DNA of 64,000 nt from Mycobacterium sp. (GTDB lineage Bacteria > Actinomycetota > Actinomycetes > Mycobacteriales > Mycobacteriaceae), in assembly GCF_965230835.1 (NCBI RefSeq), contig NZ_CBDDLW010000001.1, positions 13,566 to 77,565 on the forward strand, written 5' to 3'. A model generated the notes under the pieces. That model was not told the DNA's origin and did no database searches. It saw nothing but the letters and a program-made list of their open reading frames with translations. Shown here piece after piece: positions 1-64,000 of the stretch. Numbering within the stretch: position 1 is the first letter of the stretch; each line of letters opens with the position of its first letter. The position numbers were made by a program, and so were the translations under genes.

Positions 1-297
1 GAGCATCGCGCAAGCGGGCCAGAGCGCGGTCGCATCCGCCGATGCACACGGGCCGAGCTATATCGCGGCGTCGACGGCGGCGGGCACCCCAGCACCTGGG
101 GTGTGCGCTTGTATAACGGTCGTGACGAACAGATGATGACGCTGATGCTGCCGAACCCGTTCCTCACCAACGACCAGCAGCTCCGCGACGAGCCCGCCTG
201 GGGACAACTGGAATTGTGGGATCGGCTGCGGGCCCGCTACCTGGGCTTAGATTCTGACCCGCAGGATCGCGCCGGCAAGGGTTTTCGGCACGGCTGA
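1..297 (+). CDS. 3' part of a conserved actinobacterial hypothetical protein (5' end outside window)
   Basis: Frame is open from base 1 (EHRASGPERGRIRRCTRAELYRGVDGGGHPSTWGVRLYNGRDEQMMTLMLPNPFLTNDQ...GKGFRHG) to TGA at 295-297; function not recognised. Confidence 0.6.
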   Translation, partial: EHRASGPERGRIRRCTRAELYRGVDGGGHPSTWGVRLYNGRDEQMMTLMLPNPFLTNDQQLRDEPAWGQLELWDRLRARYLGLDSDPQDRAGKGFRHG

Positions 298-327
298 ACC
301 GGGTTCAGCGGCCGGTGCATGTCCACC

Positions 328-493
328 TCACTGTGCGGCTAGGCCGCATCTGACACTCGGCAACGCCAGCTGCATGATCGTGTTCGCGGCTGGCGGCAGC
401 AAAGCTGCCGGATGCAACAGGTCGGCGACCTGGGCTACGGAGCGCATCATCGGCGAAACCCTCTCCACGACGGCATAGGTGCCAGTAGGCCAC
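328..493 (-). pseudogene. Truncated 5' remnant of an Rv2237-like (oxygenase MpaB/DUF2236 family) gene
   Basis: VERVSPMMRSVAQVADLLHPAALLPPAANTIMQLALPSV resembles the Rv2237 N-terminus (LLPAANVIMQLAVPGVGYG). It sits in the syntenic position divergent from cobD, then stops at 328 and abuts another gene. Confidence 0.6.
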
Positions 494-511
494 GTATGAG
501 ACGCTGCCGGG

Positions 512-1462
512 GTGTTTGCGTCACCGCGGCGGACCCGGATCATCGGCGTGTTGGCCGGCTACTTGGCCGACCTTGCCCTGGGCGATCCGAAGCGCGGCCA
601 TCCGGTCGCGTTGTTTGGCCAAGGTTCGGCAGCTGTGGAGCATTACACTTACCGTGACACTAGGGCTGCCGGGGCGGTGCACACTGGCCTACTAGTCGGT
701 GCGGTCGGTGCGTTGGGTGCGTTATTGCAGCGAAGTGCCCGATACCAGGGACGGTTCTGGCCCATGACATTGATCGCAGCGGCCACCTGGTTATCCGTGG
801 GCGGCGCATCCTTGGCGCGCACAGGGATGCAGATGTCAGATCTACTGGACAGCGGTGACGTCGAGGCAGCGCGCCGGCTGCTCCCATCGTTGTGTGGACG
901 TGATCCAACCCGGCTCGACGAATCCGGACTCGCGCGTGCTGCACTTGAATCGGTGGCGGAGAACACCTCCGACGCGGCGGTGGCGCCGCTGCTGTGGGCG
1001 GCCGTGGGCGGGGCGCCGGCGGTGCTGGGATATCGCGCCATCAACACCTTGGACTCAATGATCGGATATCGCTCGCCGCGCTACATCCGATTTGGTTGGG
1101 CCGCGGCGCGTTTAGATGACGTGGCCAACTATGTCGGCGCGCGTGCGACTGCGGCGCTGGTCGTCCTGTGCGCGCCAGTGGTAGGTGGTTCGCCTGCGGG
1201 CGCGTCGCGGGCTTGGCGCCGTGACGCCGCTCGGCACCCTAGCCCCAACGCGGGAGTGGTAGAGGCGGCCTTCGCCGGCGCGCTCGGCGTGCAGCTGGGC
1301 GGGCCCACCCAATACCGTCATGAGCTGCAGATCCGGCCTACGCTCGGCGACGGGGTTCGCCCCGAGGTAGCCGATCTGCGCCGCGCGGTGGTGTTGTCGC
1401 GGACAGTGCAGGCGGCGGCTGCCTTAGTCAGCGCTTTCTGCCTTCAGATCCGTCGCCCATAG
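512..1462 (+). CDS. cobD: Cobalamin biosynthesis protein CobD/CbiB (adenosylcobinamide-phosphate synthase)
   Basis: GDPKRGHPVALFG, ESVAENTSD, NTLDSMIGY and SPNAG motifs; Rv2236c position. Confidence 0.95.
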   Translation: MFASPRRTRIIGVLAGYLADLALGDPKRGHPVALFGQGSAAVEHYTYRDTRAAGAVHTGLLVGAVGALGALLQRSARYQGRFWPMTLIAAATWLSVGGASLARTGMQMSDLLDSGDVEAARRLLPSLCGRDPTRLDESGLARAALESVAENTSDAAVAPLLWAAVGGAPAVLGYRAINTLDSMIGYRSPRYIRFGWAAARLDDVANYVGARATAALVVLCAPVVGGSPAGASRAWRRDAARHPSPNAGVVEAAFAGALGVQLGGPTQYRHELQIRPTLGDGVRPEVADLRRAVVLSRTVQAAAALVSAFCLQIRRP

Positions 1463-2268
1463 CGGTCGGCAAGTTTCTCCTCGACGGTCATCGGGCTGCC
1501 CTGCGGTGAAGCCTGCTGCTTTTCGCGGCGGCGAGCGCGGATCTCCGCGTAGGCGAAATACCCGAGTCCGATCGGCGCCAGGATGCCAAAAGAGATCCAT
1601 TGGATGCCGTAGGACAGGAAGGGTCCTGGGTCTAGCCGCGGAACGCCGACCGCTGCCAACCCCCCGGGTTGTTCGTCTACCAACTGTAGATAGGACCCGG
1701 CCAATGGAACTTTGGTCACCGCTGCGATTTGTTCGGTGTTAATCGAATAGACGTGTTGGTTACCGTCCTGAGTGAACGGTTGCTGGCTCGCGATCGGCTC
1801 GGAGTTGCGCAATCGGGCTGTGATGGTGACACGCTCTTGGGGCGGATGGGGGATCGCTGGAACGCCAGAGCCCTGCTCAGGCCGCACGTACCCGCGGTCC
1901 ACCAGGACAGTCGGTCCGCCGTCGACGGCGAACGGTGCCAGTACTTCGAAAGCCGGGTTTGCGTTGATCACCCGTAATCGTGCTAGCACCTGCACGTTCG
2001 GCAGGTAGTGCCCAGTTGCGGTAACACTGCGCCACTGGCTGCCCGGAGCCGACGAATCCTGCTGCGGTAATAGTCTTTTCAGCGCTACCGGCGGGGCATT
2101 GAGGGCATGTTCGATTTGCTGGTTCTCGCGCGACGTTTTGGTGTTCTTACCTAGCTGCCACGGCGTGAGCACCATAAAGCACAGATAGGTGAACGCGATA
2201 ACCACCAGGGCCAATACCAGCCAGCCTGGCCTGAGCAGGAATGCCAAGCGTGACAGAAAACGGGGCAT
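1444..2268 (-). CDS. SURF1 family membrane protein (Rv2235-like)
   Basis: WQL motif after an N-terminal TM helix, VLVDRGYV, SYGIQW; ATG overlaps the ptpA stop (TGATG). Confidence 0.9.
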   Translation of the reverse strand: MPRFLSRLAFLLRPGWLVLALVVIAFTYLCFMVLTPWQLGKNTKTSRENQQIEHALNAPPVALKRLLPQQDSSAPGSQWRSVTATGHYLPNVQVLARLRVINANPAFEVLAPFAVDGGPTVLVDRGYVRPEQGSGVPAIPHPPQERVTITARLRNSEPIASQQPFTQDGNQHVYSINTEQIAAVTKVPLAGSYLQLVDEQPGGLAAVGVPRLDPGPFLSYGIQWISFGILAPIGLGYFAYAEIRARRREKQQASPQGSPMTVEEKLADRYGRRI

Positions 2269-2762
2269 CAACCTGGTCCGTTCTGTGCGAGCCGCTCATC
2301 GACCCAGGTGTGCAGGCCGGGCAGGGCGGCCTCGATAACGGCGAAGACCTCTTCGAAGTCGTCGTGGTCGCCATAGTAGGGATCCTCGACGTCGAGGGCA
2401 TGGGCACCTGACCGCGGGTCGAATGAGCGCAGCATCCGCAGCCGGTCTTCGTCAACCCCTAGCTGGCGCAACAGTCGGGCGTGGTTGCGTCCCAGAGCCA
2501 CTACCAGATCCGCTGCCAGGTGCTCGGCGTCGACCTGTGCCGCACGGTGGTCGGTGGGGTAGCCGTGGGAGCCCAAGACCGACCGTGCCCGGGTATCAGC
2601 CCCGTTGCCCACGTGCCAGTTCCCGGTTCCCGCACTGGTAACCCGCACACTGCCGCTCAGCCCTCGGCGCTGGATCTGGTGTGCGAACATCTTCTCGGCC
2701 ATCGGCGAACGACAGATGTTGCCAGTGCAGACAAAGGTCACGTGTAAAGCTGTGTCAGACAC
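2268..2762 (-). CDS. ptpA: Low-molecular-weight protein tyrosine phosphatase
   Basis: P-loop CTGNICRS and DPYY motif; GTG start at 2762 overlaps the ptkA stop. Confidence 0.97.
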   Translation of the reverse strand: MSDTALHVTFVCTGNICRSPMAEKMFAHQIQRRGLSGSVRVTSAGTGNWHVGNGADTRARSVLGSHGYPTDHRAAQVDAEHLAADLVVALGRNHARLLRQLGVDEDRLRMLRSFDPRSGAHALDVEDPYYGDHDDFEEVFAVIEAALPGLHTWVDERLAQNGPG

Positions 2763-3573
2763 CGAGGGCCCTCCGCAGCTCGTCGATGGTCGCGGCATGC
2801 GTTACGCCCGCGGAGCAGGCCCGGTCAGCAAAATCGGCATGTCCGTAGCCCCACCCGACCACGACGGTGTCGATGCCATGCGCGGCAGCTCCTTCGACGT
2901 CGTGGCTGCGATCGCCGACCATGACAGTGCGCTCGGGCACGGGTTGCAGCTGTGCCAGAGCGTGGGCAAGCACCTCTACTTTGCTGCTCCGGACGCCGTC
3001 AATACTCGCGCCTGCGATGACGTCGAAGTAGTGCGACAATCCGAAATGAGCAAGGATGCGCCGTGCGGATGGCTCGGCTTTGGAGGTGGCGACGGCCAGG
3101 CGGACCTGAGCGCTGCGAAGGTCGGCCAGAAGCGGTTCGATCCCGTCGAACAGGCTGTTCATCGCCCATCCCCGCGAGGTGTAATCGTCGCGATAGGCTG
3201 CGATAGCTTGCTCGGCGTGCTCGCCGAGTTCCATCGCGCGCAGCGTAACGTGCATTGGTGGGCCGACAATCTGGGCGACAAGGTCACCTGCGGGCACGGC
3301 GGCGCCGATGTGACTGAGTGCGTGGCGGAAACTGGCAACTATCCCTGGTGCCGAGTCGGTGAGTGTGCCGTCCAGATCGAAGATCACCAGCTGCGGTGTC
3401 GCGCGGGTGGACAACGCCCGCTCGGCGATGTCGCGGGATGGGGGCGGGAGGTCGCTCCCCGCCGAGCCGGTGGCTGTCACGTGTCCATTCTCCGCGATGG
3501 ACCTGCCATTAGGAGACGGTCCTCCCAATAATCGGTTGGTCTGGCGGCGCACTAGTGTTCTAGTGATGGTCAA
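2755..3573 (-). CDS. ptkA: HAD-fold protein PtkA (Rv2232-like); start uncertain
   Basis: FDLDGTLTDS, ATSK and MVGDRSHD HAD motifs; immediately upstream of ptpA. Confidence 0.9.
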   Translation of the reverse strand: MTITRTLVRRQTNRLLGGPSPNGRSIAENGHVTATGSAGSDLPPPSRDIAERALSTRATPQLVIFDLDGTLTDSAPGIVASFRHALSHIGAAVPAGDLVAQIVGPPMHVTLRAMELGEHAEQAIAAYRDDYTSRGWAMNSLFDGIEPLLADLRSAQVRLAVATSKAEPSARRILAHFGLSHYFDVIAGASIDGVRSSKVEVLAHALAQLQPVPERTVMVGDRSHDVEGAAAHGIDTVVVGWGYGHADFADRACSAGVTHAATIDELRRALGV

Positions 3574-4630
3574 TCCAGATCACAGCGCGTCGATGAGCTA
3601 CCTGACGTCGCGTTACCACGGTGATCAGGCCGTCGAGCCCGGCATGCTGGACTTCGCCGTAAACGTCCGTCATCCGCAACCGCCGTCATGGCTGCTAGAG
3701 CGACTGGCCGCCCGGCTGCCGCAGTTGGCCCACTACCCGGGCTCTAGGGATATAACGGACGCTCAAGACGCGGTCGCGCGCCGCCACCGCCGAACCCGCG
3801 ACGAGGTCCTGCCGCTGGCCGGAGCAGCGGAAGGATTCGCATTACTGAGTAATCTGCGCCCGGCCCAGGCGGCGATCATCGCGCCCTCGTTTGCAGAGCC
3901 GGCTGTAGCGCTGGCCGCGGCCGACGTTCCCGTGCGGCATGTCGTCTTAGAGCCGCCGTTCAGCCTCGACGGCGTGCAGGTGCCCGACGACGCTGATCTT
4001 GTTGTGGTCGGTAATCCGACCAACCCCAGCTCCGTGCTGCACACCCGCGAGCAGCTGCTCGCGTTGCGCCGGCCGGGGCGGCTTGTGGTGGTCGACGAAG
4101 CTTTTGCCGATTCGGTACCTGGGGAGTCGGAGTCGGTGGCTGGTGATGCGCTGCCCGACGTACTGGTGCTGCGCAGTCTGACGAAGACCTGGGCACTAGC
4201 CGGATTGCGCGTCGGCTATGCGCTTGGCACACCCGAGGTGCTGGCCCGGTTGGCCACGCAGCGCGCGCATTGGCCGGTGGGCACGTTGCAGCTGACGGCG
4301 ATCGAGGCCTGTTGTGCATCGCAAGCCGTCGCCGAGGCCGCCGCTGACGCTGTGCGGTTGGCGTCGCTGCGCGCGGAGATGGTGGCCGGTCTGGAGGCGG
4401 TGGGTGTCGAACCGGTCGATGGTCGGGCCCCGTTTGTGTTGTTTCGCACGCCCAGTGCCGAACTGATCCGTCGCCGACTGCACGACAAAGGTATTGCGAT
4501 CCGCCGTTGTGACACATTCGTCGGTCTGGACCGGTGCTACCTGCGGGCAGCAGTGCGGAAGGAGTGGCCGTTGCTGGTGCAGGCAATCGCCGAAGTAACC
4601 GATTGCGCGAACAATGGGAGGCACCGATGA
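3566..4630 (+). CDS. cobC: PLP-dependent aminotransferase/threonine-phosphate decarboxylase CobC (Rv2231c-like)
   Basis: RYHGDQ, GNPTNP, VVDEAF and [16 protein letters not shown] (PLP lysine) motifs. Confidence 0.92.
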
Positions 4631-5778
4631 GTGCTCGGCTGGCGGACGTCATCGCGGTGCTCGACGAGGCATACCCGCCGCAGCTTGCTCAGTCGTGGGA
4701 CTCGGTAGGCCTGGTGTGCGGCGATCCCGATGATGTGTTGGATTCGGTAACCATCGCCGTAGACGCGACACCGGCGGTCGTCGACAACGTTCCCGAGGCC
4801 AGTTTGCTGCTCGTCCATCACCCATTGCTGTTGCGGGGGGTGGATACGGTTGCGGCCAGCACCCCGAAGGGCGCGCTGGTGCACCGCTTGATTCGCAGTG
4901 GGCGATCCTTGTTCACCGCGCACACCAACGCCGATTCGGCGTTCCCGGGAGTATCCGATGCCCTAGCACACGCTCTTGGCTTGCATGTCGAGGCCGTGCT
5001 CGATCCACTGCCTGCTGTGGCCGATCTCGACAAGTGGGTTATCTATGTCCCGCGCGAGAATTCAGAAGCGTTGCAGGAAGCAATCTTTGCGGTTGGTGCC
5101 GGACACATCGGCGACTATTCGCACTGCAGTTGGAGCGTGACCGGTACCGGGCAGTTCCTGCCGCACGACGGTGCGTCGCCGGCAATCGGCAGTGTCGGAA
5201 CTGTTGAGCGGGTAGCCGAAGACCGGATCGAGGCCATAGCGCCGGCCCGACTGCGGACCGATGTGCTGGCCGCACTGCGTAACGCGCATCCGTACGAAGA
5301 GCCGGCGTTCGACATCTTCGCTCTGGTGGCACCACCGGCGGAGGCCGGGTTGGGGCGCATCGGCACGCTGCCGCAACCCGAGCCGCTGCACGCCTTCGTC
5401 TCTCGGGTCGGTGCCGCGTTGCCGCGCACGTCGTGGGGGGTGCGTGCCGCAGGAGACCCTGACATGCGTGTTTCGCGGGTTGCCGTGTGTGGCGGTGCGG
5501 GCGACTCATTGCTAGCCAGCGCTGCCAGCGCGGACGTCCAAGCCTATGTCACCGCTGATCTGCGCCACCACCCGGCCGACGAGCATCGTCGTGCTTCGAA
5601 TGTTGCCTTGATCGACGTCGCGCATTGGGCGAGCGAATTCCCTTGGTGCGGCCAGGCCGCCGAGGTGCTGCGGTCCCATTTTGGCGTGACGTTGCCGGTG
5701 CAGGTCTGCACCATCCGCACCGACCCCTGGAATCTGACAACAGCGGTGGGGAACGAGTCTTTGGGAGATTCTTCATGA
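4627..5778 (+). CDS. Nif3-like dinuclear metal protein (Rv2230c-like)
   Basis: WDSVGL, HHPLL, HTNAD, DLRHH and HWASE motifs; ATGA overlap with cobC. Confidence 0.93.
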
Positions 5779-6512
5779 AAGCCGAAGTGGCACAGCAGCG
5801 TTCGCTTATGGAGCTGGCAAACCTGGATGCGGAGCTGGCCAGGATCGCGCATCGTGCCAACCATCTGCCGCAGCAGGAGGCCCATGATCGGGTACAGGCT
5901 GAGCACGACGCTGCCAACGATCGGTTGGCTTCTGTCCGGATCGCGTTGGAGGACTTGGACGCCCAAGTGTCGCGATTTGAATCGGATATAGACGCGGTGC
6001 GCAAACGTAAGGACCGAGACCACTCGTTGCTGACATCGGGTGCGACCGACGCCAAGCAGCTGTCTGATCTGCAGCACGAGCTGGACACCTTGCAGCGCCG
6101 TCAGGGCAGTCTGGAAGATTCTTTGCTGGAGGTGATGGAGCGCCGTGAGGAGCTGCAGACTCAGCTGTCAGCTGAGTCGAGTCTGCTCGCGGGGCTGCAG
6201 AACGACTTGGTGGGCGCCCGAGGAGACCTCGACGCAGCGCTTGCCGAGATCGATCAGGCACGCCAGGACCATTCATCGCGACGTGACGCGCTGACCGCGG
6301 CGCTGGACCCGCGCCTTTCTGAGCTGTACGAACGACAGCGTGCCGGGGGAGGGCCGGGTGCTGGGCCTTTACAGGGGCATCGTTGCGGCGCGTGCCGGAT
6401 CGAGATCGGCCGCGGCGAGCTGGCCAGTATCTCGGCGGCTGCCGAGGACGATGTGGTGCGGTGTCCGGAATGCGGGGCGATCCTATTGCGGGTCAAAGGG
6501 TTCGGCCAGTGA
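5775..6512 (+). CDS. Coiled-coil plus C4 zinc-ribbon protein (Rv2229c-like)
   Basis: Long heptad region followed by CGAC...CPEC; ATGA overlap with the upstream gene. Confidence 0.92.
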
Positions 6513-7624
6513 AGGTAATCATCGAAGCTGACGGTGGATCGCGGGGGAACCCCGGCCCAGCGGGCTACGGAGCGGTGGTGTGGACTGCAGACCATGTGAC
6601 TGTGCTTGCCGAGAGCAAGCAGGCGATCGGCCGGGCAACGAACAACGTCGCTGAGTACCGAAGCTTGATAGCAGGTTTGGACGACGCCGTGAAGTTGGGC
6701 GCCACCGAAGCCTCCGTTCTGATGGATTCCAAGCTGGTGGTGGAGCAGATGTCGGGCCGATGGAAGGTCAAACACCCCGACTTGGTTCAGCTCAATGCTC
6801 AGGCTCGCGCGCTCGCGTCGCAGTTTCGCCAGATCAATTTCACGTGGATTCCGCGGGCCAAAAATTCGCATGCCGACCGATTGGCCAACGAGGCGATGGA
6901 TGCCGCTGCGCACGCTAAGCGCGACGTGGAAAAAGCCACCGTTCCGGTTGCCGGGTCCGGCAAAGACTTGGCGACCGAATCCCCCACAGCTCCCGGTTGG
7001 ACGGGTGCGCGCGGCACGACCACCCGGCTGTTGTTGTTGCGGCACGGGCAGACCGAGTTTTCGGTGCAACGGCGCTATTCGGGGCGCGGCAACCCCGGTC
7101 TGAACGACGCTGGCCGGCGCCAGGCTGAGGCGGCGGCACGGTATCTGGCTCAACGCGGTGGGATTTCCGCGGTGGTCTCCTCACCGCTGCAGCGGGCCTA
7201 CCAAACCGCGAAAACAGCGGCCGGCGCGCTGGGCTTGGAGGTGGCCGTCGACGAAGATCTCATCGAGACCGATTTCGGTGCGTGGGAAGGCCTGACGTTC
7301 ACCGAAGCCGCTGAACGCGATCCTGATTTACACCGCCGCTGGTTGCAGGATGCCGACATCAAGCCGCCGGGCGGTGAAAGCTTCGATGACGTGCTGCAGC
7401 GGGTTCGCCGGGGACGTGACCGCATAGTGGCGGCCCACGAAGGTGCGACGGTGTTGGTGGTCTCTCATGTCACGCCGATCAAAATGTTGTTGCGTCTGGC
7501 CTTGGACGCCGGTCCGGGGGTTCTGTACCGGTTGCATCTTGATCTGGCTTCGCTGAGCATCGCCGAGTTCTATTCCGACGGGGCGTCATCGGTGCGTCTG
7601 GTGAACCACACCGACTACGTATAG
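6509..7624 (+). CDS. Bifunctional RNase H / histidine (alpha-ribazole) phosphatase (Rv2228c-like)
   Basis: ADGGSRGNPGPAG, TNNVAEY, MDSKLVV and N..AD RNase H motifs, then RHGQT histidine-phosphatase motif. Confidence 0.95.
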   Translation: MKVIIEADGGSRGNPGPAGYGAVVWTADHVTVLAESKQAIGRATNNVAEYRSLIAGLDDAVKLGATEASVLMDSKLVVEQMSGRWKVKHPDLVQLNAQARALASQFRQINFTWIPRAKNSHADRLANEAMDAAAHAKRDVEKATVPVAGSGKDLATESPTAPGWTGARGTTTRLLLLRHGQTEFSVQRRYSGRGNPGLNDAGRRQAEAAARYLAQRGGISAVVSSPLQRAYQTAKTAAGALGLEVAVDEDLIETDFGAWEGLTFTEAAERDPDLHRRWLQDADIKPPGGESFDDVLQRVRRGRDRIVAAHEGATVLVVSHVTPIKMLLRLALDAGPGVLYRLHLDLASLSIAEFYSDGASSVRLVNHTDYV

Positions 7625-7788
7625 TGGTGTATTCGTCGCAGCAATGCGCGTGGCGATGGTATCGCTTTGGCTTACGCGTGCTTCGCTTGTAGTGCGGCAG
7701 AACATGCGTCGAAGTAGATGGCTGCGGGTAACGCAGTCGGCGCAACGCCGCTGGCCTAGCGGTGCGGTAGCGAGTACGGTGATGTTCG

Positions 7789-8213
<425 letters not shown>

Positions 8214-8271
8214 CTGACCGGGGACCCGAGCATTTTGCTAGTCGGAGCTGCAGTCTTCGGCAGTACATCCG

Positions 8272-8367
8272 AGCCGAGTCGATCGCGTCCCTGGTCCGAT
8301 CGTCAGAATCGGGTCGCAGGTGGGTGTAGGTGTCCAGCGTCTCGACCGCACGGGCTAACGAGTGGCG
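8272..8367 (-). pseudogene. C-terminal remnant of a phage-type tyrosine integrase
   Basis: Minus-strand frame reads RHSLARAVETLDTYTHLRPDSDDRTRDAIDSA, matching the actinobacterial integrase tail (H..A.ETLDTY.HLWPDSDDRTR.AID) with the catalytic Tyr at 8326-8328. No start codon or N-terminal domains. Confidence 0.75.
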
Positions 8368-8527
8368 GGGCTCTCTAGGCCGACACTACCCTGGCCACTG
8401 TTCGTTTCCCTAAGTCAGGCGGCAGGGGGTGGACACGGCACCATCCCAGGGCCACCGCCGGCTACAGCATGAAAGCAAATCTTCAGATATCGGTCGTCAC
8501 AATAAGAGCGCAACGGGTGGAGGCTAC

Positions 8528-9850
8528 ATGCGCGCTTCTTCATCAGAAGAGTTCACCGAGGCACCTGACCACGAAGCGCCGATGCGGCGTGTCGCAATAT
8601 CCAGCCTGCTTGGCATCACCTTCGAGTACTACGACTTTTTGTTGTACGGCACCATGAGCGCGCTGGTATTCGGTCTGGTTTTCTTTCCGCAGTCCGACCC
8701 ATCAGCGGCCGCGATTGCAGCCTTCGGCACTTTGGCAGCGGGCTATGTGGCGCGTCCACTTGGGGGAGTCCTTTTCGGCCACTTCGGTGACCGGCGTGGG
8801 CGCAAATCAATCCTTGTAGTCACCATGGCCATGATGGGTGTCGCGAGTGTGCTGATAGGGATGGTCCCGACATACACAGCGATTGGTGTGGCCGCGCCCG
8901 TCATCCTCGTCACGCTGCGCGTCATTCAAGGTGTAGCGATCGGAGGGGAATGGGGCGGCGCCACGTTGATGGTTACCGAGCATGCTGATCCGGGGCGCCG
9001 CGGCATGTGGAACGGCTTCATGCAAATGGGGTCAGCGATCGGCGGACTTCTCGCGGCCGCGGCGGCTGCCGCTGTTACCTATCTGCCTGAGGCCGCCTTC
9101 CTGACATGGGGATGGCGTCTTCCTTTCCTGGCGAGCGTCATCTTGATTGCGGTTGGCTTGTATATCCGGCTTGGCATTCCGGAGAGCCCTGTTTTCCACA
9201 AAGCCCACACCACGGCTGGAACACCTGACAACTCAATACCGTTGCTGATGCTGCTGCGCCGTCCCCGCTCTCTTGTGCTTGCGTGCTGCGTTGGCGTCGG
9301 GCCGTTCGCGTTGACTGCTCTTAACAGCACGTACATGATCTTCTACGCCGTAGCCATCGGTTATGAGAGATCCGATGTCACGACCGTTCTGGTGTTGATG
9401 GCCGCCAACGCCTTGATAACCATCCCTGTTTTCTCCGCGTTGTCCGACCGCCTTGGGCGCCGCACCGTCATCGTGGCCGGTGCGATCGGAATCGTTGCCT
9501 ACGCGTGGCCGTTCTACGCCATGGTCGGGACCGGTTCGCTACCAGTGTTCATCGTCGCGATGATGATCAGTCAGGTCATTCAGTCGGCGATGTTCGCACC
9601 GTTGGGAGCATTGCTTGCAGAGGTATTCGGAACCGCTATCCGTTACACGGGAGCGTCGATGGGATATCAGCTCGCAGCGCTCATCGGTGCCGGCTTCACG
9701 CCGTTAATCGCAAGTAGCGTGCTGGTCTCGGGGCCGCGTAGCGGCCCTTTGGTTGCGCTGGCGATGGGCTGCGGAATCGTGAGGTCGCGTCTCATCGCTG
9801 GTGTAAATGGTCACGGGCGTAGGTTCCGTCGCAACCGACGAAAGCTATGA
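8528..9850 (+). pseudogene. MFS transporter (MHS, shikimate/proline-betaine-like), C-terminus disrupted by IS256
   Basis: GGAGG RBS then ATG 8528; EYYDF, DRRGRK, GGEWGGA and SDRLGRR motifs. After GCGIV the ORF runs into IS sequence; the native tail lies at 11247-11309. Confidence 0.85.
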
Positions 9851-11238
9851 AGGAGGGGCTACGCCCGTGACCAAGCGAGTATCGCCGATTGAGCGTGTGC
9901 GTGTTGAGATGGATCAGTTGTTCGCCGCGACCGAGCGGCCGTTGACCGAGATTTTGGAGGAGGTCGGGCGGTTATCGGTGCGTCTGGTGTTTCAGGTCGC
10001 CGTGGAGGCCGAGGTAGAAGCAGTGTTGGGCCGAGCCCGTCACCAGCGTCGGGTTCAGGACGGCCCGGGCGGGTACCGCAATGGGTATCAACCGCCGGCG
10101 ACGGTGAAGACCACGATGGGCTCGGTCGAATTATGCCGCCCGAAACTACGCGACACCGACGAGCGGTTCTGTTCGCGGCTATTCGGTGCCGGGGTGACGC
10201 GCACCCACGCTCTGGAGGCGTTGGTGATTTCGGGATGGGTGCGCGGTTTGTCGGATCGCGACATCGAGGCCGCGTTGGCCGAGGTGCTGGGCTCGCAGGC
10301 GGCGTTGTCGCGCTCGACGGTGAGCCGGATTTGTGCGGCCATCAAAGACGAGTTCGCTGCGTGGTCGTCTCGACGCCTTGATGAGCTGGTGTTGGACTAC
10401 CTGTTCTTGGATGCCTCGAACTTTCGGATGCATCCCAACGCCCCGGCCGAGCCGGTGCTGGCCGCCTGGGGCATCTGCACCGACGGCAAGCCCCTGTTTA
10501 TTGGGCTGGCCCCAGCCGCAGCGGAGTCGGCTGATGCGTGGGCCGACTTCTTGGCTGACCTGAGGAACCGGGGACTACGCCCGCCGCTACTGGGCATCTC
10601 CGACGGGGCGCCGGGCCTGATCGCCGCATGGGAGACCACGTTTCCGGCAAGCCTGCGTCAGCGGTGTCTGATCCATCGCTGCCGTAACGTCATCGCCAAG
10701 ACACCTGTCGCGGTCCAGGACGAGATCAAAGCCGCGTTCTGGTCGATCTTCGATGACATTGACCAGCCACCCGGCCAGCAGGCCGTGGATGAAGCCACCC
10801 GCCGCGCCGAGGAGTTCACCACCACATACCGCGGGCTCTACCCAGCCGCGGTCGCTTGCCTGGCCAACGACTTCGCCTCGCTGAGCGTGCATTTGCGCTT
10901 CCCCCGCCAACACTGGACACGCATCCGCCATTCCAACCTCATCGAACGCACCTTCGGAGAATCCCGTCGCCGGGTCAAGGTCATCGGCCGCCTACCCGGC
11001 GAAACCAGCTGTCTGTCGCTGGTATGGGCCGTCCTCGACCGCGCCAGCCGCGGCTGGCGCGGAGTCACCCAAACATCAGCGACCAGCCGCCACCTCCAAG
11101 AACTACGCCACCAACTGCTCGAGCCACCCCGCCCACTGCATCCCCCCACCACAACAACCACGACCGACACCACCGCCGCGTAACATGACCACCAGGAACA
11201 TGCGCCCAGCGTTTTTACACCAGTCCTAAGACGCCACC
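9783..11238 (+). mobile_element. IS256-family insertion sequence, 1,456 bp
   Basis: IRL ggtcgcgtctcatcgctggtgtaaa (9783-9807) and IRR tttacaccagtcctaagacgccacc (11214-11238) match at 20/25. Flanks aatcgtga (9775-9782) and aatcgttga (11239-11247) form an imperfect target duplication. Confidence 0.92.
9867..11183 (+). CDS. IS256-family (Mutator-type) DDE transposase
   Basis: AGGAGG RBS, GTG start; YRNGY, LFLDA, ISDG, QRCLIH and SNLIE motifs. Confidence 0.95.
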   Translation: MTKRVSPIERVRVEMDQLFAATERPLTEILEEVGRLSVRLVFQVAVEAEVEAVLGRARHQRRVQDGPGGYRNGYQPPATVKTTMGSVELCRPKLRDTDERFCSRLFGAGVTRTHALEALVISGWVRGLSDRDIEAALAEVLGSQAALSRSTVSRICAAIKDEFAAWSSRRLDELVLDYLFLDASNFRMHPNAPAEPVLAAWGICTDGKPLFIGLAPAAAESADAWADFLADLRNRGLRPPLLGISDGAPGLIAAWETTFPASLRQRCLIHRCRNVIAKTPVAVQDEIKAAFWSIFDDIDQPPGQQAVDEATRRAEEFTTTYRGLYPAAVACLANDFASLSVHLRFPRQHWTRIRHSNLIERTFGESRRRVKVIGRLPGETSCLSLVWAVLDRASRGWRGVTQTSATSRHLQELRHQLLEPPRPLHPPTTTTTTDTTAA

Positions 11239-11246
11239 AATCGTTG

Positions 11247-11309
11247 ACGTTGCTTGCTGTCTGGCAGATTAGCGAGACCAAAGGCAGTGACCTGACGGCC
11301 ACAACCTGA
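11247..11309 (+). pseudogene. Detached 3' end of the MFS gene
   Basis: Reads TLLAVWQISETKGSDLTATT-stop, a typical MFS TM12 plus ETKG tail, in frame with GIV when the left target copy is used. Confidence 0.85.
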
Positions 11310-11381
11310 AAGCGCCAATCCGAGGGCGCGCGATCAATCACACAGCCGGTCAACGGACAATATTGACAGTTCCGTTCTGGC

Positions 11382-12929
11382 TTAGCGTCGTGCGTGGCGC
11401 GCCGACTTGTCTAGCTTGCGTAGGGCGGCGTCGAGTTGCTCACGGCAACTGTCAGCCAGGTCGGCTTCCCGTTGATAGAGCAGGCCGTAAGTGAACGTGT
11501 CCTCTCCCGCAGCATGCGCTGCATTGGCTTCGTGAATCAGGCGCTCCCGGCTGACCACGCTGTCCTGATGGTCGCCGAGTAACGTCTGAATGGCTTTAGC
11601 CTGCTGGGACACCTCTTTCGCTCCGGTCGCTGCCGCGGTGTAGCGCAGGCGCTTGGCGCGCTTACGGATCTGGTGTAGCGCCTCGTTGTGCTGTGCGCCA
11701 TCGTCCGGGTCGCCTTGAGCGGCGGCGTTCGCCGCCTTTGCGGCCTTTCGGACCCGCCTGTACGCCGCTTCTATTCCCACCGGGGCCACCGGTTCGACTG
11801 CCTGGCCGGAACTGGCGGCCGGGCGTATAGCAACCATTTCGTCGAGAGCGTCGAGGAGCCGGAAATAGCGTTGCGATCGCATTGCGACCAACGAACGGCG
11901 CAGCCCTGTTTGATAGCGGCGTTGTGCGTCGTTGACCAGACGTTCCCGAACCCGACCACGCACCAACGCGGGTGCGAGCCGATTCAGTTCGCACTGGTAA
12001 CGCTCGCCGAGCACCTCCGCGTCGCGTGCCACGCCGAGGACTCCGGCCAGCTCGCGAAGTTCGTCGATGACCCACGCGTTGTCGGACAGTCCGAACAAAT
12101 CCTGAGACTCACGGAGCAGACTTCGGATCTTGCGTATGGTGACCCGCATCTGGTGTACGGCATCATGGGCGTCGGCACGCACCGCGCGATCCCATGCCAG
12201 CAGCTCAGCTACTTGTTGGGCCACCGCACGGTGTACTGGGTCTGACGGTTGCGTGCCGGCGGGCGCAGGCTTCACGTTGAGCACCCGCGCCAGCTTGGAT
12301 CCGTGCCCCGCCGGCGAACCGCCCGCATCGAGCAGCCGGTTGCTCAGCCGATCCAGTAGTTCCCGGTCGGCTGAACCGTTTGATGCCACGATTTCTAACT
12401 CCCATTCGCGCCACTGTTGCGCGGCCGGGTCCGAGTCGGAGCTATCGCACTTTGTGCTGGACCGGGCGGTAACGCGATCGTTGCAGAACTCGGCTACAGC
12501 GACGCCGCGGCCGTCGTACAACACTTGGCTTTCGCGCTCGGTCGTGATCTGGGCGACCGGTTCAACCGGTCGGTCACGAACAATCGCAAGCACGACATCG
12601 AGCAACTCTGTGGGCGCGGTGTTCCCAGCAGCGCCGCCGCATGGGGCAAGCGGCATTCTCAACTCCGTGCGGGCGTCGGGTCCAGCCGGCAGTTTGAGGT
12701 GCCAACCGGGGTCCTGGCCACCGGTGCGGCGGCGCAGGGTGACCCGGTTGCGCGCCAGGTCTTGTGCGGGCGTGTCGAAATACACCGCATCCAGCGATTG
12801 GACGGGCAACTTTTCGACGCGGGCCACCGCTGCGATGCCGTCGAATGACGGCGGCACTGTGGATTCGACGGCGTCGAACTTGCGCTCCACCTCCAGCTGA
12901 CGCGACGCTTTTGACGCTTTTACAGGCAT
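11382..12929 (-). CDS. CYTH plus CHAD domain protein (Rv2226-like)
   Basis: EVERKF, LRRRTGG, WHLK and WREWELE CYTH motifs; CHAD motifs VHQMRV and LHQIRK; GGAGG RBS. Confidence 0.93.
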   Translation of the reverse strand: MPVKASKASRQLEVERKFDAVESTVPPSFDGIAAVARVEKLPVQSLDAVYFDTPAQDLARNRVTLRRRTGGQDPGWHLKLPAGPDARTELRMPLAPCGGAAGNTAPTELLDVVLAIVRDRPVEPVAQITTERESQVLYDGRGVAVAEFCNDRVTARSSTKCDSSDSDPAAQQWREWELEIVASNGSADRELLDRLSNRLLDAGGSPAGHGSKLARVLNVKPAPAGTQPSDPVHRAVAQQVAELLAWDRAVRADAHDAVHQMRVTIRKIRSLLRESQDLFGLSDNAWVIDELRELAGVLGVARDAEVLGERYQCELNRLAPALVRGRVRERLVNDAQRRYQTGLRRSLVAMRSQRYFRLLDALDEMVAIRPAASSGQAVEPVAPVGIEAAYRRVRKAAKAANAAAQGDPDDGAQHNEALHQIRKRAKRLRYTAAATGAKEVSQQAKAIQTLLGDHQDSVVSRERLIHEANAAHAAGEDTFTYGLLYQREADLADSCREQLDAALRKLDKSARHARR

Positions 12930-13052
12930 TGCCGCCTCCGGTGAAAACACGCTGCCACGATGCTGGGCGGTCGTGTGTGGTCGTGTCGCTGTGGCTGTCT
13001 CCGCAGCGGGTCTGGCTGGCGCTCGCCTCGGACATTCGAGGCCGAACTCACC

Positions 13053-13301
13053 TTAGGGCGGTGGTGGCGGCGGATAGTCTTCGGGCAGCGGGGCGTAGTA
13101 GCCGGGTGGCGGGGCATAGCGGGAAATGGCATCGGCGACATTGGCGCACCCAATCACCGAAACACGCCGACCCACGTTGACGCACACATCGGCTTGGGCA
13201 ACGCCTGTAGACCGCACTATAGCCGTAGCCCCGAAACCCAGGGCAAACGTCGACAAGATCAGCAGAGCCAATAGGTGCCTGGTCCAACCGTGTCGCTTCA
13301 T
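13053..13301 (-). CDS. Small secreted Cys-pair, Pro-rich protein (82 aa)
   Basis: GGAGG RBS; signal peptide ending VAQA-D; CVNVGRRVSVIGC; poly-Pro tail. Confidence 0.75.
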   Translation of the reverse strand: MKRHGWTRHLLALLILSTFALGFGATAIVRSTGVAQADVCVNVGRRVSVIGCANVADAISRYAPPPGYYAPLPEDYPPPPPP

Positions 13302-13505
13302 CCTCGATCTCCTCCCTAACACCACCGAGTCGGTGTCGCAGTTCGGCGGGCGGACTGAGGATTGGAGTATATCGACCAAAGGGTATCCAGCCGGTCGTAC
13401 GGGTTGGGCTTGTTTGGTCGATGCCAATCACCTAAACCGCATATCGTCTTCGGCATCAGCGACCGCTGCGGCTCGGCTGTCAGATATCTGATGAAGGAGC
13501 TTTCC

Positions 13506-13877
13506 ATGATATTTGTTGGTTGTTTCCCATCCCGCATCGTTGCTGGTGGAATAGTCGCCGCCGCGTTGAGCGCAACCACGTATCTGGGTTCGACCGGCTT
13601 GGCATCTGCCGAACCCGCGCCGGCAGCGCCGAACTGTACGGCTGCCGACGTGGCCGGGGTGTCGGCAGGCGTTGCTGCGGCCACATCCGTCTACTTGTTC
13701 ACACATCCTGAAGTCAACGACTATTTCACCAGTTTGAAGGGCCAGTCGCGCGGGGATATGCGCGATCAGCTGCAGCAGTACATGGATTCTCATCCGCAGG
13801 TGCACGCTGAACTTCGGGGCATTCGTCAGCCCTTGACCGATCTGAAAAACCGGTGCGGCGAGATAGTCGCAGACTGA
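13506..13877 (+). CDS. Secreted hemophore-related (Rv0203-like, MHB family) protein
   Basis: AAGGAG RBS; signal peptide ending ASA-E; NCTAADV...YLFTHPEVN...HPQV...RQPLTDLKNRC pattern. Confidence 0.8.
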   Translation: MIFVGCFPSRIVAGGIVAAALSATTYLGSTGLASAEPAPAAPNCTAADVAGVSAGVAAATSVYLFTHPEVNDYFTSLKGQSRGDMRDQLQQYMDSHPQVHAELRGIRQPLTDLKNRCGEIVAD

Positions 13878-13913
13878 AGATGGCGCTGGACGCCCGGCGA
13901 TTCGGATGCGATT

Positions 13914-14762
13914 TCAGAAGCAGTGTTCGTCAGCTGGAAATACGCCGCCGGCTACTTCGTCCGCGTATTTCATTGCTGCACTTCGCAGTTCACTGGCAAT
14001 GTCTGCGTATCGCTTGACGAATCGGGGGGGTTTACCGCTGCTCATGCCGGCCATGTCCTGCCATACCAGGACCTGGCCGTCACAGTTGGGACCGGCTCCG
14101 ATCCCGATTGTGGGAATGGTGAGCTTGCCGGTGATCTGGGTGGCCAGCTCGGCCGGGACCATCTCCATCACGACCGAAAACGCTCCCGCCTCGGCGACGG
14201 CGATCGCGTCCGCGATCGTTTGTTCCGAAGCGTCACCGCGGCCCTGCACCCGGAAGCCACCCAAACTGTTGACGCTTTGCGGGGTAAAGCCGATATGGGC
14301 CATCACCGGGATGCCCGCGGCGGCCAGGCAGGCGATCTGCTCGGCTACTCGCTCACCGCCCTCAAGCTTGACTGCGTGCGCGCCGCCCTCTTTCATGAAC
14401 CTGGTGGCGCTGGCTAGCGCGGCAGCAGGTCCAGCTTCGTAGCTGCCAAATGGCAAGTCGGCGACTACCAAGGCGTTCTGCGCGCCCCGCGCTACGCCGC
14501 GGACGAGCGGGAGCAGCTCGTCAATCGAAACGGGCAGCGTGGTGTCATAGCCGTAGACCACGTTGGCGGCTGAATCACCGATCAGCAGAACCGGTATGCC
14601 GGCCTCGTCGAAGATTCGGGCGGTCGTGTAGTCGTAGGTCGTGAGCATGGCCCACTTTTGGCCTTCGGCCTTCATTTTCTGAAGGTGGTGGGTGCGGATC
14701 TTGGTCCGGGGCGTGGCAGGCGGGTTGGATGGGCCAGGCCCATAGATATTCTGCTCAGACAT
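13914..14762 (-). CDS. panB: 3-methyl-2-oxobutanoate hydroxymethyltransferase
   Basis: [21 protein letters not shown] and HIGFTPQS motifs. Confidence 0.97.
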
Positions 14763-14905
14763 CACTGTCCTTAAGGGATGGTCGGGTCGATCCTCGTGGC
14801 CCTCAGGTCTAGCGCTGGTGGGTCCCCGGGTTCGTCTGACCCCAATAGTCTGCCATCTGTTCCGCGCGGGTGCACCACGCGCCCCCATCCGCATACCATC
14901 GACAC

Positions 14906-16297
14906 ATGCAGCGGCTCAGTGGGCTCGATGCCAGCTTTCTGTATCTGGAAACCTCCACTCAGCCTCTGCATGTTTGCTCGATCATGGAGTTGGATACCTC
15001 GACAGCGCCGGGCGGCTATACCTTCGACCGCTTGCGTGACGCGTTGTCGCTGCGGCTCAAGGCGATGCCGGAGTTCCGCGAAAAGCTTGCCAACAGCCCC
15101 CTGAACCTCGACCATCCGGTCTGGGTGGATGACAACAACTTCAGAGTCGATCGGCATTTGCATCGCATCGGGTTGCCGCCACCTGGCGGGCGGGCTGAAT
15201 TGTCGGAGATCTGCGGTCATATTGCGTCGTTACCGCTGGACCGCAACCGGCCGCTGTGGGAGATGTGGGTCATTGAAGGTGTGGCGGGCACTGACTGCCA
15301 TCGCGACGGCCGGGTGGCGCTAATGGCCAAGGTTCACCATGCTGGCGTGGACGGGGTGACAGGGGCCAACCTTATGTCGCAGCTGTGCACCACCGAAGCC
15401 GATGCGCCCGCCCCCGATCCGGTGGACGGCGTCGGCGGCGCCAGCGGCTGGCAGATCGCTGCTGGCGGACTATTGAAGTTTGCCGGCAGGCCACTGCAGC
15501 TGGCCAACATGGTGCCGGAGACGGTGTCCTCGTTGGTCTCGACACTGCAGCGGGCGCGTGACGGCCGGACTATGGCGCGCCCGTTCACTGCGCCGAGAAC
15601 CGCATTCAACGCCACCATCAGCGGCCGCCGAAACATCGCCTACGCCGAGCTGGATCTCGAGGACATCAAGACGGTGAAGAATTACTTCGGAGTCAAGGTC
15701 AACGACGTGGTGATGGCTTTGGTCTCCGGGGTGCTCCGGCAATACTTGGCTGACCGCAAAATCTTGCCTGATTCGTCGCTCGTCGCAATGGTGCCGGTGT
15801 CGGTGCACGGAAAATCTGATCGTGCCGGGCGCAACCAGGTTTCGGGAATGTTTTCCAGTCTGGAAACTCAAATTGTCGACCCGGTCGAGCGTCTGAAGGC
15901 TATTGCCGAAGCTAATTCCGTTGCTAAGCAACATAGTTCAGCAATCGGTGCCACGCTCTTGCAGGATTGGTCAGAGTTCGCCGCGCCGGCGGTCTTCGGT
16001 GCCGCGATGCGGGTCTATGCCCGGACCCGGTTTACCGAGAGCCTGCCGGTGCACAATCTGGTGATCTCCAATGTGCCGGGTCCGCAAATCCCGCTTTACA
16101 TGTTGGGCTGCGAGGTCAAGGCGATGTACCCGCTAGGGCCGATCTTTCACGGCTCAGGACTCAATATCACCGTGATGTCGCTGAACGGTAGTCTCGACGT
16201 CGGGCTCATCGCATGCCCAGAACTGCTGCCGGACCTGTGGGAAATGGCTGACGAGTTTGCCCGTGGCATGGAAGAACTGGTGGCAGGGACCCGGTAA
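14906..16297 (+). CDS. Wax ester synthase / diacylglycerol acyltransferase (WS/DGAT)
   Basis: [12 protein letters not shown] start, LDRNRPLWE, catalytic HHAGVDG, KVNDVV and [10 protein letters not shown]. Confidence 0.93.
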
Positions 16298-16334
16298 CCA
16301 CGGTTTTCCAGCGATCTCTGGCAGCATAGAAGGT

Positions 16335-17888
16335 ATGGGCTTTTTTCGCCGCGACAAGATCGCGCGCATGCTGCTGATCTGGACCGTGATTGCCGCCGTG
16401 GCGATGGTTCTCTCGGGCTGCATCCGCGTGGTCGATGGGCGCGCGCACATGTCCGAGCCGAAGCTGGGTGAGCCGATTGAGTGGAAGCCGTGCCGATCCC
16501 TCGGCGGGGTGGAAATCCCCGGCGGTGCGCTGTGCGGCAAGCTCGCCGTGCCGGTCAACTACGACCGTCCCGAGGGCGCCGTGGTGTCGCTAGCGATGAT
16601 TCGTTTTCCGGCGACAGGAGACAAGATCGGTTCGCTGGTAATCAATCCGGGTGGCCCCGGTGAATCCGGCATCGAGGCCGCGTTGGGCGTTTTCCAGACA
16701 TTGCCCAATCGGGTTCACGAGCGGTTCGACCTTGTTGGGTTCGACCCCCGTGGGGTGGGGTCTTCGCGGCCGGCGATTTGGTGCAACTCCGACGCGGACA
16801 ACGACCGGCTTCGCGCCGAGCCTCAGGTTGACTACAGCCCGGCAGGCGTGGCGCGAACGGAGAACGAAACCAAGCAATTTGTCGGTCGCTGCGTCGACAA
16901 GATGGGCAAGAACTTCCTGGAGAATGTCGGGACGGTCAACGTCGCTAGGGATCTGGATGCCATCCGCGCGGCGCTAGGTGACGATAAATTGACCTACCTC
17001 GGCTACTCCTATGGCACGCGGATCGGCAGCGCCTACGCCGAAGCCTATCCACAGCGGGTACGGGCGATGATCCTGGACGGTGCTGTCGACCCCAACGCCG
17101 ATCCCATCGAGGCGAACTTGCGCCAGGCCAAAGGATTCCAGGAAGCATTCAACGACTATGCCGCCGACTGCGCCAACGACTCGACCTGTCCGCTGGGCAC
17201 TGACCCGGCTAAAGCGGTTGATGTCTACCACAGCCTGGTTGACCCGCTGGTCGACCCTGACGACCTTACGGTCAGCCGGCCGGTACCGACGAAGGACCCG
17301 CGCGGGCTGAGCTACAACGACGCGATCGTGGGCACCATCATGGCGCTGTACTCACCCAATTTCTGGCACCACTTGACCGACGGGCTGGCAGAGCTAGTAG
17401 ACCATCGCGGAGATACGCTGCTTGCTCTGGCCGACATGTACATGCGACGCGATGGTAGCGGGCATTACTCCAATGCCACTGATGCGCGAGTGGCGATCAA
17501 TTGTGTTGACCAGCCTGCGATTACCGATCGTTCTAAGGTCATCGAGGAAGACCGCCGAGCACGTGAGGTTGCGCCGTTTATGAACTACGGCAAATTCACT
17601 GGCCACGCGCCACTGGGTACCTGCGCATTCTGGCCAGTCCCGCCGAGCAGCAAGCCGCATACCATCTCGGCTCCCGGCTTGGTGCCGACGGTTGTGGTAT
17701 CGACCACGCATGATCCGGCGACGCCCTACAAGGCCGGAGTTGATTTGGCGAGTCAGCTTCGCGGCTCCCTGCTGACCTTCAACGGTACCCAGCACACCGT
17801 GGTGTTTCAGGGCGACAGTTGTATTGACAACTACGTGACGGCGTATCTGATCGGCGGCACGACACCGCCCAGCGGTGCCAAGTGTTAG
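16335..17888 (+). CDS. hip1: Lipoprotein serine protease/carboxylesterase Hip1 (CaeA, Rv2224c-like)
   Basis: Lipobox LSGC, INPGGPG, GFDPRGVG, nucleophile GYSYG, DPATP, GTQH. Confidence 0.92.
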   Translation: MGFFRRDKIARMLLIWTVIAAVAMVLSGCIRVVDGRAHMSEPKLGEPIEWKPCRSLGGVEIPGGALCGKLAVPVNYDRPEGAVVSLAMIRFPATGDKIGSLVINPGGPGESGIEAALGVFQTLPNRVHERFDLVGFDPRGVGSSRPAIWCNSDADNDRLRAEPQVDYSPAGVARTENETKQFVGRCVDKMGKNFLENVGTVNVARDLDAIRAALGDDKLTYLGYSYGTRIGSAYAEAYPQRVRAMILDGAVDPNADPIEANLRQAKGFQEAFNDYAADCANDSTCPLGTDPAKAVDVYHSLVDPLVDPDDLTVSRPVPTKDPRGLSYNDAIVGTIMALYSPNFWHHLTDGLAELVDHRGDTLLALADMYMRRDGSGHYSNATDARVAINCVDQPAITDRSKVIEEDRRAREVAPFMNYGKFTGHAPLGTCAFWPVPPSSKPHTISAPGLVPTVVVSTTHDPATPYKAGVDLASQLRGSLLTFNGTQHTVVFQGDSCIDNYVTAYLIGGTTPPSGAKC

Positions 17889-18022
17889 CGTTGCGCTAGG
17901 CGCCGATGCGGCCCGCGCTCGGCGCGGCGCGGCGGAGGCTTGCCGTTCTCCGGTACGTGCCGATTGACTAGAGATCAAGGCGTGACCATTTCGCGCCGCC
18001 ACAGGTATTAGAGAGTGAGACG

Positions 18023-19591
18023 ATGGCGGCCATGTGGCGCCTGAGACAGTTGAGTTTGGCGCTGGTATCGGTAGGGCTGTTGTTGGCCAGTCAATCTGTG
18101 GCAGCACCGCTTCGGGCCAGCGCGACACCAGAACCCGATGCCGGTCAGAACACCAACCCAGTGCCGGCGGTCGTCGCGCCGCCCCAAGCCTGGGGTTCGT
18201 GCAGCGGATTCATCGGAGACACCCGCGTCATCCCGACCGCGCAGTGCACGACGGTGTCGGTCCCGATCGACTACGACAACTCCGGTGGGCCACAAGCCAA
18301 GTTGGCGCTGATTCGCGTTCCCGCGACTGGTCAGCGGATCGGTTCGTTGCTTGTCAACCCCGGGGGGCCCGGGGCGTCTGCGGTCAACACGGTCGCCTCG
18401 ATGGCGCCAGCTCTGAAAGACACCGACCTCACTCGCCACTTCGACCTGGTGGGCTTCGACCCAAGAGGGGTCGGGCATTCGACGCCTCTGCTGCGCTGCC
18501 GCACCGACGCCGAATTCGACGCCTACCGGCGAGAGCCGATGGCCGATTACAGCCCGGCTGGCGTTGCGCACATCGAGCAGCTCTATCGACAATTAGCGCA
18601 ACAGTGTGTCGACCGCATGGGCCCGGGATTCCTGGCTCACGTCGGCACGGCATCGGCCGCTCGCGACATGGATATGGTTCGTAAGGCACTGGGCGACGAT
18701 CAGATCAGCTATCTCGGATTTAGCTATGGCACGGAGTTGGGGACTGCCTACCTCGAGACGTTCGGCACCCATGTGCGAGCAATGGTGCTCGACGGCGCGA
18801 TCGACCCGACCAGGGGCCCGATCGAAGAAAATGTCAACCAAATGGCCGGATTCCAGACTGCCTTCAACGACTATGCCGCGGACTGCGCCCGCTCGGCGGC
18901 CTGCCCATTGGGCACCGATCCGGCCCAATGGGTCAACCGTTTCCACGCCCTTGTTGATCCGCTGGTTGACAAACCGGGACCGACCTCGGATCCCCGTGGA
19001 TTGAGCTATTCCGACGCAATCACCGGCACCATCAACGCGCTCTACACTCCGCAGCGGTGGAAGTTTTTGACTAGTGGTCTGCTTGGACTGCAGCGCCGCA
19101 CTGACGCAGGCGACCTGCTGTTGCTTGCAGACGACTACGACGGTCGCGACAGCGCCGGGCACTACAGCAACGACCAGGACGCGTTCAACGCGATCCGTTG
19201 CGTCGACGCGCCAACGCCGACGGATCCGGCCGCCTGGGTGGACGCTGACCGGCGGTTCCGCCAAGCCGCGCCGTTTGTTAGCTACGGGCAGTTCACCGGT
19301 TATGCGCCGCGTGATCTTTGCGCAGTGTGGCCGGTCCCGGCGACCTCGGCGCCGCACGCCGCCGCGCCGGTCGCGCGGGGTAAGGCCATCGTGGTCTCGA
19401 CCGTGCACGACCCGGCCACCCCATATCAGGCCGGGGTGGACCTGGCTCGCCAACTTGGTGCCCCGCTGATCACCTTTGACGGCACCCAGCACACCGCGGT
19501 GTTCGGTGGCAACCAGTGCATCGATACCGCAGTGCTCGGCTACCTGCTCAATGGGACGCTGCCGCCGCCGAATCTGCGTTGCCGGCCTTAG
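18023..19591 (+). CDS. caeB: Exported alpha/beta-hydrolase CaeB (Rv2223c-like)
   Basis: Signal peptide, VNPGGPG, GFSYG, DPATP, GTQH; tandem paralog of hip1. Confidence 0.9.
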   Translation: MAAMWRLRQLSLALVSVGLLLASQSVAAPLRASATPEPDAGQNTNPVPAVVAPPQAWGSCSGFIGDTRVIPTAQCTTVSVPIDYDNSGGPQAKLALIRVPATGQRIGSLLVNPGGPGASAVNTVASMAPALKDTDLTRHFDLVGFDPRGVGHSTPLLRCRTDAEFDAYRREPMADYSPAGVAHIEQLYRQLAQQCVDRMGPGFLAHVGTASAARDMDMVRKALGDDQISYLGFSYGTELGTAYLETFGTHVRAMVLDGAIDPTRGPIEENVNQMAGFQTAFNDYAADCARSAACPLGTDPAQWVNRFHALVDPLVDKPGPTSDPRGLSYSDAITGTINALYTPQRWKFLTSGLLGLQRRTDAGDLLLLADDYDGRDSAGHYSNDQDAFNAIRCVDAPTPTDPAAWVDADRRFRQAAPFVSYGQFTGYAPRDLCAVWPVPATSAPHAAAPVARGKAIVVSTVHDPATPYQAGVDLARQLGAPLITFDGTQHTAVFGGNQCIDTAVLGYLLNGTLPPPNLRCRP

Positions 19592-19653
19592 GTCGACCCC
19601 GGCTCGCCAGCCGCCCACTTCGGAAGTCCCGAGAGGCCGCTGGCCGAACCCCG

Positions 19654-19669
19654 GTTACACAGAATTAAT
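19654..19669 (+). promoter_or_regulatory. Possible GlnR box upstream of glnA2
   Basis: GTTAC-N6-TTAAT resembles the GlnR a/b site gTnAc-n6-GaAAc; second half degenerate. Confidence 0.35.
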
Positions 19670-19679
19670 AGGACTTGCA

Positions 19680-19685
19680 TAGTGT
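19680..19685 (+). promoter_or_regulatory. SigA-type -10 box, probable leaderless glnA2 transcript
   Basis: TAGTGT (TANNNT) exactly 7 nt before ATG 19693; no clear RBS. Confidence 0.5.
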
Positions 19686-19692
19686 TCGAGGC

Positions 19693-21033
19693 ATGGATCG
19701 ACAGAAGGAATTCGTCCTCCGCACTCTTGAGGAGCGCGACATCCGGTTCGTTCGGCTCTGGTTCACAGATGTGCTGGGTTTCCTGAAGTCGGTCGCCATC
19801 GCGCCGGCCGAACTCGACGGCGCCTTCGAGGAAGGCATCGGATTCGACGGATCCTCGATCGAGGGATTCGCGCGGGTATCGGAATCCGACACGGTTGCGC
19901 ACCCCGATCCCTCCACCTTCCAGGTGTTGCCGTGGTCGACCACCTCCGGCTACCACCACTCGGCGCGGATGTTTTGCGATATCACCATGCCCGACGGTTC
20001 GCCGTCGTGGGCTGACCCGCGACATGTCCTTCGGCGGCAGTTGACCAAGGCGAACGAACTCGGTTTCTCGTGCTATGTACATCCGGAAATTGAGTTCTTC
20101 CTACTGAAGGCTGGGACCGAGGATGGGGAGGTGCCCATCCCGATCGACAACGCGGGCTATTTCGATCAGGCCGTGCATCAATCCGCCTCGAAGTTTCGCC
20201 GGCACGCGATCGACGCCCTGGAGTTCATGGGAATTTCGGTTGAGTTCAGTCACCATGAAGGTGCACCTGGCCAGCAGGAGATCGATCTGCGGTTCGCCGA
20301 CGCGCTGTCCATGGCCGACAACGTGATGACTTTTCGCTACGTCATCAAAGAAGTCGCACTCCATGAAGGGGTGCGGGCGACGTTCATGCCTAAGCCATTC
20401 GGCCAACATCCTGGCTCGGCGATGCATACACATATGAGCCTTTTCGAAGGGGACGTCAACGCCTTCCACAGCGCCGATGATCCGCTGCAGCTGTCGGATG
20501 TCGGCAAGTCGTTCATCGCCGGGATACTTGAGCATGCCTCTGAGATCAGTGCGGTCACCAATCAATGGGTCAATTCCTACAAGCGGCTCGTTCTCGGTGG
20601 CGAAGCGCCCACCGCTGCCTCGTGGGGGGCTGCCAATCGATCAGCCCTGGTACGCGTGCCCATGTACACACCGCACAAGACGTCGTCGCGGCGGGTCGAG
20701 GTGCGTAGCCCAGACTCGGCATGTAACCCTTACTTGGCGTTTGCCGTCCTGCTAGCTGCCGGCCTGCGCGGAGTCGAGAAGAACTACGTGCTGGCTCCGC
20801 AGGCCGAGGACAACGTTTGGGACTTGACGCCCGAGGAACGCCGAACGATGGGATACCGCGAGCTGCCGTCAAGTCTGGACAGTGCGCTGGGCGCCATGGA
20901 AGCCTCAGAGCTGGTCGCGGAAACCCTGGGGGAGCACGTTTTTGACTTCTTCCTACGGAACAAGCGCCGAGAGTGGGCCAACTATCGCAGTCATGTGACT
21001 CCGTTCGAGCTGAGCACCTACCTCTCGCTTTAG
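19693..21033 (+). CDS. glnA2: Glutamine synthetase family protein GlnA2
   Basis: MDRQKEFVLRTLEERDIRFVRLWF, HPEIEFF, HHEGAPGQQE, FMPKP and RVEVRSPD. Confidence 0.96.
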   Translation: MDRQKEFVLRTLEERDIRFVRLWFTDVLGFLKSVAIAPAELDGAFEEGIGFDGSSIEGFARVSESDTVAHPDPSTFQVLPWSTTSGYHHSARMFCDITMPDGSPSWADPRHVLRRQLTKANELGFSCYVHPEIEFFLLKAGTEDGEVPIPIDNAGYFDQAVHQSASKFRRHAIDALEFMGISVEFSHHEGAPGQQEIDLRFADALSMADNVMTFRYVIKEVALHEGVRATFMPKPFGQHPGSAMHTHMSLFEGDVNAFHSADDPLQLSDVGKSFIAGILEHASEISAVTNQWVNSYKRLVLGGEAPTAASWGAANRSALVRVPMYTPHKTSSRRVEVRSPDSACNPYLAFAVLLAAGLRGVEKNYVLAPQAEDNVWDLTPEERRTMGYRELPSSLDSALGAMEASELVAETLGEHVFDFFLRNKRREWANYRSHVTPFELSTYLSL

Positions 21034-21104
21034 CGCGCCTGGCGCGCTGCTAACCAACAGGGATCGCCAGTCGGTTCGGCGACATTTCATTGTGCGCTAC
21101 GGTC

Positions 21105-24089
21105 GTGATCGTGACCAAGCCCGCGACGCAGCGACCCAAGTTGCCCAGTGTCGGCCGGCTCGGATTGATGGACCCGCCCGCTGGTGCGCGTCTTGACCAG
21201 CTCGGTTGGACGGGAAAGGACGACCAGGCATACGTCGATCGGCTGTGGTCGCTGTCGCGCGCCGCAGATGCCGACGCCGCGCTGCGTGCAATGGTCCGCC
21301 TGTCCGAGAACCCAGAAACCAGCTGGGACGAACTGAACGCGGCGCTGCTCACCGAACGGAGCCTGCGCGGCCGGTTGTTCGCGGTTCTGGGTTCGTCGTT
21401 GGCGCTGGGTGATCATGTGATCGCCCATCCGCAGTCCTGGAGGTTGCTGCGGGGCAGGGTCACGCTGCCGTCCCGCGATCGTCTGCATCAGGCATTCACC
21501 CAGTGCGTTGAGCAGGCGTCGGGCGCGCCGGGCTCGGTTGTGCACGAATTACGTGCTCTGTACCGCGATCACCTTCTGGTGCTGGCGGCGCTTGACCTGG
21601 CCGCGACGGTCGAGGACGAGCCGGTGTTGCCCTTTACCGTGGTGGCCGCGCAGCTGGCGGACACAGCCGATGCCGCGCTTGCCGCAGCGTTGCGGGTGGC
21701 CGAAGCGAACGCATGCGGTGATCGGACACCTCCGCGTCTGGCGGTCATCGCCATGGGAAAGTGCGGCGCCCGCGAACTCAATTATGTCAGCGATGTTGAC
21801 GTGATCTTCGTTGCCGAGCGCGCCGACGCACAGAGCGCACGCGTCGCAAGCGAGATGATGCGGGTGGCATCGGAAGCGTTCTTCGAAGTAGATGCCGGGC
21901 TGCGCCCCGAAGGCCGTAGCGGAGAGCTAGTGCGCACGCTCGATTCGCACATTGCCTACTACCAGCGGTGGGCTAAGACCTGGGAGTTCCAGGCTTTGCT
22001 GAAAGCCCGGGCGGCAGTTGGCGATGTGGAACTTGGCGAGCGCTACGTGGCCGCGGTGATGCCGATGGTATGGAGAGCCTGCGAGCGCGATGACTTTGTG
22101 ACCGAAGTCCAGGCAATGCGGCGCCGCGTAGAGCAGCTTGTTCCGGCTGATATCCGTGACCGCGAACTCAAACTCGGTAGCGGTGGACTACGGGATGTGG
22201 AGTTCGCAGTGCAGCTGTTGCAGCTGGTGCACGGCCGCAGCGACGAGTCGTTGCACGTGGCTTCCACAGTGGATGCGCTTGCGGCGTTGAGCGCCGGCGG
22301 TTACGTCGGACGCGACGATGCGGCGAACTTGACCGCCTCTTACGAATTCCTTCGGTTGCTGGAGCACCGACTGCAGCTGCAGCGGCTCAAGCGCACCCAT
22401 GTGCTGCCCGAAGCTGATGACGCGGAGGCGGTGCGGTGGCTTGCGCGCGCGGCCCATATCCGCCCGAACGGCCGGCTCGACGCTGCCGGGGTCTTGCGCG
22501 AGGAACTCAGGCATCAGAATGTTCGAGTCTCCCAACTGCACGACAAACTCTTCTATCAACCGTTGCTCGAATCGATCGGTCCAGCTGGTCTGGAAGTTAC
22601 ACACGCGATGACCTCGGAGGCCGCGGAACGTCAGCTGGCTGCGCTCGGCTACGACGGGCCAGAGACCGCGTTGAAGCACATGTCGGCGTTGGTCAACCAA
22701 AGCGGGCGGCGCGGGCGGGTGCAGTCGGTGCTGTTGCCAAGGCTGCTGGACTGGATGTCATACGCTCCAGATCCCGACGCCGGGTTGCTGGCCTACCGGC
22801 GCCTTAGCGAGGCGCTGGCCATGCAAAGCTGGTACCTGGCAACGTTGCGCGATAAGCCTGCGGTGGCCAAACGCCTCATGCATGTGCTGGGCACCTCGGC
22901 TTACGTGCCGGAGCTGTTGATGCGCGCACCGGAGGTCATCCAACAGTATGGGGACGGGGCGTCTGGTCCTAAGTTGCTCGAGACCGACCCGGCGACAGTG
23001 GCTCGTGCGTTGATCGCCTCGGCGAGCCGCTACGGTGACCCGATTCGAGCCATCGCGGGTGCGCGCACGCTGCGCCGGCGGGAGCTGGCGCGCATTGGTT
23101 CCGCAGATCTGCTGGGCCTGCTTGAGGTGACTGAGGTGTGTTGCGCACTCACGTCGGTGTGGGTCGCTGTGCTGCAGGCAGCGCTGGACGCGATGATCCG
23201 GGCGAATCTTCCCGAAGACGGCCGCGCACCGGCAGCGATCGCGGTCATTGGTATGGGCCGTCTGGGCGGTTCGGAGCTCGGTTACGGATCGGACGCCGAC
23301 GTGATGTTCGTCTGCGATCCGCGCAGCGGTGTCAGTGACGCGACCGCAGTCAAATGGTCCACGTCGATCGCTGAACAGGTTCGCGCGTTGTTGGGTACGC
23401 CCACCGTCGACCCGCCGCTAGATCTCGATGCAAATCTGCGGCTGGAGGGGCGCAACGGTCCGCTGGTTCGCACGTTGGCCTCGTACGCGGCTTACTATGC
23501 CCAGTGGGCTCAGCCCTGGGAGATTCAGGCCTTGTTGCGTGCGCAAGCCGTTGCCGGCGACGCCGAGCTGGGGCAGCGGTTTCTGCTGATGGCCGACAAG
23601 ACGCGATATCCGACCGATGGCGTATCAGCCGAGGCGGTACACGAGATCCGCCGCATCAAGGCTCGCGTCGAATCCGAGCGGTTGCCGCGCGGCGCTGACC
23701 CCAACACCCACACCAAGCTCGGTCGTGGCGGACTAGCTGACGTCGAATGGACTGTGCAGTTGATGCAACTACGGCACGCGCACCGTATTCCGGCCCTGCA
23801 CAACACCTCGACGTTGGAATCCCTGGACGCTATCGCCGCGGCCGACCTGGTTCCCGAAGCCGACGTGGGGGTGCTTCGGCAGGCTTGGTTGACTGCCACC
23901 CGGGCTCGTAACGCCTTGGTGCTGGTTCGCGGTAAGCCCACCGACCAGCTTCCTGGACCCGGACGCCAGCTCAACGCGGTCGCCGTTGCCGCAGGCTGGC
24001 CAGATGATGACGGTGGTGCGTTCCTGGACAACTATCTGCGGGTGACGCGGCGAGCCAGGAAGGTTGTGCGCAATGTGTTCGGCAGCTAG
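21105..24089 (+). CDS. glnE: Glutamine synthetase adenylyltransferase
   Basis: Two nucleotidyltransferase domains ([15 protein letters not shown] and [15 protein letters not shown]) and KLGxGGL.DVE repeats. Confidence 0.96.
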
Positions 24090-24107
24090 GGCGGGAGGCT
24101 GGTCAGG

Positions 24108-24746
24108 TTGGACGCCACGTTTGAGGCACTAGGTGAAGCGGAGCTCAACCGGGTGACATCGACGTACGCTCCGCTTACCGATGCTGTCCGGGATCTCATC
24201 GATGCCACCATTCGCACCCAGGCTGACGACGACCTCGTCGCCGAGGCGCGGACGGCGATCGAAGCGGTGAGCCGATCGCTGCGCAGCCAGCGCAACCGGC
24301 CAATCGGCGTGAGTTATCACGCTGACGGCCGCCCCGTGCCGTTGGGTAACGCCGCCGTTGGCCTGTGCAACCCGATAGCCCCGCCGATGGTCATTCATCA
24401 TGACCACGATGCCGAAGACGGACGGTGTTGGAGTGAGTTTGCCCTGGGGGTGGCCTACGAGGGTCCGCCGGGCTTGGTGCACGGCGGTGTCTGCGCGTTA
24501 GTGCTCGACCAGATCCTCGGCGCGGTTGCCAGCGAGGGACTGACCAAGCCACGGTTCACCGGAACGATCACCGTGCGCTACCTGCGTGGCACCCCGCTGG
24601 GGTCACTTCGGGCTGAGGCTTTCGTCTATGGCACCGAAGGTGCCAAAGTATTCGCCCGCGGATCTATTTCGGATGCAACGGGAGTCACAGCGGAGGCCGA
24701 AGGGATCTTTGTGGAGCCGGCGTGGTCGCGGGAAGCTCGCCGCTGA
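24108..24746 (+). CDS. PaaI family hotdog-fold thioesterase
   Basis: YEGPPGLVHGGVCALVLDQILG motif, TVRYLRGTPL. Confidence 0.88.
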   Translation: MDATFEALGEAELNRVTSTYAPLTDAVRDLIDATIRTQADDDLVAEARTAIEAVSRSLRSQRNRPIGVSYHADGRPVPLGNAAVGLCNPIAPPMVIHHDHDAEDGRCWSEFALGVAYEGPPGLVHGGVCALVLDQILGAVASEGLTKPRFTGTITVRYLRGTPLGSLRAEAFVYGTEGAKVFARGSISDATGVTAEAEGIFVEPAWSREARR

Positions 24747-24902
24747 CCATCGCCATGGCGACCACAGCGGTCTCACCGGAAATCCCCGGCGCACCATTGG
24801 TGTTTGATGCTGTCGGCGGCAACTGAATACTGACCAGTGGGCGGCAATTGAAAATTGACCAGCTTCCTAGAGTGCCTTGGCTATGTGTCAAGGAGGAGGC
24901 AG

Positions 24903-26138
24903 GTGTTGAACGTGGAGGATTGGGCTGAGATTCGCCGGTTGCGCCGGTCGGAGCAGTTGCCGATTGCCGAGATTGCGCGGGTGATGGGTATTTCGCGGAA
25001 TACGGTGAAGTCGGCGTTGGCTTCTGATGGGCCGCCGAAGTATCGGCGTGCGGTGAGGGGTTCTGTTGCTGATGAGGCCGAGCCGCGGATTCGGGAGTTG
25101 TTGGCGGCCTATCCGCGGATGCCGGCGACGGTGATTGCTGAGCGGATCGGTTGGTCGTATTCGATCCGCACACTGAGTGGGCGGGTGCGTGAGTTACGGC
25201 CACTGTATTTGGCGCCGGATCCGGTGTCACGGACGACGTATGTGGCCGGTGAGGTCGGGCAGTGTGACTTCTGGTTTCCCGATGTTGTGGTGCCGGTGGG
25301 GTATGGCCAGGTTCGTAGGGCGGCGACGTTACCGGTGTTGACCATGGTGTGTGGGTATTCACGGTGGGCTTCGGCGCTGTTGATTCCGACACGCGCTGCC
25401 GAAGACTTGTATGCCGGTTGGTGGCAGCATCTTTCGACGTTGGGTGCGGTTCCACGGGTGTTGGTGTGGGATGGTGAGGGCGCGGTCGGGCGGTGGCGGG
25501 CACGCCGACCAGAGTTGACCCCGGCATGTCAGGCTTTCCGCGGGACCTTGGCCACCACGGTAGGGATCTGTAAACCCGCTGATCCTGAGGCCAAGGGTCT
25601 GGTTGAACGGTTCCATGACTATTTGGAGCGGGCGTTTTTGCCGGGGCGGGTGTTTGGCTCCCCAGCCGATTTCAACATCCAGTTGCAGGCCTGGCTGGTG
25701 GGGGCCAACCACCGCCAGCATCGGGTGCTGGGATGCCGGCCAGCAGATCGCATCGCCGCCGATACCGCAGCGATGCTGGCATTGCCGCCGGTTGGGCCCA
25801 GCATCGGATGGCGACGCTCAACGCGGTTGCCTCGCGATCATTACGTGCGCCTCGACAGCAACGATTACTCGGTGCATCCGGCCGCGATCGGCCGCCGTAT
25901 CGAGATCATCGCAGATCTAAACCGGGTGCGGGTCTGGTGTGACGGCACGCTGGTCGCCGACCACGACCGGATCTGGGCCAAACATCAAACGATCAGCGAT
26001 CCCGAACATGTCCAGGCCGCGAAACTGCTGCGGCGCAAACGGCTCGAGGTTGTTGGTCCACCGCATCACGTGGAGGTCGAACAACGCCGTCTCGCTGATT
26101 ACGACGCCTTGTTGGGCCTTGACGGGCCGGTGGCGTGA
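24903..26138 (+). CDS. istA: IS21 transposase IstA
   Basis: AGGAGGAGG RBS, N-terminal HTH (SRNTVK), GQCDFW, LVWD, AKGLVE. Confidence 0.93.
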   Translation: MLNVEDWAEIRRLRRSEQLPIAEIARVMGISRNTVKSALASDGPPKYRRAVRGSVADEAEPRIRELLAAYPRMPATVIAERIGWSYSIRTLSGRVRELRPLYLAPDPVSRTTYVAGEVGQCDFWFPDVVVPVGYGQVRRAATLPVLTMVCGYSRWASALLIPTRAAEDLYAGWWQHLSTLGAVPRVLVWDGEGAVGRWRARRPELTPACQAFRGTLATTVGICKPADPEAKGLVERFHDYLERAFLPGRVFGSPADFNIQLQAWLVGANHRQHRVLGCRPADRIAADTAAMLALPPVGPSIGWRRSTRLPRDHYVRLDSNDYSVHPAAIGRRIEIIADLNRVRVWCDGTLVADHDRIWAKHQTISDPEHVQAAKLLRRKRLEVVGPPHHVEVEQRRLADYDALLGLDGPVA

Positions 26139-26929
26139 TGGCTGCCAAGACCGCGACCAGCAGCCGTGATGTCACCGCCGAGCTGGCGTATCTGACCCGG
26201 GTGTTGAAAGCCCCGACGCTGCGTGAGGCCATCGAACGTCTCGCTGAGCGCGCCCGAACCGAAGCGTGGAGCTATGAAGAATTCCTCGCGGCGTGTCTGC
26301 AGCGTGAGGTGTCGGCTCGGGAATCTCACGGCGGCGAAGGGCGCATCCGCGCTGCCCGCTTCCCATCACGTAAATCGTTGGAAGAGTTCGACTTCGATCA
26401 TGCCCGCGGTCTCAAACGCGACATCATCGCCCATCTGGGCACCCTGGACTTCGTCACCGCTAAAGACAACGTGGTGTTCCTCGGCCCACCAGGGACCGGC
26501 AAGACCCACCTGGCGATCGGGATTGCGATGCGCGCTTGTCAAGCAGGTCACCGCGTTGCGTTCGCGACCGCTTCGCAATGGGTTGATCGTCTTGCTCGCG
26601 CCCATCACAACAGCACCCTGCAAGCCGAATTGGCGCGGCTGGCCCGCTACCCCCTGCTGGTTGTCGATGAAGTCGGCTACATCCCGTTTGAACCCGAAGC
26701 CGCCAATCTGTTCTTCCAACTCGTGTCGTCGCGTTACGAACGGGCCAGTCTCATCGTCACCTCGAATAAGCCCTTCGGGCGGTGGGGCGAAGTGTTCGGC
26801 GACGACGTAGTCGCCGCCGCCATGATCGACCGACTCGTCCATCACGCCGAAGTCATCGCCCTCAAAGGAGACAGCTACCGCATCAAAGACCGAGACCTCG
26901 GCCACACCACCACAGCCGAGGACCAATGA
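26138..26929 (+). CDS. istB: IS21 helper AAA+ ATPase IstB
   Basis: Walker A GPPGTGKT, Walker B LVVDEVGY, RYER and AMIDRLVHH; TGATG coupling to istA. Confidence 0.95.
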   Translation: MAAKTATSSRDVTAELAYLTRVLKAPTLREAIERLAERARTEAWSYEEFLAACLQREVSARESHGGEGRIRAARFPSRKSLEEFDFDHARGLKRDIIAHLGTLDFVTAKDNVVFLGPPGTGKTHLAIGIAMRACQAGHRVAFATASQWVDRLARAHHNSTLQAELARLARYPLLVVDEVGYIPFEPEAANLFFQLVSSRYERASLIVTSNKPFGRWGEVFGDDVVAAAMIDRLVHHAEVIALKGDSYRIKDRDLGHTTTAEDQ

Positions 26930-27046
26930 AACCAAGCTGGTCAATTTTCGATTGCCGAAACCTGATCAGTTTTCACTTGCCGTTGACAGATGCGAGACGG
27001 GGACCGGCGCGCTCGAACAGTCGACAGAACTCCCGCGCCAGCGGTA

Positions 27047-27169
27047 TTAGCTGGCTAGATCGTAGGGCTCGCAGATTACCAGTGGGATCACCCGGTTCGT
27101 AGCTTCTTGATAGCCATGGTATTGCGGGTACATCCGCAGGAACTGCGGCCAGTAGAAACGGTGCTCCTC
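27047..27169 (-). pseudogene. 3' fragment of the F420-dependent nitroreductase (Ddn-like) gene
   Basis: EEHRFYWPQFLRMYPQYHGYQEATNRVIPLVICEPYDLAS-stop has the family tail pattern (YW....MYP.Y..YQ..T.R.IP.V.CEP). Confidence 0.9.
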
Positions 27170-27311
27170 GGCTGCGTCCAGATGCCGGTGTAAAAGGCAG
27201 GGCCAGTTTCGCTCCGCTGTTAGCATACGGGCGTCTGGTTCGGCGGCAGGTCGATTCGCGGGTTGGGGGTTGTACGGGCCGGTCGTGGTTCGTGCGCCGG
27301 CGATGTTTGGG

Positions 27312-28118
27312 CTATGAGGGCGCTGGTGGTTGTTTCTGCGTGGTCGAGGTGGCGACCGCAGGCGATTCGGGACGCTGACCAGTGGCGCGACGCGATGCCG
27401 CGGTGATGAGGGTGCGCTGCCAGTCGGGTGGGACCGCAGCGAAGATTCCGCGGTCGATAGTGGCCAGCGCCTGTGCAGCGACCTCGGCGGGGTCGATGCC
27501 GTCGGTGGACATGCCTGTCGAGACCAGGGCGGGGCAGATCATGCTCACGCCGATCGGCGTGTCGGCCAGTGCCAGCGCGGTGTGTTCGGCCACGGCCACG
27601 ACGGCGTGCTTGGAGGGTCCGTAAGCGCCGCCGCTGGGAAAGGTCAGCACCCCAGCCAATGAGCCGGTGATCAGGATGTGCGCGGGCTGGTTCGCGGCCA
27701 GCAGTCTGGGTACGAACGCACGCAAGCCGTTGACAACGCCACCGACGTTGACCGCGAACACCCTGTTCCAGTCAGGAGCGGCCACTTCCCACGGAGCACC
27801 AAAGCTCCTACCGGTGATTCCGGCGTTCAGGCACACGACCCGGGCGTCGCCGGCGGCTTCAGCGAGCGATTCGACCGCATCCGGCATGGCAACGTCAGTG
27901 GGAACCGCTTGTGCCCCCAGTGACTGCGAAACTTCGCTCAATGTGACGGTGTCGATGTCGGCGAGCACGAGGTTGGCTCCACGGTCGGCCAGTGCATGCG
28001 CCAACGCGCGCCCGATGCCACTAGCTGCGCCGGTCACCACCGCTGTCATCCCATTCAGATCCACATTGTGCAGGCTATCGACCACGGCCACGCCGCCGTG
28101 GCAAACGGTTTCCCTCAC
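27312..28118 (-). CDS. Short-chain dehydrogenase/reductase, cargo of the IS256 element; start uncertain
   Basis: TGAASGIG, NAG, catalytic S and YGPSK motifs. Confidence 0.88.
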   Translation of the reverse strand: MRETVCHGGVAVVDSLHNVDLNGMTAVVTGAASGIGRALAHALADRGANLVLADIDTVTLSEVSQSLGAQAVPTDVAMPDAVESLAEAAGDARVVCLNAGITGRSFGAPWEVAAPDWNRVFAVNVGGVVNGLRAFVPRLLAANQPAHILITGSLAGVLTFPSGGAYGPSKHAVVAVAEHTALALADTPIGVSMICPALVSTGMSTDGIDPAEVAAQALATIDRGIFAAVPPDWQRTLITAASRRATGQRPESPAVATSTTQKQPPAPS

Positions 28119-28167
28119 CTCCCCTTACTGGGACCGGGTGGGCGTCGTCACGCGTGCGTGCGCCTCG

Positions 28168-29505
28168 CTACGCCGTGGCGGAGACGGGATCTGCCTGGCC
28201 GGTAGGTGCTTGACTTTGAGGCGGTCGCAGTTGGCGGGGTGAGTCGAGCAGGGATCGGCGTAGGTCTTGCAGCAGTCGGGTGCCGACCGGTGTCATGGTG
28301 AGGCCGCGCCAACCGGCCGAGGCGCGGTCGAGCACGGCCCACACCAGGCTGATGGCGCTGGTCTCGCCGGGGAATCGGCCAATGACCTTGGTCCGTCGCT
28401 TAGTTTCTCCAAAGGAGCGCTCAATGAAATTTGAGTGCCGAACGCGGCCATGGTGTTCAACCGGAAACCGCAGATAGGCGGTCAGCCCTGCTTTGTCGGT
28501 GAGCAGGATCCGCATAGCCGCCGGGTAGAGGTCGGAGTATTTAGCGGCGAACGCCTCGATCCGCTTGTCGACGATCTCAACCAGCTGCGGTCCCGGCTCG
28601 ATACCCAGGCCGGTGGTATCAAAAATCGCCCAGTATCTGTCACGGACCTCGACTTGCATCCCGGTGGGGATCTTCGCAAGCACGTTGCGAAGGCGATGAA
28701 TAAGACATCTCTGGCGCAACGCTTTTGGGTAGATTTGTTCGATGGCTGCGATCAGTCCCTTGGCGCCGTCAGAGACGATCAGCAGCGGAGTGGCAAGACC
28801 GCGTTCGCGCAGGTCGGTCAGGAAGTCGGACCACGCGTCGGTGGACTCTCCGGTCCCGGGTGACAATCCGACGAACACGGGTTTGCCCTCGGTGGTGACG
28901 CCCCAGGCGGCGAGCACAGGCTCGGCCGGCGACCCGGGATGCATCCGAAAGAAACTGGCGTCCAAAAACAGGTAGTCCAGAGCGATCTCACCGAGTGGGC
29001 GACGAGCCCACGCCTGGTATTCGGCCCGGATCGCCTTACAGACTTCCGAAACCGCGGACTTGGAGATCGCCGCCTGATCGCCGAGCGCTTCAGCGAGGGT
29101 GGCCTTGACATCCCGGACGGACAGGCCGCGGATGAACGAGGCGATCACCAGCGTTTCCAGGGCGTTGGTTTTCGTCACATGCTTACCGAACAGCCGAGAG
29201 GCGAACGCTTGCATGGTGCCACGCAGTTTCGGCCGCTCCAAGGTGACCGCACCTGTGGTGGTCTTGATGGTCACCGGCCGATATCCGTTGCGCGAACCGC
29301 CGTTAGCGTCGGCACAGGCGGCGGTACGTTGGTAGCGTTCACGACCGAGGAACTCGGTGACCTCAGCCTCCAGGGCCGCCTGCATCAGTAGCTGGGCGCC
29401 GAGGCGGGCGATTTCTTCAAGGATTTCAGGCAGTTCCCGATCCTCGGCGAACAGGGCGTCGATTTTGGTGCGGATACGGTCGGTCGCTGATACGCGGACA
29501 GGCAC
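28168..29505 (-). CDS. IS256-family DDE transposase
   Basis: SRNGYR, LFLDA, VSDG, QRCLIH and SNFIE motifs; related to but distinct from the 9867-11183 transposase. Confidence 0.95.
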   Translation of the reverse strand: MPVRVSATDRIRTKIDALFAEDRELPEILEEIARLGAQLLMQAALEAEVTEFLGRERYQRTAACADANGGSRNGYRPVTIKTTTGAVTLERPKLRGTMQAFASRLFGKHVTKTNALETLVIASFIRGLSVRDVKATLAEALGDQAAISKSAVSEVCKAIRAEYQAWARRPLGEIALDYLFLDASFFRMHPGSPAEPVLAAWGVTTEGKPVFVGLSPGTGESTDAWSDFLTDLRERGLATPLLIVSDGAKGLIAAIEQIYPKALRQRCLIHRLRNVLAKIPTGMQVEVRDRYWAIFDTTGLGIEPGPQLVEIVDKRIEAFAAKYSDLYPAAMRILLTDKAGLTAYLRFPVEHHGRVRHSNFIERSFGETKRRTKVIGRFPGETSAISLVWAVLDRASAGWRGLTMTPVGTRLLQDLRRSLLDSPRQLRPPQSQAPTGQADPVSATA

Positions 29506-29572
29506 GAGCGTGACTCCTTCTTCGCAGACTTGCAGGTCGTGAAGCGGAACCTACGCGCGTGCTCCCTATTTA

Positions 29573-30004
<432 letters not shown>

Positions 30005-30220
30005 CTAGAGTATAAATTCGACATGGAAACAGACGCGGCTATTACGACTGTGGATGACATTAGCTTGAAGATCGCGTAAATTACAGCTCGTAATTGCCGT
30101 GCCGGCCGAACCCGGCAATCAGCTCAGCTTCGATGCCGCGCCGGGCCGATATGGTCCGAATCGCCCTGCTGCAGAACCTATCATCGGCGGGAAGTAGCTG
30201 TCCAAGCTGGATGGGTGTGA

Positions 30221-30268
30221 CTTTTCGCACACGATATTGCATATCTTTTCGCACACGATATTGCATAT
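30221..30268. repeat. Exact 24-bp tandem duplication
   Basis: cttttcgcacacgatattgcatat occurs twice head to tail in the AT-rich region between the divergent ddn-like and mmpS genes. Confidence 0.95.
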
Positions 30269-30547
30269 CGTTGAAATGCGTCGCTGGGCTAAGATCGAGA
30301 ACAGCATCCAGCAATGCCCAGGGTTCGTTGCCTCATATTCTTTCGTTTGACGTGCCCTGACGCGGAAGGCGTCTAGTCGCCGTGTCTCATACTGAGATAT
30401 CGGGAGTGCGCGTTCATGGCGATCGTGATAAACCTGTCACATTACGCAAACATGATTATTCATCTCACATAGAGCTACCAATGAGTAGATGGTTAAAATG
30501 CCGCGGAGCCCGATTATGCGTTTAGCGCAGCTCAAGGGGGACTAACA

Positions 30548-30979
30548 GTGATCAGAATTATCAAAAAGACGTGGATGCCGTTCATCATCGTGGTTGTGGT
30601 GGCTATCGCTGGATTCACCGTGTCCCGAGTTCGTGCGTACTTCGGTGCCCAAGACGCTACGTCGGTGACCAGTCCGACGGCCGATCGCATTGCTCCATTC
30701 AACCCCAAGCATGTGACCTATGAGATCTTCGGTCCCCCTGGTGCTGTGGCGACTATCAACTACCTGGATCTAAATGCAGAGCTGCACACCGTGGACAACA
30801 CTCCGTTACCGTGGTCGATTACATTGACGACGACCGCGCCCGCGGTCTTGTCGAACATCGTGGCGCAGGGCGACAGTAACTCTATTGGCTGTCGCATTAT
30901 CGTCGACGGACAAGCTAAGGACGAGCGGAAGAAAAGCGGAGTGAGCGCCCAGACCTTCTGCCAAGTGAAGTCGGCATGA
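30548..30979 (+). CDS. mmpS: MmpS family membrane protein (MmpS4/S5-like)
   Basis: N-terminal TM helix, [31 protein letters not shown] and TFCQVKSA. Confidence 0.93.
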
Positions 30980-33804
30980 GCGGCAAGGAATCAAAGCCCT
31001 CTTTTGCTTCGCGCACCACCAGGCAGTACGCCGTTCCCATCGTATTGTTCTGGGTGGTGATTACTGCCATCCTCAATGTCGTTGTGCCGCAACTAGAAGC
31101 GGCAGGAAAAGCGAATTCGGTATCCATCAGCCCAAGCGATGCGCCTTCGCTACGAGCGATGAAACACATCGGCCAGGTGTTCAAAGAGTTCGACTCGGAC
31201 AGTGCCGCGATGATCGTTCTGGAAGGTGATAGGCCTCTGGACGACGGTGCCCATCGTTTCTACGACGAACTGATCAAGAAGCTTGATCGAGACACCAAAC
31301 ACATAACGCACGTCCAGGACTTCTGGGGGGATCCGCTCACTGCAGGAGGAGCGCAAAGCGTCGACGGCAAGGCCGCGTATGTGCAGGTATTTCTGGCGGG
31401 TGACCAGGGGGAGTCGCTAGCCAATGAGTCAGTCGATGCGGTCAAGCATATTGTGGACAACACCCCGGCGCCGCCGGGCGTGAAGGCCTATGTAACTGGC
31501 CCCGTGGTTCTCGTCGCAGATATGAACGAAAGCGGCGACCGAAGCATTCTGCTCATCACCGTTGTCACTGGCTTGGTGATCATGGCCATGCTGCTCTTGG
31601 TCTTCAGATCTGTCGTCACCATGATCCTTGCCCTTGTCATGGTGGGGCTGGAGCTGTCTTCTGCGCGGGGAGTTGTCGCGTTTCTTGCGCATTTCAACGT
31701 GATCGGCTTGTCGACGTTCGCGGTCAACCTAATCGTCGCCCTGGCGATGGCCGCTGGAACTGACTATGCGATCTTCCTCATTGGCCGCTATCAAGAGGCG
31801 CGCCAAGCCGGCGAAGATGTCGAGACTGCCTACCACACCATGTACGGTGGAACCGCCCACGTTATTTTGGGTTCTGGGTTGACTATTGCCGGTGCCGCAT
31901 TCTGCCTAAGCTTCACCCGGTTGCCTTACTTCCAAACTATGGGTGTCCCGTTGGCAACAGGGATGGTCGTGGTCGTTGTGGTGGCACTCACCATGGGTGC
32001 TGGCATGATCGCCATCGGCAGTCGTTTCGGTCTTTTTGAGCCGAAGCGGATGATCAAGAGTCGTGGCTGGCGCCGCGCCGGCGTTGCAGTCGTTCGGTGG
32101 CCCGGGCTGATTCTGGCGGCAACATGTGTCATCTCGGTCGTCGGCTTGATCGCGCTGCCTGGCTACCAGCAGAATTACAACGATAAGAACTACGTGCCGG
32201 CTGAAATCCCGGCTAACGTTGGATATGCGGCTGCCGACCGACATTTCTCGCCGGCTCGGATGAATCCCGAATTACTATTGGTCGAAACCGACCATGACCT
32301 GCGCAATCCCGCGGATATGCTCATCATCGACAAAATAGCCAAATATGTTTTCCATGTTCCCGGTATTGCGCGGGTGCAAACTATTACAAGGCCTTTGGGG
32401 AGCCCGATCGAGCATACATCTTTGCCGTTTCAGATCAGCATGATGGGGGTTACGCAGTTTGAGAATATGAGCTATATGAAAGAACGTATGGCTGACATGT
32501 TGAAAATGAGCGATGGCATGCAGCGGATGATCGACAGCATGGAAAAGATGTCGGCGCTTTTGCGAAAGCTCAATGGCACAACCCAATCGATCGTCGGCAA
32601 AACTAGGCAAACGGCAACACAAACCAAGGAACTAAAGTCTTATGTCGCGGATTTGAAGAAGTTCTTTGGTCCAGAGAGGGACGGTAGCTCCGCTGAACCG
32701 CAATGTTTCAGTGCCTCCGATTGCTCGCAACTTCGTTCCATGCTGGCCAGCCTCGATACTGTAGATGCTCTCAGCAATAACCTCGCTGGTCTCACGGGGG
32801 ATATGGGAAACCTGAAACACGCAATGCCGCAGATGCTGACGCTTCTGCCGCCGATGATCGGGACCATGAAGACGATGCGGACAACGATGCTGAAGATGCA
32901 TAGCACATTTTCGGGGCTGATGGACCAGATGGGCGCCATGCAGAACGATGCAACCGCAATGGGTCGGGCATTTGACGCCGCTAAGAACGACGATACCTTC
33001 TACCTGCCACCTGATGTTTTTAAGAATCCCGATTTCAAGCGTGGCCTAAAGATGTTCGTATCGCCTGATGGCAAAGCCGTTCGGTTCATCATCTCCCACG
33101 AAGGCGATCCCGCTAGCGCCGAGGGAATATCCCACGTTGACGCCATCAAGAGTGCCGCCAAGGAAGCTATCAAGGGCACTCCATTGCAAGGGGCCAAGAT
33201 AGAACTGGCTGGCACCGCCGCGACCTACAAAGATATGCGGGACGGCTCTACGTGGGACTTGATGATCGCTGGAATATCCGCGCTTACGCTGATCTTTATC
33301 ATTATGCTGATCATTACACGTAGTATTATTGCTGCGGCTACGATCGTCGGTACTGTCGTGGTATCGCTGGGCACATCAATTGGACTTTCTGTGCTGATCT
33401 GGCAGCACATTCTCGGCATCGAATTGCATTGGATGGTGCTGGCGATGTCGCTGATAATACTATTAGCAGTGGGCTCCGACTATAATCTTCTGCTGGTGTC
33501 CCGCTTCAAAGAAGAAATTGGTGCCGGATTAAATACCGGTATCATTCGGGCAATGGCTGGTTCAGGTTCGGTGGTGACTTCAGCTGGTCTGGTATTCGCA
33601 TTCACCATGGGGTCGATGCTGGTTGGCGATCTGCGCATCATCGGGCAGATCGGCACGACCATTTGCCTCGGGCTATTGTTCGACACGCTCGTGGTGCGGG
33701 CATTTATGACGCCATCGATCGCAGCACTTTTGGGGCGTTGGTTCTGGTGGCCACAGAATGTTCGAACTCGGCCGGCTTCACCGCTGCGCCGGACGCCTGC
33801 CTAG
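30976..33804 (+). CDS. mmpL: MmpL family RND transporter (MmpL4/L5-like clade)
   Basis: QDFWGDP, TDYAIFL and SDYNLLL proton-relay motifs, WFWWP tail; ATGA overlap with mmpS. Confidence 0.95.
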
Positions 33805-33836
33805 CACGTGTTAGACAGCTGTCTAACACGTGCTAG
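33801..33836. repeat. Perfect loopless 36-bp palindrome overlapping the mmpL stop (possible bidirectional terminator)
   Basis: ctagcacgtgttagacag followed directly by its reverse complement ctgtctaacacgtgctag. Confidence 0.9.
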
Positions 33837-33871
33837 TGGCGTGCACGCTTGATGCGACCGTCATGCTGTGA

Positions 33872-34870
33872 TCAAATCAGCTGCTTACGTTCGATTTTCG
33901 CGAAGAGGCGTCGTGGCATCAGCCGCATTACCTGCATAAGAAATATCCAGGGCCACCGTGGTACGACTGCGCGTGCTGGCTGTGCTTCGATGGCGTCAAC
34001 AAGAGCTTTGGCGCCATCGGTGTTCTTTGTCATGAGCATGGTGCCACCATTGCTGCTATCAAGGAGCTCTGACTCGATGTACCCCGGCTCAATAACCGAT
34101 ATTTTGATCGGCGTTCCAGCGTATTCGGAAAGCAAGGACTCGCCAAGTGAACTTAGCCCTGCCTTGCTGGCCGCGTAAGCGGCATCCCTGCCGGGTACAC
34201 CCCTGACGCGGGTAACCGAAGATATCAGCACTAGATGGCCTTTATTGACTTCGGAAAATATCCCTAGCGCAGCTTCGATTTGCACGAGCGCGGCAACAAG
34301 GTTGGTTTCGAGTGTTTCCTTGTTGGCTACCACATTGCCAGATCCCAATAATGCTCGTCTATTTACGCCAGCGTTAACGATAATCCTGTTTATTCCGCCA
34401 ATTTCATCGTTCAGTTCGGTAAATACTTTTGGTATCTCGTCGTGGTCGTTGACGTCTAAACCCGCGACAGCGATAACCGTGCCGGGGTAGAGTTGTGTAA
34501 GCTCAGTTTTCAGCTCTTCCAGTCGATCGACACGGCGGGCGCATAACGCCAAATGATAGCCTTTGGAAGCGAATATTCGAGCCATTCCAGCGCCCAGACC
34601 GGAGCTGGCGCCGGTAATAAGAACCTTTCCCCTGGGGGCTGGTAATGCGGGATCAAAGTATGATTCTGAATCTGCGCGCGTCACGCGGGATTTAAATGCG
34701 GTACTGCTCAACAATGTTGCTGCTGTTAATGCTACAGGAAGTGGGGATAGGGTTGGCCGTATTTTGCGATGCGATTGGCGGATCGGTACGGATTCGTCGC
34801 GCTTAGCGGATTGCCTGGAAAAAGGGAAAAAGTTTGAATTATGAATCCACGTTCGAGAGCTTTCAGTCAT
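33872..34870 (-). CDS. AT-rich SDR oxidoreductase; start ambiguous (ATG 34870 or GTG 34684)
   Basis: TGASSGLG, NAG, ISS and YAASK motifs; many A/T-ending codons unlike the flanking core genes. Confidence 0.85.
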   Translation of the reverse strand: MTESSRTWIHNSNFFPFSRQSAKRDESVPIRQSHRKIRPTLSPLPVALTAATLLSSTAFKSRVTRADSESYFDPALPAPRGKVLITGASSGLGAGMARIFASKGYHLALCARRVDRLEELKTELTQLYPGTVIAVAGLDVNDHDEIPKVFTELNDEIGGINRIIVNAGVNRRALLGSGNVVANKETLETNLVAALVQIEAALGIFSEVNKGHLVLISSVTRVRGVPGRDAAYAASKAGLSSLGESLLSEYAGTPIKISVIEPGYIESELLDSSNGGTMLMTKNTDGAKALVDAIEAQPARAVVPRWPWIFLMQVMRLMPRRLFAKIERKQLI

Positions 34871-35639
34871 GCCGCCCAGTATAGCCGAACCGCGTGCCAA
34901 CAGGGCCCGAAAAATAGGGTAGCAAACCTCACAGTCATGGCGCCGAAGGTGTCGAGGCGTGACCCTCCGGTTAACGATATATGAATCGTAAGTTAGGTTT
35001 ACTCGAGGGAAAATTATTGGCAGATTTGATTGTTAATCGTGCGGATTGGGTTGTTTGACTAGGCGTGCGGAATTATGCAAAACGATTGTCCAAATCGGGT
35101 CTGTCTTGCTATTTTATATCGCGTAAAATATATCCCTCTCCGACGGCTATATACCGATTTTTCTGGGCCTTTATCTCGATTGAATATCGCCTAATATGTC
35201 GGGTGGCCGCATTTTTCCGGGGCTATCTAAGGTTCTCATATCGTGTGCAACTCGAAATCACTTCGCGGTGCGTTCGAGGTTGCGTTCGAGGCGTGCAGCG
35301 GCATGCGGCCGCGACGATCGGGACGGTTGCTGCCGGGCGCAAAGCCGGTTCGTGTTGCGTGGTCGGGGCGGCTGCCTGGACAGCGTCTTCAAGCTGGCGG
35401 TGGAAGCGCAGAAGGGGCTTACAAAACGGCTTGACGGACAGCGTCGGGGGAGCCAGGTGCGTCGCCTAATGTCCGGCGATTCGCCCATTGTCACGTGACG
35501 GTCAGGAGTCGGACTGGCCCCGCGGGTCTTCGGATCACAGCCGTTGCCCGTGGGCGGTGGCTGTGCGGGCGTGGTTGGGTTCGCCAGAGCGGTGAGAGTA
35601 CGCAGATCCTGCAGGGCTGGGCACTGACGTCGACGAATT

Positions 35640-35681
35640 TTGTCCGCTCGGCGATTGAAGGGCCAATCGCCGAGCGGACAA
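35640..35681 (-). terminator. Hairpin downstream of glnA1, probable terminator
   Basis: 18-bp perfect stem ttgtccgctcggcgattg / caatcgccgagcggacaa with a 6-nt loop; no clear U tract. Confidence 0.6.
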
Positions 35682-35766
35682 CCGTATTCGAGGAGCTACG
35701 AGCGACGGACTACGGACGCGGCGGCTCGCCGACGCATATTTACGCAGTCCCGGGTGGAAGCCCGGA

Positions 35767-37203
35767 TCACACGTCGTAGTAGAGCGCGAACTCGTACGGG
35801 TGCGGCCGGACGTTGATCGGCTCGATCTCCTTCTCCCGCTTAAAGCTAATCCACGTCTCGATCAAGTCGGACGTGAATACGCCGCCCTCGGTGAGGTATT
35901 CGTGGTCCGCTTCGAGGCGGTCGATCACCGCGGCCAGCTGGGTGGGAGCTTGCGGTATGTTGGCTGCCTCTTCCGGGGGAAGTTCGTAGAGGTCTTTGTC
36001 GACCGGTGCCTGCGGCTCGATCTTGTTCTTGATGCCATCAAGACCGGCCATCAGCATCGCCGCGAACGCCAGGTACGGGTTGCCCGACGAGTCTGGGCAG
36101 CGGAACTCGAGCCGCTTGGCTTTCGGGTTGCTACCGGTGATCGGGATGCGCACGCATGCCGACCGGTTGCGCTGACTGTAGACCAGGTTGATCGGCGCCT
36201 CGAAGCCAGGAACCAGTCGCTTGTAGGAGTTCACCGTCGGGTTGGTGAAGGCTAGCAGCGACGGCGCGTGGTGTAACAGGCCGCCGATGTAATGGCGGGC
36301 GGTGTCCGACAAACCTGCATACCCAGTCTCGTCGTACATCAGCGGGCTGCCGGCTTTCCAGAGCGACTGGTGGGTGTGCATACCGGAGCCGTTGTCGCCG
36401 AACAGGGGCTTGGGCATAAACGTCACCGTCTTGCCGGCCTGCCATGCGGTTTGTTTGACGATGTATTTGTACAGCTGCATGTCGTCGGCGGCGTGTAGCA
36501 GAGTGTTGAACTTGTAGTTGATTTCGGCCTGTCCGCCCGTGCCCACCTCGTGGTGGCCTTTCTCCAGGCTGAAGCCGGCCTTGATCAGGTTGGTGAGCAT
36601 TGAGTCGCGCAGATCGACGTAGTGATCGGTGGGGGCTACCGGAAAGTAGCCGCCCTTCGCGCGGACCTTGTATCCGCGGTTGGGGCTGCCGTCAGACTCC
36701 GTGGCCGCGCCCGTGTTCCAACACCCCTCGATCGAGTCCACCTCGTAGAACGAGCCGTTGGTGCTGGAGTCGAAGCTCACCGAGTCGAAGATGTAGAACT
36801 CTGCCTCCGCGCCGAAGTAGGCGGTATCGGCGATACCTGTGCTGACCAGGTACTTTTCGGCCTTGCGCGCGATGTTGCGCGGGTCGCGCGAGTATGGCTC
36901 GAGGGTGAAGGGATCGTGGACGAAGAAGTTCAGATTGAGCGTCTTCGCCGCACGGAACTGGTCGATTTGGGCGGTTTCAGGGTCGGGAAGTAGCAGCATG
37001 TCAGACTCGTGGATGGACTGGAACCCGCGAATCGACGAGCCGTCAAAGGCCAAGCCTTCCTCGAACACGCTCTTATCGAAGAACGAAACCGGAATCGTGA
37101 AGTGCTGCATGATGCCGGGCAGGTCGCAGAACCGGACATCGACAAATTCGACGCTCTCGTCCTTGGCGAGTTTGAAGACGTCGTCGGGCGTCTTATCCGT
37201 CAC
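35767..37203 (-). CDS. glnA1: Glutamine synthetase type I
   Basis: [48 protein letters not shown] adenylylation site, PHPYEF. Confidence 0.98.
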
Positions 37204-37273
37204 AGAATGCTCCTTTACTTGGTGATTCGCGGCCGACGCTAGGGAGCCGTTATTGCCCGTCAGTCAACCGCGT

Positions 37274-37289
37274 GTTGCGCAGACGTTAC
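37274..37289 (-). promoter_or_regulatory. GlnR box upstream of glnA1
   Basis: Minus strand GTAAC-gtctgc-GCAAC fits both gTnAc-n6-GaAAc and AC-n9-AC. Confidence 0.6.
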
Positions 37290-37444
37290 GTGACCACAGC
37301 CCCTGTACGTAGACCCGGGATGCCCCTGGGGCCCTATTGTGAAGCCATGGCCCGCAAGATGGTATCTGGTCGGCAGTCGGGGTTTCGCGGGTTATTGTGC
37401 CGCTTGTCTGGTCGGAGATGGTGCCACCTGGCCGGTGCGGGCCG

Positions 37445-37867
37445 ATGACCGCGGAATCGCCCACCGAGTACCCTGGCGCATCACTTGGCCTACCCCAGAT
37501 CGGACAGGGTTCAATGGCTCCAATGGGGCGGAGGCTGGTAGCGCTGCTGATCGACTGGCTGGTGGCCTATGGCCTGGCGCTCCTGGGCCTGCGGGTCGGC
37601 GTGGTGTCTCAGGTGATGCTTTCGACGGCGGTCCTGGTGATCTGGTTGGTGCTCGGTGTCGTGGCGGTACGCCTGTTTGGATTTACGCCAGGCCAGCTGG
37701 CGATGGGGCTGGCGGTGGTCACGGTGGACGGACAGCCCAGTGTGGGGATTGGCCGTCTGCTTGGCCGCGGCCTCCTGATCGGGTTGGTGGTCCCGCCGCT
37801 GTTCACAGATTCGGACGGACGTGGGCTGCACGACCAGCTGACCAGGACAGCCGTGGTTCGCCGCTGA
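37445..37867 (+). CDS. RDD family membrane protein (Rv2219A-like)
   Basis: GRRLVALLIDW, TPGQ, RGLHDQL motifs. Confidence 0.9.
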   Translation: MTAESPTEYPGASLGLPQIGQGSMAPMGRRLVALLIDWLVAYGLALLGLRVGVVSQVMLSTAVLVIWLVLGVVAVRLFGFTPGQLAMGLAVVTVDGQPSVGIGRLLGRGLLIGLVVPPLFTDSDGRGLHDQLTRTAVVRR

Positions 37868-37880
37868 AGTTTTGACCGTG

Positions 37881-38633
37881 CTACTTGCGGCGCACAGTGC
37901 GTTGGACACCTCGCATCTTGGCGGCGGTGGGCAGCGGTCCTTTGGGCATGATGCTGGCCCCGGCGCGCGAACTCAGTGCCGCCAGGCGTGACTCTAGAGT
38001 GTCCATCTGTTTGACGGTGATGTTGGTTGGTAGTCGGGTGAGGTGACGCTCCAACTTGGCTAGTGGAACCTCATCGTCGCCGTTGCCGACGATGATGTCA
38101 TAGATCGGTACGTCGCCGACTAGCCGCGCGGTGCGCTTTTTCTCCTGGGCCAACAGTGGTTTGACCCGGGCTGCCGATCCCTCGGCGACGAAGATCACAC
38201 CGGGCCGGCCGATCACCCGATGTACGGAATCGAAGTGGCCGGTGGCTGCGACACCTGGGCTCACCCGCCACTTGCCGCGCAGGTTTTCCAGGGCCCAAGC
38301 GGCAGCGCCGGTTTGGCCCTCGGCTTTGCGGTAGACCGCTCGCTGTGCGCGGCGACCGAAGATGATGAAGGCGACCAAGGCGCCAAGCAGGACGCCCAAC
38401 GGGATCATCGTGATCATGGTGAACCCACCGGCCCAGAGCCCGACCGCTACCGACACGCCCACGATTAGCGCGAAAGCGCCGATCATGTACGGCAGCAGCC
38501 GCTTGTCCTCTTTGCGCTGCATGTTGAACGCCTGCCACAGCTGAGTGCGGCGCTGGCGACCGGCCGCCTTGCGAGCTGCCTTTGCTTGCGCCCTGGCAGC
38601 CTTTTTTTCGGCGGCGCTTCGGGGTTTAGCCAT
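37881..38633 (-). CDS. DUF4191 membrane protein (Rv2219-like)
   Basis: Two TM helices, AEGQTGAAAWAL, HRVIGRPGVIFV; downstream of lipA. Confidence 0.9.
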   Translation of the reverse strand: MAKPRSAAEKKAARAQAKAARKAAGRQRRTQLWQAFNMQRKEDKRLLPYMIGAFALIVGVSVAVGLWAGGFTMITMIPLGVLLGALVAFIIFGRRAQRAVYRKAEGQTGAAAWALENLRGKWRVSPGVAATGHFDSVHRVIGRPGVIFVAEGSAARVKPLLAQEKKRTARLVGDVPIYDIIVGNGDDEVPLAKLERHLTRLPTNITVKQMDTLESRLAALSSRAGASIMPKGPLPTAAKMRGVQRTVRRK

Positions 38634-38659
38634 AGTCAACCAGGATACGTAATCGCCGC

Positions 38660-39625
38660 CTAAAGCGAGGCCGAGGTCCGAGAGACACAAGCTTGCTCGT
38701 AGAGCCGGCGCGCTCGATAGGACGACCGCACCAGCGGCCCGGCCAGGACCCCAGTGAAGCCCAGCTCTTGGGCGAATTGAGCGTACTCGACGAACTCCTC
38801 GGGACGCACCCAGCGCTCGACGGGGTGGTGACGAGGTGACGGGCGCAGGTATTGGGTGACGGTGACGATGTCGCAGCCAGCGACTCTCAGGTCTGTTAGG
38901 GCGGTGTGTATCTCGTCGGGGGTTTCGCCCAAGCCCAGGATGAGGTTGCTCTTGGTGACCAACCCGGATTCGCGCGCCGCGATGAGTACGCGCAGACTGC
39001 GCTGGTACTCGAAAGCGGGGCGGATCCGTTTGAAGATGCGGGGAACGGTTTCAACATTGTGCGCCAACACTTCCGGGCGGGATTCGAAGACCGTGGCGAG
39101 TCGGCCGGGCTCGCCATTGAAGTCGGGGATCAACACCTCGACACCGGTCTGCGGGTTCTGTTTTTTGATGGCGGATACCGTTGCTGCGTAGAGCCAGGCG
39201 CCACCGTCAGGAAGGTCGTCGCGTGCGACACCGGTGATGGTGGCGTAGCGCAGTCCCATTGTTTGCACGCTTTCGGCGACCCGCCGTGGTTCGTCAGGAT
39301 CCAGCGCCGCGGGCTTACCGGTGTCAATTTGGCAGAAGTCGCAGCGTCGGGTGCACTGGTCGCCGCCGATCAGAAATGTAGCTTCTCGGTCTTCCCAGCA
39401 CTCGAAGATATTAGGGCAACCTGCCTCTTCGCAGACCGTATGCAGCCCCTCACGCCGGACCAGGCTCTTCAGCTGGGTGTACTCGGGTCCCATCCGAACC
39501 CTGGTTTTGATCCACGGCGGCTTGCGCTCGATTGGTGTTTGCGCATTGCGCACCTCTAGGCGCAGCAAGCGCCGCCCCGCCGGGGCAGCGGGGTTGGTGA
39601 CATCAGGTTCGGGTGTGACCGTCAC
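38660..39625 (-). CDS. lipA: Lipoyl synthase
   Basis: [12 protein letters not shown] and CTRRCDFC clusters, RSSY; GTGA overlap with lipB. Confidence 0.97.
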
Positions 39626-40320
39626 ATCGCTGATGCTACGCGGCCAGGGGAATGCTCGCGGACTGGCAGGAGGCCGTCCAGGGCATCGCAGACGGCATCG
39701 GCGACCGCCGACCGGATTTCGTCGACGGCAACTGTGTGTCCCAGTTCGGCGGACAACGACGTGACCCCGGCATCGGTGATGCCGCACGGCACGATGCTGG
39801 CGAACATGTCCAGGTCGCAATCGCAGTTGAGCGCAAATCCGTGCAGGGTGGTCGCTCGTGCCACCCGGACGCCGATTGCGGCAACTTTGCGTGCCGGTCG
39901 GTCGGCGCTATCTGGCACCCACACTCCCGATCTGCCGTCGACTCGACAGGTGCGCAGGCCAGCATCGCCGCAGACTTTCATCAGTGATTCTTCGAGCCGC
40001 CGAACGTAGTTGACGACGTCGAGAGGTTCGCTCAGTCCGATGATGGGGTAGCCGACCAACTGTCCGGGACCGTGCCAGGTGATCTTGCCGCCCCGGTCGG
40101 TGTCAACCACAGGGGTGCGGTCGGTCGGTCGTTCGTTTGGTTGGGTGCGCCGTCCAGCTGTATAGACCGCGGGGTGTTCCAGCAGCAGCAATGTGTCGGG
40201 ACCGCCAGCGACTCTGGCATCGGCTAGGCGTCGCTGCAGCTGCCAGGCGGCACGGTAGTCGATTCTTCCCAGCTGTCTAACATCGACCGCGGCCGGGCTC
40301 GACCGGATGGAACCCGTCAC
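39622..40320 (-). CDS. lipB: Lipoyl(octanoyl) transferase
   Basis: [40 protein letters not shown]. Confidence 0.97.
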
Positions 40321-40452
40321 GACGGCCAGTTTACCCGTGAGCTGGCCGAACGCTGCGGGTCGCGGGCGCCATGTGCCCCAACGATCTGCCCGTCGGGTTC
40401 GGCTAGAGGCCTGCTAGCGGTCGTCGATGCGGCGCCGGTGCGAATAGGTCTA

Positions 40453-41361
40453 CTACTGATCGGGCCGTGCGGTGGCATAGTCGAATGCTTCGCCAATTGT
40501 GTTGTGGTGAAATCTGAAGCCGGCACGCTCCAGCGCGGCTGGGATCGCGCGCTGGCCCACGAGTAAGCCCTCGTCGGCGAACTCGCCGAGGGCAGCCCGA
40601 ACTGCAATGCTCGGCAGTGCGAATGGGGTTGGCCGGTTGACCGCGCGGCCGAATGCGCTGGTGAACTCGGCGTTGGTGACCGGCGCCGGCCCGGTGATGT
40701 TCACCGGGCCGGACAAGCTGGTTTCGGAGATGGCGAACAGCAACGCCCGAACCTCATCCTCGAGGCTGACCCACGACATGTACTGACGTCCGCTGCCCAG
40801 GCGCGCACCCAGGCCCACCAAGAACAGCGGACGCATCCGGCGTAGCGCACCGCCTGTCGGAGCCAGCACGAGCCCGGTGCGTGCCAACACCACACGGGTT
40901 CCGGCGCGTTTGGCCGGCTGCGTGGCCGCTTCCCAGTCCACGCACAGCTGAGCCAGGAAGCCGTCGCCCGCTGCGTCTTTCTCGTCGACCACCCGGTTCT
41001 TGCTGTTCCCGTAGTAGCCCACCGCACTGGCATTGATCAGCGTACCGACGCCCGCTTCGGCCACGGCTGCGGACAGGACCTCGGTGGGAGTGATCCGGCT
41101 GTCTCGCAGGCTCTGCTTAAACGCCCCCGACCAACGGCGCTGGCCGATGCTGACGCCACAGAGGTTCACGACAGCGTCGACATCGGTGAGCGCGTGCGAG
41201 TCGAACTCACCGCTTTCGGGATTCCAGTGCAGTTCTTCGGAATTGGCCGGTGTGCGGCGCACGATACGGAGCACCGGGTGGGCGGCCGCGCGCAATGCCG
41301 CTGTCAGCGCGGAGCCGATCAAGCCAGACGAGCCCGCTATCGCGATTACTGCTTTGGTCAC
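40453..41361 (-). CDS. TIGR01777 family epimerase/oxidoreductase (Rv2216-like)
   Basis: [37 protein letters not shown]. Confidence 0.92.
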
Positions 41362-41365
41362 GCTC

Positions 41366-43045
41366 TCACAATCCTAAATCGGCCTCGAACGCTCCTTCTT
41401 CGAGGCGATGCTTGACTGTGGTGAGGAAACGTCCGGCGTCGGCGCCGTCGATCAGGCGATGGTCGTAGGTTAGCGGGAGATAGCAAATCGACCGCACCCC
41501 GATCGACTCGTTGCCGCCCGCGTCGGCGACTACTCGCGGTCGTTTGACGATGGCTCCCGTACCGAGCATGGCGGCCTGGGGGGGTACCAGTATGGGTGTG
41601 TCGAACAATGCGCCTTGGCTGCCGATGTTGGTGATGGTGAAGGTGCCGCCGGACAATTCGTCCGGCTTCAGATTGCCGGATCGCGCGCGGGCGGCAATAT
41701 CGGCGATTGCCCGAGCCAGGCCTGCCAGCGACAGGTCGCCGGCATTGTGGATGACAGGGGAAAGCAGTCCCTGGTCGGTGTCTACGGCGAACCCGAGGTG
41801 TTCAGCGTCGTAGTAGGTGATCTCCTTGGTGTTGTCGTTGTAGCTCGCGTTGATATTGGGATGAATCTTGAGGGCGTCGATCACGGCCCGCGCGATGAAC
41901 GGAAGAAATGTCAGGTTCACGCTCTCGCGCTCGGCGAACTCGGCCTTGGCTTTGCCCCGCAGCCTCACGATCGTGGTCATGTCGACCTCGTGAGTCTGGG
42001 TGAGCTGCGCTGTCGCCTGCAAGGATTCGCGGGTCTTGTTTGCGGTGATCTGACGGATCCGGCTGGCCTTCTGCGTGGTGCCCCGCAGGTGCGCTAGCGC
42101 AGCCGATGCAGCGGGGGCTGCGGTAGCTGTCTTGGGCGCGACCGCTGCTTGGGCGTTCGGCGCTGCCTTGGCGTCTTCGCCGCTTTGTTTTTTCTGCTGT
42201 GCTGCGGCCAGCACGTCTTGCTTGCGGATGCGACCCCCGACACCTGTGCCAGTGATCTTGGCGAGGTCGACGTTGTGTTCGGTGGCCAGTTTCCGCACCA
42301 GCGGTGTCACGTACGGGGCTCCTTCGCCGCTAGCGGCTGCCGGCTGCGCCGCGGCAGGTTCGGTTTTCGGTGCGGGTGCGGGTGCGGGCTGACGAGCTGC
42401 CGGGGCCGGAGCCGGGGGTGTCGGTTCGGGTGCGGGAGCGGCACTGATGTTGGCTGCTGCGCCGATACGCCCCAGTTCCCCTCCGACCGGGACGGTGGTG
42501 TCCTCATCGGCGGTGATGCTTGCCAGCACGCCGGCCACCGGTGACGGGATTTCAGTGTCGACCTTGTCGGTGGAAACCTCTACCAGCGCATCGTCAACCT
42601 GAACCGAATCCCCAATCTTTTTCAACCACCGAGTCACCGTGCCTTCGGTCACTGACTCACCAAGCTCGGGCATCAGCACCGGCGTCGCGTGTTCCCCCGC
42701 GGCTGGCGGGGTCGGTGTTCTTTCGGGTTCCGGCCGGCTTTGCGGTTGCGGAGCCGGTGCGGCTTCAGTCGAGGGCTCGGGTTCGGGCGGCGCGTCTGTG
42801 CCTTCCGCTAGCTCGCCGACTAGTGCAAGTTGGCCACCGACCTCCACCGTGTCGTCTTCCAACGCGATGATCTTGATCAGCACGCCTGCAGCCGGGGACG
42901 GGATTTCAGTGTCGACCTTGTCGGTCGAAACTTCCACAAGGGGCTCGTCGATGTCGACCGCGTCGCCTTCTTGCTTGAGCCAGCGGGTGACCGTCCCCTC
43001 GGTGACGCTCTCACCAAGTGCCGGCATCTGGACTGAGAAGGCCAT
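41366..43045 (-). CDS. dlaT: Dihydrolipoamide acyltransferase (E2)
   Basis: Two lipoyl domains ([14 protein letters not shown]), E3-binding domain (TPLVRKLA...GRIRKQD), catalytic DHRLIDGA. Confidence 0.96.
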
Positions 43046-43308
43046 CTGTGTTGACTCCTCGATCGATCGTCGGTCGGGACTGGTCTCGACTTCTGGCTTA
43101 CCACACAGTCGCGCGCCGGGTATGCAGCCTAAGCCGATGTCGAAACCTATCCTGTCACTGGCCTTCGGCCGGCACACATCCAGGGCGCCGAGGCTTCGGA
43201 CGGGGTCGGACCGTTTGCCATGGCTCGGCGGGACGTCGGAACGGCGGAGTGCACTTGCTACGGTGATCCGACCGAAATCGCAGCAAGTCGCAGGTAGGCG
43301 GAGGTCCG

Positions 43309-45087
43309 ATGCCGGCAGCACAAGAGTCAACTCAGTGGTTTGTCGGCAGCGCAGATGGCGTCCGCATCGCGGTTTACCAGGAAGGTAACCCCGAAGGGCC
43401 GACCGTAGTACTGGTGCACGGCTTTCCCGACTCGCACAGGCTGTGGGACGGTGTCGTGCCGTTGCTGGCCGAGCGATTCCGAATCGTGCGTTACGACAAC
43501 CGCGGTGTCGGCTTGTCGTCGGTGCCCAAACGTGTCGCGGCATACTCCATGGCCCGGTTCGCCGACGACTTCGGGGCCGTCGTCAATGAGCTCGGCCCCG
43601 GTCAGCAGGTACACGTGCTCGCCCACGACTGGGGTTCGGTTGGTGTATGGGAGTACCTGGGCCGGCCCGCTGCCAGCGACCGAGTCGCGTCGTTCACTTC
43701 GGTGTCTGGCCCCAGCCAAGATCATCTGGCCGCCTACGTGCTGGCCGGCCTGAAGCGACCCTGGTACCCGCGAACCTTTGTGCGGGCGCTGAGTCAAGCC
43801 CTGCGGTTGAGCTACATGGCCGTGTTTTCGATACCGGTGTTGATACCGCTGGTGCTTCGCGTCGCATTGTCGAGGGCGGTGGTCCGGCGGAACATGGTGG
43901 ACAACATCCCCATCGACCAAATCCACCACTCGGATACTCTGGCTCGCGATGCCGCCCATTCGGTGAAGACGTACCCCGCCAACTACTTTCGGTCATTGGC
44001 TGCCAGACGCCGCAAGGCCATCAGGATCGTCGATGTACCGGTGCAGCTCATCGTCAACACCGATGACCCGTACGTGCGGCCGCACGGCTATGACGAGACC
44101 GCGCGCTGGGTTCCGCAGCTGTGGCGACGTGACATCAAAGCTGGCCACTTTTCACCCATGTCGCACCCCCAGGTGATGGCTGCTGCGGTGCACGATTTTG
44201 CCGACCTGGTCGAAGGCAAACCGCCGAGCCGCGCCATGCTGCGCGCGCAGGTCGGCAGGCGTCGTAAATATTTCGGCGACATGCTGGTGTCGGTCACCGG
44301 CGCCGGCAGCGGAATCGGTCGGGCGACCGCGCTGGCATTCGCCGCGGAGGGCGCCGACGTCGTGGTCAGCGACATCGACGAGGTGAACGTCAAGGACACC
44401 GCTGCGCAAATAGCCGCCCGCGGTGGCACCGCATACCCCTATGTACTCGACGTGTCCGACGCCGAGGCGGTCGAGCTATTCGCGGAGCAGCTCAGCACCG
44501 AGCGCGGAATCCCTGACATCGTGGTCAACAACGCTGGCATCGGACAGGCGGGGCGGTTCCTCGACACCCCGGCTGACCAGTTCAACCGAGTGCTAGACGT
44601 CAATCTCGGCGGCGTGGTCAATGGCTGCCGGGCTTTTGCCCGGCAGATGGTTGAGCGTGGCACTGGGGGACACGTCGTCAACGTGTCGTCGATGGCCGCT
44701 TATGCGCCGCTGCAGTCGCTGAGCGCCTACTGCACATCCAAGGCAGCGACCTACATGTTCTCCGATTGTCTGCGAGCCGAACTGGACGCGGCCGGGGTCG
44801 GCCTCACCACGATCTGCCCCGGCGTAATCAACACCAACATCATTCAAGCGACCCGATTCGATGCACCGGCCGGTAAGAACGATCAGGTCGATGGGCGGCG
44901 CGGCCAGCTAGAGAAGATGTTCGCACTCCGCCGCTACGGACCGGACAAGGTTGCTGACGCAATCGTGTCTGCGGTGAAGAAGAGCAAGCCGATCCGGCCG
45001 GTCGCGTTCGAAGCATATGCGCTGTACGGGGTTTCGCGGGCGCTGCCACAGGCGTTGCGTAGTACCGCGCGCATGCGGGTGGTCTAG
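43309..45087 (+). CDS. ephD: Epoxide hydrolase / SDR fusion
   Basis: HGFPD and HDWG alpha/beta-hydrolase motifs followed by TGAGSGIG and YCTSK SDR motifs. Confidence 0.94.
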
Positions 45088-45134
45088 CCGAATTTGGCGC
45101 GCGGTTGATGGGGCCAGCGTAACCACTACCGCCG

Positions 45135-46700
45135 CTAGCCGTGTTCAGCGATGTCAGCAAGCACTGCGATCATGGTGCGCGTGGGCAGGCCGGTGCCGCC
45201 CTTGGGCGTATAGCCCCATGGGCTGCCGGTGTTGTACGCCGGGCCGGCGACGTCTATGTGTACCCAGTGCACCGAGTCGTCAACGAATTCCCGCAGGAAC
45301 GCGCCAGCTACCAGCATGCCGGCGAAGCGCTGCCCGCTGACGTTGGCCAGATCGGCCACCGTGGACTTCAATTCGTCCTTGAGATCCTCGGGCAGCGGCA
45401 TTGGCCAACCATTGTCGCCGACGCGCTGAGAAATCGACGCCACTCGGTCGCGGAACTCTTCGCTGCCCATAACCCCCGGAATGCGGGTGCCAAGCGCTAC
45501 GGTCTGCGCACCGGTCAGCGTGGATGTTTCGATGAGGTAGTCCGGGTCGTCTTCACAGGCCCGAACAATGGCATCGGCCAGGATGAGCCGACCCTCCGCG
45601 TCGGTGTTGAGCACTTCGACGGTTGTTCCGCCGTACTGCGTCAGCACGTCGCCCGGTCGCTGCGCGGTTGCCGACGGCATGTTCTCGGCCATCGGCACCG
45701 TGGCGATCACATCGATAGGCAATTCCAGCTGAGCGGCCAAGGCGACAGTAGCGATCACCGCCCCGGCACCGCCCATATCCGAGGTCATATGGTGCATCGA
45801 CGCCGCGGGCTTGATTGAGATTCCGCCGGTATCAAAGGTGATGCCCTTGCCCACCAGGGCAACTTTTTTTGCCCGCTTGGCCTGTTTGGCCTTGGCCAGC
45901 TGCGATCCTCGATGGATCAACCGCACCAGCCGTGGCGGACGCGAAGAGCCTTGCCCGACACCGATCACGCCGCCGTAGCCCGCCTTCTTCAGCACCTTGT
46001 CGTCGAGTACCTCCACTTCGAGACCAGCAGCTACACCCAAGGCTTTGGCGCGTCGGGCAAACTCGGCTGGGTAAAGGTGGCTTGGCGGAGTGTTGACGAA
46101 GTCGCGCGCGGTGGCTACTGCGGTGGCGACTGCTGCGCCGTACGTCGTTTGCTTCTTGGCCCCTTTGGCCCCCTTATCTTCAGCGCAAAGCACGGTGATC
46201 TTGCGTAGACCCGTGTCCTTCGGAGCTGTCTTGGCGCTGCGGAAGTCGTTGAACCGGTAGCTGCCCAGGATCAATCCCTCGACGGTAGCCGAGCAGATCC
46301 CTTCGCCTGGCAGCTCGGCCAGCGTTGTGATCGCCGCCTGCGAACCGCCTCCAAGCGCACGCGCTGCCACACCGGCGGCGCGGCGGATTGTATCGGCGGG
46401 CCATTCGGCGCGCGGTTTGCCTAAGCCGACTGCCAGCACACTGGTCACCGGCAGCGACGACACGGCCAAGCGGTGTACCTGCTCACTGGCGCCAGTCGCG
46501 TCCAGCGCGCGCAGGCCAGCTTCGATTTCTGCTATCGCATCAGCAGCCAGAAACTTCTCTGCGCAGGTGACCGCCGCCCCCGGTGCGTCGTCGGTGGTCG
46601 AGACGACCGGCACGATCAGCACTGAAGAAGCGACGCTGCGTTTGGGCAATGTGGTGGCAACGTTGACAGAAGGGCATTGGTAACCCGATTCGGTGGTCAC
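45135..46700 (-). CDS. pepB: M17 leucyl aminopeptidase
   Basis: [27 protein letters not shown]. Confidence 0.95.
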
Positions 46701-46732
46701 GGGCAATCACCCTAGTCACCTGCGAATGGGGT

Positions 46733-47848
46733 TCACTCAGTAGTGTCGCTTGCATTGCGGCTGCGGCGCAGTTCCACGACGGTCACCGGGGCGTCAAAGC
46801 CTTTAAGTGTCAATGGGCCATGGGTGCTGGCGGGCCAGTCCGGCAATCTCGCTTGCAGTTCTGATGAGGCCAGGATCTGCCCTGGCTGCGCGGCGGACAC
46901 GAGTCGCGCCGCGAGGTTGACCGGATTGCCGAAGTAGTCCCCATTGATGGCTAGGACTGTGCCGTAGGCAAGGCCGGCGCGAACCTGGACTCCCGCCGCG
47001 TGCGCTCGTGGGTGGTCGACGAGATCAGCCGCTGCTTTCGCAAGCCGCTCGGGTGTCGAGCTCACCCACATGACGGCGTCGCCGATGAACTTCACCACTC
47101 GACCGCCGTCGGCATGCACCACGTCTGTAACCGTGGCGCCGAACTCGTTGAGAACCTCCGACAGCTGCGGCGGAGTAAGCGCTTGGGTCAACGAGGTGAA
47201 GCTGGACAGATCCGCAAAACCGATACCGCACACCACACTGGCGGTCGCGTCACGAAGGACGTCTTCGAAGTATGTTCGGGCGCTGATCATGTGATGACGG
47301 TGAATGGTGTCCAGCAAGGCGCCCATGCGGGGCACGAACTCTGCGGCTGAGCGGTAGGCCTGGGCGGTGGCGAGCTCGTCATTGGTATAGGTCATGTCGA
47401 TGTTCGGCGAGGCCGTGCGGATCATTGTCGCCTCGGCTTCTGCAAGTCGCGCCATCGCGGCGCCCAGAACTCGCAAAAGTCCGAACGCGCCGTCGTCGCC
47501 GATCAGGCCTTTGAGGGCGACCCAGGTCGCCAGGCCGTCGACATCTGCCTGGCTCAGCGCAATAACGTCGGGACCGGCGACCGTCAGGCCCAGCAATGCC
47601 CAGGCGTGTGCAACCTCCTCGGCTGTCAACCCAAGTTGTTCGGCTGCGGACTGCACCGTGTAAGCCGGGGGTCCCGACCGTTGTAGGACATCGCCGGCCA
47701 AGCCGAACAGCCGGCCACGACGTTCGGCGTCGGCCATCTCGTCGACGGTGAAGCCGAGCCCTTCCAGGTACTTCAGCAAGTTCACCCGGTCGCGCGGGTT
47801 GGCGATTCCAGCAGCTTCCAGGGCATCGAAGTCCAAGGAATCGCACAC
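46733..47848 (-). CDS. Class III adenylate cyclase (Rv2212-like)
   Basis: [30 protein letters not shown]. Confidence 0.93.
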
Positions 47849-47856
47849 CTGCCCAA

Positions 47857-49005
47857 GTGTGCCAGCAGCGGGGCGGATTAGGGTGTGACGCCGTGAGTGT
47901 TGAGCCAGAGCTGCTGCAGGGACCGTTGGAAGACCGCCATCGCGCGCTGGGCGCCAGTTTCGCCGAGTTCGGTGGCTGGCTGATGCCGGTGTCGTATGCC
48001 GGAACCGTGAGTGAACATAACTCGACTCGGAACTCGGTCGGCTTGTTCGATGTGAGTCATCTCGGGAAGGCGTTGGTCCGTGGCCCGGGGGCTGCGCAGT
48101 TCGTCAACTCGGCGCTGACCAACGATCTCGGCCGTATCGGGCCGGGTAAGGCGCAGTACACGTTGTGCTGCAACGAGTCCGGCGGCGTCATCGACGATCT
48201 GATTGTCTACTACGTTGATGACGACGAGATCTTTCTGGTGCCCAACGCCGCAAACACCGCGGCGGTGGTCGCCGCGCTGCAGGCCGCGGCACCGACTGGC
48301 TTGACGATCACCAACCAACATCGGTCCTATGCGGTGCTGGCTGTGCAGGGGCCCAGGTCCACCGACGTGCTCAGCAACCTGGGGCTGCCAACCGACATGG
48401 ATTACATGGGCTACGCCGACGCCTCCTTCTCGGGGGTGCCGGTGCGAGTGTGTCGCACCGGCTACACCGGCGAGCACGGCTACGAACTGTTGCCGCCGTG
48501 GGAGTCCGCAGGCGTTGTGTTCGACGCGCTGGCAGCGGCGGTATCGGAGGCCGGAGGCGAGGCTGCCGGCCTGGGCGCGCGCGACACCCTGCGCACCGAG
48601 ATGGGTTATCCGCTGCATGGGCATGAACTTTCGCTCGACATCTCGCCGCTGCAGGCGCGATGCGGCTGGGCCATCGGCTGGAAGAAGGACGCCTTTTTCG
48701 GCCGTGACGCTTTGCTGGCCGAGAAGGCAGCGGGGCCGCGACGTCTGCTACGAGGGTTGCGTGTCGTCGGCCGCGGTGTGCTGCGCCCCGGGTTGACGGT
48801 GCTGGGTGGACAGACCCAGGATGCTCAGGTCGGGATCACCACGTCGGGAACATTTTCTCCGACCTTGCAGGCTGGTATCGCGCTGGCGCTGATCGACCGC
48901 GACGCCGGCATCGAGGACGGCCAGCAAATCCTCGTCGACGTCCGCGGCCGCGCGGTGGAATGTGAAGTGGTGCGACCGCCGTTCGTCGAGGTAAAAACTC
49001 GCTAG
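47857..49005 (+). CDS. gcvT: Glycine cleavage aminomethyltransferase T
   Basis: [37 protein letters not shown]. Confidence 0.96.
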
Positions 49006-49056
49006 CAGTGCCTTTCGCAGCGAACGCGACGGCAAAAACCCGCTTGCACTTGGATA

Positions 49057-49062
49057 TACAAT
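49057..49062 (+). promoter_or_regulatory. SigA-type -10 box, probable leaderless ilvE transcript
   Basis: TACAAT exactly 7 nt before ATG 49070; no RBS. Confidence 0.55.
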
Positions 49063-49069
49063 CGGCCAC

Positions 49070-50176
49070 ATGACCAGCGGCTCCCTAGCGTTCACGGTTT
49101 CGCATGCGACACAGCCGGCGACCGCGGCCGAACGGGAATCGATTCTGGGTGACCCTGGCTTCGGCAAATACCACACCGATCACATGGTGTCGATCGAGTA
49201 CACCGAAGGCCGGGGTTGGCACGACGCGCGGGTCATCCCGTACGGGCCAATTGAGCTGGATCCTTCGGCGATCGTGCTGCACTATGCGCAAGAAGTTTTC
49301 GAGGGACTCAAGGGCTACCGTTGGGCGGATGGGTCGATTGTGTCGTTTCGTGCCGCGGCCAATGCTGCGCGGCTGAGGTCGTCAGCCCGTCGGCTGGCGA
49401 TCCCCGAATTGCCCGACGAGCTGTTCATCGAATCCCTGCGCCAGCTGATCGCTGTCGATAACGCCTGGGTACCGGCGGCTGGGGGGGAAGAAGCCCTGTA
49501 TCTGCGGCCGTTCATCTTCGCCACTGAGCCAGGTTTGGGAGTGCGGCCCGCCAAGCAATACCGCTACCTACTGATCGCGTCGCCCGCCGGTGCGTACTTC
49601 AAGGGCGGCATCGACCCGGTCAGTGTCTGGGTGTCGACAGAGTATGTGCGGGCTAGCCCGGGGGGCACAGGCGCGGCGAAGTTCGGTGGCAACTACGCCG
49701 CCTCGCTACTGGCTCAGGCCGAAGCTGCCGACAACGGTTGCGAGCAGGTGGTGTGGTTGGACGCGATCGAACGCCGCTACGTCGAAGAAATGGGGGGGAT
49801 GAATATCTTCTTCGTGTTCGGCGGCGGCGGTCTGACCCGCCTCGTCACCCCGGAGCTATCCGGTTCGCTGCTGCCCGGCATAACGCGGGATTCGTTGCTG
49901 CAATTGGCCGTTGACGCAGGATTCGGTGTTGAGGAACGCAAGGTCGATATCGCTGAGTGGCAGAAGAAGGCTGCTGCTGGCGAGATTACCGAGGTGTTCG
50001 CCTGCGGCACCGCGGCCGTCATCACCCCGATCTCGCGGGTGAAATGCAGCGACCGCGAGTTCACCATCGCCGATGGCCAGCCGGGTGAAGTGACGATGGC
50101 CCTGCGCGACACGCTGACCGGAATTCAACGAGGTACTTTCGCCGACACACACGGTTGGATGGCTCGGCTGGGCTAG
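49070..50176 (+). CDS. ilvE: Branched-chain amino acid aminotransferase
   Basis: [45 protein letters not shown]. Confidence 0.96.
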
Positions 50177-50231
50177 CACGTCATGACCTGGTTGCGGGGC
50201 AATGATTCGGCAATCGTAGTGGGCGCCGGAG

Positions 50232-50987
50232 CTAGACCTGGACCAACCCCGCAAGCGCCACAGCGGTCACCGTCGTGGTCAGTTCGATAGCGGCGCCGAG
50301 TACATCACCGGTGATGCCACCGAAGCGGCGCACGCAGTGTGCGACCAGGATCGCGCCGCACGATACTGCTAGCAGTATGGCAACCGGTCCTTGCCACGGT
50401 TGCGATCCTGCTGGCACCGAAATGACCAGCAGGACGACCAGCCAGGCCGCCGCGACCGGTGCTGGCTGAGTACCCGCAACTTTCGCCCCTAAAGTGCTGC
50501 CCTCCGCCGTGGGTATTGATCGGCGGCAAGCCAGTACCGCGGTTACCCGGCCGGCAACGACCGCAACGAGGATCCCGGGAACGCCGAGGCGCCCGAGTGC
50601 GCCCAGCGCGGTGAAGGCATACCCCTGCAACGTGATGACCAAGGCGACGGCAGCCACTCCGAACGGGCCGGTTGACCCGTCTCGCATTACCGCAAGTGCC
50701 CGCTGCGGTGGCCCGTAGCAGCCCAGCCCGTCTGCGGTATCGGCGACGGCGTCGATGTGCAGACCGCGGGTTGCCAGCAACAGCACGGCTACCGCGAGCA
50801 TCCCGGACAGTGGGCTGGACGGGCCGAATACCAGAGCGCTCCCGTAGGTCACGGCCGCGGCTAGGCCGCCCAGCGCAGCGCCGACCAACGGCAGCGCTGT
50901 TATGGCGCCGCGGCCTAAGGTGGCGGCCCACGAGGCTGGGACGGGTATGACCGTTCCGAACGCGAAAGCTGCCGCCAGCGAGCGCAT
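50232..50987 (-). CDS. cobS: Adenosylcobinamide-GDP ribazoletransferase
   Basis: [33 protein letters not shown]. Confidence 0.95.
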
Positions 50988-52087
50988 TAGGTTGGATCTA
51001 TGGGGTCAGTGCGGGGACCCGCCTGACCGGTTACGCCAGGTGCCCCGGCTATTCCAACGACACCGGCCTCTGCGAACGTTGCCATCGATGACAACGCCGC
51101 CACGGCGCAGCGCAGCACCGACAATGCGACCGTCGCGCCAGTACCCTCACCCAGTCGCATACCCAGATCCAGGATCGGGTCCAACTGTAGAGCCGCAAGC
51201 GCCGGCGGATGGCCTGGCTCGGTGGACCGGTGGCCGGCCTGCCACCACCGCCGAGCGCCGGGGGCTAGGCGCTCGGCGACCAATGCTGCTGAGGTGGCCA
51301 CCATGCCGTCGAGCAGAAGGGGGGTACGCCGGACGGCGGACTGCGCGCAGAAACCTGCCATCGCTGCCAGATCCGCGCCGCCCCCGCAGCGCAGCAAACC
51401 GACCGGGTCAGGCAACACAGACCGTGCCCGAAACAGGGCGTCGCGCACCGCAGCTGTCTTGCGGGCCCAGCCGGCGTCGTCGATACCGGTGCCGAATCCG
51501 ACCGCCGCGACCGGCTCGACGTTCGCCAGCGCCGCTACCAGCACCGACGCCGCTGTGGTATTTCCTATCCCCATGTCACCGACGATGAGCAGGTCAGCGC
51601 CGGCGTCGACCTCTTCGTCGGCGATCTGTTGGCCAGCCGCGATGGCGGCCTCGGTTTCGGCCTCGGTCAACGCGTCCTCTGTGGCGATATTGCCGCTGCC
51701 GCGCCGCACCTTGTGCAGAGCGATCTTTTCCGAAACCGCATCTGCATCTACCGCAAGGTCTGCGATCCGCAGCGTCGCCCCAGCCACGTCGGCCAGCGCG
51801 TTGATCGCCGCCCCGCCGGAGTCGATGTTGGCGACCATCTGAGCGGTCACCTCCGGCGGGTAGGCCGAGACGCCGGACCGGGTGACACCGTGATCACCGG
51901 CGAATACGACTACTCTGGCGCGCTGAAACTGCCGCGGCGGGCAGTGCCCCTGGCAGGACGCGACCCACACCGACAGATCTTCAAGACGGCCTAGCGCGCC
52001 GCGGGGTTTGGTCAGGGCGTCCTGATGCGCGCGGGCGGCTGCTTCGGCGCGTGCATCGGGCGGCACCACGGGCGCGAACCCGATCAT
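50987..52087 (-). CDS. cobT: Nicotinate-nucleotide dimethylbenzimidazole phosphoribosyltransferase
   Basis: [35 protein letters not shown]. Confidence 0.96.
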
Positions 52088-52245
52088 GTTTCCGACGATT
52101 TGATCGGTAACGTCTCTCCGGCGGTTGCCCCATGGCTGGCCTGCTGGGCCCGCGTGATGAGTTCTGCGGCCCGGCCGGATTCAGCCGACCTCGTATCGCC
52201 GGACGTGTTGGTCCACATTGGGGTCAGACGACTTTCCGGTGACGA

Positions 52246-52959
52246 TTAGTCGACATCGCTGCCACGCTCGACCCTGGGGCGGGGAGCCCGCATACGACGC
52301 ATTTGGGAAGCCCGTCCGGCCGCATAAAAGCCCAATTTCCAACGGCTTTCGGTGTTATTTGGGAACTTCGCGTCGACCAGCCGGGCAACCTTTCGGCCCA
52401 ATACGAGTCCGTCTATGGTCATCAGCGCCATCAGCAACAGCATCGCCGGAGACATGTAGAGCTGCACTTGGGGGACAGCGAACATGACGAAGAGCAGAGT
52501 CAGTGCTGACGGCATGAACAGGCCGAGCACGTTGCGTCGGGAGTCCACCACATCGCGGACGTAGCGTCGTACTGGGCCCTGATCGCGAGGTAGCAGGTAG
52601 GCCTCTTCGCCCGCCATCATGCGCTCCCGGCGATTCGCCATGCGGGCTCGGCGCTCGGCTTTGTCGGATCTACGTTCTTCTCGGTTGCGTTTGGGTCCGG
52701 CGAGAGTCTTCCGCCGGGCCCGCGCTTGGGCGGCCGTCATGGGTGCCGGTGCTACCGGGCCCTTTTTTTTCGTGTGGCGCCGGACGGCATCGCTTCGCTT
52801 GGGTGTGGGTCGGCCCTTCGGGCTCGTCGTACGCGACCCGCCAGGTGTGTCTGACGTCGATGCACCACCAGAATTGGCGGTCCCTCCGGGCGGGTCCGTC
52901 GTGTCGGATTCCCCGTCGGAGCCTTTCGTGTCGCCCTTCTTGCGGCCCAACAACTTCAC
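52246..52959 (-). CDS. DUF3043 membrane protein (Rv2206-like)
   Basis: [31 protein letters not shown]. Confidence 0.9.
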
Positions 52960-53111
52960 GGTCGCCAGGTTACTTTGCGGATTGCCGGCACCGGAATTCG
53001 CATAGCCAGGCGCGCGCCGGCTGTGGGGCCCTAGTCTGGCCAGTGATGAACGGCTCGCAGGACTTGGATGCTGTTGGTGTGTTGGGGCCCGGTCGGCTCC
53101 AGCTGCCCGAG

Positions 53112-54188
53112 ATGCGGGTGCTGGTGGCCCCAGATTGCTACGGAGACAGTTTGTCTGCGGTGGATGCCGCTGCCGCCATCGCGACCGGTTGGACCAGGTC
53201 ACGTCCGGACGACCGGTTTATTGTCGCCCCGCAATCCGATGGCGGTCCCGGCTTCGTCGAGGTGCTACGCGGCCGGCTAGGGCAGTTGCGACGATTGCGC
53301 GTGGCAGGACCGCTCGACACCGCTGTGGACGCGGAGTGGGTCTTCGATCGCAGCTCGGAAACGGCCTACCTGGAATGTGCACAGGCGTGTGGGCTGGGTT
53401 TGATCGGTGGTCCGCCGTCACCGGAGACCGCGCTGTCGGCTCACAGCAGGGGAGTCGGTCAGCTCATCGCGGATGCGTTGCGTGCCGGAGCGGCGCGGAT
53501 CGTGGTCGGGCTGGGAGGCAGTGCGTGCACCGACGGTGGGCAGGGACTGATCGCCGAGTTGGGTGGCCTGGATGCCGGTCGCGAGCAGTTGGCCGGAGTT
53601 GAGCTGATTGCGGCGTCGGACGCCGAGTACCCGTTGCTGGGGCCGTGGGGCGCGGCGCGGGTTTTCGCGCCGCAGAAAGGCGCTGACGCCGCCACAGTCG
53701 CGGTGCTGGAAGGCCGCCTCGAGACGTGGGCCGGCGAGCTGGACGCGGCGGCGGGACGCGCAGTAAGCGCTGAACCGGGTTCGGGCGCCGCTGGCGGAAT
53801 CGGGGCGGGATTGCTCGCGCTCGGCGGCCGCTGCGAATCGGGTGCGGCAATCATCGCGGAGCATACTCAGTTGGCTGAAGACATCGCCGACGCAGACATG
53901 ATCGTCACCGGTGAGGGCCGTCTCGACGAGCAGTCCTTGCATGGAAAAGTGGTAGGCGCGATCGCGGATGCGGCCCGTCCGCTGGGGATTCCGGTGATAG
54001 TGCTAGCGGGCCAGGTGTGCTTGGACAAGTCCGCGACTCGCGGAGCGGGCATAATGGGGGCTCTGTCTATAGCCGAATACGCGGGTTCGGTGCGGCTGGC
54101 TTTGGCCGACGCCGCCAATCAGCTGATGGGTCTTGCGTCTCAGGTGGCGGATCGACTCGGGAATAGCGGCGCCGCAAGGTACCGTTGA
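53112..54188 (+). CDS. Glycerate kinase (Rv2205c-like)
   Basis: [39 protein letters not shown]. Confidence 0.93.
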
Positions 54189-54284
54189 GGCAGTGGGTAA
54201 TCCCGAAGCAGATCGCAGACTGGTGTCTATTGAGTTGGATTCCGCTGGTTCGGACCCCGACGATCGAGCCATGTAGGAGAACTA

Positions 54285-54641
54285 ATGACGGTGCAGAACG
54301 AGTCGATTACCAAGACGCACGGCGTCATCCTCACCGAGGCCGCTGCCGCGAAGGCGAAATCGCTGCTCGATCAGGAGGGGCGGGATGATCTGGCGCTGCG
54401 AATTGCAGTTCAGCCGGGCGGATGCGCTGGGCTGCGTTATAACCTCTTCTTCGACGATCGGACCCTGGACGGTGACCTGACCGCCGAGTTTGGTGGTGTA
54501 ACCCTCACCGTGGACCGGATGAGTGCGCCTTATGTGGACGGTGCGTCGATCGATTTCGTGGACACGATCGAGAAGCAGGGTTTCACTATCGACAATCCCA
54601 ACGCCGCCGGCTCATGCGCGTGCGGGGATTCGTTCAACTGA
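54285..54641 (+). CDS. HesB/IscA iron-sulfur cluster assembly protein (Rv2204c-like)
   Basis: PGGCAG and NPNAAGSCACGDSF. Confidence 0.95.
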   Translation: MTVQNESITKTHGVILTEAAAAKAKSLLDQEGRDDLALRIAVQPGGCAGLRYNLFFDDRTLDGDLTAEFGGVTLTVDRMSAPYVDGASIDFVDTIEKQGFTIDNPNAAGSCACGDSFN

Positions 54642-54687
54642 CCTTCAACTGGCCGAGGTCTGCTGAGTCGCGGCCGGGTTGGCCCAG

Positions 54688-55392
54688 CTAGTACGTCCCT
54701 GCGGTGCGCAGTACGTACGAGCAGACCAACAGCTGGCCGCGCTGTAGGAGCAACTGTGCAACGCCTTGCACGTGGCCTCGCGGCGGGCCGCCGGTCGCCG
54801 GCGTCACTTCCATGGTGAACAGCACTTGCGCCTGGTAGGGCGACCAGTACACGATCTTGTCGATCGAGGTCACGTCGGCTTTCGAGAACTGCTTGCGGAA
54901 GGCGTCGCTGCTGAGTTTGGCTAGCGCTTCGTCGGAGCGCTTGTCGCGGACGCCGTCGTAGATGCCGCACAGCGCGTTGCGGACGATGACGTCGAGGTCG
55001 CGGTTCACGAGTGCGTTCAGGTATCCCTGAATTGCAGTCTTGGTGGAGCCCTGCGAAAACGTGCCTGCGCTGTTGCTCTCATTGGTGCGAATCCCGAACA
55101 CGATAACCGTGGCCAGCACGGCCACCAGGGCGACAGCCAGCAGAACGCCGATGACCAGCCGTTTAGCTCCCCGTTTCGGGTACGGTACTGGCGGCGGCAG
55201 TGGCCCCGGAGGGTTGACGGACGGGGGCACAGCGTCGCCTACCGGTGTGGCGGTTAAGGGCGGGGCCATGGGACTACACTCGTTGGGGAAGTCAAGGGCC
55301 CGAGGCTGGTAGGGGCCTGACACGGGGTAAGGTCGCACTTCCTGAGGTCCGTCGGCGCCGACGGCAGGGTTCGGCGGGTGCGGACCGGCCAT
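54688..55392 (-). CDS. Membrane-anchored protein (Rv2203-like)
   Basis: Pro-rich N-terminus, single TM helix, RNALCGIYD and LLVCSYV; syntenic position. Confidence 0.85.
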   Translation of the reverse strand: MAGPHPPNPAVGADGPQEVRPYPVSGPYQPRALDFPNECSPMAPPLTATPVGDAVPPSVNPPGPLPPPVPYPKRGAKRLVIGVLLAVALVAVLATVIVFGIRTNESNSAGTFSQGSTKTAIQGYLNALVNRDLDVIVRNALCGIYDGVRDKRSDEALAKLSSDAFRKQFSKADVTSIDKIVYWSPYQAQVLFTMEVTPATGGPPRGHVQGVAQLLLQRGQLLVCSYVLRTAGTY

Positions 55393-55550
55393 CGTCGTTC
55401 TCCTACGGTGGTGAGCTGGGCTACGGATGGTTGCCACCCAGCAAGGAGTTGGGCAACCAGATGAGTTCTCTAGGCAGGCTAGCGTAAGAGCTGCCGGCGC
55501 CCGTGGATGCGACAACGTTAGTCGCACAGCCGATGGTCATGAGAGGTTAG

Positions 55551-56555
<1,005 letters not shown>

Positions 56556-56572
56556 TCCAGCCAGTAGGAGTG

Positions 56573-56608
56573 AAGTCCCCCGAGAGTCGCGCGGTTCTCG
56601 GGGGACTT
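56573..56608. terminator. Hairpin between convergent adoK and asnB
   Basis: 13-bp stem aagtcccccgaga / tctcgggggactt with a 10-nt loop. Confidence 0.65.
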
Positions 56609-56628
56609 TCCGTAGGGTTGTCGATCAA

Positions 56629-58599
56629 TCAAAGGCGCACCGGGTACTGCGGCTCGCGGATTTGCGGCGCCACACTGTGCTCGACGAATATCGCATGCCA
56701 CAGCATGAAAATCAGTATCGTCCACAATCGGCGGCTGTGATCGTTGGTGCCGCGTCGGTGCTCGTCGAGCATCTCGCGCACCGCAGCACTGTCGATGAGG
56801 TGATTGGTTTGCGATGAGTCGACCATCGCGTGAGCCCATTCCAGAAGTTCCCCGGCGCGCAGCCAATGCCGGATGGGGACCGGGAATCCGAGTTTCGGCC
56901 GATGCAACACATGCGCTGGAACGACGGGTTCCAGCGCCCGTCGCAACGCGTACTTGGTGGTGGTTCGGGTGATCTTTGCCTTTAGCGGCAATCGCGAGGC
57001 CACGGCGAACACCTCGGGATCTAGGAACGGCACCCGTAGTTCCAGGGAATTGGCCATGGTTATCTTGTCGGCCTTGACCAGAATGTCGCCACGCAGCCAG
57101 GTGAGCAGGTCGACGTGTTGCATGCGGGCGACTGGATCCCAGCCCGCGGACTCGGCGTAGATGGGCGCCGTCACGTCGGTGTGGTTCCAGTCGGGCCGGA
57201 ATCCGGGCAGTACCGCGCGCAGTTGTGCGTCAGAGAAACTGCGTGCATTGCCGTAGTAGCGCTCTTCGAGGGTCAACGACCCACGGTGCAGCAGACTCTT
57301 GCCCCGTATGCCTTCTGGCAGCGGTTTGGACACCTTTCCCATCGACCGCCGCACGGGTTGGGGTAGGTAGTCGAACGGCCGCAACGACAGCGGCTCACGA
57401 TAGATCGTGTAGCCGCCGAACAGCTCGTCGGCGCCCTCACCCGATAACACCACTTTGACGTGTTTGCGGGCCTCGCGAGCCACGAAGAATAGCGGTACCA
57501 GCGCGGGGTCTGCGACTGGCTCGTCGAGATACCAGACGATCTCAGGCAAGGCCGCGACGAACTCCTCCGCGCTGACCACCTTCGCGATGTGGCGCGCGCC
57601 GATGGCCTCGGCGGAGGCAACCGCGACGTCAATCTCGGAGAAGCCTTCGCGCTCGAAACCGGTGGTGAATGTGATCAGCCGCGGGTTGTGTCGGATGGCA
57701 AGCGCGGCGATCGCCGTAGAGTCGATCCCCCCGGACAGGAACGCGCCCACGGTGACGTCGGCGCGCATGTGCTTGGCCACCGAGTCCTCCAGCGCCGAAG
57801 TTATCTCGTCGTAGCGAGCCTGTTCGGTGCCGCGGGTGATCGGCGTGGCCGCGAATCGGGGCGCGAAGTAGCGGGTGACCTCCGGGGCAAGCTGGCTGGG
57901 GCGGATTCTGGCGTAGCAGCCTGATGCGAGCCGGCGCACTCCGCGCTGCAGCGTCTCTGGCTCGGGCACGTATTGCAGAACCGTGTAGTGCTGTAGTGCC
58001 CGGTGATCGATAGCGGGGTCGAATTTCACCAACTCGACCAAGTCAAGCAGGCATTTCTTTTCGCTGGCCACTGCGGTACCGCCGTCGCCGGTGGCGATAA
58101 ACAGCGGCTTGATCCCGAATGGGTCGCGGGCGCAGAACAGCTCACGGGTGACGGTATCCCAGAGGGCGAACGCGAACATGCCGCGCAGTCGATTCAGGAC
58201 GTCCGCGCCCCAGTAGTGGTAACCAGCGGCGATCGCTTCACCGTCGCCTTCTGTGGAAAAAGTGGCGCCGTGTCGGTTGGCTAGGGCGTCGCGTAGTTCC
58301 AGGTAGTTGTAGATCTCCCCGTTGAACACCAGCACGTAACGACCGGGTGTTTCCGGTGGCCCCCACCGTAAGGGCTGATGCGAATGCGCAATGTCGATGA
58401 TGGACAGCCTGTTGAACCCGAAAACAACGGTGCCGTCGGCGTGTGGATCGGTCCAGGTGCCCGGTTCGTCAGGCCCCCGGTGGCGCATCAAATGTGCTGC
58501 GCGGGCGATTGAGATGTCGGCGTGGGCGGCTGGAACTGCAGCGGCGTCGGGGGAGGCGGCCGCGGTTGGGGCCGAAACGAACGCCAGCAGTCCACACAC
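56629..58599 (-). CDS. asnB: Glutamine-hydrolysing asparagine synthase / amidotransferase
   Basis: N-terminal (M)CG, HRGPD, FNGEIYN, RDPFGIKP, LSGGIDS, SGEGADE. Confidence 0.95.
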   Translation of the reverse strand: MCGLLAFVSAPTAAASPDAAAVPAAHADISIARAAHLMRHRGPDEPGTWTDPHADGTVVFGFNRLSIIDIAHSHQPLRWGPPETPGRYVLVFNGEIYNYLELRDALANRHGATFSTEGDGEAIAAGYHYWGADVLNRLRGMFAFALWDTVTRELFCARDPFGIKPLFIATGDGGTAVASEKKCLLDLVELVKFDPAIDHRALQHYTVLQYVPEPETLQRGVRRLASGCYARIRPSQLAPEVTRYFAPRFAATPITRGTEQARYDEITSALEDSVAKHMRADVTVGAFLSGGIDSTAIAALAIRHNPRLITFTTGFEREGFSEIDVAVASAEAIGARHIAKVVSAEEFVAALPEIVWYLDEPVADPALVPLFFVAREARKHVKVVLSGEGADELFGGYTIYREPLSLRPFDYLPQPVRRSMGKVSKPLPEGIRGKSLLHRGSLTLEERYYGNARSFSDAQLRAVLPGFRPDWNHTDVTAPIYAESAGWDPVARMQHVDLLTWLRGDILVKADKITMANSLELRVPFLDPEVFAVASRLPLKAKITRTTTKYALRRALEPVVPAHVLHRPKLGFPVPIRHWLRAGELLEWAHAMVDSSQTNHLIDSAAVREMLDEHRRGTNDHSRRLWTILIFMLWHAIFVEHSVAPQIREPQYPVRL

Positions 58600-58800
58600 G
58601 GCGCCCCAGTATGCCGCACTGTGGCGGCCTTGGATATGCCCCTGTAGATGTCGCGCGCGGCGTTCGAGATGACCAGGCAGTCGCCCGGTCAGACCGCGTG
58701 GTCTACGCTGCGTAGTATTCGACATCCGAGTTAGCCGACGGGTTCCGCCGCAGGCGGCGCTTCGCCAGCCGGTCCAGCTTGTGATATAGGAGGCGCCAAC

Positions 58801-59898
58801 GTGACACTTCGCGAGCCAGGTCGTTCGCAATGCTTGTCGCAGTGCAGATCTCAGCATCGTTCCGAAGGCCAACGGCGAGGTTCCGCTCGTCGCCTTCGGC
58901 TGGTGGCATTGGCCGGGACGTTCGCCACGCTGGCCGTTACTCTGAGCGGCTGCAGCTGGTCTGAAGCACTGGGTATGGGATGGCCGGAAGGTATTACTCC
59001 GGAAGCTCACTTCAACCGGGAGTTGTGGATCGGTTCGGTGATCGCGTCCCTGGTCGTGGGCGCCATCGTGTGGGGTCTGATCTTCTGGTCGGCGACGTTC
59101 CACCGGAAGAAAAAAACCGACACCGACCTTCCGCGTCAGTTCGGCTACAACATGCCGCTTGAGCTGGTGCTCACTCTCACTCCGTTCCTGATCATTTCGG
59201 TGCTGTTCTATTTCACCGTGGTGGTGCAGGAGAAGATGCTGAAGATCGCCGACGATCCGGAGGTGGTCATTGACATCACTGCTTTCCAGTGGAACTGGAA
59301 GTTCGGTTACCAGAGCGTCAATTTCAAAGACGGCACCTTGACCTACGACGGTGCCGACCCGGCGCGCAAGCGGGCAATGGCGTCCAAGCCAGAGGGCACC
59401 GACGAGCACGGCGAGGAGCGTGTCGGGCCGGTTCGAGGGCTGAACACCGAGGACCGAACCTACTTGAACTACGACAAAGTCGAGACTTTGGGAACCAGCT
59501 CTGAAATTCCGGTCCTCGTGCTCCCGGTGGGCAAGCGGATCGAATTTCAAATGGCGTCTGCTGATGTGATACATGCCTTCTGGGTGCCAGAGTTCTTGTT
59601 CAAGCGTGACGTGATGCCCAATCCGAAAGCAAACAACTCTGTCAACGTCTTCCAGATTGAAGAGATCACCAAGACGGGGGCTTTCGTAGGCCACTGCGCC
59701 GAGATGTGTGGGACTTACCATTCCATGATGAATTTCGAGGTTCGGGTGGTAACTGCCAACGACTTCCACGCCTATCTGCAACAACGCGTCGACGGAAAGA
59801 CCAACGCCGAGGCTCTGCAGGCGATCGACCAGCCACCTCGCGCGGTGACCACCCACCCGTTCGACACCCGCCGCGGTGAATTGGCCCCGAGGCAGTAA
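58801..59898 (+). CDS. ctaC: Cytochrome c oxidase subunit II
   Basis: Lipobox LSGC, FQWNW, DVIHAF, CuA motif CAEMCGTYH. Confidence 0.96.
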
Positions 59899-59911
59899 GT
59901 TAGGACATCCA

Positions 59912-60331
59912 ATGCATATCGAAGCCAGGCTGTTCGAGTTCGTCGCCGCGTTCTTTCTTCTGACGGCAGTGCTATACGGCGTGCTGACTTCGGTGTTCGC
60001 CACCGGTGGTGTCGAGTGGGCCGGCACTACTGCGCTCGCTTTGACGGGCGGGATGGCGTTCATCGTGGCCACCTTCTTCCGGTTCGTGGCTCGCCGGCTC
60101 GACACCCGGCCGGAGGATTACGAAGGCGCTGAGATCAGCGACGGGGCAGGAGAATTGGGCTTCTACAGCCCGCACAGTTGGTGGCCGATCATGGTCGCTT
60201 TGTCGGCTTCGGTGGCTGCGGTCGGTATCGCATTGTGGCTTTCCTGGTTGATCTTCGCCGGCGTGGTTTTAGTCCTCGCATCGGCGGCCGGTTTGGTCTT
60301 CGAGTACTACGTCGGTCCCGAGAAACATTGA
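59912..60331 (+). CDS. ctaF: Cytochrome c oxidase subunit IV
   Basis: [25 protein letters not shown]. Confidence 0.93.
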
Positions 60332-60513
60332 TCGGTGCCGGAAAGGTCACAATCAGAGCAACAGTTGCTCGGGGGTCAGTTCGTCGAGACTTCTGCGCTA
60401 CGGCCGGTTGGGTAGGGTAACCGAGGCACCATGAGAATCCACCGGGCGTGGGCGCGACGGTATAGATGCGAAGCCCCGCGTTATGGAGATGCAGTTGGAC
60501 AGGGTAGGCAAAC

Positions 60514-61470
60514 ATGAGCGGGCCGAATCCCCCGGGATGGGAACCTGAAGAACCTGAACCCGCCGGTGCATCCAGCGGCGAGCTGGTACCCGAGTGGCAA
60601 ACCGGCGGCGACAATGGAAACAAGCTGGACGTGGGGATCGAGCCTGGCGAACTAATCGAACCTCGCAGCGGTGGCCACGAAGGTGGGCCGAGCGACATAA
60701 CCACCGAACTCGACGAATATTCGCGAGCGTACTCAGCGCCGGAACACGAGCAGTTCACCGGCGGCCCTTACGTACCTGCTGATCTCGGCCTTTACGACTA
60801 CGACAGTTATGACGAGCTGTCCGATCCAGATGACGAGCCGGCCGCGCCGCGCTGGCCGTGGGTGCTTGGCGTCGCTGCGATCATTGCCGCCATTGCCTTA
60901 GTGGTATCGGTGTCGTTGCTCGTGACACGCACCGGTGTCCATAAACTCGCCACTCCCAGCACCACTGTGTCGGTACCGCCTGTGCAGGACGAGATCACGA
61001 CAACCAAGCCGCCGCCGCCACCACCCCCGCCGCCGCCACCACCCACCACCGAGATCCCGACAGAGACGGAAACGGAGACCGTGACTGTGACGCCTCCACC
61101 TCCACCTCCGCCTCCACCTCCGCCGGAGACCACAACGCCGCCGCCAGAAACCGGCACGGCAGCCCCCCCGCCTCCCCCCCCAACAACAACGCTGGCCGGT
61201 CCGCGACAAGTCACCTACGCGGTGACCGGCACGAAAGCGCCGGGCGACATCATTTCTGTGACTTATGTCGATGCCTCCGGTCGCAGACGGACGCAGCACA
61301 ACGTCTATATCCCCTGGTCGATAACCGTCACACCGATCTCGCACTCTGACGTGGGCTCGGTCGAGGCACACAGTCTCTTCCGAGTCAGCAAACTCAACTG
61401 CTCGATCACCACCAGCGACGGAACGGTGCTCTCATCCAATTCCAACGACGCAGCGCAGACGAGGTGTTGA
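60514..61470 (+). CDS. mmpS3: MmpS3 (LamA-like) Pro-rich membrane protein
   Basis: AYSAPE, RWPW TM helix, poly-Pro linker, VTYAVTG...PWS...LNCSI MmpS domain. Confidence 0.92.
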
Positions 61471-62102
61471 TGGTTGGCAGGTCTTCGGCATACCGGCGTG
61501 GGCCGGACACCATCTCAGCGGACGTCGTTGACCGCATCATGGTCGGGGCGTGCGCCGCAGTCTGGCTGGTGCTGGTAGGCGTCAGCGTGGCCGCTGCAGT
61601 TGCCTTGGTCGACCTGGGTCGCGGTTTCCACAAGATGGCAGACAGTCCGCACACCACTTGGGTGTTGTACGCCGTTATTGTCATTTCCGCGCTGGTTATC
61701 GCTGTTGCTATCCCGGTACTGCTGCGGACTCGGCGGGTGGCTCACGCGGAACCGCCGCCGTGGTCGGTGCGCGTCAGGAGCGCGTCTCATCCCGTTGCGG
61801 AGCGCTCTGCGGCGCGCAGTCTGGGGCAGTCGAAGCGTGCTGAGCCAGCCGAGGCTGTTGGCGGGGGAGCCGAGTGGTTCGGCCAGGCGGTGGACAGGAT
61901 TTGGCTGCGGGGAACGTTGGCGCTGGCAGGCGCTATAGGGATGGCATTGATTGCGGTTGCGACGGCGACCTATCTGATGGCTGTCCGCCACGAAGGAGCA
62001 TCTTGGGTCAGCTACGGTCTAGCCGGTGCGATTACCGCGGGAATGCCGGTGATCGAATGGCTCTACGTTCGTCAGCTGCGCCGAGTGGTTGCCCAGCTCT
62101 AA
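61470..62102 (+). CDS. DUF2561 membrane protein (Rv2197c-like)
   Basis: SAYRRGP, four TM helices, VDRIWLRG, AGMPVIEW. Confidence 0.88.
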   Translation: MVGRSSAYRRGPDTISADVVDRIMVGACAAVWLVLVGVSVAAAVALVDLGRGFHKMADSPHTTWVLYAVIVISALVIAVAIPVLLRTRRVAHAEPPPWSVRVRSASHPVAERSAARSLGQSKRAEPAEAVGGGAEWFGQAVDRIWLRGTLALAGAIGMALIAVATATYLMAVRHEGASWVSYGLAGAITAGMPVIEWLYVRQLRRVVAQL

Positions 62103-62603
62103 ACGCGCTCTGACGCCGGAATTTCGGTGCTCCTCGGCGAACGCGAGCAGCGTTGGCCCTGCAACGACATCCGCCGCAGGGTACGGCGTCGCTAGGTTCA
62201 GGGCGCTCCTGGCCGGTTACGGAGCGCTCTGCGGCGCGCAGTCTGGGGCAGTCGAAGCGTGCTGAGCCAGCCGAGGCTGTTGGCGGGGGAGCCGAGTGGT
62301 TCGGCCAGGCGGTGGACAGGATTTGGCTGCGGGGAACGTTGGCGCTGGCAGGCGCTATAGGGATGGCATTGATTGCGGTTGCGACGGCGACCTATCTGAT
62401 GGCTGTCCGCCACGAAGGAGCATCTTGGGTCAGCTACGGTCTAGCCGGTGCGATTACCGCGGGAATGCCGGTGATCGAATGGCTCTACGTTCGTCAGCTG
62501 CGCCGGGTGGTTGCCCAGCTCTAAACGCGCTCTGACGCCGGAATTTCGGTGCTCATCGGCCAACGCGAGCAGCGTTGGCCCTGCAACGAGATCCGCCGCA
62601 GGG
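61798..62603 (+). repeat. Direct duplication of 384 bp (61798-62181 and 62220-62603)
   Basis: Offset 422 bp; four mismatches found by eye; 38-bp spacer; covers the last ~100 codons of the Rv2197c-like gene plus 79 bp of 3' flank. Confidence 0.95.
62153..62524 (+). pseudogene. Second, partial copy of the Rv2197c-like C-terminus (possible chimeric ORF from a TTG)
   Basis: 123-aa ORF whose last ~100 aa equal the upstream gene; no evident RBS. Confidence 0.55.
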
Positions 62604-62638
62604 CGCAGCAGCCGCCAGGATTGGCAGCGTCGCTGAGG

Positions 62639-64000
62639 CTAGTGCTCCCCGTCTGATGAGTTCGAGACGCTTTCCTGATGCTCGCGCAATGCCGTCAAGG
62701 CACGTTGTTCGGCGGCATGCCCGGACTCGCGTAGCGCGGCATCCTCTGATTCCGGATCGGCGAACAGGAAGCTGCCGCTTCCCGGCGAGCCTGCCGAGCC
62801 CAGCTTGTTCATCCGCTTGGGCAGGGGAGTGCCCTGGTACTCCAGCGGAATGGGGTGGCCGTGTTCGTCGACCGGCCCCAGCGGTTGATGCAACTCGACA
62901 TAGGCGCCGTGCGGCAGCCGCTTGATGATGCCGGTCTCAATGCCGTGCTCGAGAACTGACCGGTCGCTGCGTTGCAGCCCGATACACCATCGATAGGTGA
63001 CGAAGTAGACCAGTGGCGGAAGAATCACCATGCTTATCCGCGCGATCCAGGTCGTCGCGTTCAGCGAGATATGGAAGTTCAGTGCGATGATGTCGTTCAT
63101 CGCCGCCAAGGTGAGCACCATGTAGAAGCTGATTGCCATGGCGCCGATGGCAGTGCGCACCGGTGCGTCCCGCGGACGCTGCAGCAGGTTGTGGTGGGCG
63201 TAGTCGCCAGTGAATCGTTTCTCCAGGAATGGGTAGACGATCAGCAGGACGAAGACGAGGGTCATGATTATCGCGACCCAAACCACGGCGGGGATTGTGT
63301 GATGCCAGAAGTAGAACTCCCACGGAGGCCAAATACGTGCCAGACCCTCGGTCCACATCATGTAGAAGTCAGGCTGTGAGCCGGCCGAGACCTGCGATGG
63401 CTTGTAGGGGCCGAGATTCCAGATCGGGTTGATTTGCAGTAGCCCACCCATCAAGGCGAGCACGCCGACGATGCTCGCGAAATAGGCGCCGGACTTGAAC
63501 GCGAATACCGGCATGACCCGCACGCCGACGACGTTGTGCTCGGTCCGTCCCGGACCGGGGAACTGCGTGTGCTTCTGGAACCACACCAATGCCAGATGCA
63601 TCCCGATCAGCGCCAGGATGATCCCGGGAAGCAGCAGAATATGCAACGCGTAGAGCCGGGGGATCAGGATCGTGCCCGGGAAATCGCCCCCGAACAGAGC
63701 CCAGTGCAACCAGGTTCCGATCACCGGCATGCCCAGCGTGATCGATGAGAGCGCGGCGCGCAGGCCGATACCGGACAGCAGGTCGTCAGGCAGCGAGTAG
63801 CCGAAATAGCCTTCGAACATCGCCAAGATCAGCAGCAGCGAACCAATAACCCAGTTGGCCTCGCGCGGGCGCCGAAACGCCCCGGTAAAAAAGATGCGTG
63901 CTAGGTGCACCATGATCGCCGCTGCGAACATCAACGCAGCCCAGTGGTGGATCTGGCGGACGAATAAGCCGCCACGGACTTCGAAGGAAATATCCAGGGC
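62639..64000 (-). CDS. qcrB: Cytochrome bcc cytochrome b subunit (5' end outside window)
   Basis: [36 protein letters not shown]. Confidence 0.96.

What the first reader, a model, noticed from the sequence alone, without database searches (positions are those of the whole stretch)
8213..8400. Tyrosine-integrase remnant aimed at the 3' end of rnpB: RNase P RNA gene as a possible integration site
Seen: about 60 bp past the rnpB 3' end, an unannotated minus-strand frame reads RHSLARAVETLDTYTHLRPDSDDRTRDAIDSA, the catalytic-Tyr tail of actinobacterial phage/ICE integrases. It is followed by an accessory MFS gene that is not in the H37Rv rnpB-Rv2226 interval as I recall it. Established: integrases usually lie next to their att site, typically the 3' end of tRNA or tmRNA genes. 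Inference: 8213-11340 is the eroded remnant of an integrative element that targeted rnpB, which would be an unusual attB. I could not find a duplicated rnpB 3' end (attR) at 11310-11380.
Basis: partly seen in the sequence, partly recalled or inferred. Interest (0 to 1): 0.7.

Follow-up and report, generated by a model that had tools for sequence, protein, structure and literature searches.

The report
Decayed mobile element at rnpB
A 150-bp leftover of an integrase gene beside the RNase P RNA gene marks a decayed mobile element; intact relatives in many actinobacteria insert into the end of this essential gene, a docking site I could not find described in the literature I could search.

Summary
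The minus strand at 8272-8367 encodes the catalytic-tyrosine tail of a tyrosine integrase, about 60 bp past rnpB (7793-8211). It matches an intact 391-aa integrase of a related Mycobacterium at 24 of 27 residues (E 2e-9). At DNA level the window is collinear with occupied relatives from the rnpB end to about 8373.

In 13 of 20 same-genus rnpB loci, rnpB is followed directly by the CYTH-CHAD gene (empty site). Four relatives carry 2.8-7.9-kb or larger insertions at that spot, starting with the same integrase. Three are closed by a roughly 30-bp repeat of the rnpB 3' end.

Of the 80 best integrase homologues across Actinomycetota, 76 lie beside rnpB and none beside a tRNA. At least 21 have the far-end repeat.

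In the window the element is a wreck. About 34 integrase codons remain, with a 13-bp deletion. attR is absent from the whole genome. The MFS gene is accessory and interrupted by an IS256-family element with about 160 copies.

This is a new target gene within the known tRNA/tmRNA integration paradigm. This locus itself is dead.

The parts
7793..8211 (+). rnpB, the RNase P RNA gene (bacterial class A). It is intact, and the P1 helix strands (5' GGACGAGTTGGC, 3' GCCAACTCGTCC) are perfectly complementary.
   Evidence: Rfam RF00010, 283.5 bits, model positions 1-367 of 367; sequence read.
8185..8213 (+). att core: AATCCGGCTTACAGGCCAACTCGTCCGCC. It covers the last roughly 29 nt of rnpB, from the P4 3' strand to the 3' end. 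This is the segment that appears as a direct repeat at both ends of the elements in relatives. Here it is the attL copy only.
   Evidence: attL/attR comparisons in relatives. It is a single copy in the window and in the genome.
8214..8373 (-). Element arm plus the integrase pseudogene remnant. It corresponds to about residues 342-391 of the 391-aa integrase P0001. The readable peptide lies at 8272-8367 and includes the catalytic Tyr in LDTYTHL. A 13-bp deletion near 8270 shifts the frame after DAIDSA. Homology to relatives ends at about 8360-8373.
   Evidence: tblastn 24/27, E 2e-9; DNA alignment with L035, L034, L033 and L037; blastn 85% identity.
8374..8527 (.). Junction DNA with no detectable relative. 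It lies between the integrase truncation point and the MFS start codon.
   Evidence: blastn with word size 7 against the own genome and all fetched loci found only itself. The identical sequence 8324-8474 is present in a coral metagenome contig.
8528..11309 (+). Accessory MFS transporter gene, split by the IS. Codons 1-418 lie at 8528-9782 and the last roughly 20 codons at 11248-11309.
   Evidence: Pfam MFS_1 2e-26 and Sugar_tr 9.5e-25. The best relative in the genus is 67% identical and lies elsewhere in its genome; all others are 46% or less. The tail after the IS matches the 3' end of that homologue. An IS-free allele occurs in coral metagenome run X5, as a joint from 9779 to 11245. The gene is absent from all 80 other rnpB-linked loci.
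9783..11238 (+). IS256-family (Mutator-type transposase) insertion sequence, 1456 bp, with a transposase ORF at 9807-11183. It is a late, simple insertion into the MFS gene with a roughly 9-bp target duplication.
   Evidence: Pfam Transposase_mut 2e-65. There are 164 megablast hits, i.e. about 160 near-identical copies in the genome. Terminal inverted repeats and flanks are shown. The metagenome joint skips 1465 bp.
11382..12950 (-). CYTH-CHAD gene, the host gene that abuts rnpB in empty sites. It marks the right-hand limit of the inserted DNA.
   Evidence: Pfam CHAD 5.3e-46 and CYTH 7.6e-9. It lies directly beside rnpB in 13 of 20 same-genus loci. It lies just beyond attR in occupied loci.

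Best explanation
The window holds the dead remnant of an integrative element that once inserted by tyrosine-integrase site-specific recombination into the 3' end of rnpB.

Mechanism, as inferred from intact relatives: the element's attP carries a roughly 30-bp copy of the last part of rnpB, from the P4 3' strand through the P1 3' strand to the end of the gene. This copy lies just beyond the 3' end of its int gene. Recombination with the identical stretch of the chromosomal gene (attB) puts the element between rnpB and the CYTH-CHAD gene. rnpB stays whole, its 3' end now continuing into element DNA with int converging on it (attL). The displaced host copy of the gene's end sits at the far side (attR).

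In this genome the element then decayed in this order. First, a deletion or replacement removed int upstream of about codon 342, and attR was lost. Second, a 13-bp deletion broke the remaining tail. Third, an IS256-family element inserted into the neighbouring accessory MFS gene.

Nothing here can recombine any more. rnpB itself is intact.

Shown directly: the integrase remnant, its collinearity with occupied relatives, the empty sites, the direct repeats in relatives, and the rnpB specificity of the integrase clade. Inferred: recombination activity, the order of the early decay steps, and that the MFS gene was cargo of the same element.
For: Identity of the remnant:
- tblastn of P0001 against the window gives 24/27 identities, E 2e-9.
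- P0001 is a full tyrosine recombinase: Pfam Phage_integrase 1e-22, Phage_int_M and SAM_3.

Collinearity:
- The window aligns base for base with four occupied relatives from the rnpB end through the spacer into the int tail. One 13-bp gap explains the frameshift.

Empty versus occupied sites in the genus:
- 13 of 20 same-genus loci have rnpB directly followed by the CHAD gene.
- G024, G016 and G002 have int fragments followed by cargo, then a second copy of the rnpB end, then CHAD.
- G008:C1 has an intact int with an XRE repressor, an HTH_17 (excisionase-like) protein and a DUF3987 protein.

Specificity of the integrase clade:
- 392 relatives were detected and the best 80 were fetched.
- 76 of those 80 lie beside rnpB, 58 of them convergent within about 113 nt or less.
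- Only one tRNA lies within 1.5 kb of any int, and there rnpB sits between the two.
- Far-end repeats of 25-46 nt occur in at least 21 loci, three of them with two repeats, i.e. tandem arrays.
- In 9 of 10 genomes checked, the rnpB beside int is the only rnpB.

Element-donated 3' end:
- In L048 the attL copy differs from attR at four helix positions. All four still pair, as G.U, with the host 5' strand.

Decay order:
- A coral-metagenome contig carries the same truncation junction, and another carries the MFS gene without the IS.

Accessory status of the MFS gene.
Against: No attR copy exists in the window or anywhere in the genome. The right boundary, and the claim that the MFS gene belongs to the element, therefore cannot be demonstrated here.

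Only about 34 clean codons of int survive, and Pfam does not call the fragment on its own.

No excision or integration has been observed for any member. All evidence is comparative.

The MFS gene is not found on any other rnpB-linked element. Its GC content is only slightly below that of the flanks.
Confidence: 0.88

Rival explanations
1. The integrase remnant is real and rnpB-targeted, but the MFS gene and the junction DNA (8374-11309) are not cargo of that element. They arrived by a separate event: an older integrase-less islet stacked in tandem at the same site, or a later replacement or deletion that fused unrelated DNA to the integrase tail.
For: Tandem arrays with several copies of the rnpB end exist in relatives L056, L090 and L105. 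Homology to other elements stops abruptly at about 8373. The MFS gene occurs on none of the other 80 rnpB-linked loci. Its only close homologue, 67% identical in G001, lies far from rnpB.
Against: No internal copy of the att core is left between the int remnant and the MFS gene, nor after it. Cargo differs widely between relatives anyway: gnd/zwf/aldo-keto reductase in G016, secreted proteins in G002, phage structural genes in L047. A unique cargo gene is therefore not unusual.
Confidence: 0.4
2. The integrase fragment was brought next to rnpB by an unrelated rearrangement, for example IS-mediated in this IS-rich genome, and says nothing about rnpB as an attachment site.
For: The genome carries about 160 copies of one IS256-family element, so rearrangements are plausible. 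attR is missing.
Against: The fragment is collinear with rnpB, in the same orientation and spacing as in four same-genus relatives and 58 further loci from several orders. The IS in the locus is a simple insertion with a target duplication, and it is absent from a metagenome allele that already has the truncated int. No close paralogue of the integrase exists elsewhere in the genome; the others are 30% identical or less.
Confidence: 0.02
3. The peptide similarity is a chance match in a GC-rich open frame.
For: The fragment is short. Pfam gives no hit. The phage tblastn E-values are weak, 0.04-0.8.
Against: P0001 matches at E 2e-9. DNA identity to relatives is 85% with E 9e-29. All 13 phage hits fall in integrases.
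Confidence: 0.01

Closest known systems
Genomic islands, prophages and integrative elements in the 3' ends of tRNA and tmRNA genes (Williams 2002, Nucleic Acids Res 30:866, as cited in PMC3218068 and PMC12540744; actinomycete AICEs such as pSAM2 and SLP1, PMC2440964)
   Same: A tyrosine integrase lies next to the attachment site. The attP core copies the 3' part of a stable-RNA gene, so the gene stays intact after insertion. A direct repeat of that gene end closes the element. Tandem arrays and decayed integrase-less islets occur. Empty sites are found in sister species.
   Different: The target is rnpB, the RNase P ribozyme gene, not a tRNA or tmRNA. The identity block covers the P4 3' strand to the P1 3' strand. 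None of the 80 nearest integrases sits at a tRNA or tmRNA gene. I found no paper naming rnpB as an attB.
Enterococcus phage phiEf11 integrating into ffs (4.5S RNA), reported as a novel attachment site in 2025 (PMC12540744)
   Same: A temperate element uses a housekeeping non-coding RNA gene other than tRNA or tmRNA as attB. The attP core lies a few tens of nt from the end of int.
   Different: The RNA gene, host phylum and integrase lineage are all different. That paper lists only tRNA/tmRNA and csRNA as known ncRNA targets and does not mention rnpB as a target.
Arthrobacter phages TripleJ and Kukla (NC_049470, PQ362669), the nearest cultured-phage integrases
   Same: Their integrases are 39% identical to P0001 over 98% of its length. 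Directly after the int stop lies ACAGAACCCGGCGTATCGGTCAACCCATCC, which resembles an rnpB 3' end. cmscan gives RF00010 at E 0.0035 for Kukla.
   Different: The core lies on the same strand as int, whereas it is on the opposite strand in the mycobacterial elements. A lysogen would therefore have int at the attR side.
phiRv1/phiRv2-type roughly 10-kb prophage-like elements of Mycobacterium tuberculosis (from my own knowledge, not tested)
   Same: The bounded 9.9-kb element at rnpB in Mycobacterium sp. 852002-51163 (L047) carries an HK97-type capsid, an S78 prohead protease, a small terminase, DUF3631, DUF2742 and int. As I recall it, this gene set is like those elements.
   Different: As I recall, phiRv1 uses a serine integrase and REP13E12 repeats. 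I did not compare sequences. The window keeps none of these genes.

Membership tests
Tyrosine recombinase / phage integrase (Pfam PF00589) | The catalytic domain is recognised by the family profile. | tested here: not met
   The 62-aa window fragment gives no Pfam hit. The intact relative P0001 gives PF00589 at 1e-22, plus PF22022 and PF14659. The window holds a pseudogene remnant of a member, not a member.
Tyrosine recombinase / phage integrase (Pfam PF00589) | The full set of catalytic residues is present (Arg, Lys, His-x-x-Arg, His/Trp, Tyr). | tested here: not met
   Only the segment with the nucleophile Tyr (LDTYTHL) and the stretch just before it survives. The HALRH box of relatives and everything upstream is gone.
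Integrative element in the 3' end of a stable-RNA gene (the tRNA/tmRNA-island paradigm) | An integrase gene lies adjacent to the target gene end. | tested here: met
   The remnant starts about 10 nt from the rnpB end and is collinear with intact relatives. In the clade, 76 of 80 loci lie beside rnpB.
Integrative element in the 3' end of a stable-RNA gene (the tRNA/tmRNA-island paradigm) | A direct repeat of the target gene's 3' end lies at the far boundary (attR). | tested here: not met
   It is absent from the window and the whole genome. It is present in relatives G024, G016 and G002 and in at least 21 of 80 loci. The feature is met for the family and lost in this copy.
Integrative element in the 3' end of a stable-RNA gene (the tRNA/tmRNA-island paradigm) | The target gene remains intact after insertion. 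| tested here: met
   rnpB is full length at 283.5 bits with P1 complementary. Full-length rnpB was found in all 7 occupied loci scanned. It is the sole rnpB copy in 9 of 10 genomes.
Integrative element in the 3' end of a stable-RNA gene (the tRNA/tmRNA-island paradigm) | Empty sites exist in related genomes. | tested here: met
   13 of 20 same-genus loci have rnpB directly followed by the CYTH-CHAD gene. Occupied and empty alleles are both present in MAG G008.
Integrative element in the 3' end of a stable-RNA gene (the tRNA/tmRNA-island paradigm) | Excision and integration are demonstrated (circular form, restored attB). | not testable with these tools
   No experiment and no read evidence for a circular form was obtained. 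The window copy lacks both int and attR.

The most novel reading that the evidence does not exclude
The 3' end of rnpB is a major attachment site, so far undescribed in papers, served by one dedicated clade of tyrosine integrases across Actinomycetota. The clade has hundreds of members in Mycobacterium, Nocardioides, Geodermatophilaceae, Dermatophilaceae, Propionibacteriales and Acidimicrobiales. It is carried by small phage-like or satellite-like elements and probably by cultured Arthrobacter phages. Each integration replaces the P2/P1 3' strand of the ribozyme with element-borne sequence. Helix compatibility with the host 5' strand could then limit host range, and it would move rnpB 3' ends horizontally, in a gene that is used as a species marker.
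Probability: 0.6. Interest if true: 0.7.

Novelty: new variant of a known kind. Interest (0 to 1): 0.55.

Why it matters
Integration into the 3' end of tRNA and tmRNA genes is textbook. Other housekeeping RNA genes are only now being reported as targets: ffs was called novel in 2025 (PMC12540744).

This locus, read together with its relatives, shows that the RNase P ribozyme gene is used in the same way by a large and specific integrase clade. This has four practical consequences:
- Island and prophage finders that look only at tRNA and tmRNA genes will miss these elements.
- The integrase plus attP could serve as a single-copy integration tool for actinobacteria, at a site present once in every genome.
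- The 3' end of rnpB, a gene used for mycobacterial species typing, can be of foreign origin.
- The requirement that the donated strand pair with the host's 5' strand gives a testable rule for host range.

For this particular genome the finding is only a scar, together with one more example of its IS256 expansion.

Tried and rejected
Searches that led nowhere:
- Pfam on the short fragment gave no hit.
- tblastn of the short peptide against phages gave only weak hits. The full-length relative was needed.
- A displaced attR was sought in the window and in the whole genome, using the core and the conserved attR arm. None was found.
- The junction DNA 8374-8527 and the post-IS tail were searched in the own genome and all fetched loci. 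No source was found, apart from the tail matching the MFS homologue.
- The consensus promoter and terminator scan around rnpB and the MFS start gave nothing useful.
- The GC profile shows the MFS region only slightly lower than its flanks, which is not decisive.
- Pfam on ORFs of two small elements (L084, L090) gave mostly no families.
- Nine literature searches found no paper on rnpB as an attB (and a within-paper search). The library excludes most subscription journals, so absence is not proof.

Ideas considered and rejected:
- That the element carries a whole rnpB gene, suggested by the two rnpB copies in G008. Nine other genomes have a single copy. The two G008 copies are 97.9% identical including host flank, which fits two strains in one MAG.

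Full report
**What is in the window**

Rfam finds one RNA gene in the 64-kb window: rnpB (bacterial class A RNase P RNA) at 7793-8211 on the + strand, full length, 283.5 bits. There are no tRNA genes.

The frame has no start codon and no proper stop, and it reads on into rnpB.

The neighbouring genes are as follows:
- an RNase H/histidine-phosphatase gene at 6383-7624 (+)
- an MFS transporter gene starting at 8528 (+)
- a Mutator/IS256-type transposase at 9807-11183 (+)
- a CYTH-CHAD gene at 11382-12950 (-)

**Is the integrase remnant real?**

Pfam does not call the 62-aa fragment. tblastn against phages gives only weak hits, although all 13 fall in annotated integrases.

The decisive evidence came from relatives. 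A DNA search of 40 related genomes with 7793-8520 showed that three same-genus genomes match beyond rnpB into the integrase tail. One of them, G008 contig C1, has an intact 391-aa gene, P0001. P0001 carries the Pfam domains Phage_integrase (1e-22), Phage_int_M and SAM_3.

P0001 matches the window at 24 of 27 residues, covering residues 348-374. The E-value is 2e-9 against the window and 2.5e-7 against the whole genome. No other part of the integrase is present. The genome has no close paralogue; the others are 30% identical or less.

A DNA alignment shows the window is collinear with four occupied relatives, from the rnpB end through the spacer into the int tail. A 13-bp deletion in the window explains the frameshift after DAIDSA. 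Homology ends at about 8360-8373.

**Is rnpB the attachment site?**

Three lines of evidence say yes.

1. Empty sites. In 13 of 20 same-genus rnpB loci the CYTH-CHAD gene follows rnpB directly.

2. Occupied sites with direct repeats.
- G024 has rnpB, degraded int fragments, a second copy of the rnpB end 2.8 kb downstream, and then CHAD.
- G016 has rnpB, a 114-aa int C-terminal fragment, cargo (6-phosphogluconate and glucose-6-phosphate dehydrogenase-like genes, an aldo-keto reductase), the repeat 7.9 kb downstream, and then CHAD.
- G002 has the same layout, split over contigs.
- The repeat is (ACAG)AATCCGGCTTACAGGCCAACTCGTCCGCC(C). It runs from the universally conserved P4 3' strand to the end of the gene.
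- The DNA just inside attR (ACAAACGCCCAGATAAC) is conserved between the three elements.

3. Specificity of the clade. A scan of one genome per GTDB species with P0001 found 392 relatives, and the best 80 loci were fetched. They come from Mycobacterium, Mycolicibacterium, Nocardioides, Marmoricola, Geodermatophilus, Blastococcus, Modestobacter, Dermatophilaceae, Propionibacteriales and Acidimicrobiales.

The positions of rnpB relative to int in those 80 loci are:

| Arrangement | Loci |
|---|---|
| rnpB convergent with int, conserved 3' motif within 113 nt of the int match | 58 |
| rnpB convergent, 0.4-4.9 kb away | 15 |
| rnpB just upstream of int on the same strand (L107 M. heidelbergense, L118, L123) | 3 |
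| No rnpB in the fetched DNA (two on contigs of 2.5 and 5.4 kb) | 4 |

ARAGORN finds only one tRNA within 1.5 kb of any of these integrases, and in that locus rnpB lies between the two.

At least 21 loci have a 25-46-nt direct repeat of the rnpB end on the far side of int. These bound elements of about 1.3 to 10 kb. Three loci have two repeats, which indicates tandem arrays.

In 9 of 10 genomes checked, the rnpB next to int is the only rnpB. The cell's sole RNase P RNA gene is therefore the one joined to element DNA.

**Mechanism**

The layout is that of tRNA and tmRNA islands. attP carries a copy of the gene's 3' end next to int. Recombination within the identity block leaves a complete gene at attL and the displaced end at attR.

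One locus shows the donated end directly. In L048 (a Mycolicibacterium MAG) the attL copy differs from attR at four positions of the P2/P1 3' strand. All four still pair, as G.U, with the host 5' strand, while attR is closer to the perfect complement.

In the window the P1 strands are perfectly complementary.

Recombination itself was not observed for any member. That step is inference.

**What kind of element**

Cargo varies between loci.
- The intact G008 element has an XRE repressor, an HTH_17 (excisionase-like) protein, a DUF3987 protein and an ISL3 transposase.
- The bounded 9.9-kb element of Mycobacterium sp. 852002-51163 (L047) has an HK97-type capsid, a prohead protease, a small terminase, DUF3631 and DUF2742. 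This is a phage-satellite-like or phiRv-like set; the resemblance is from memory only.
- Smaller elements carry mostly unannotatable ORFs.

The nearest cultured-phage integrases are those of Arthrobacter phages TripleJ and Kukla, at 39% identity. An rnpB-end-like sequence follows their int stop codon.

**History of the window copy**

The inserted DNA spans 8214 to about 11380. Only the attL arm and about 34 clean integrase codons remain, up to about 8373. Next come 150 bp of DNA with no relatives, and then the MFS gene.

The MFS gene is accessory. Its best same-genus relative is 67% identical and lies elsewhere in that genome. All others are 46% identical or less. It is on none of the other 80 elements.

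A 1456-bp IS256-family element at 9783-11238, with about 160 near-identical copies in this 5.05-Mb genome, sits in the 3' end of the MFS gene. The gene's last roughly 20 codons continue at 11248-11309.

Public runs give the order of events:
- A coral-metagenome contig is identical across the truncation junction (8324-8474).
- Another coral-metagenome contig joins 9779 to 11245, skipping 1465 bp, which equals the IS plus a 9-bp target duplication.

The integrase truncation is therefore older than the IS insertion, and the IS insertion is a simple, recent event.

No attR copy exists anywhere in the genome. Whether the MFS gene was cargo of the same element or came from a separate event therefore cannot be decided. 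I put cargo slightly ahead.

**Comparison with what is known**

This follows the classical paradigm of integration into the 3' end of a stable-RNA gene (Williams 2002, as cited in PMC3218068; AICE review PMC2440964), but with a different target gene.

Nine searches of the held literature found no paper naming rnpB as an attachment site. A 2025 paper that presents ffs as a novel site lists only tRNA/tmRNA and csRNA as ncRNA targets. The library lacks most subscription journals, so this is not proof of absence.

Earlier notes of this scan report the same phenomenon in other genomes. I reached the conclusion before reading them. I used them only as a prompt to look at phage integrases.

**Verdict**

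The locus itself is a non-functional scar. The interest lies in the clade-wide use of rnpB as attB. I rate it a new variant of a known kind, with interest 0.55.

Noticed in passing
window 9783-11238, and genome-wide: A 1456-bp IS256-family insertion sequence has about 160 near-identical copies (99.5-100%) in a 5.05-Mb genome of 94.5% completeness. This is a strong, recent IS expansion of the kind seen in host-restricted or niche-restricted mycobacteria. An IS-free allele of this very site exists in a coral metagenome.
   Followed up: partly
window 7700-9782 in public runs: Near-identical pieces of this locus turn up in coral, oyster and steel-surface metagenomes and in metatranscriptomes. The organism or close relatives therefore appear to be marine or invertebrate-associated.
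   Followed up: no
L035 (G008:C1) 16176-16576 and L036 (G008:C4) 14861-15256: One MAG holds two full rnpB genes that are 97.9% identical including upstream flank. One has the intact element and the other is an empty site abutting CHAD. This probably reflects two strains binned together, and it gives an occupied/empty pair from one sample.
   Followed up: partly
L048 11189-11230 (attL) and 984-1011 (attR): The rnpB 3' strand at attL differs from the displaced copy at four positions, and all four form G.U pairs with the host 5' strand. This suggests an element-donated ribozyme end that is tolerated through wobble pairing.
   Followed up: partly
L107 9338-11047, L118, L123: In three mycobacterial loci, including M. 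heidelbergense whose rnpB is 92% identical to the window's, a 56-62% identical integrase lies downstream of rnpB on the same strand (attP on the 5' side of int). The rnpB-end repeat lies 8-11 kb further on in L107 and L118.
   Followed up: partly
L136 3635-3690 (Arthrobacter phage TripleJ) and L137 3601-3679 (Kukla): Directly after the integrase stop codon lies ACAGAACCCGGCGTATCGGTCAACCCATCC, which looks like an rnpB 3' end (cmscan RF00010, E 0.0035). It may be the attP core of cultured temperate phages.
   Followed up: partly
L047 1291-11213: A 9.9-kb element bounded by rnpB-end repeats carries an HK97-type capsid, an S78 prohead protease, a small terminase, DUF3631, DUF2742 and int. It is a compact phage-satellite-like gene set.
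   Followed up: partly
L056, L090, L105: Two far-side copies of the rnpB end are present, indicating tandem islets stacked at the same site. In L090 the inner islet carries an AhpC/DUF742 fusion ORF and a DUF4352 protein.
   Followed up: no
L021 (G001) and L022 (G022): Two further same-genus genomes have unexplained DNA between rnpB and the CHAD gene: about 1 kb in L021 and at least 1.5 kb in L022. Neither has an integrase match, so they may be integrase-less islets.
   Followed up: no
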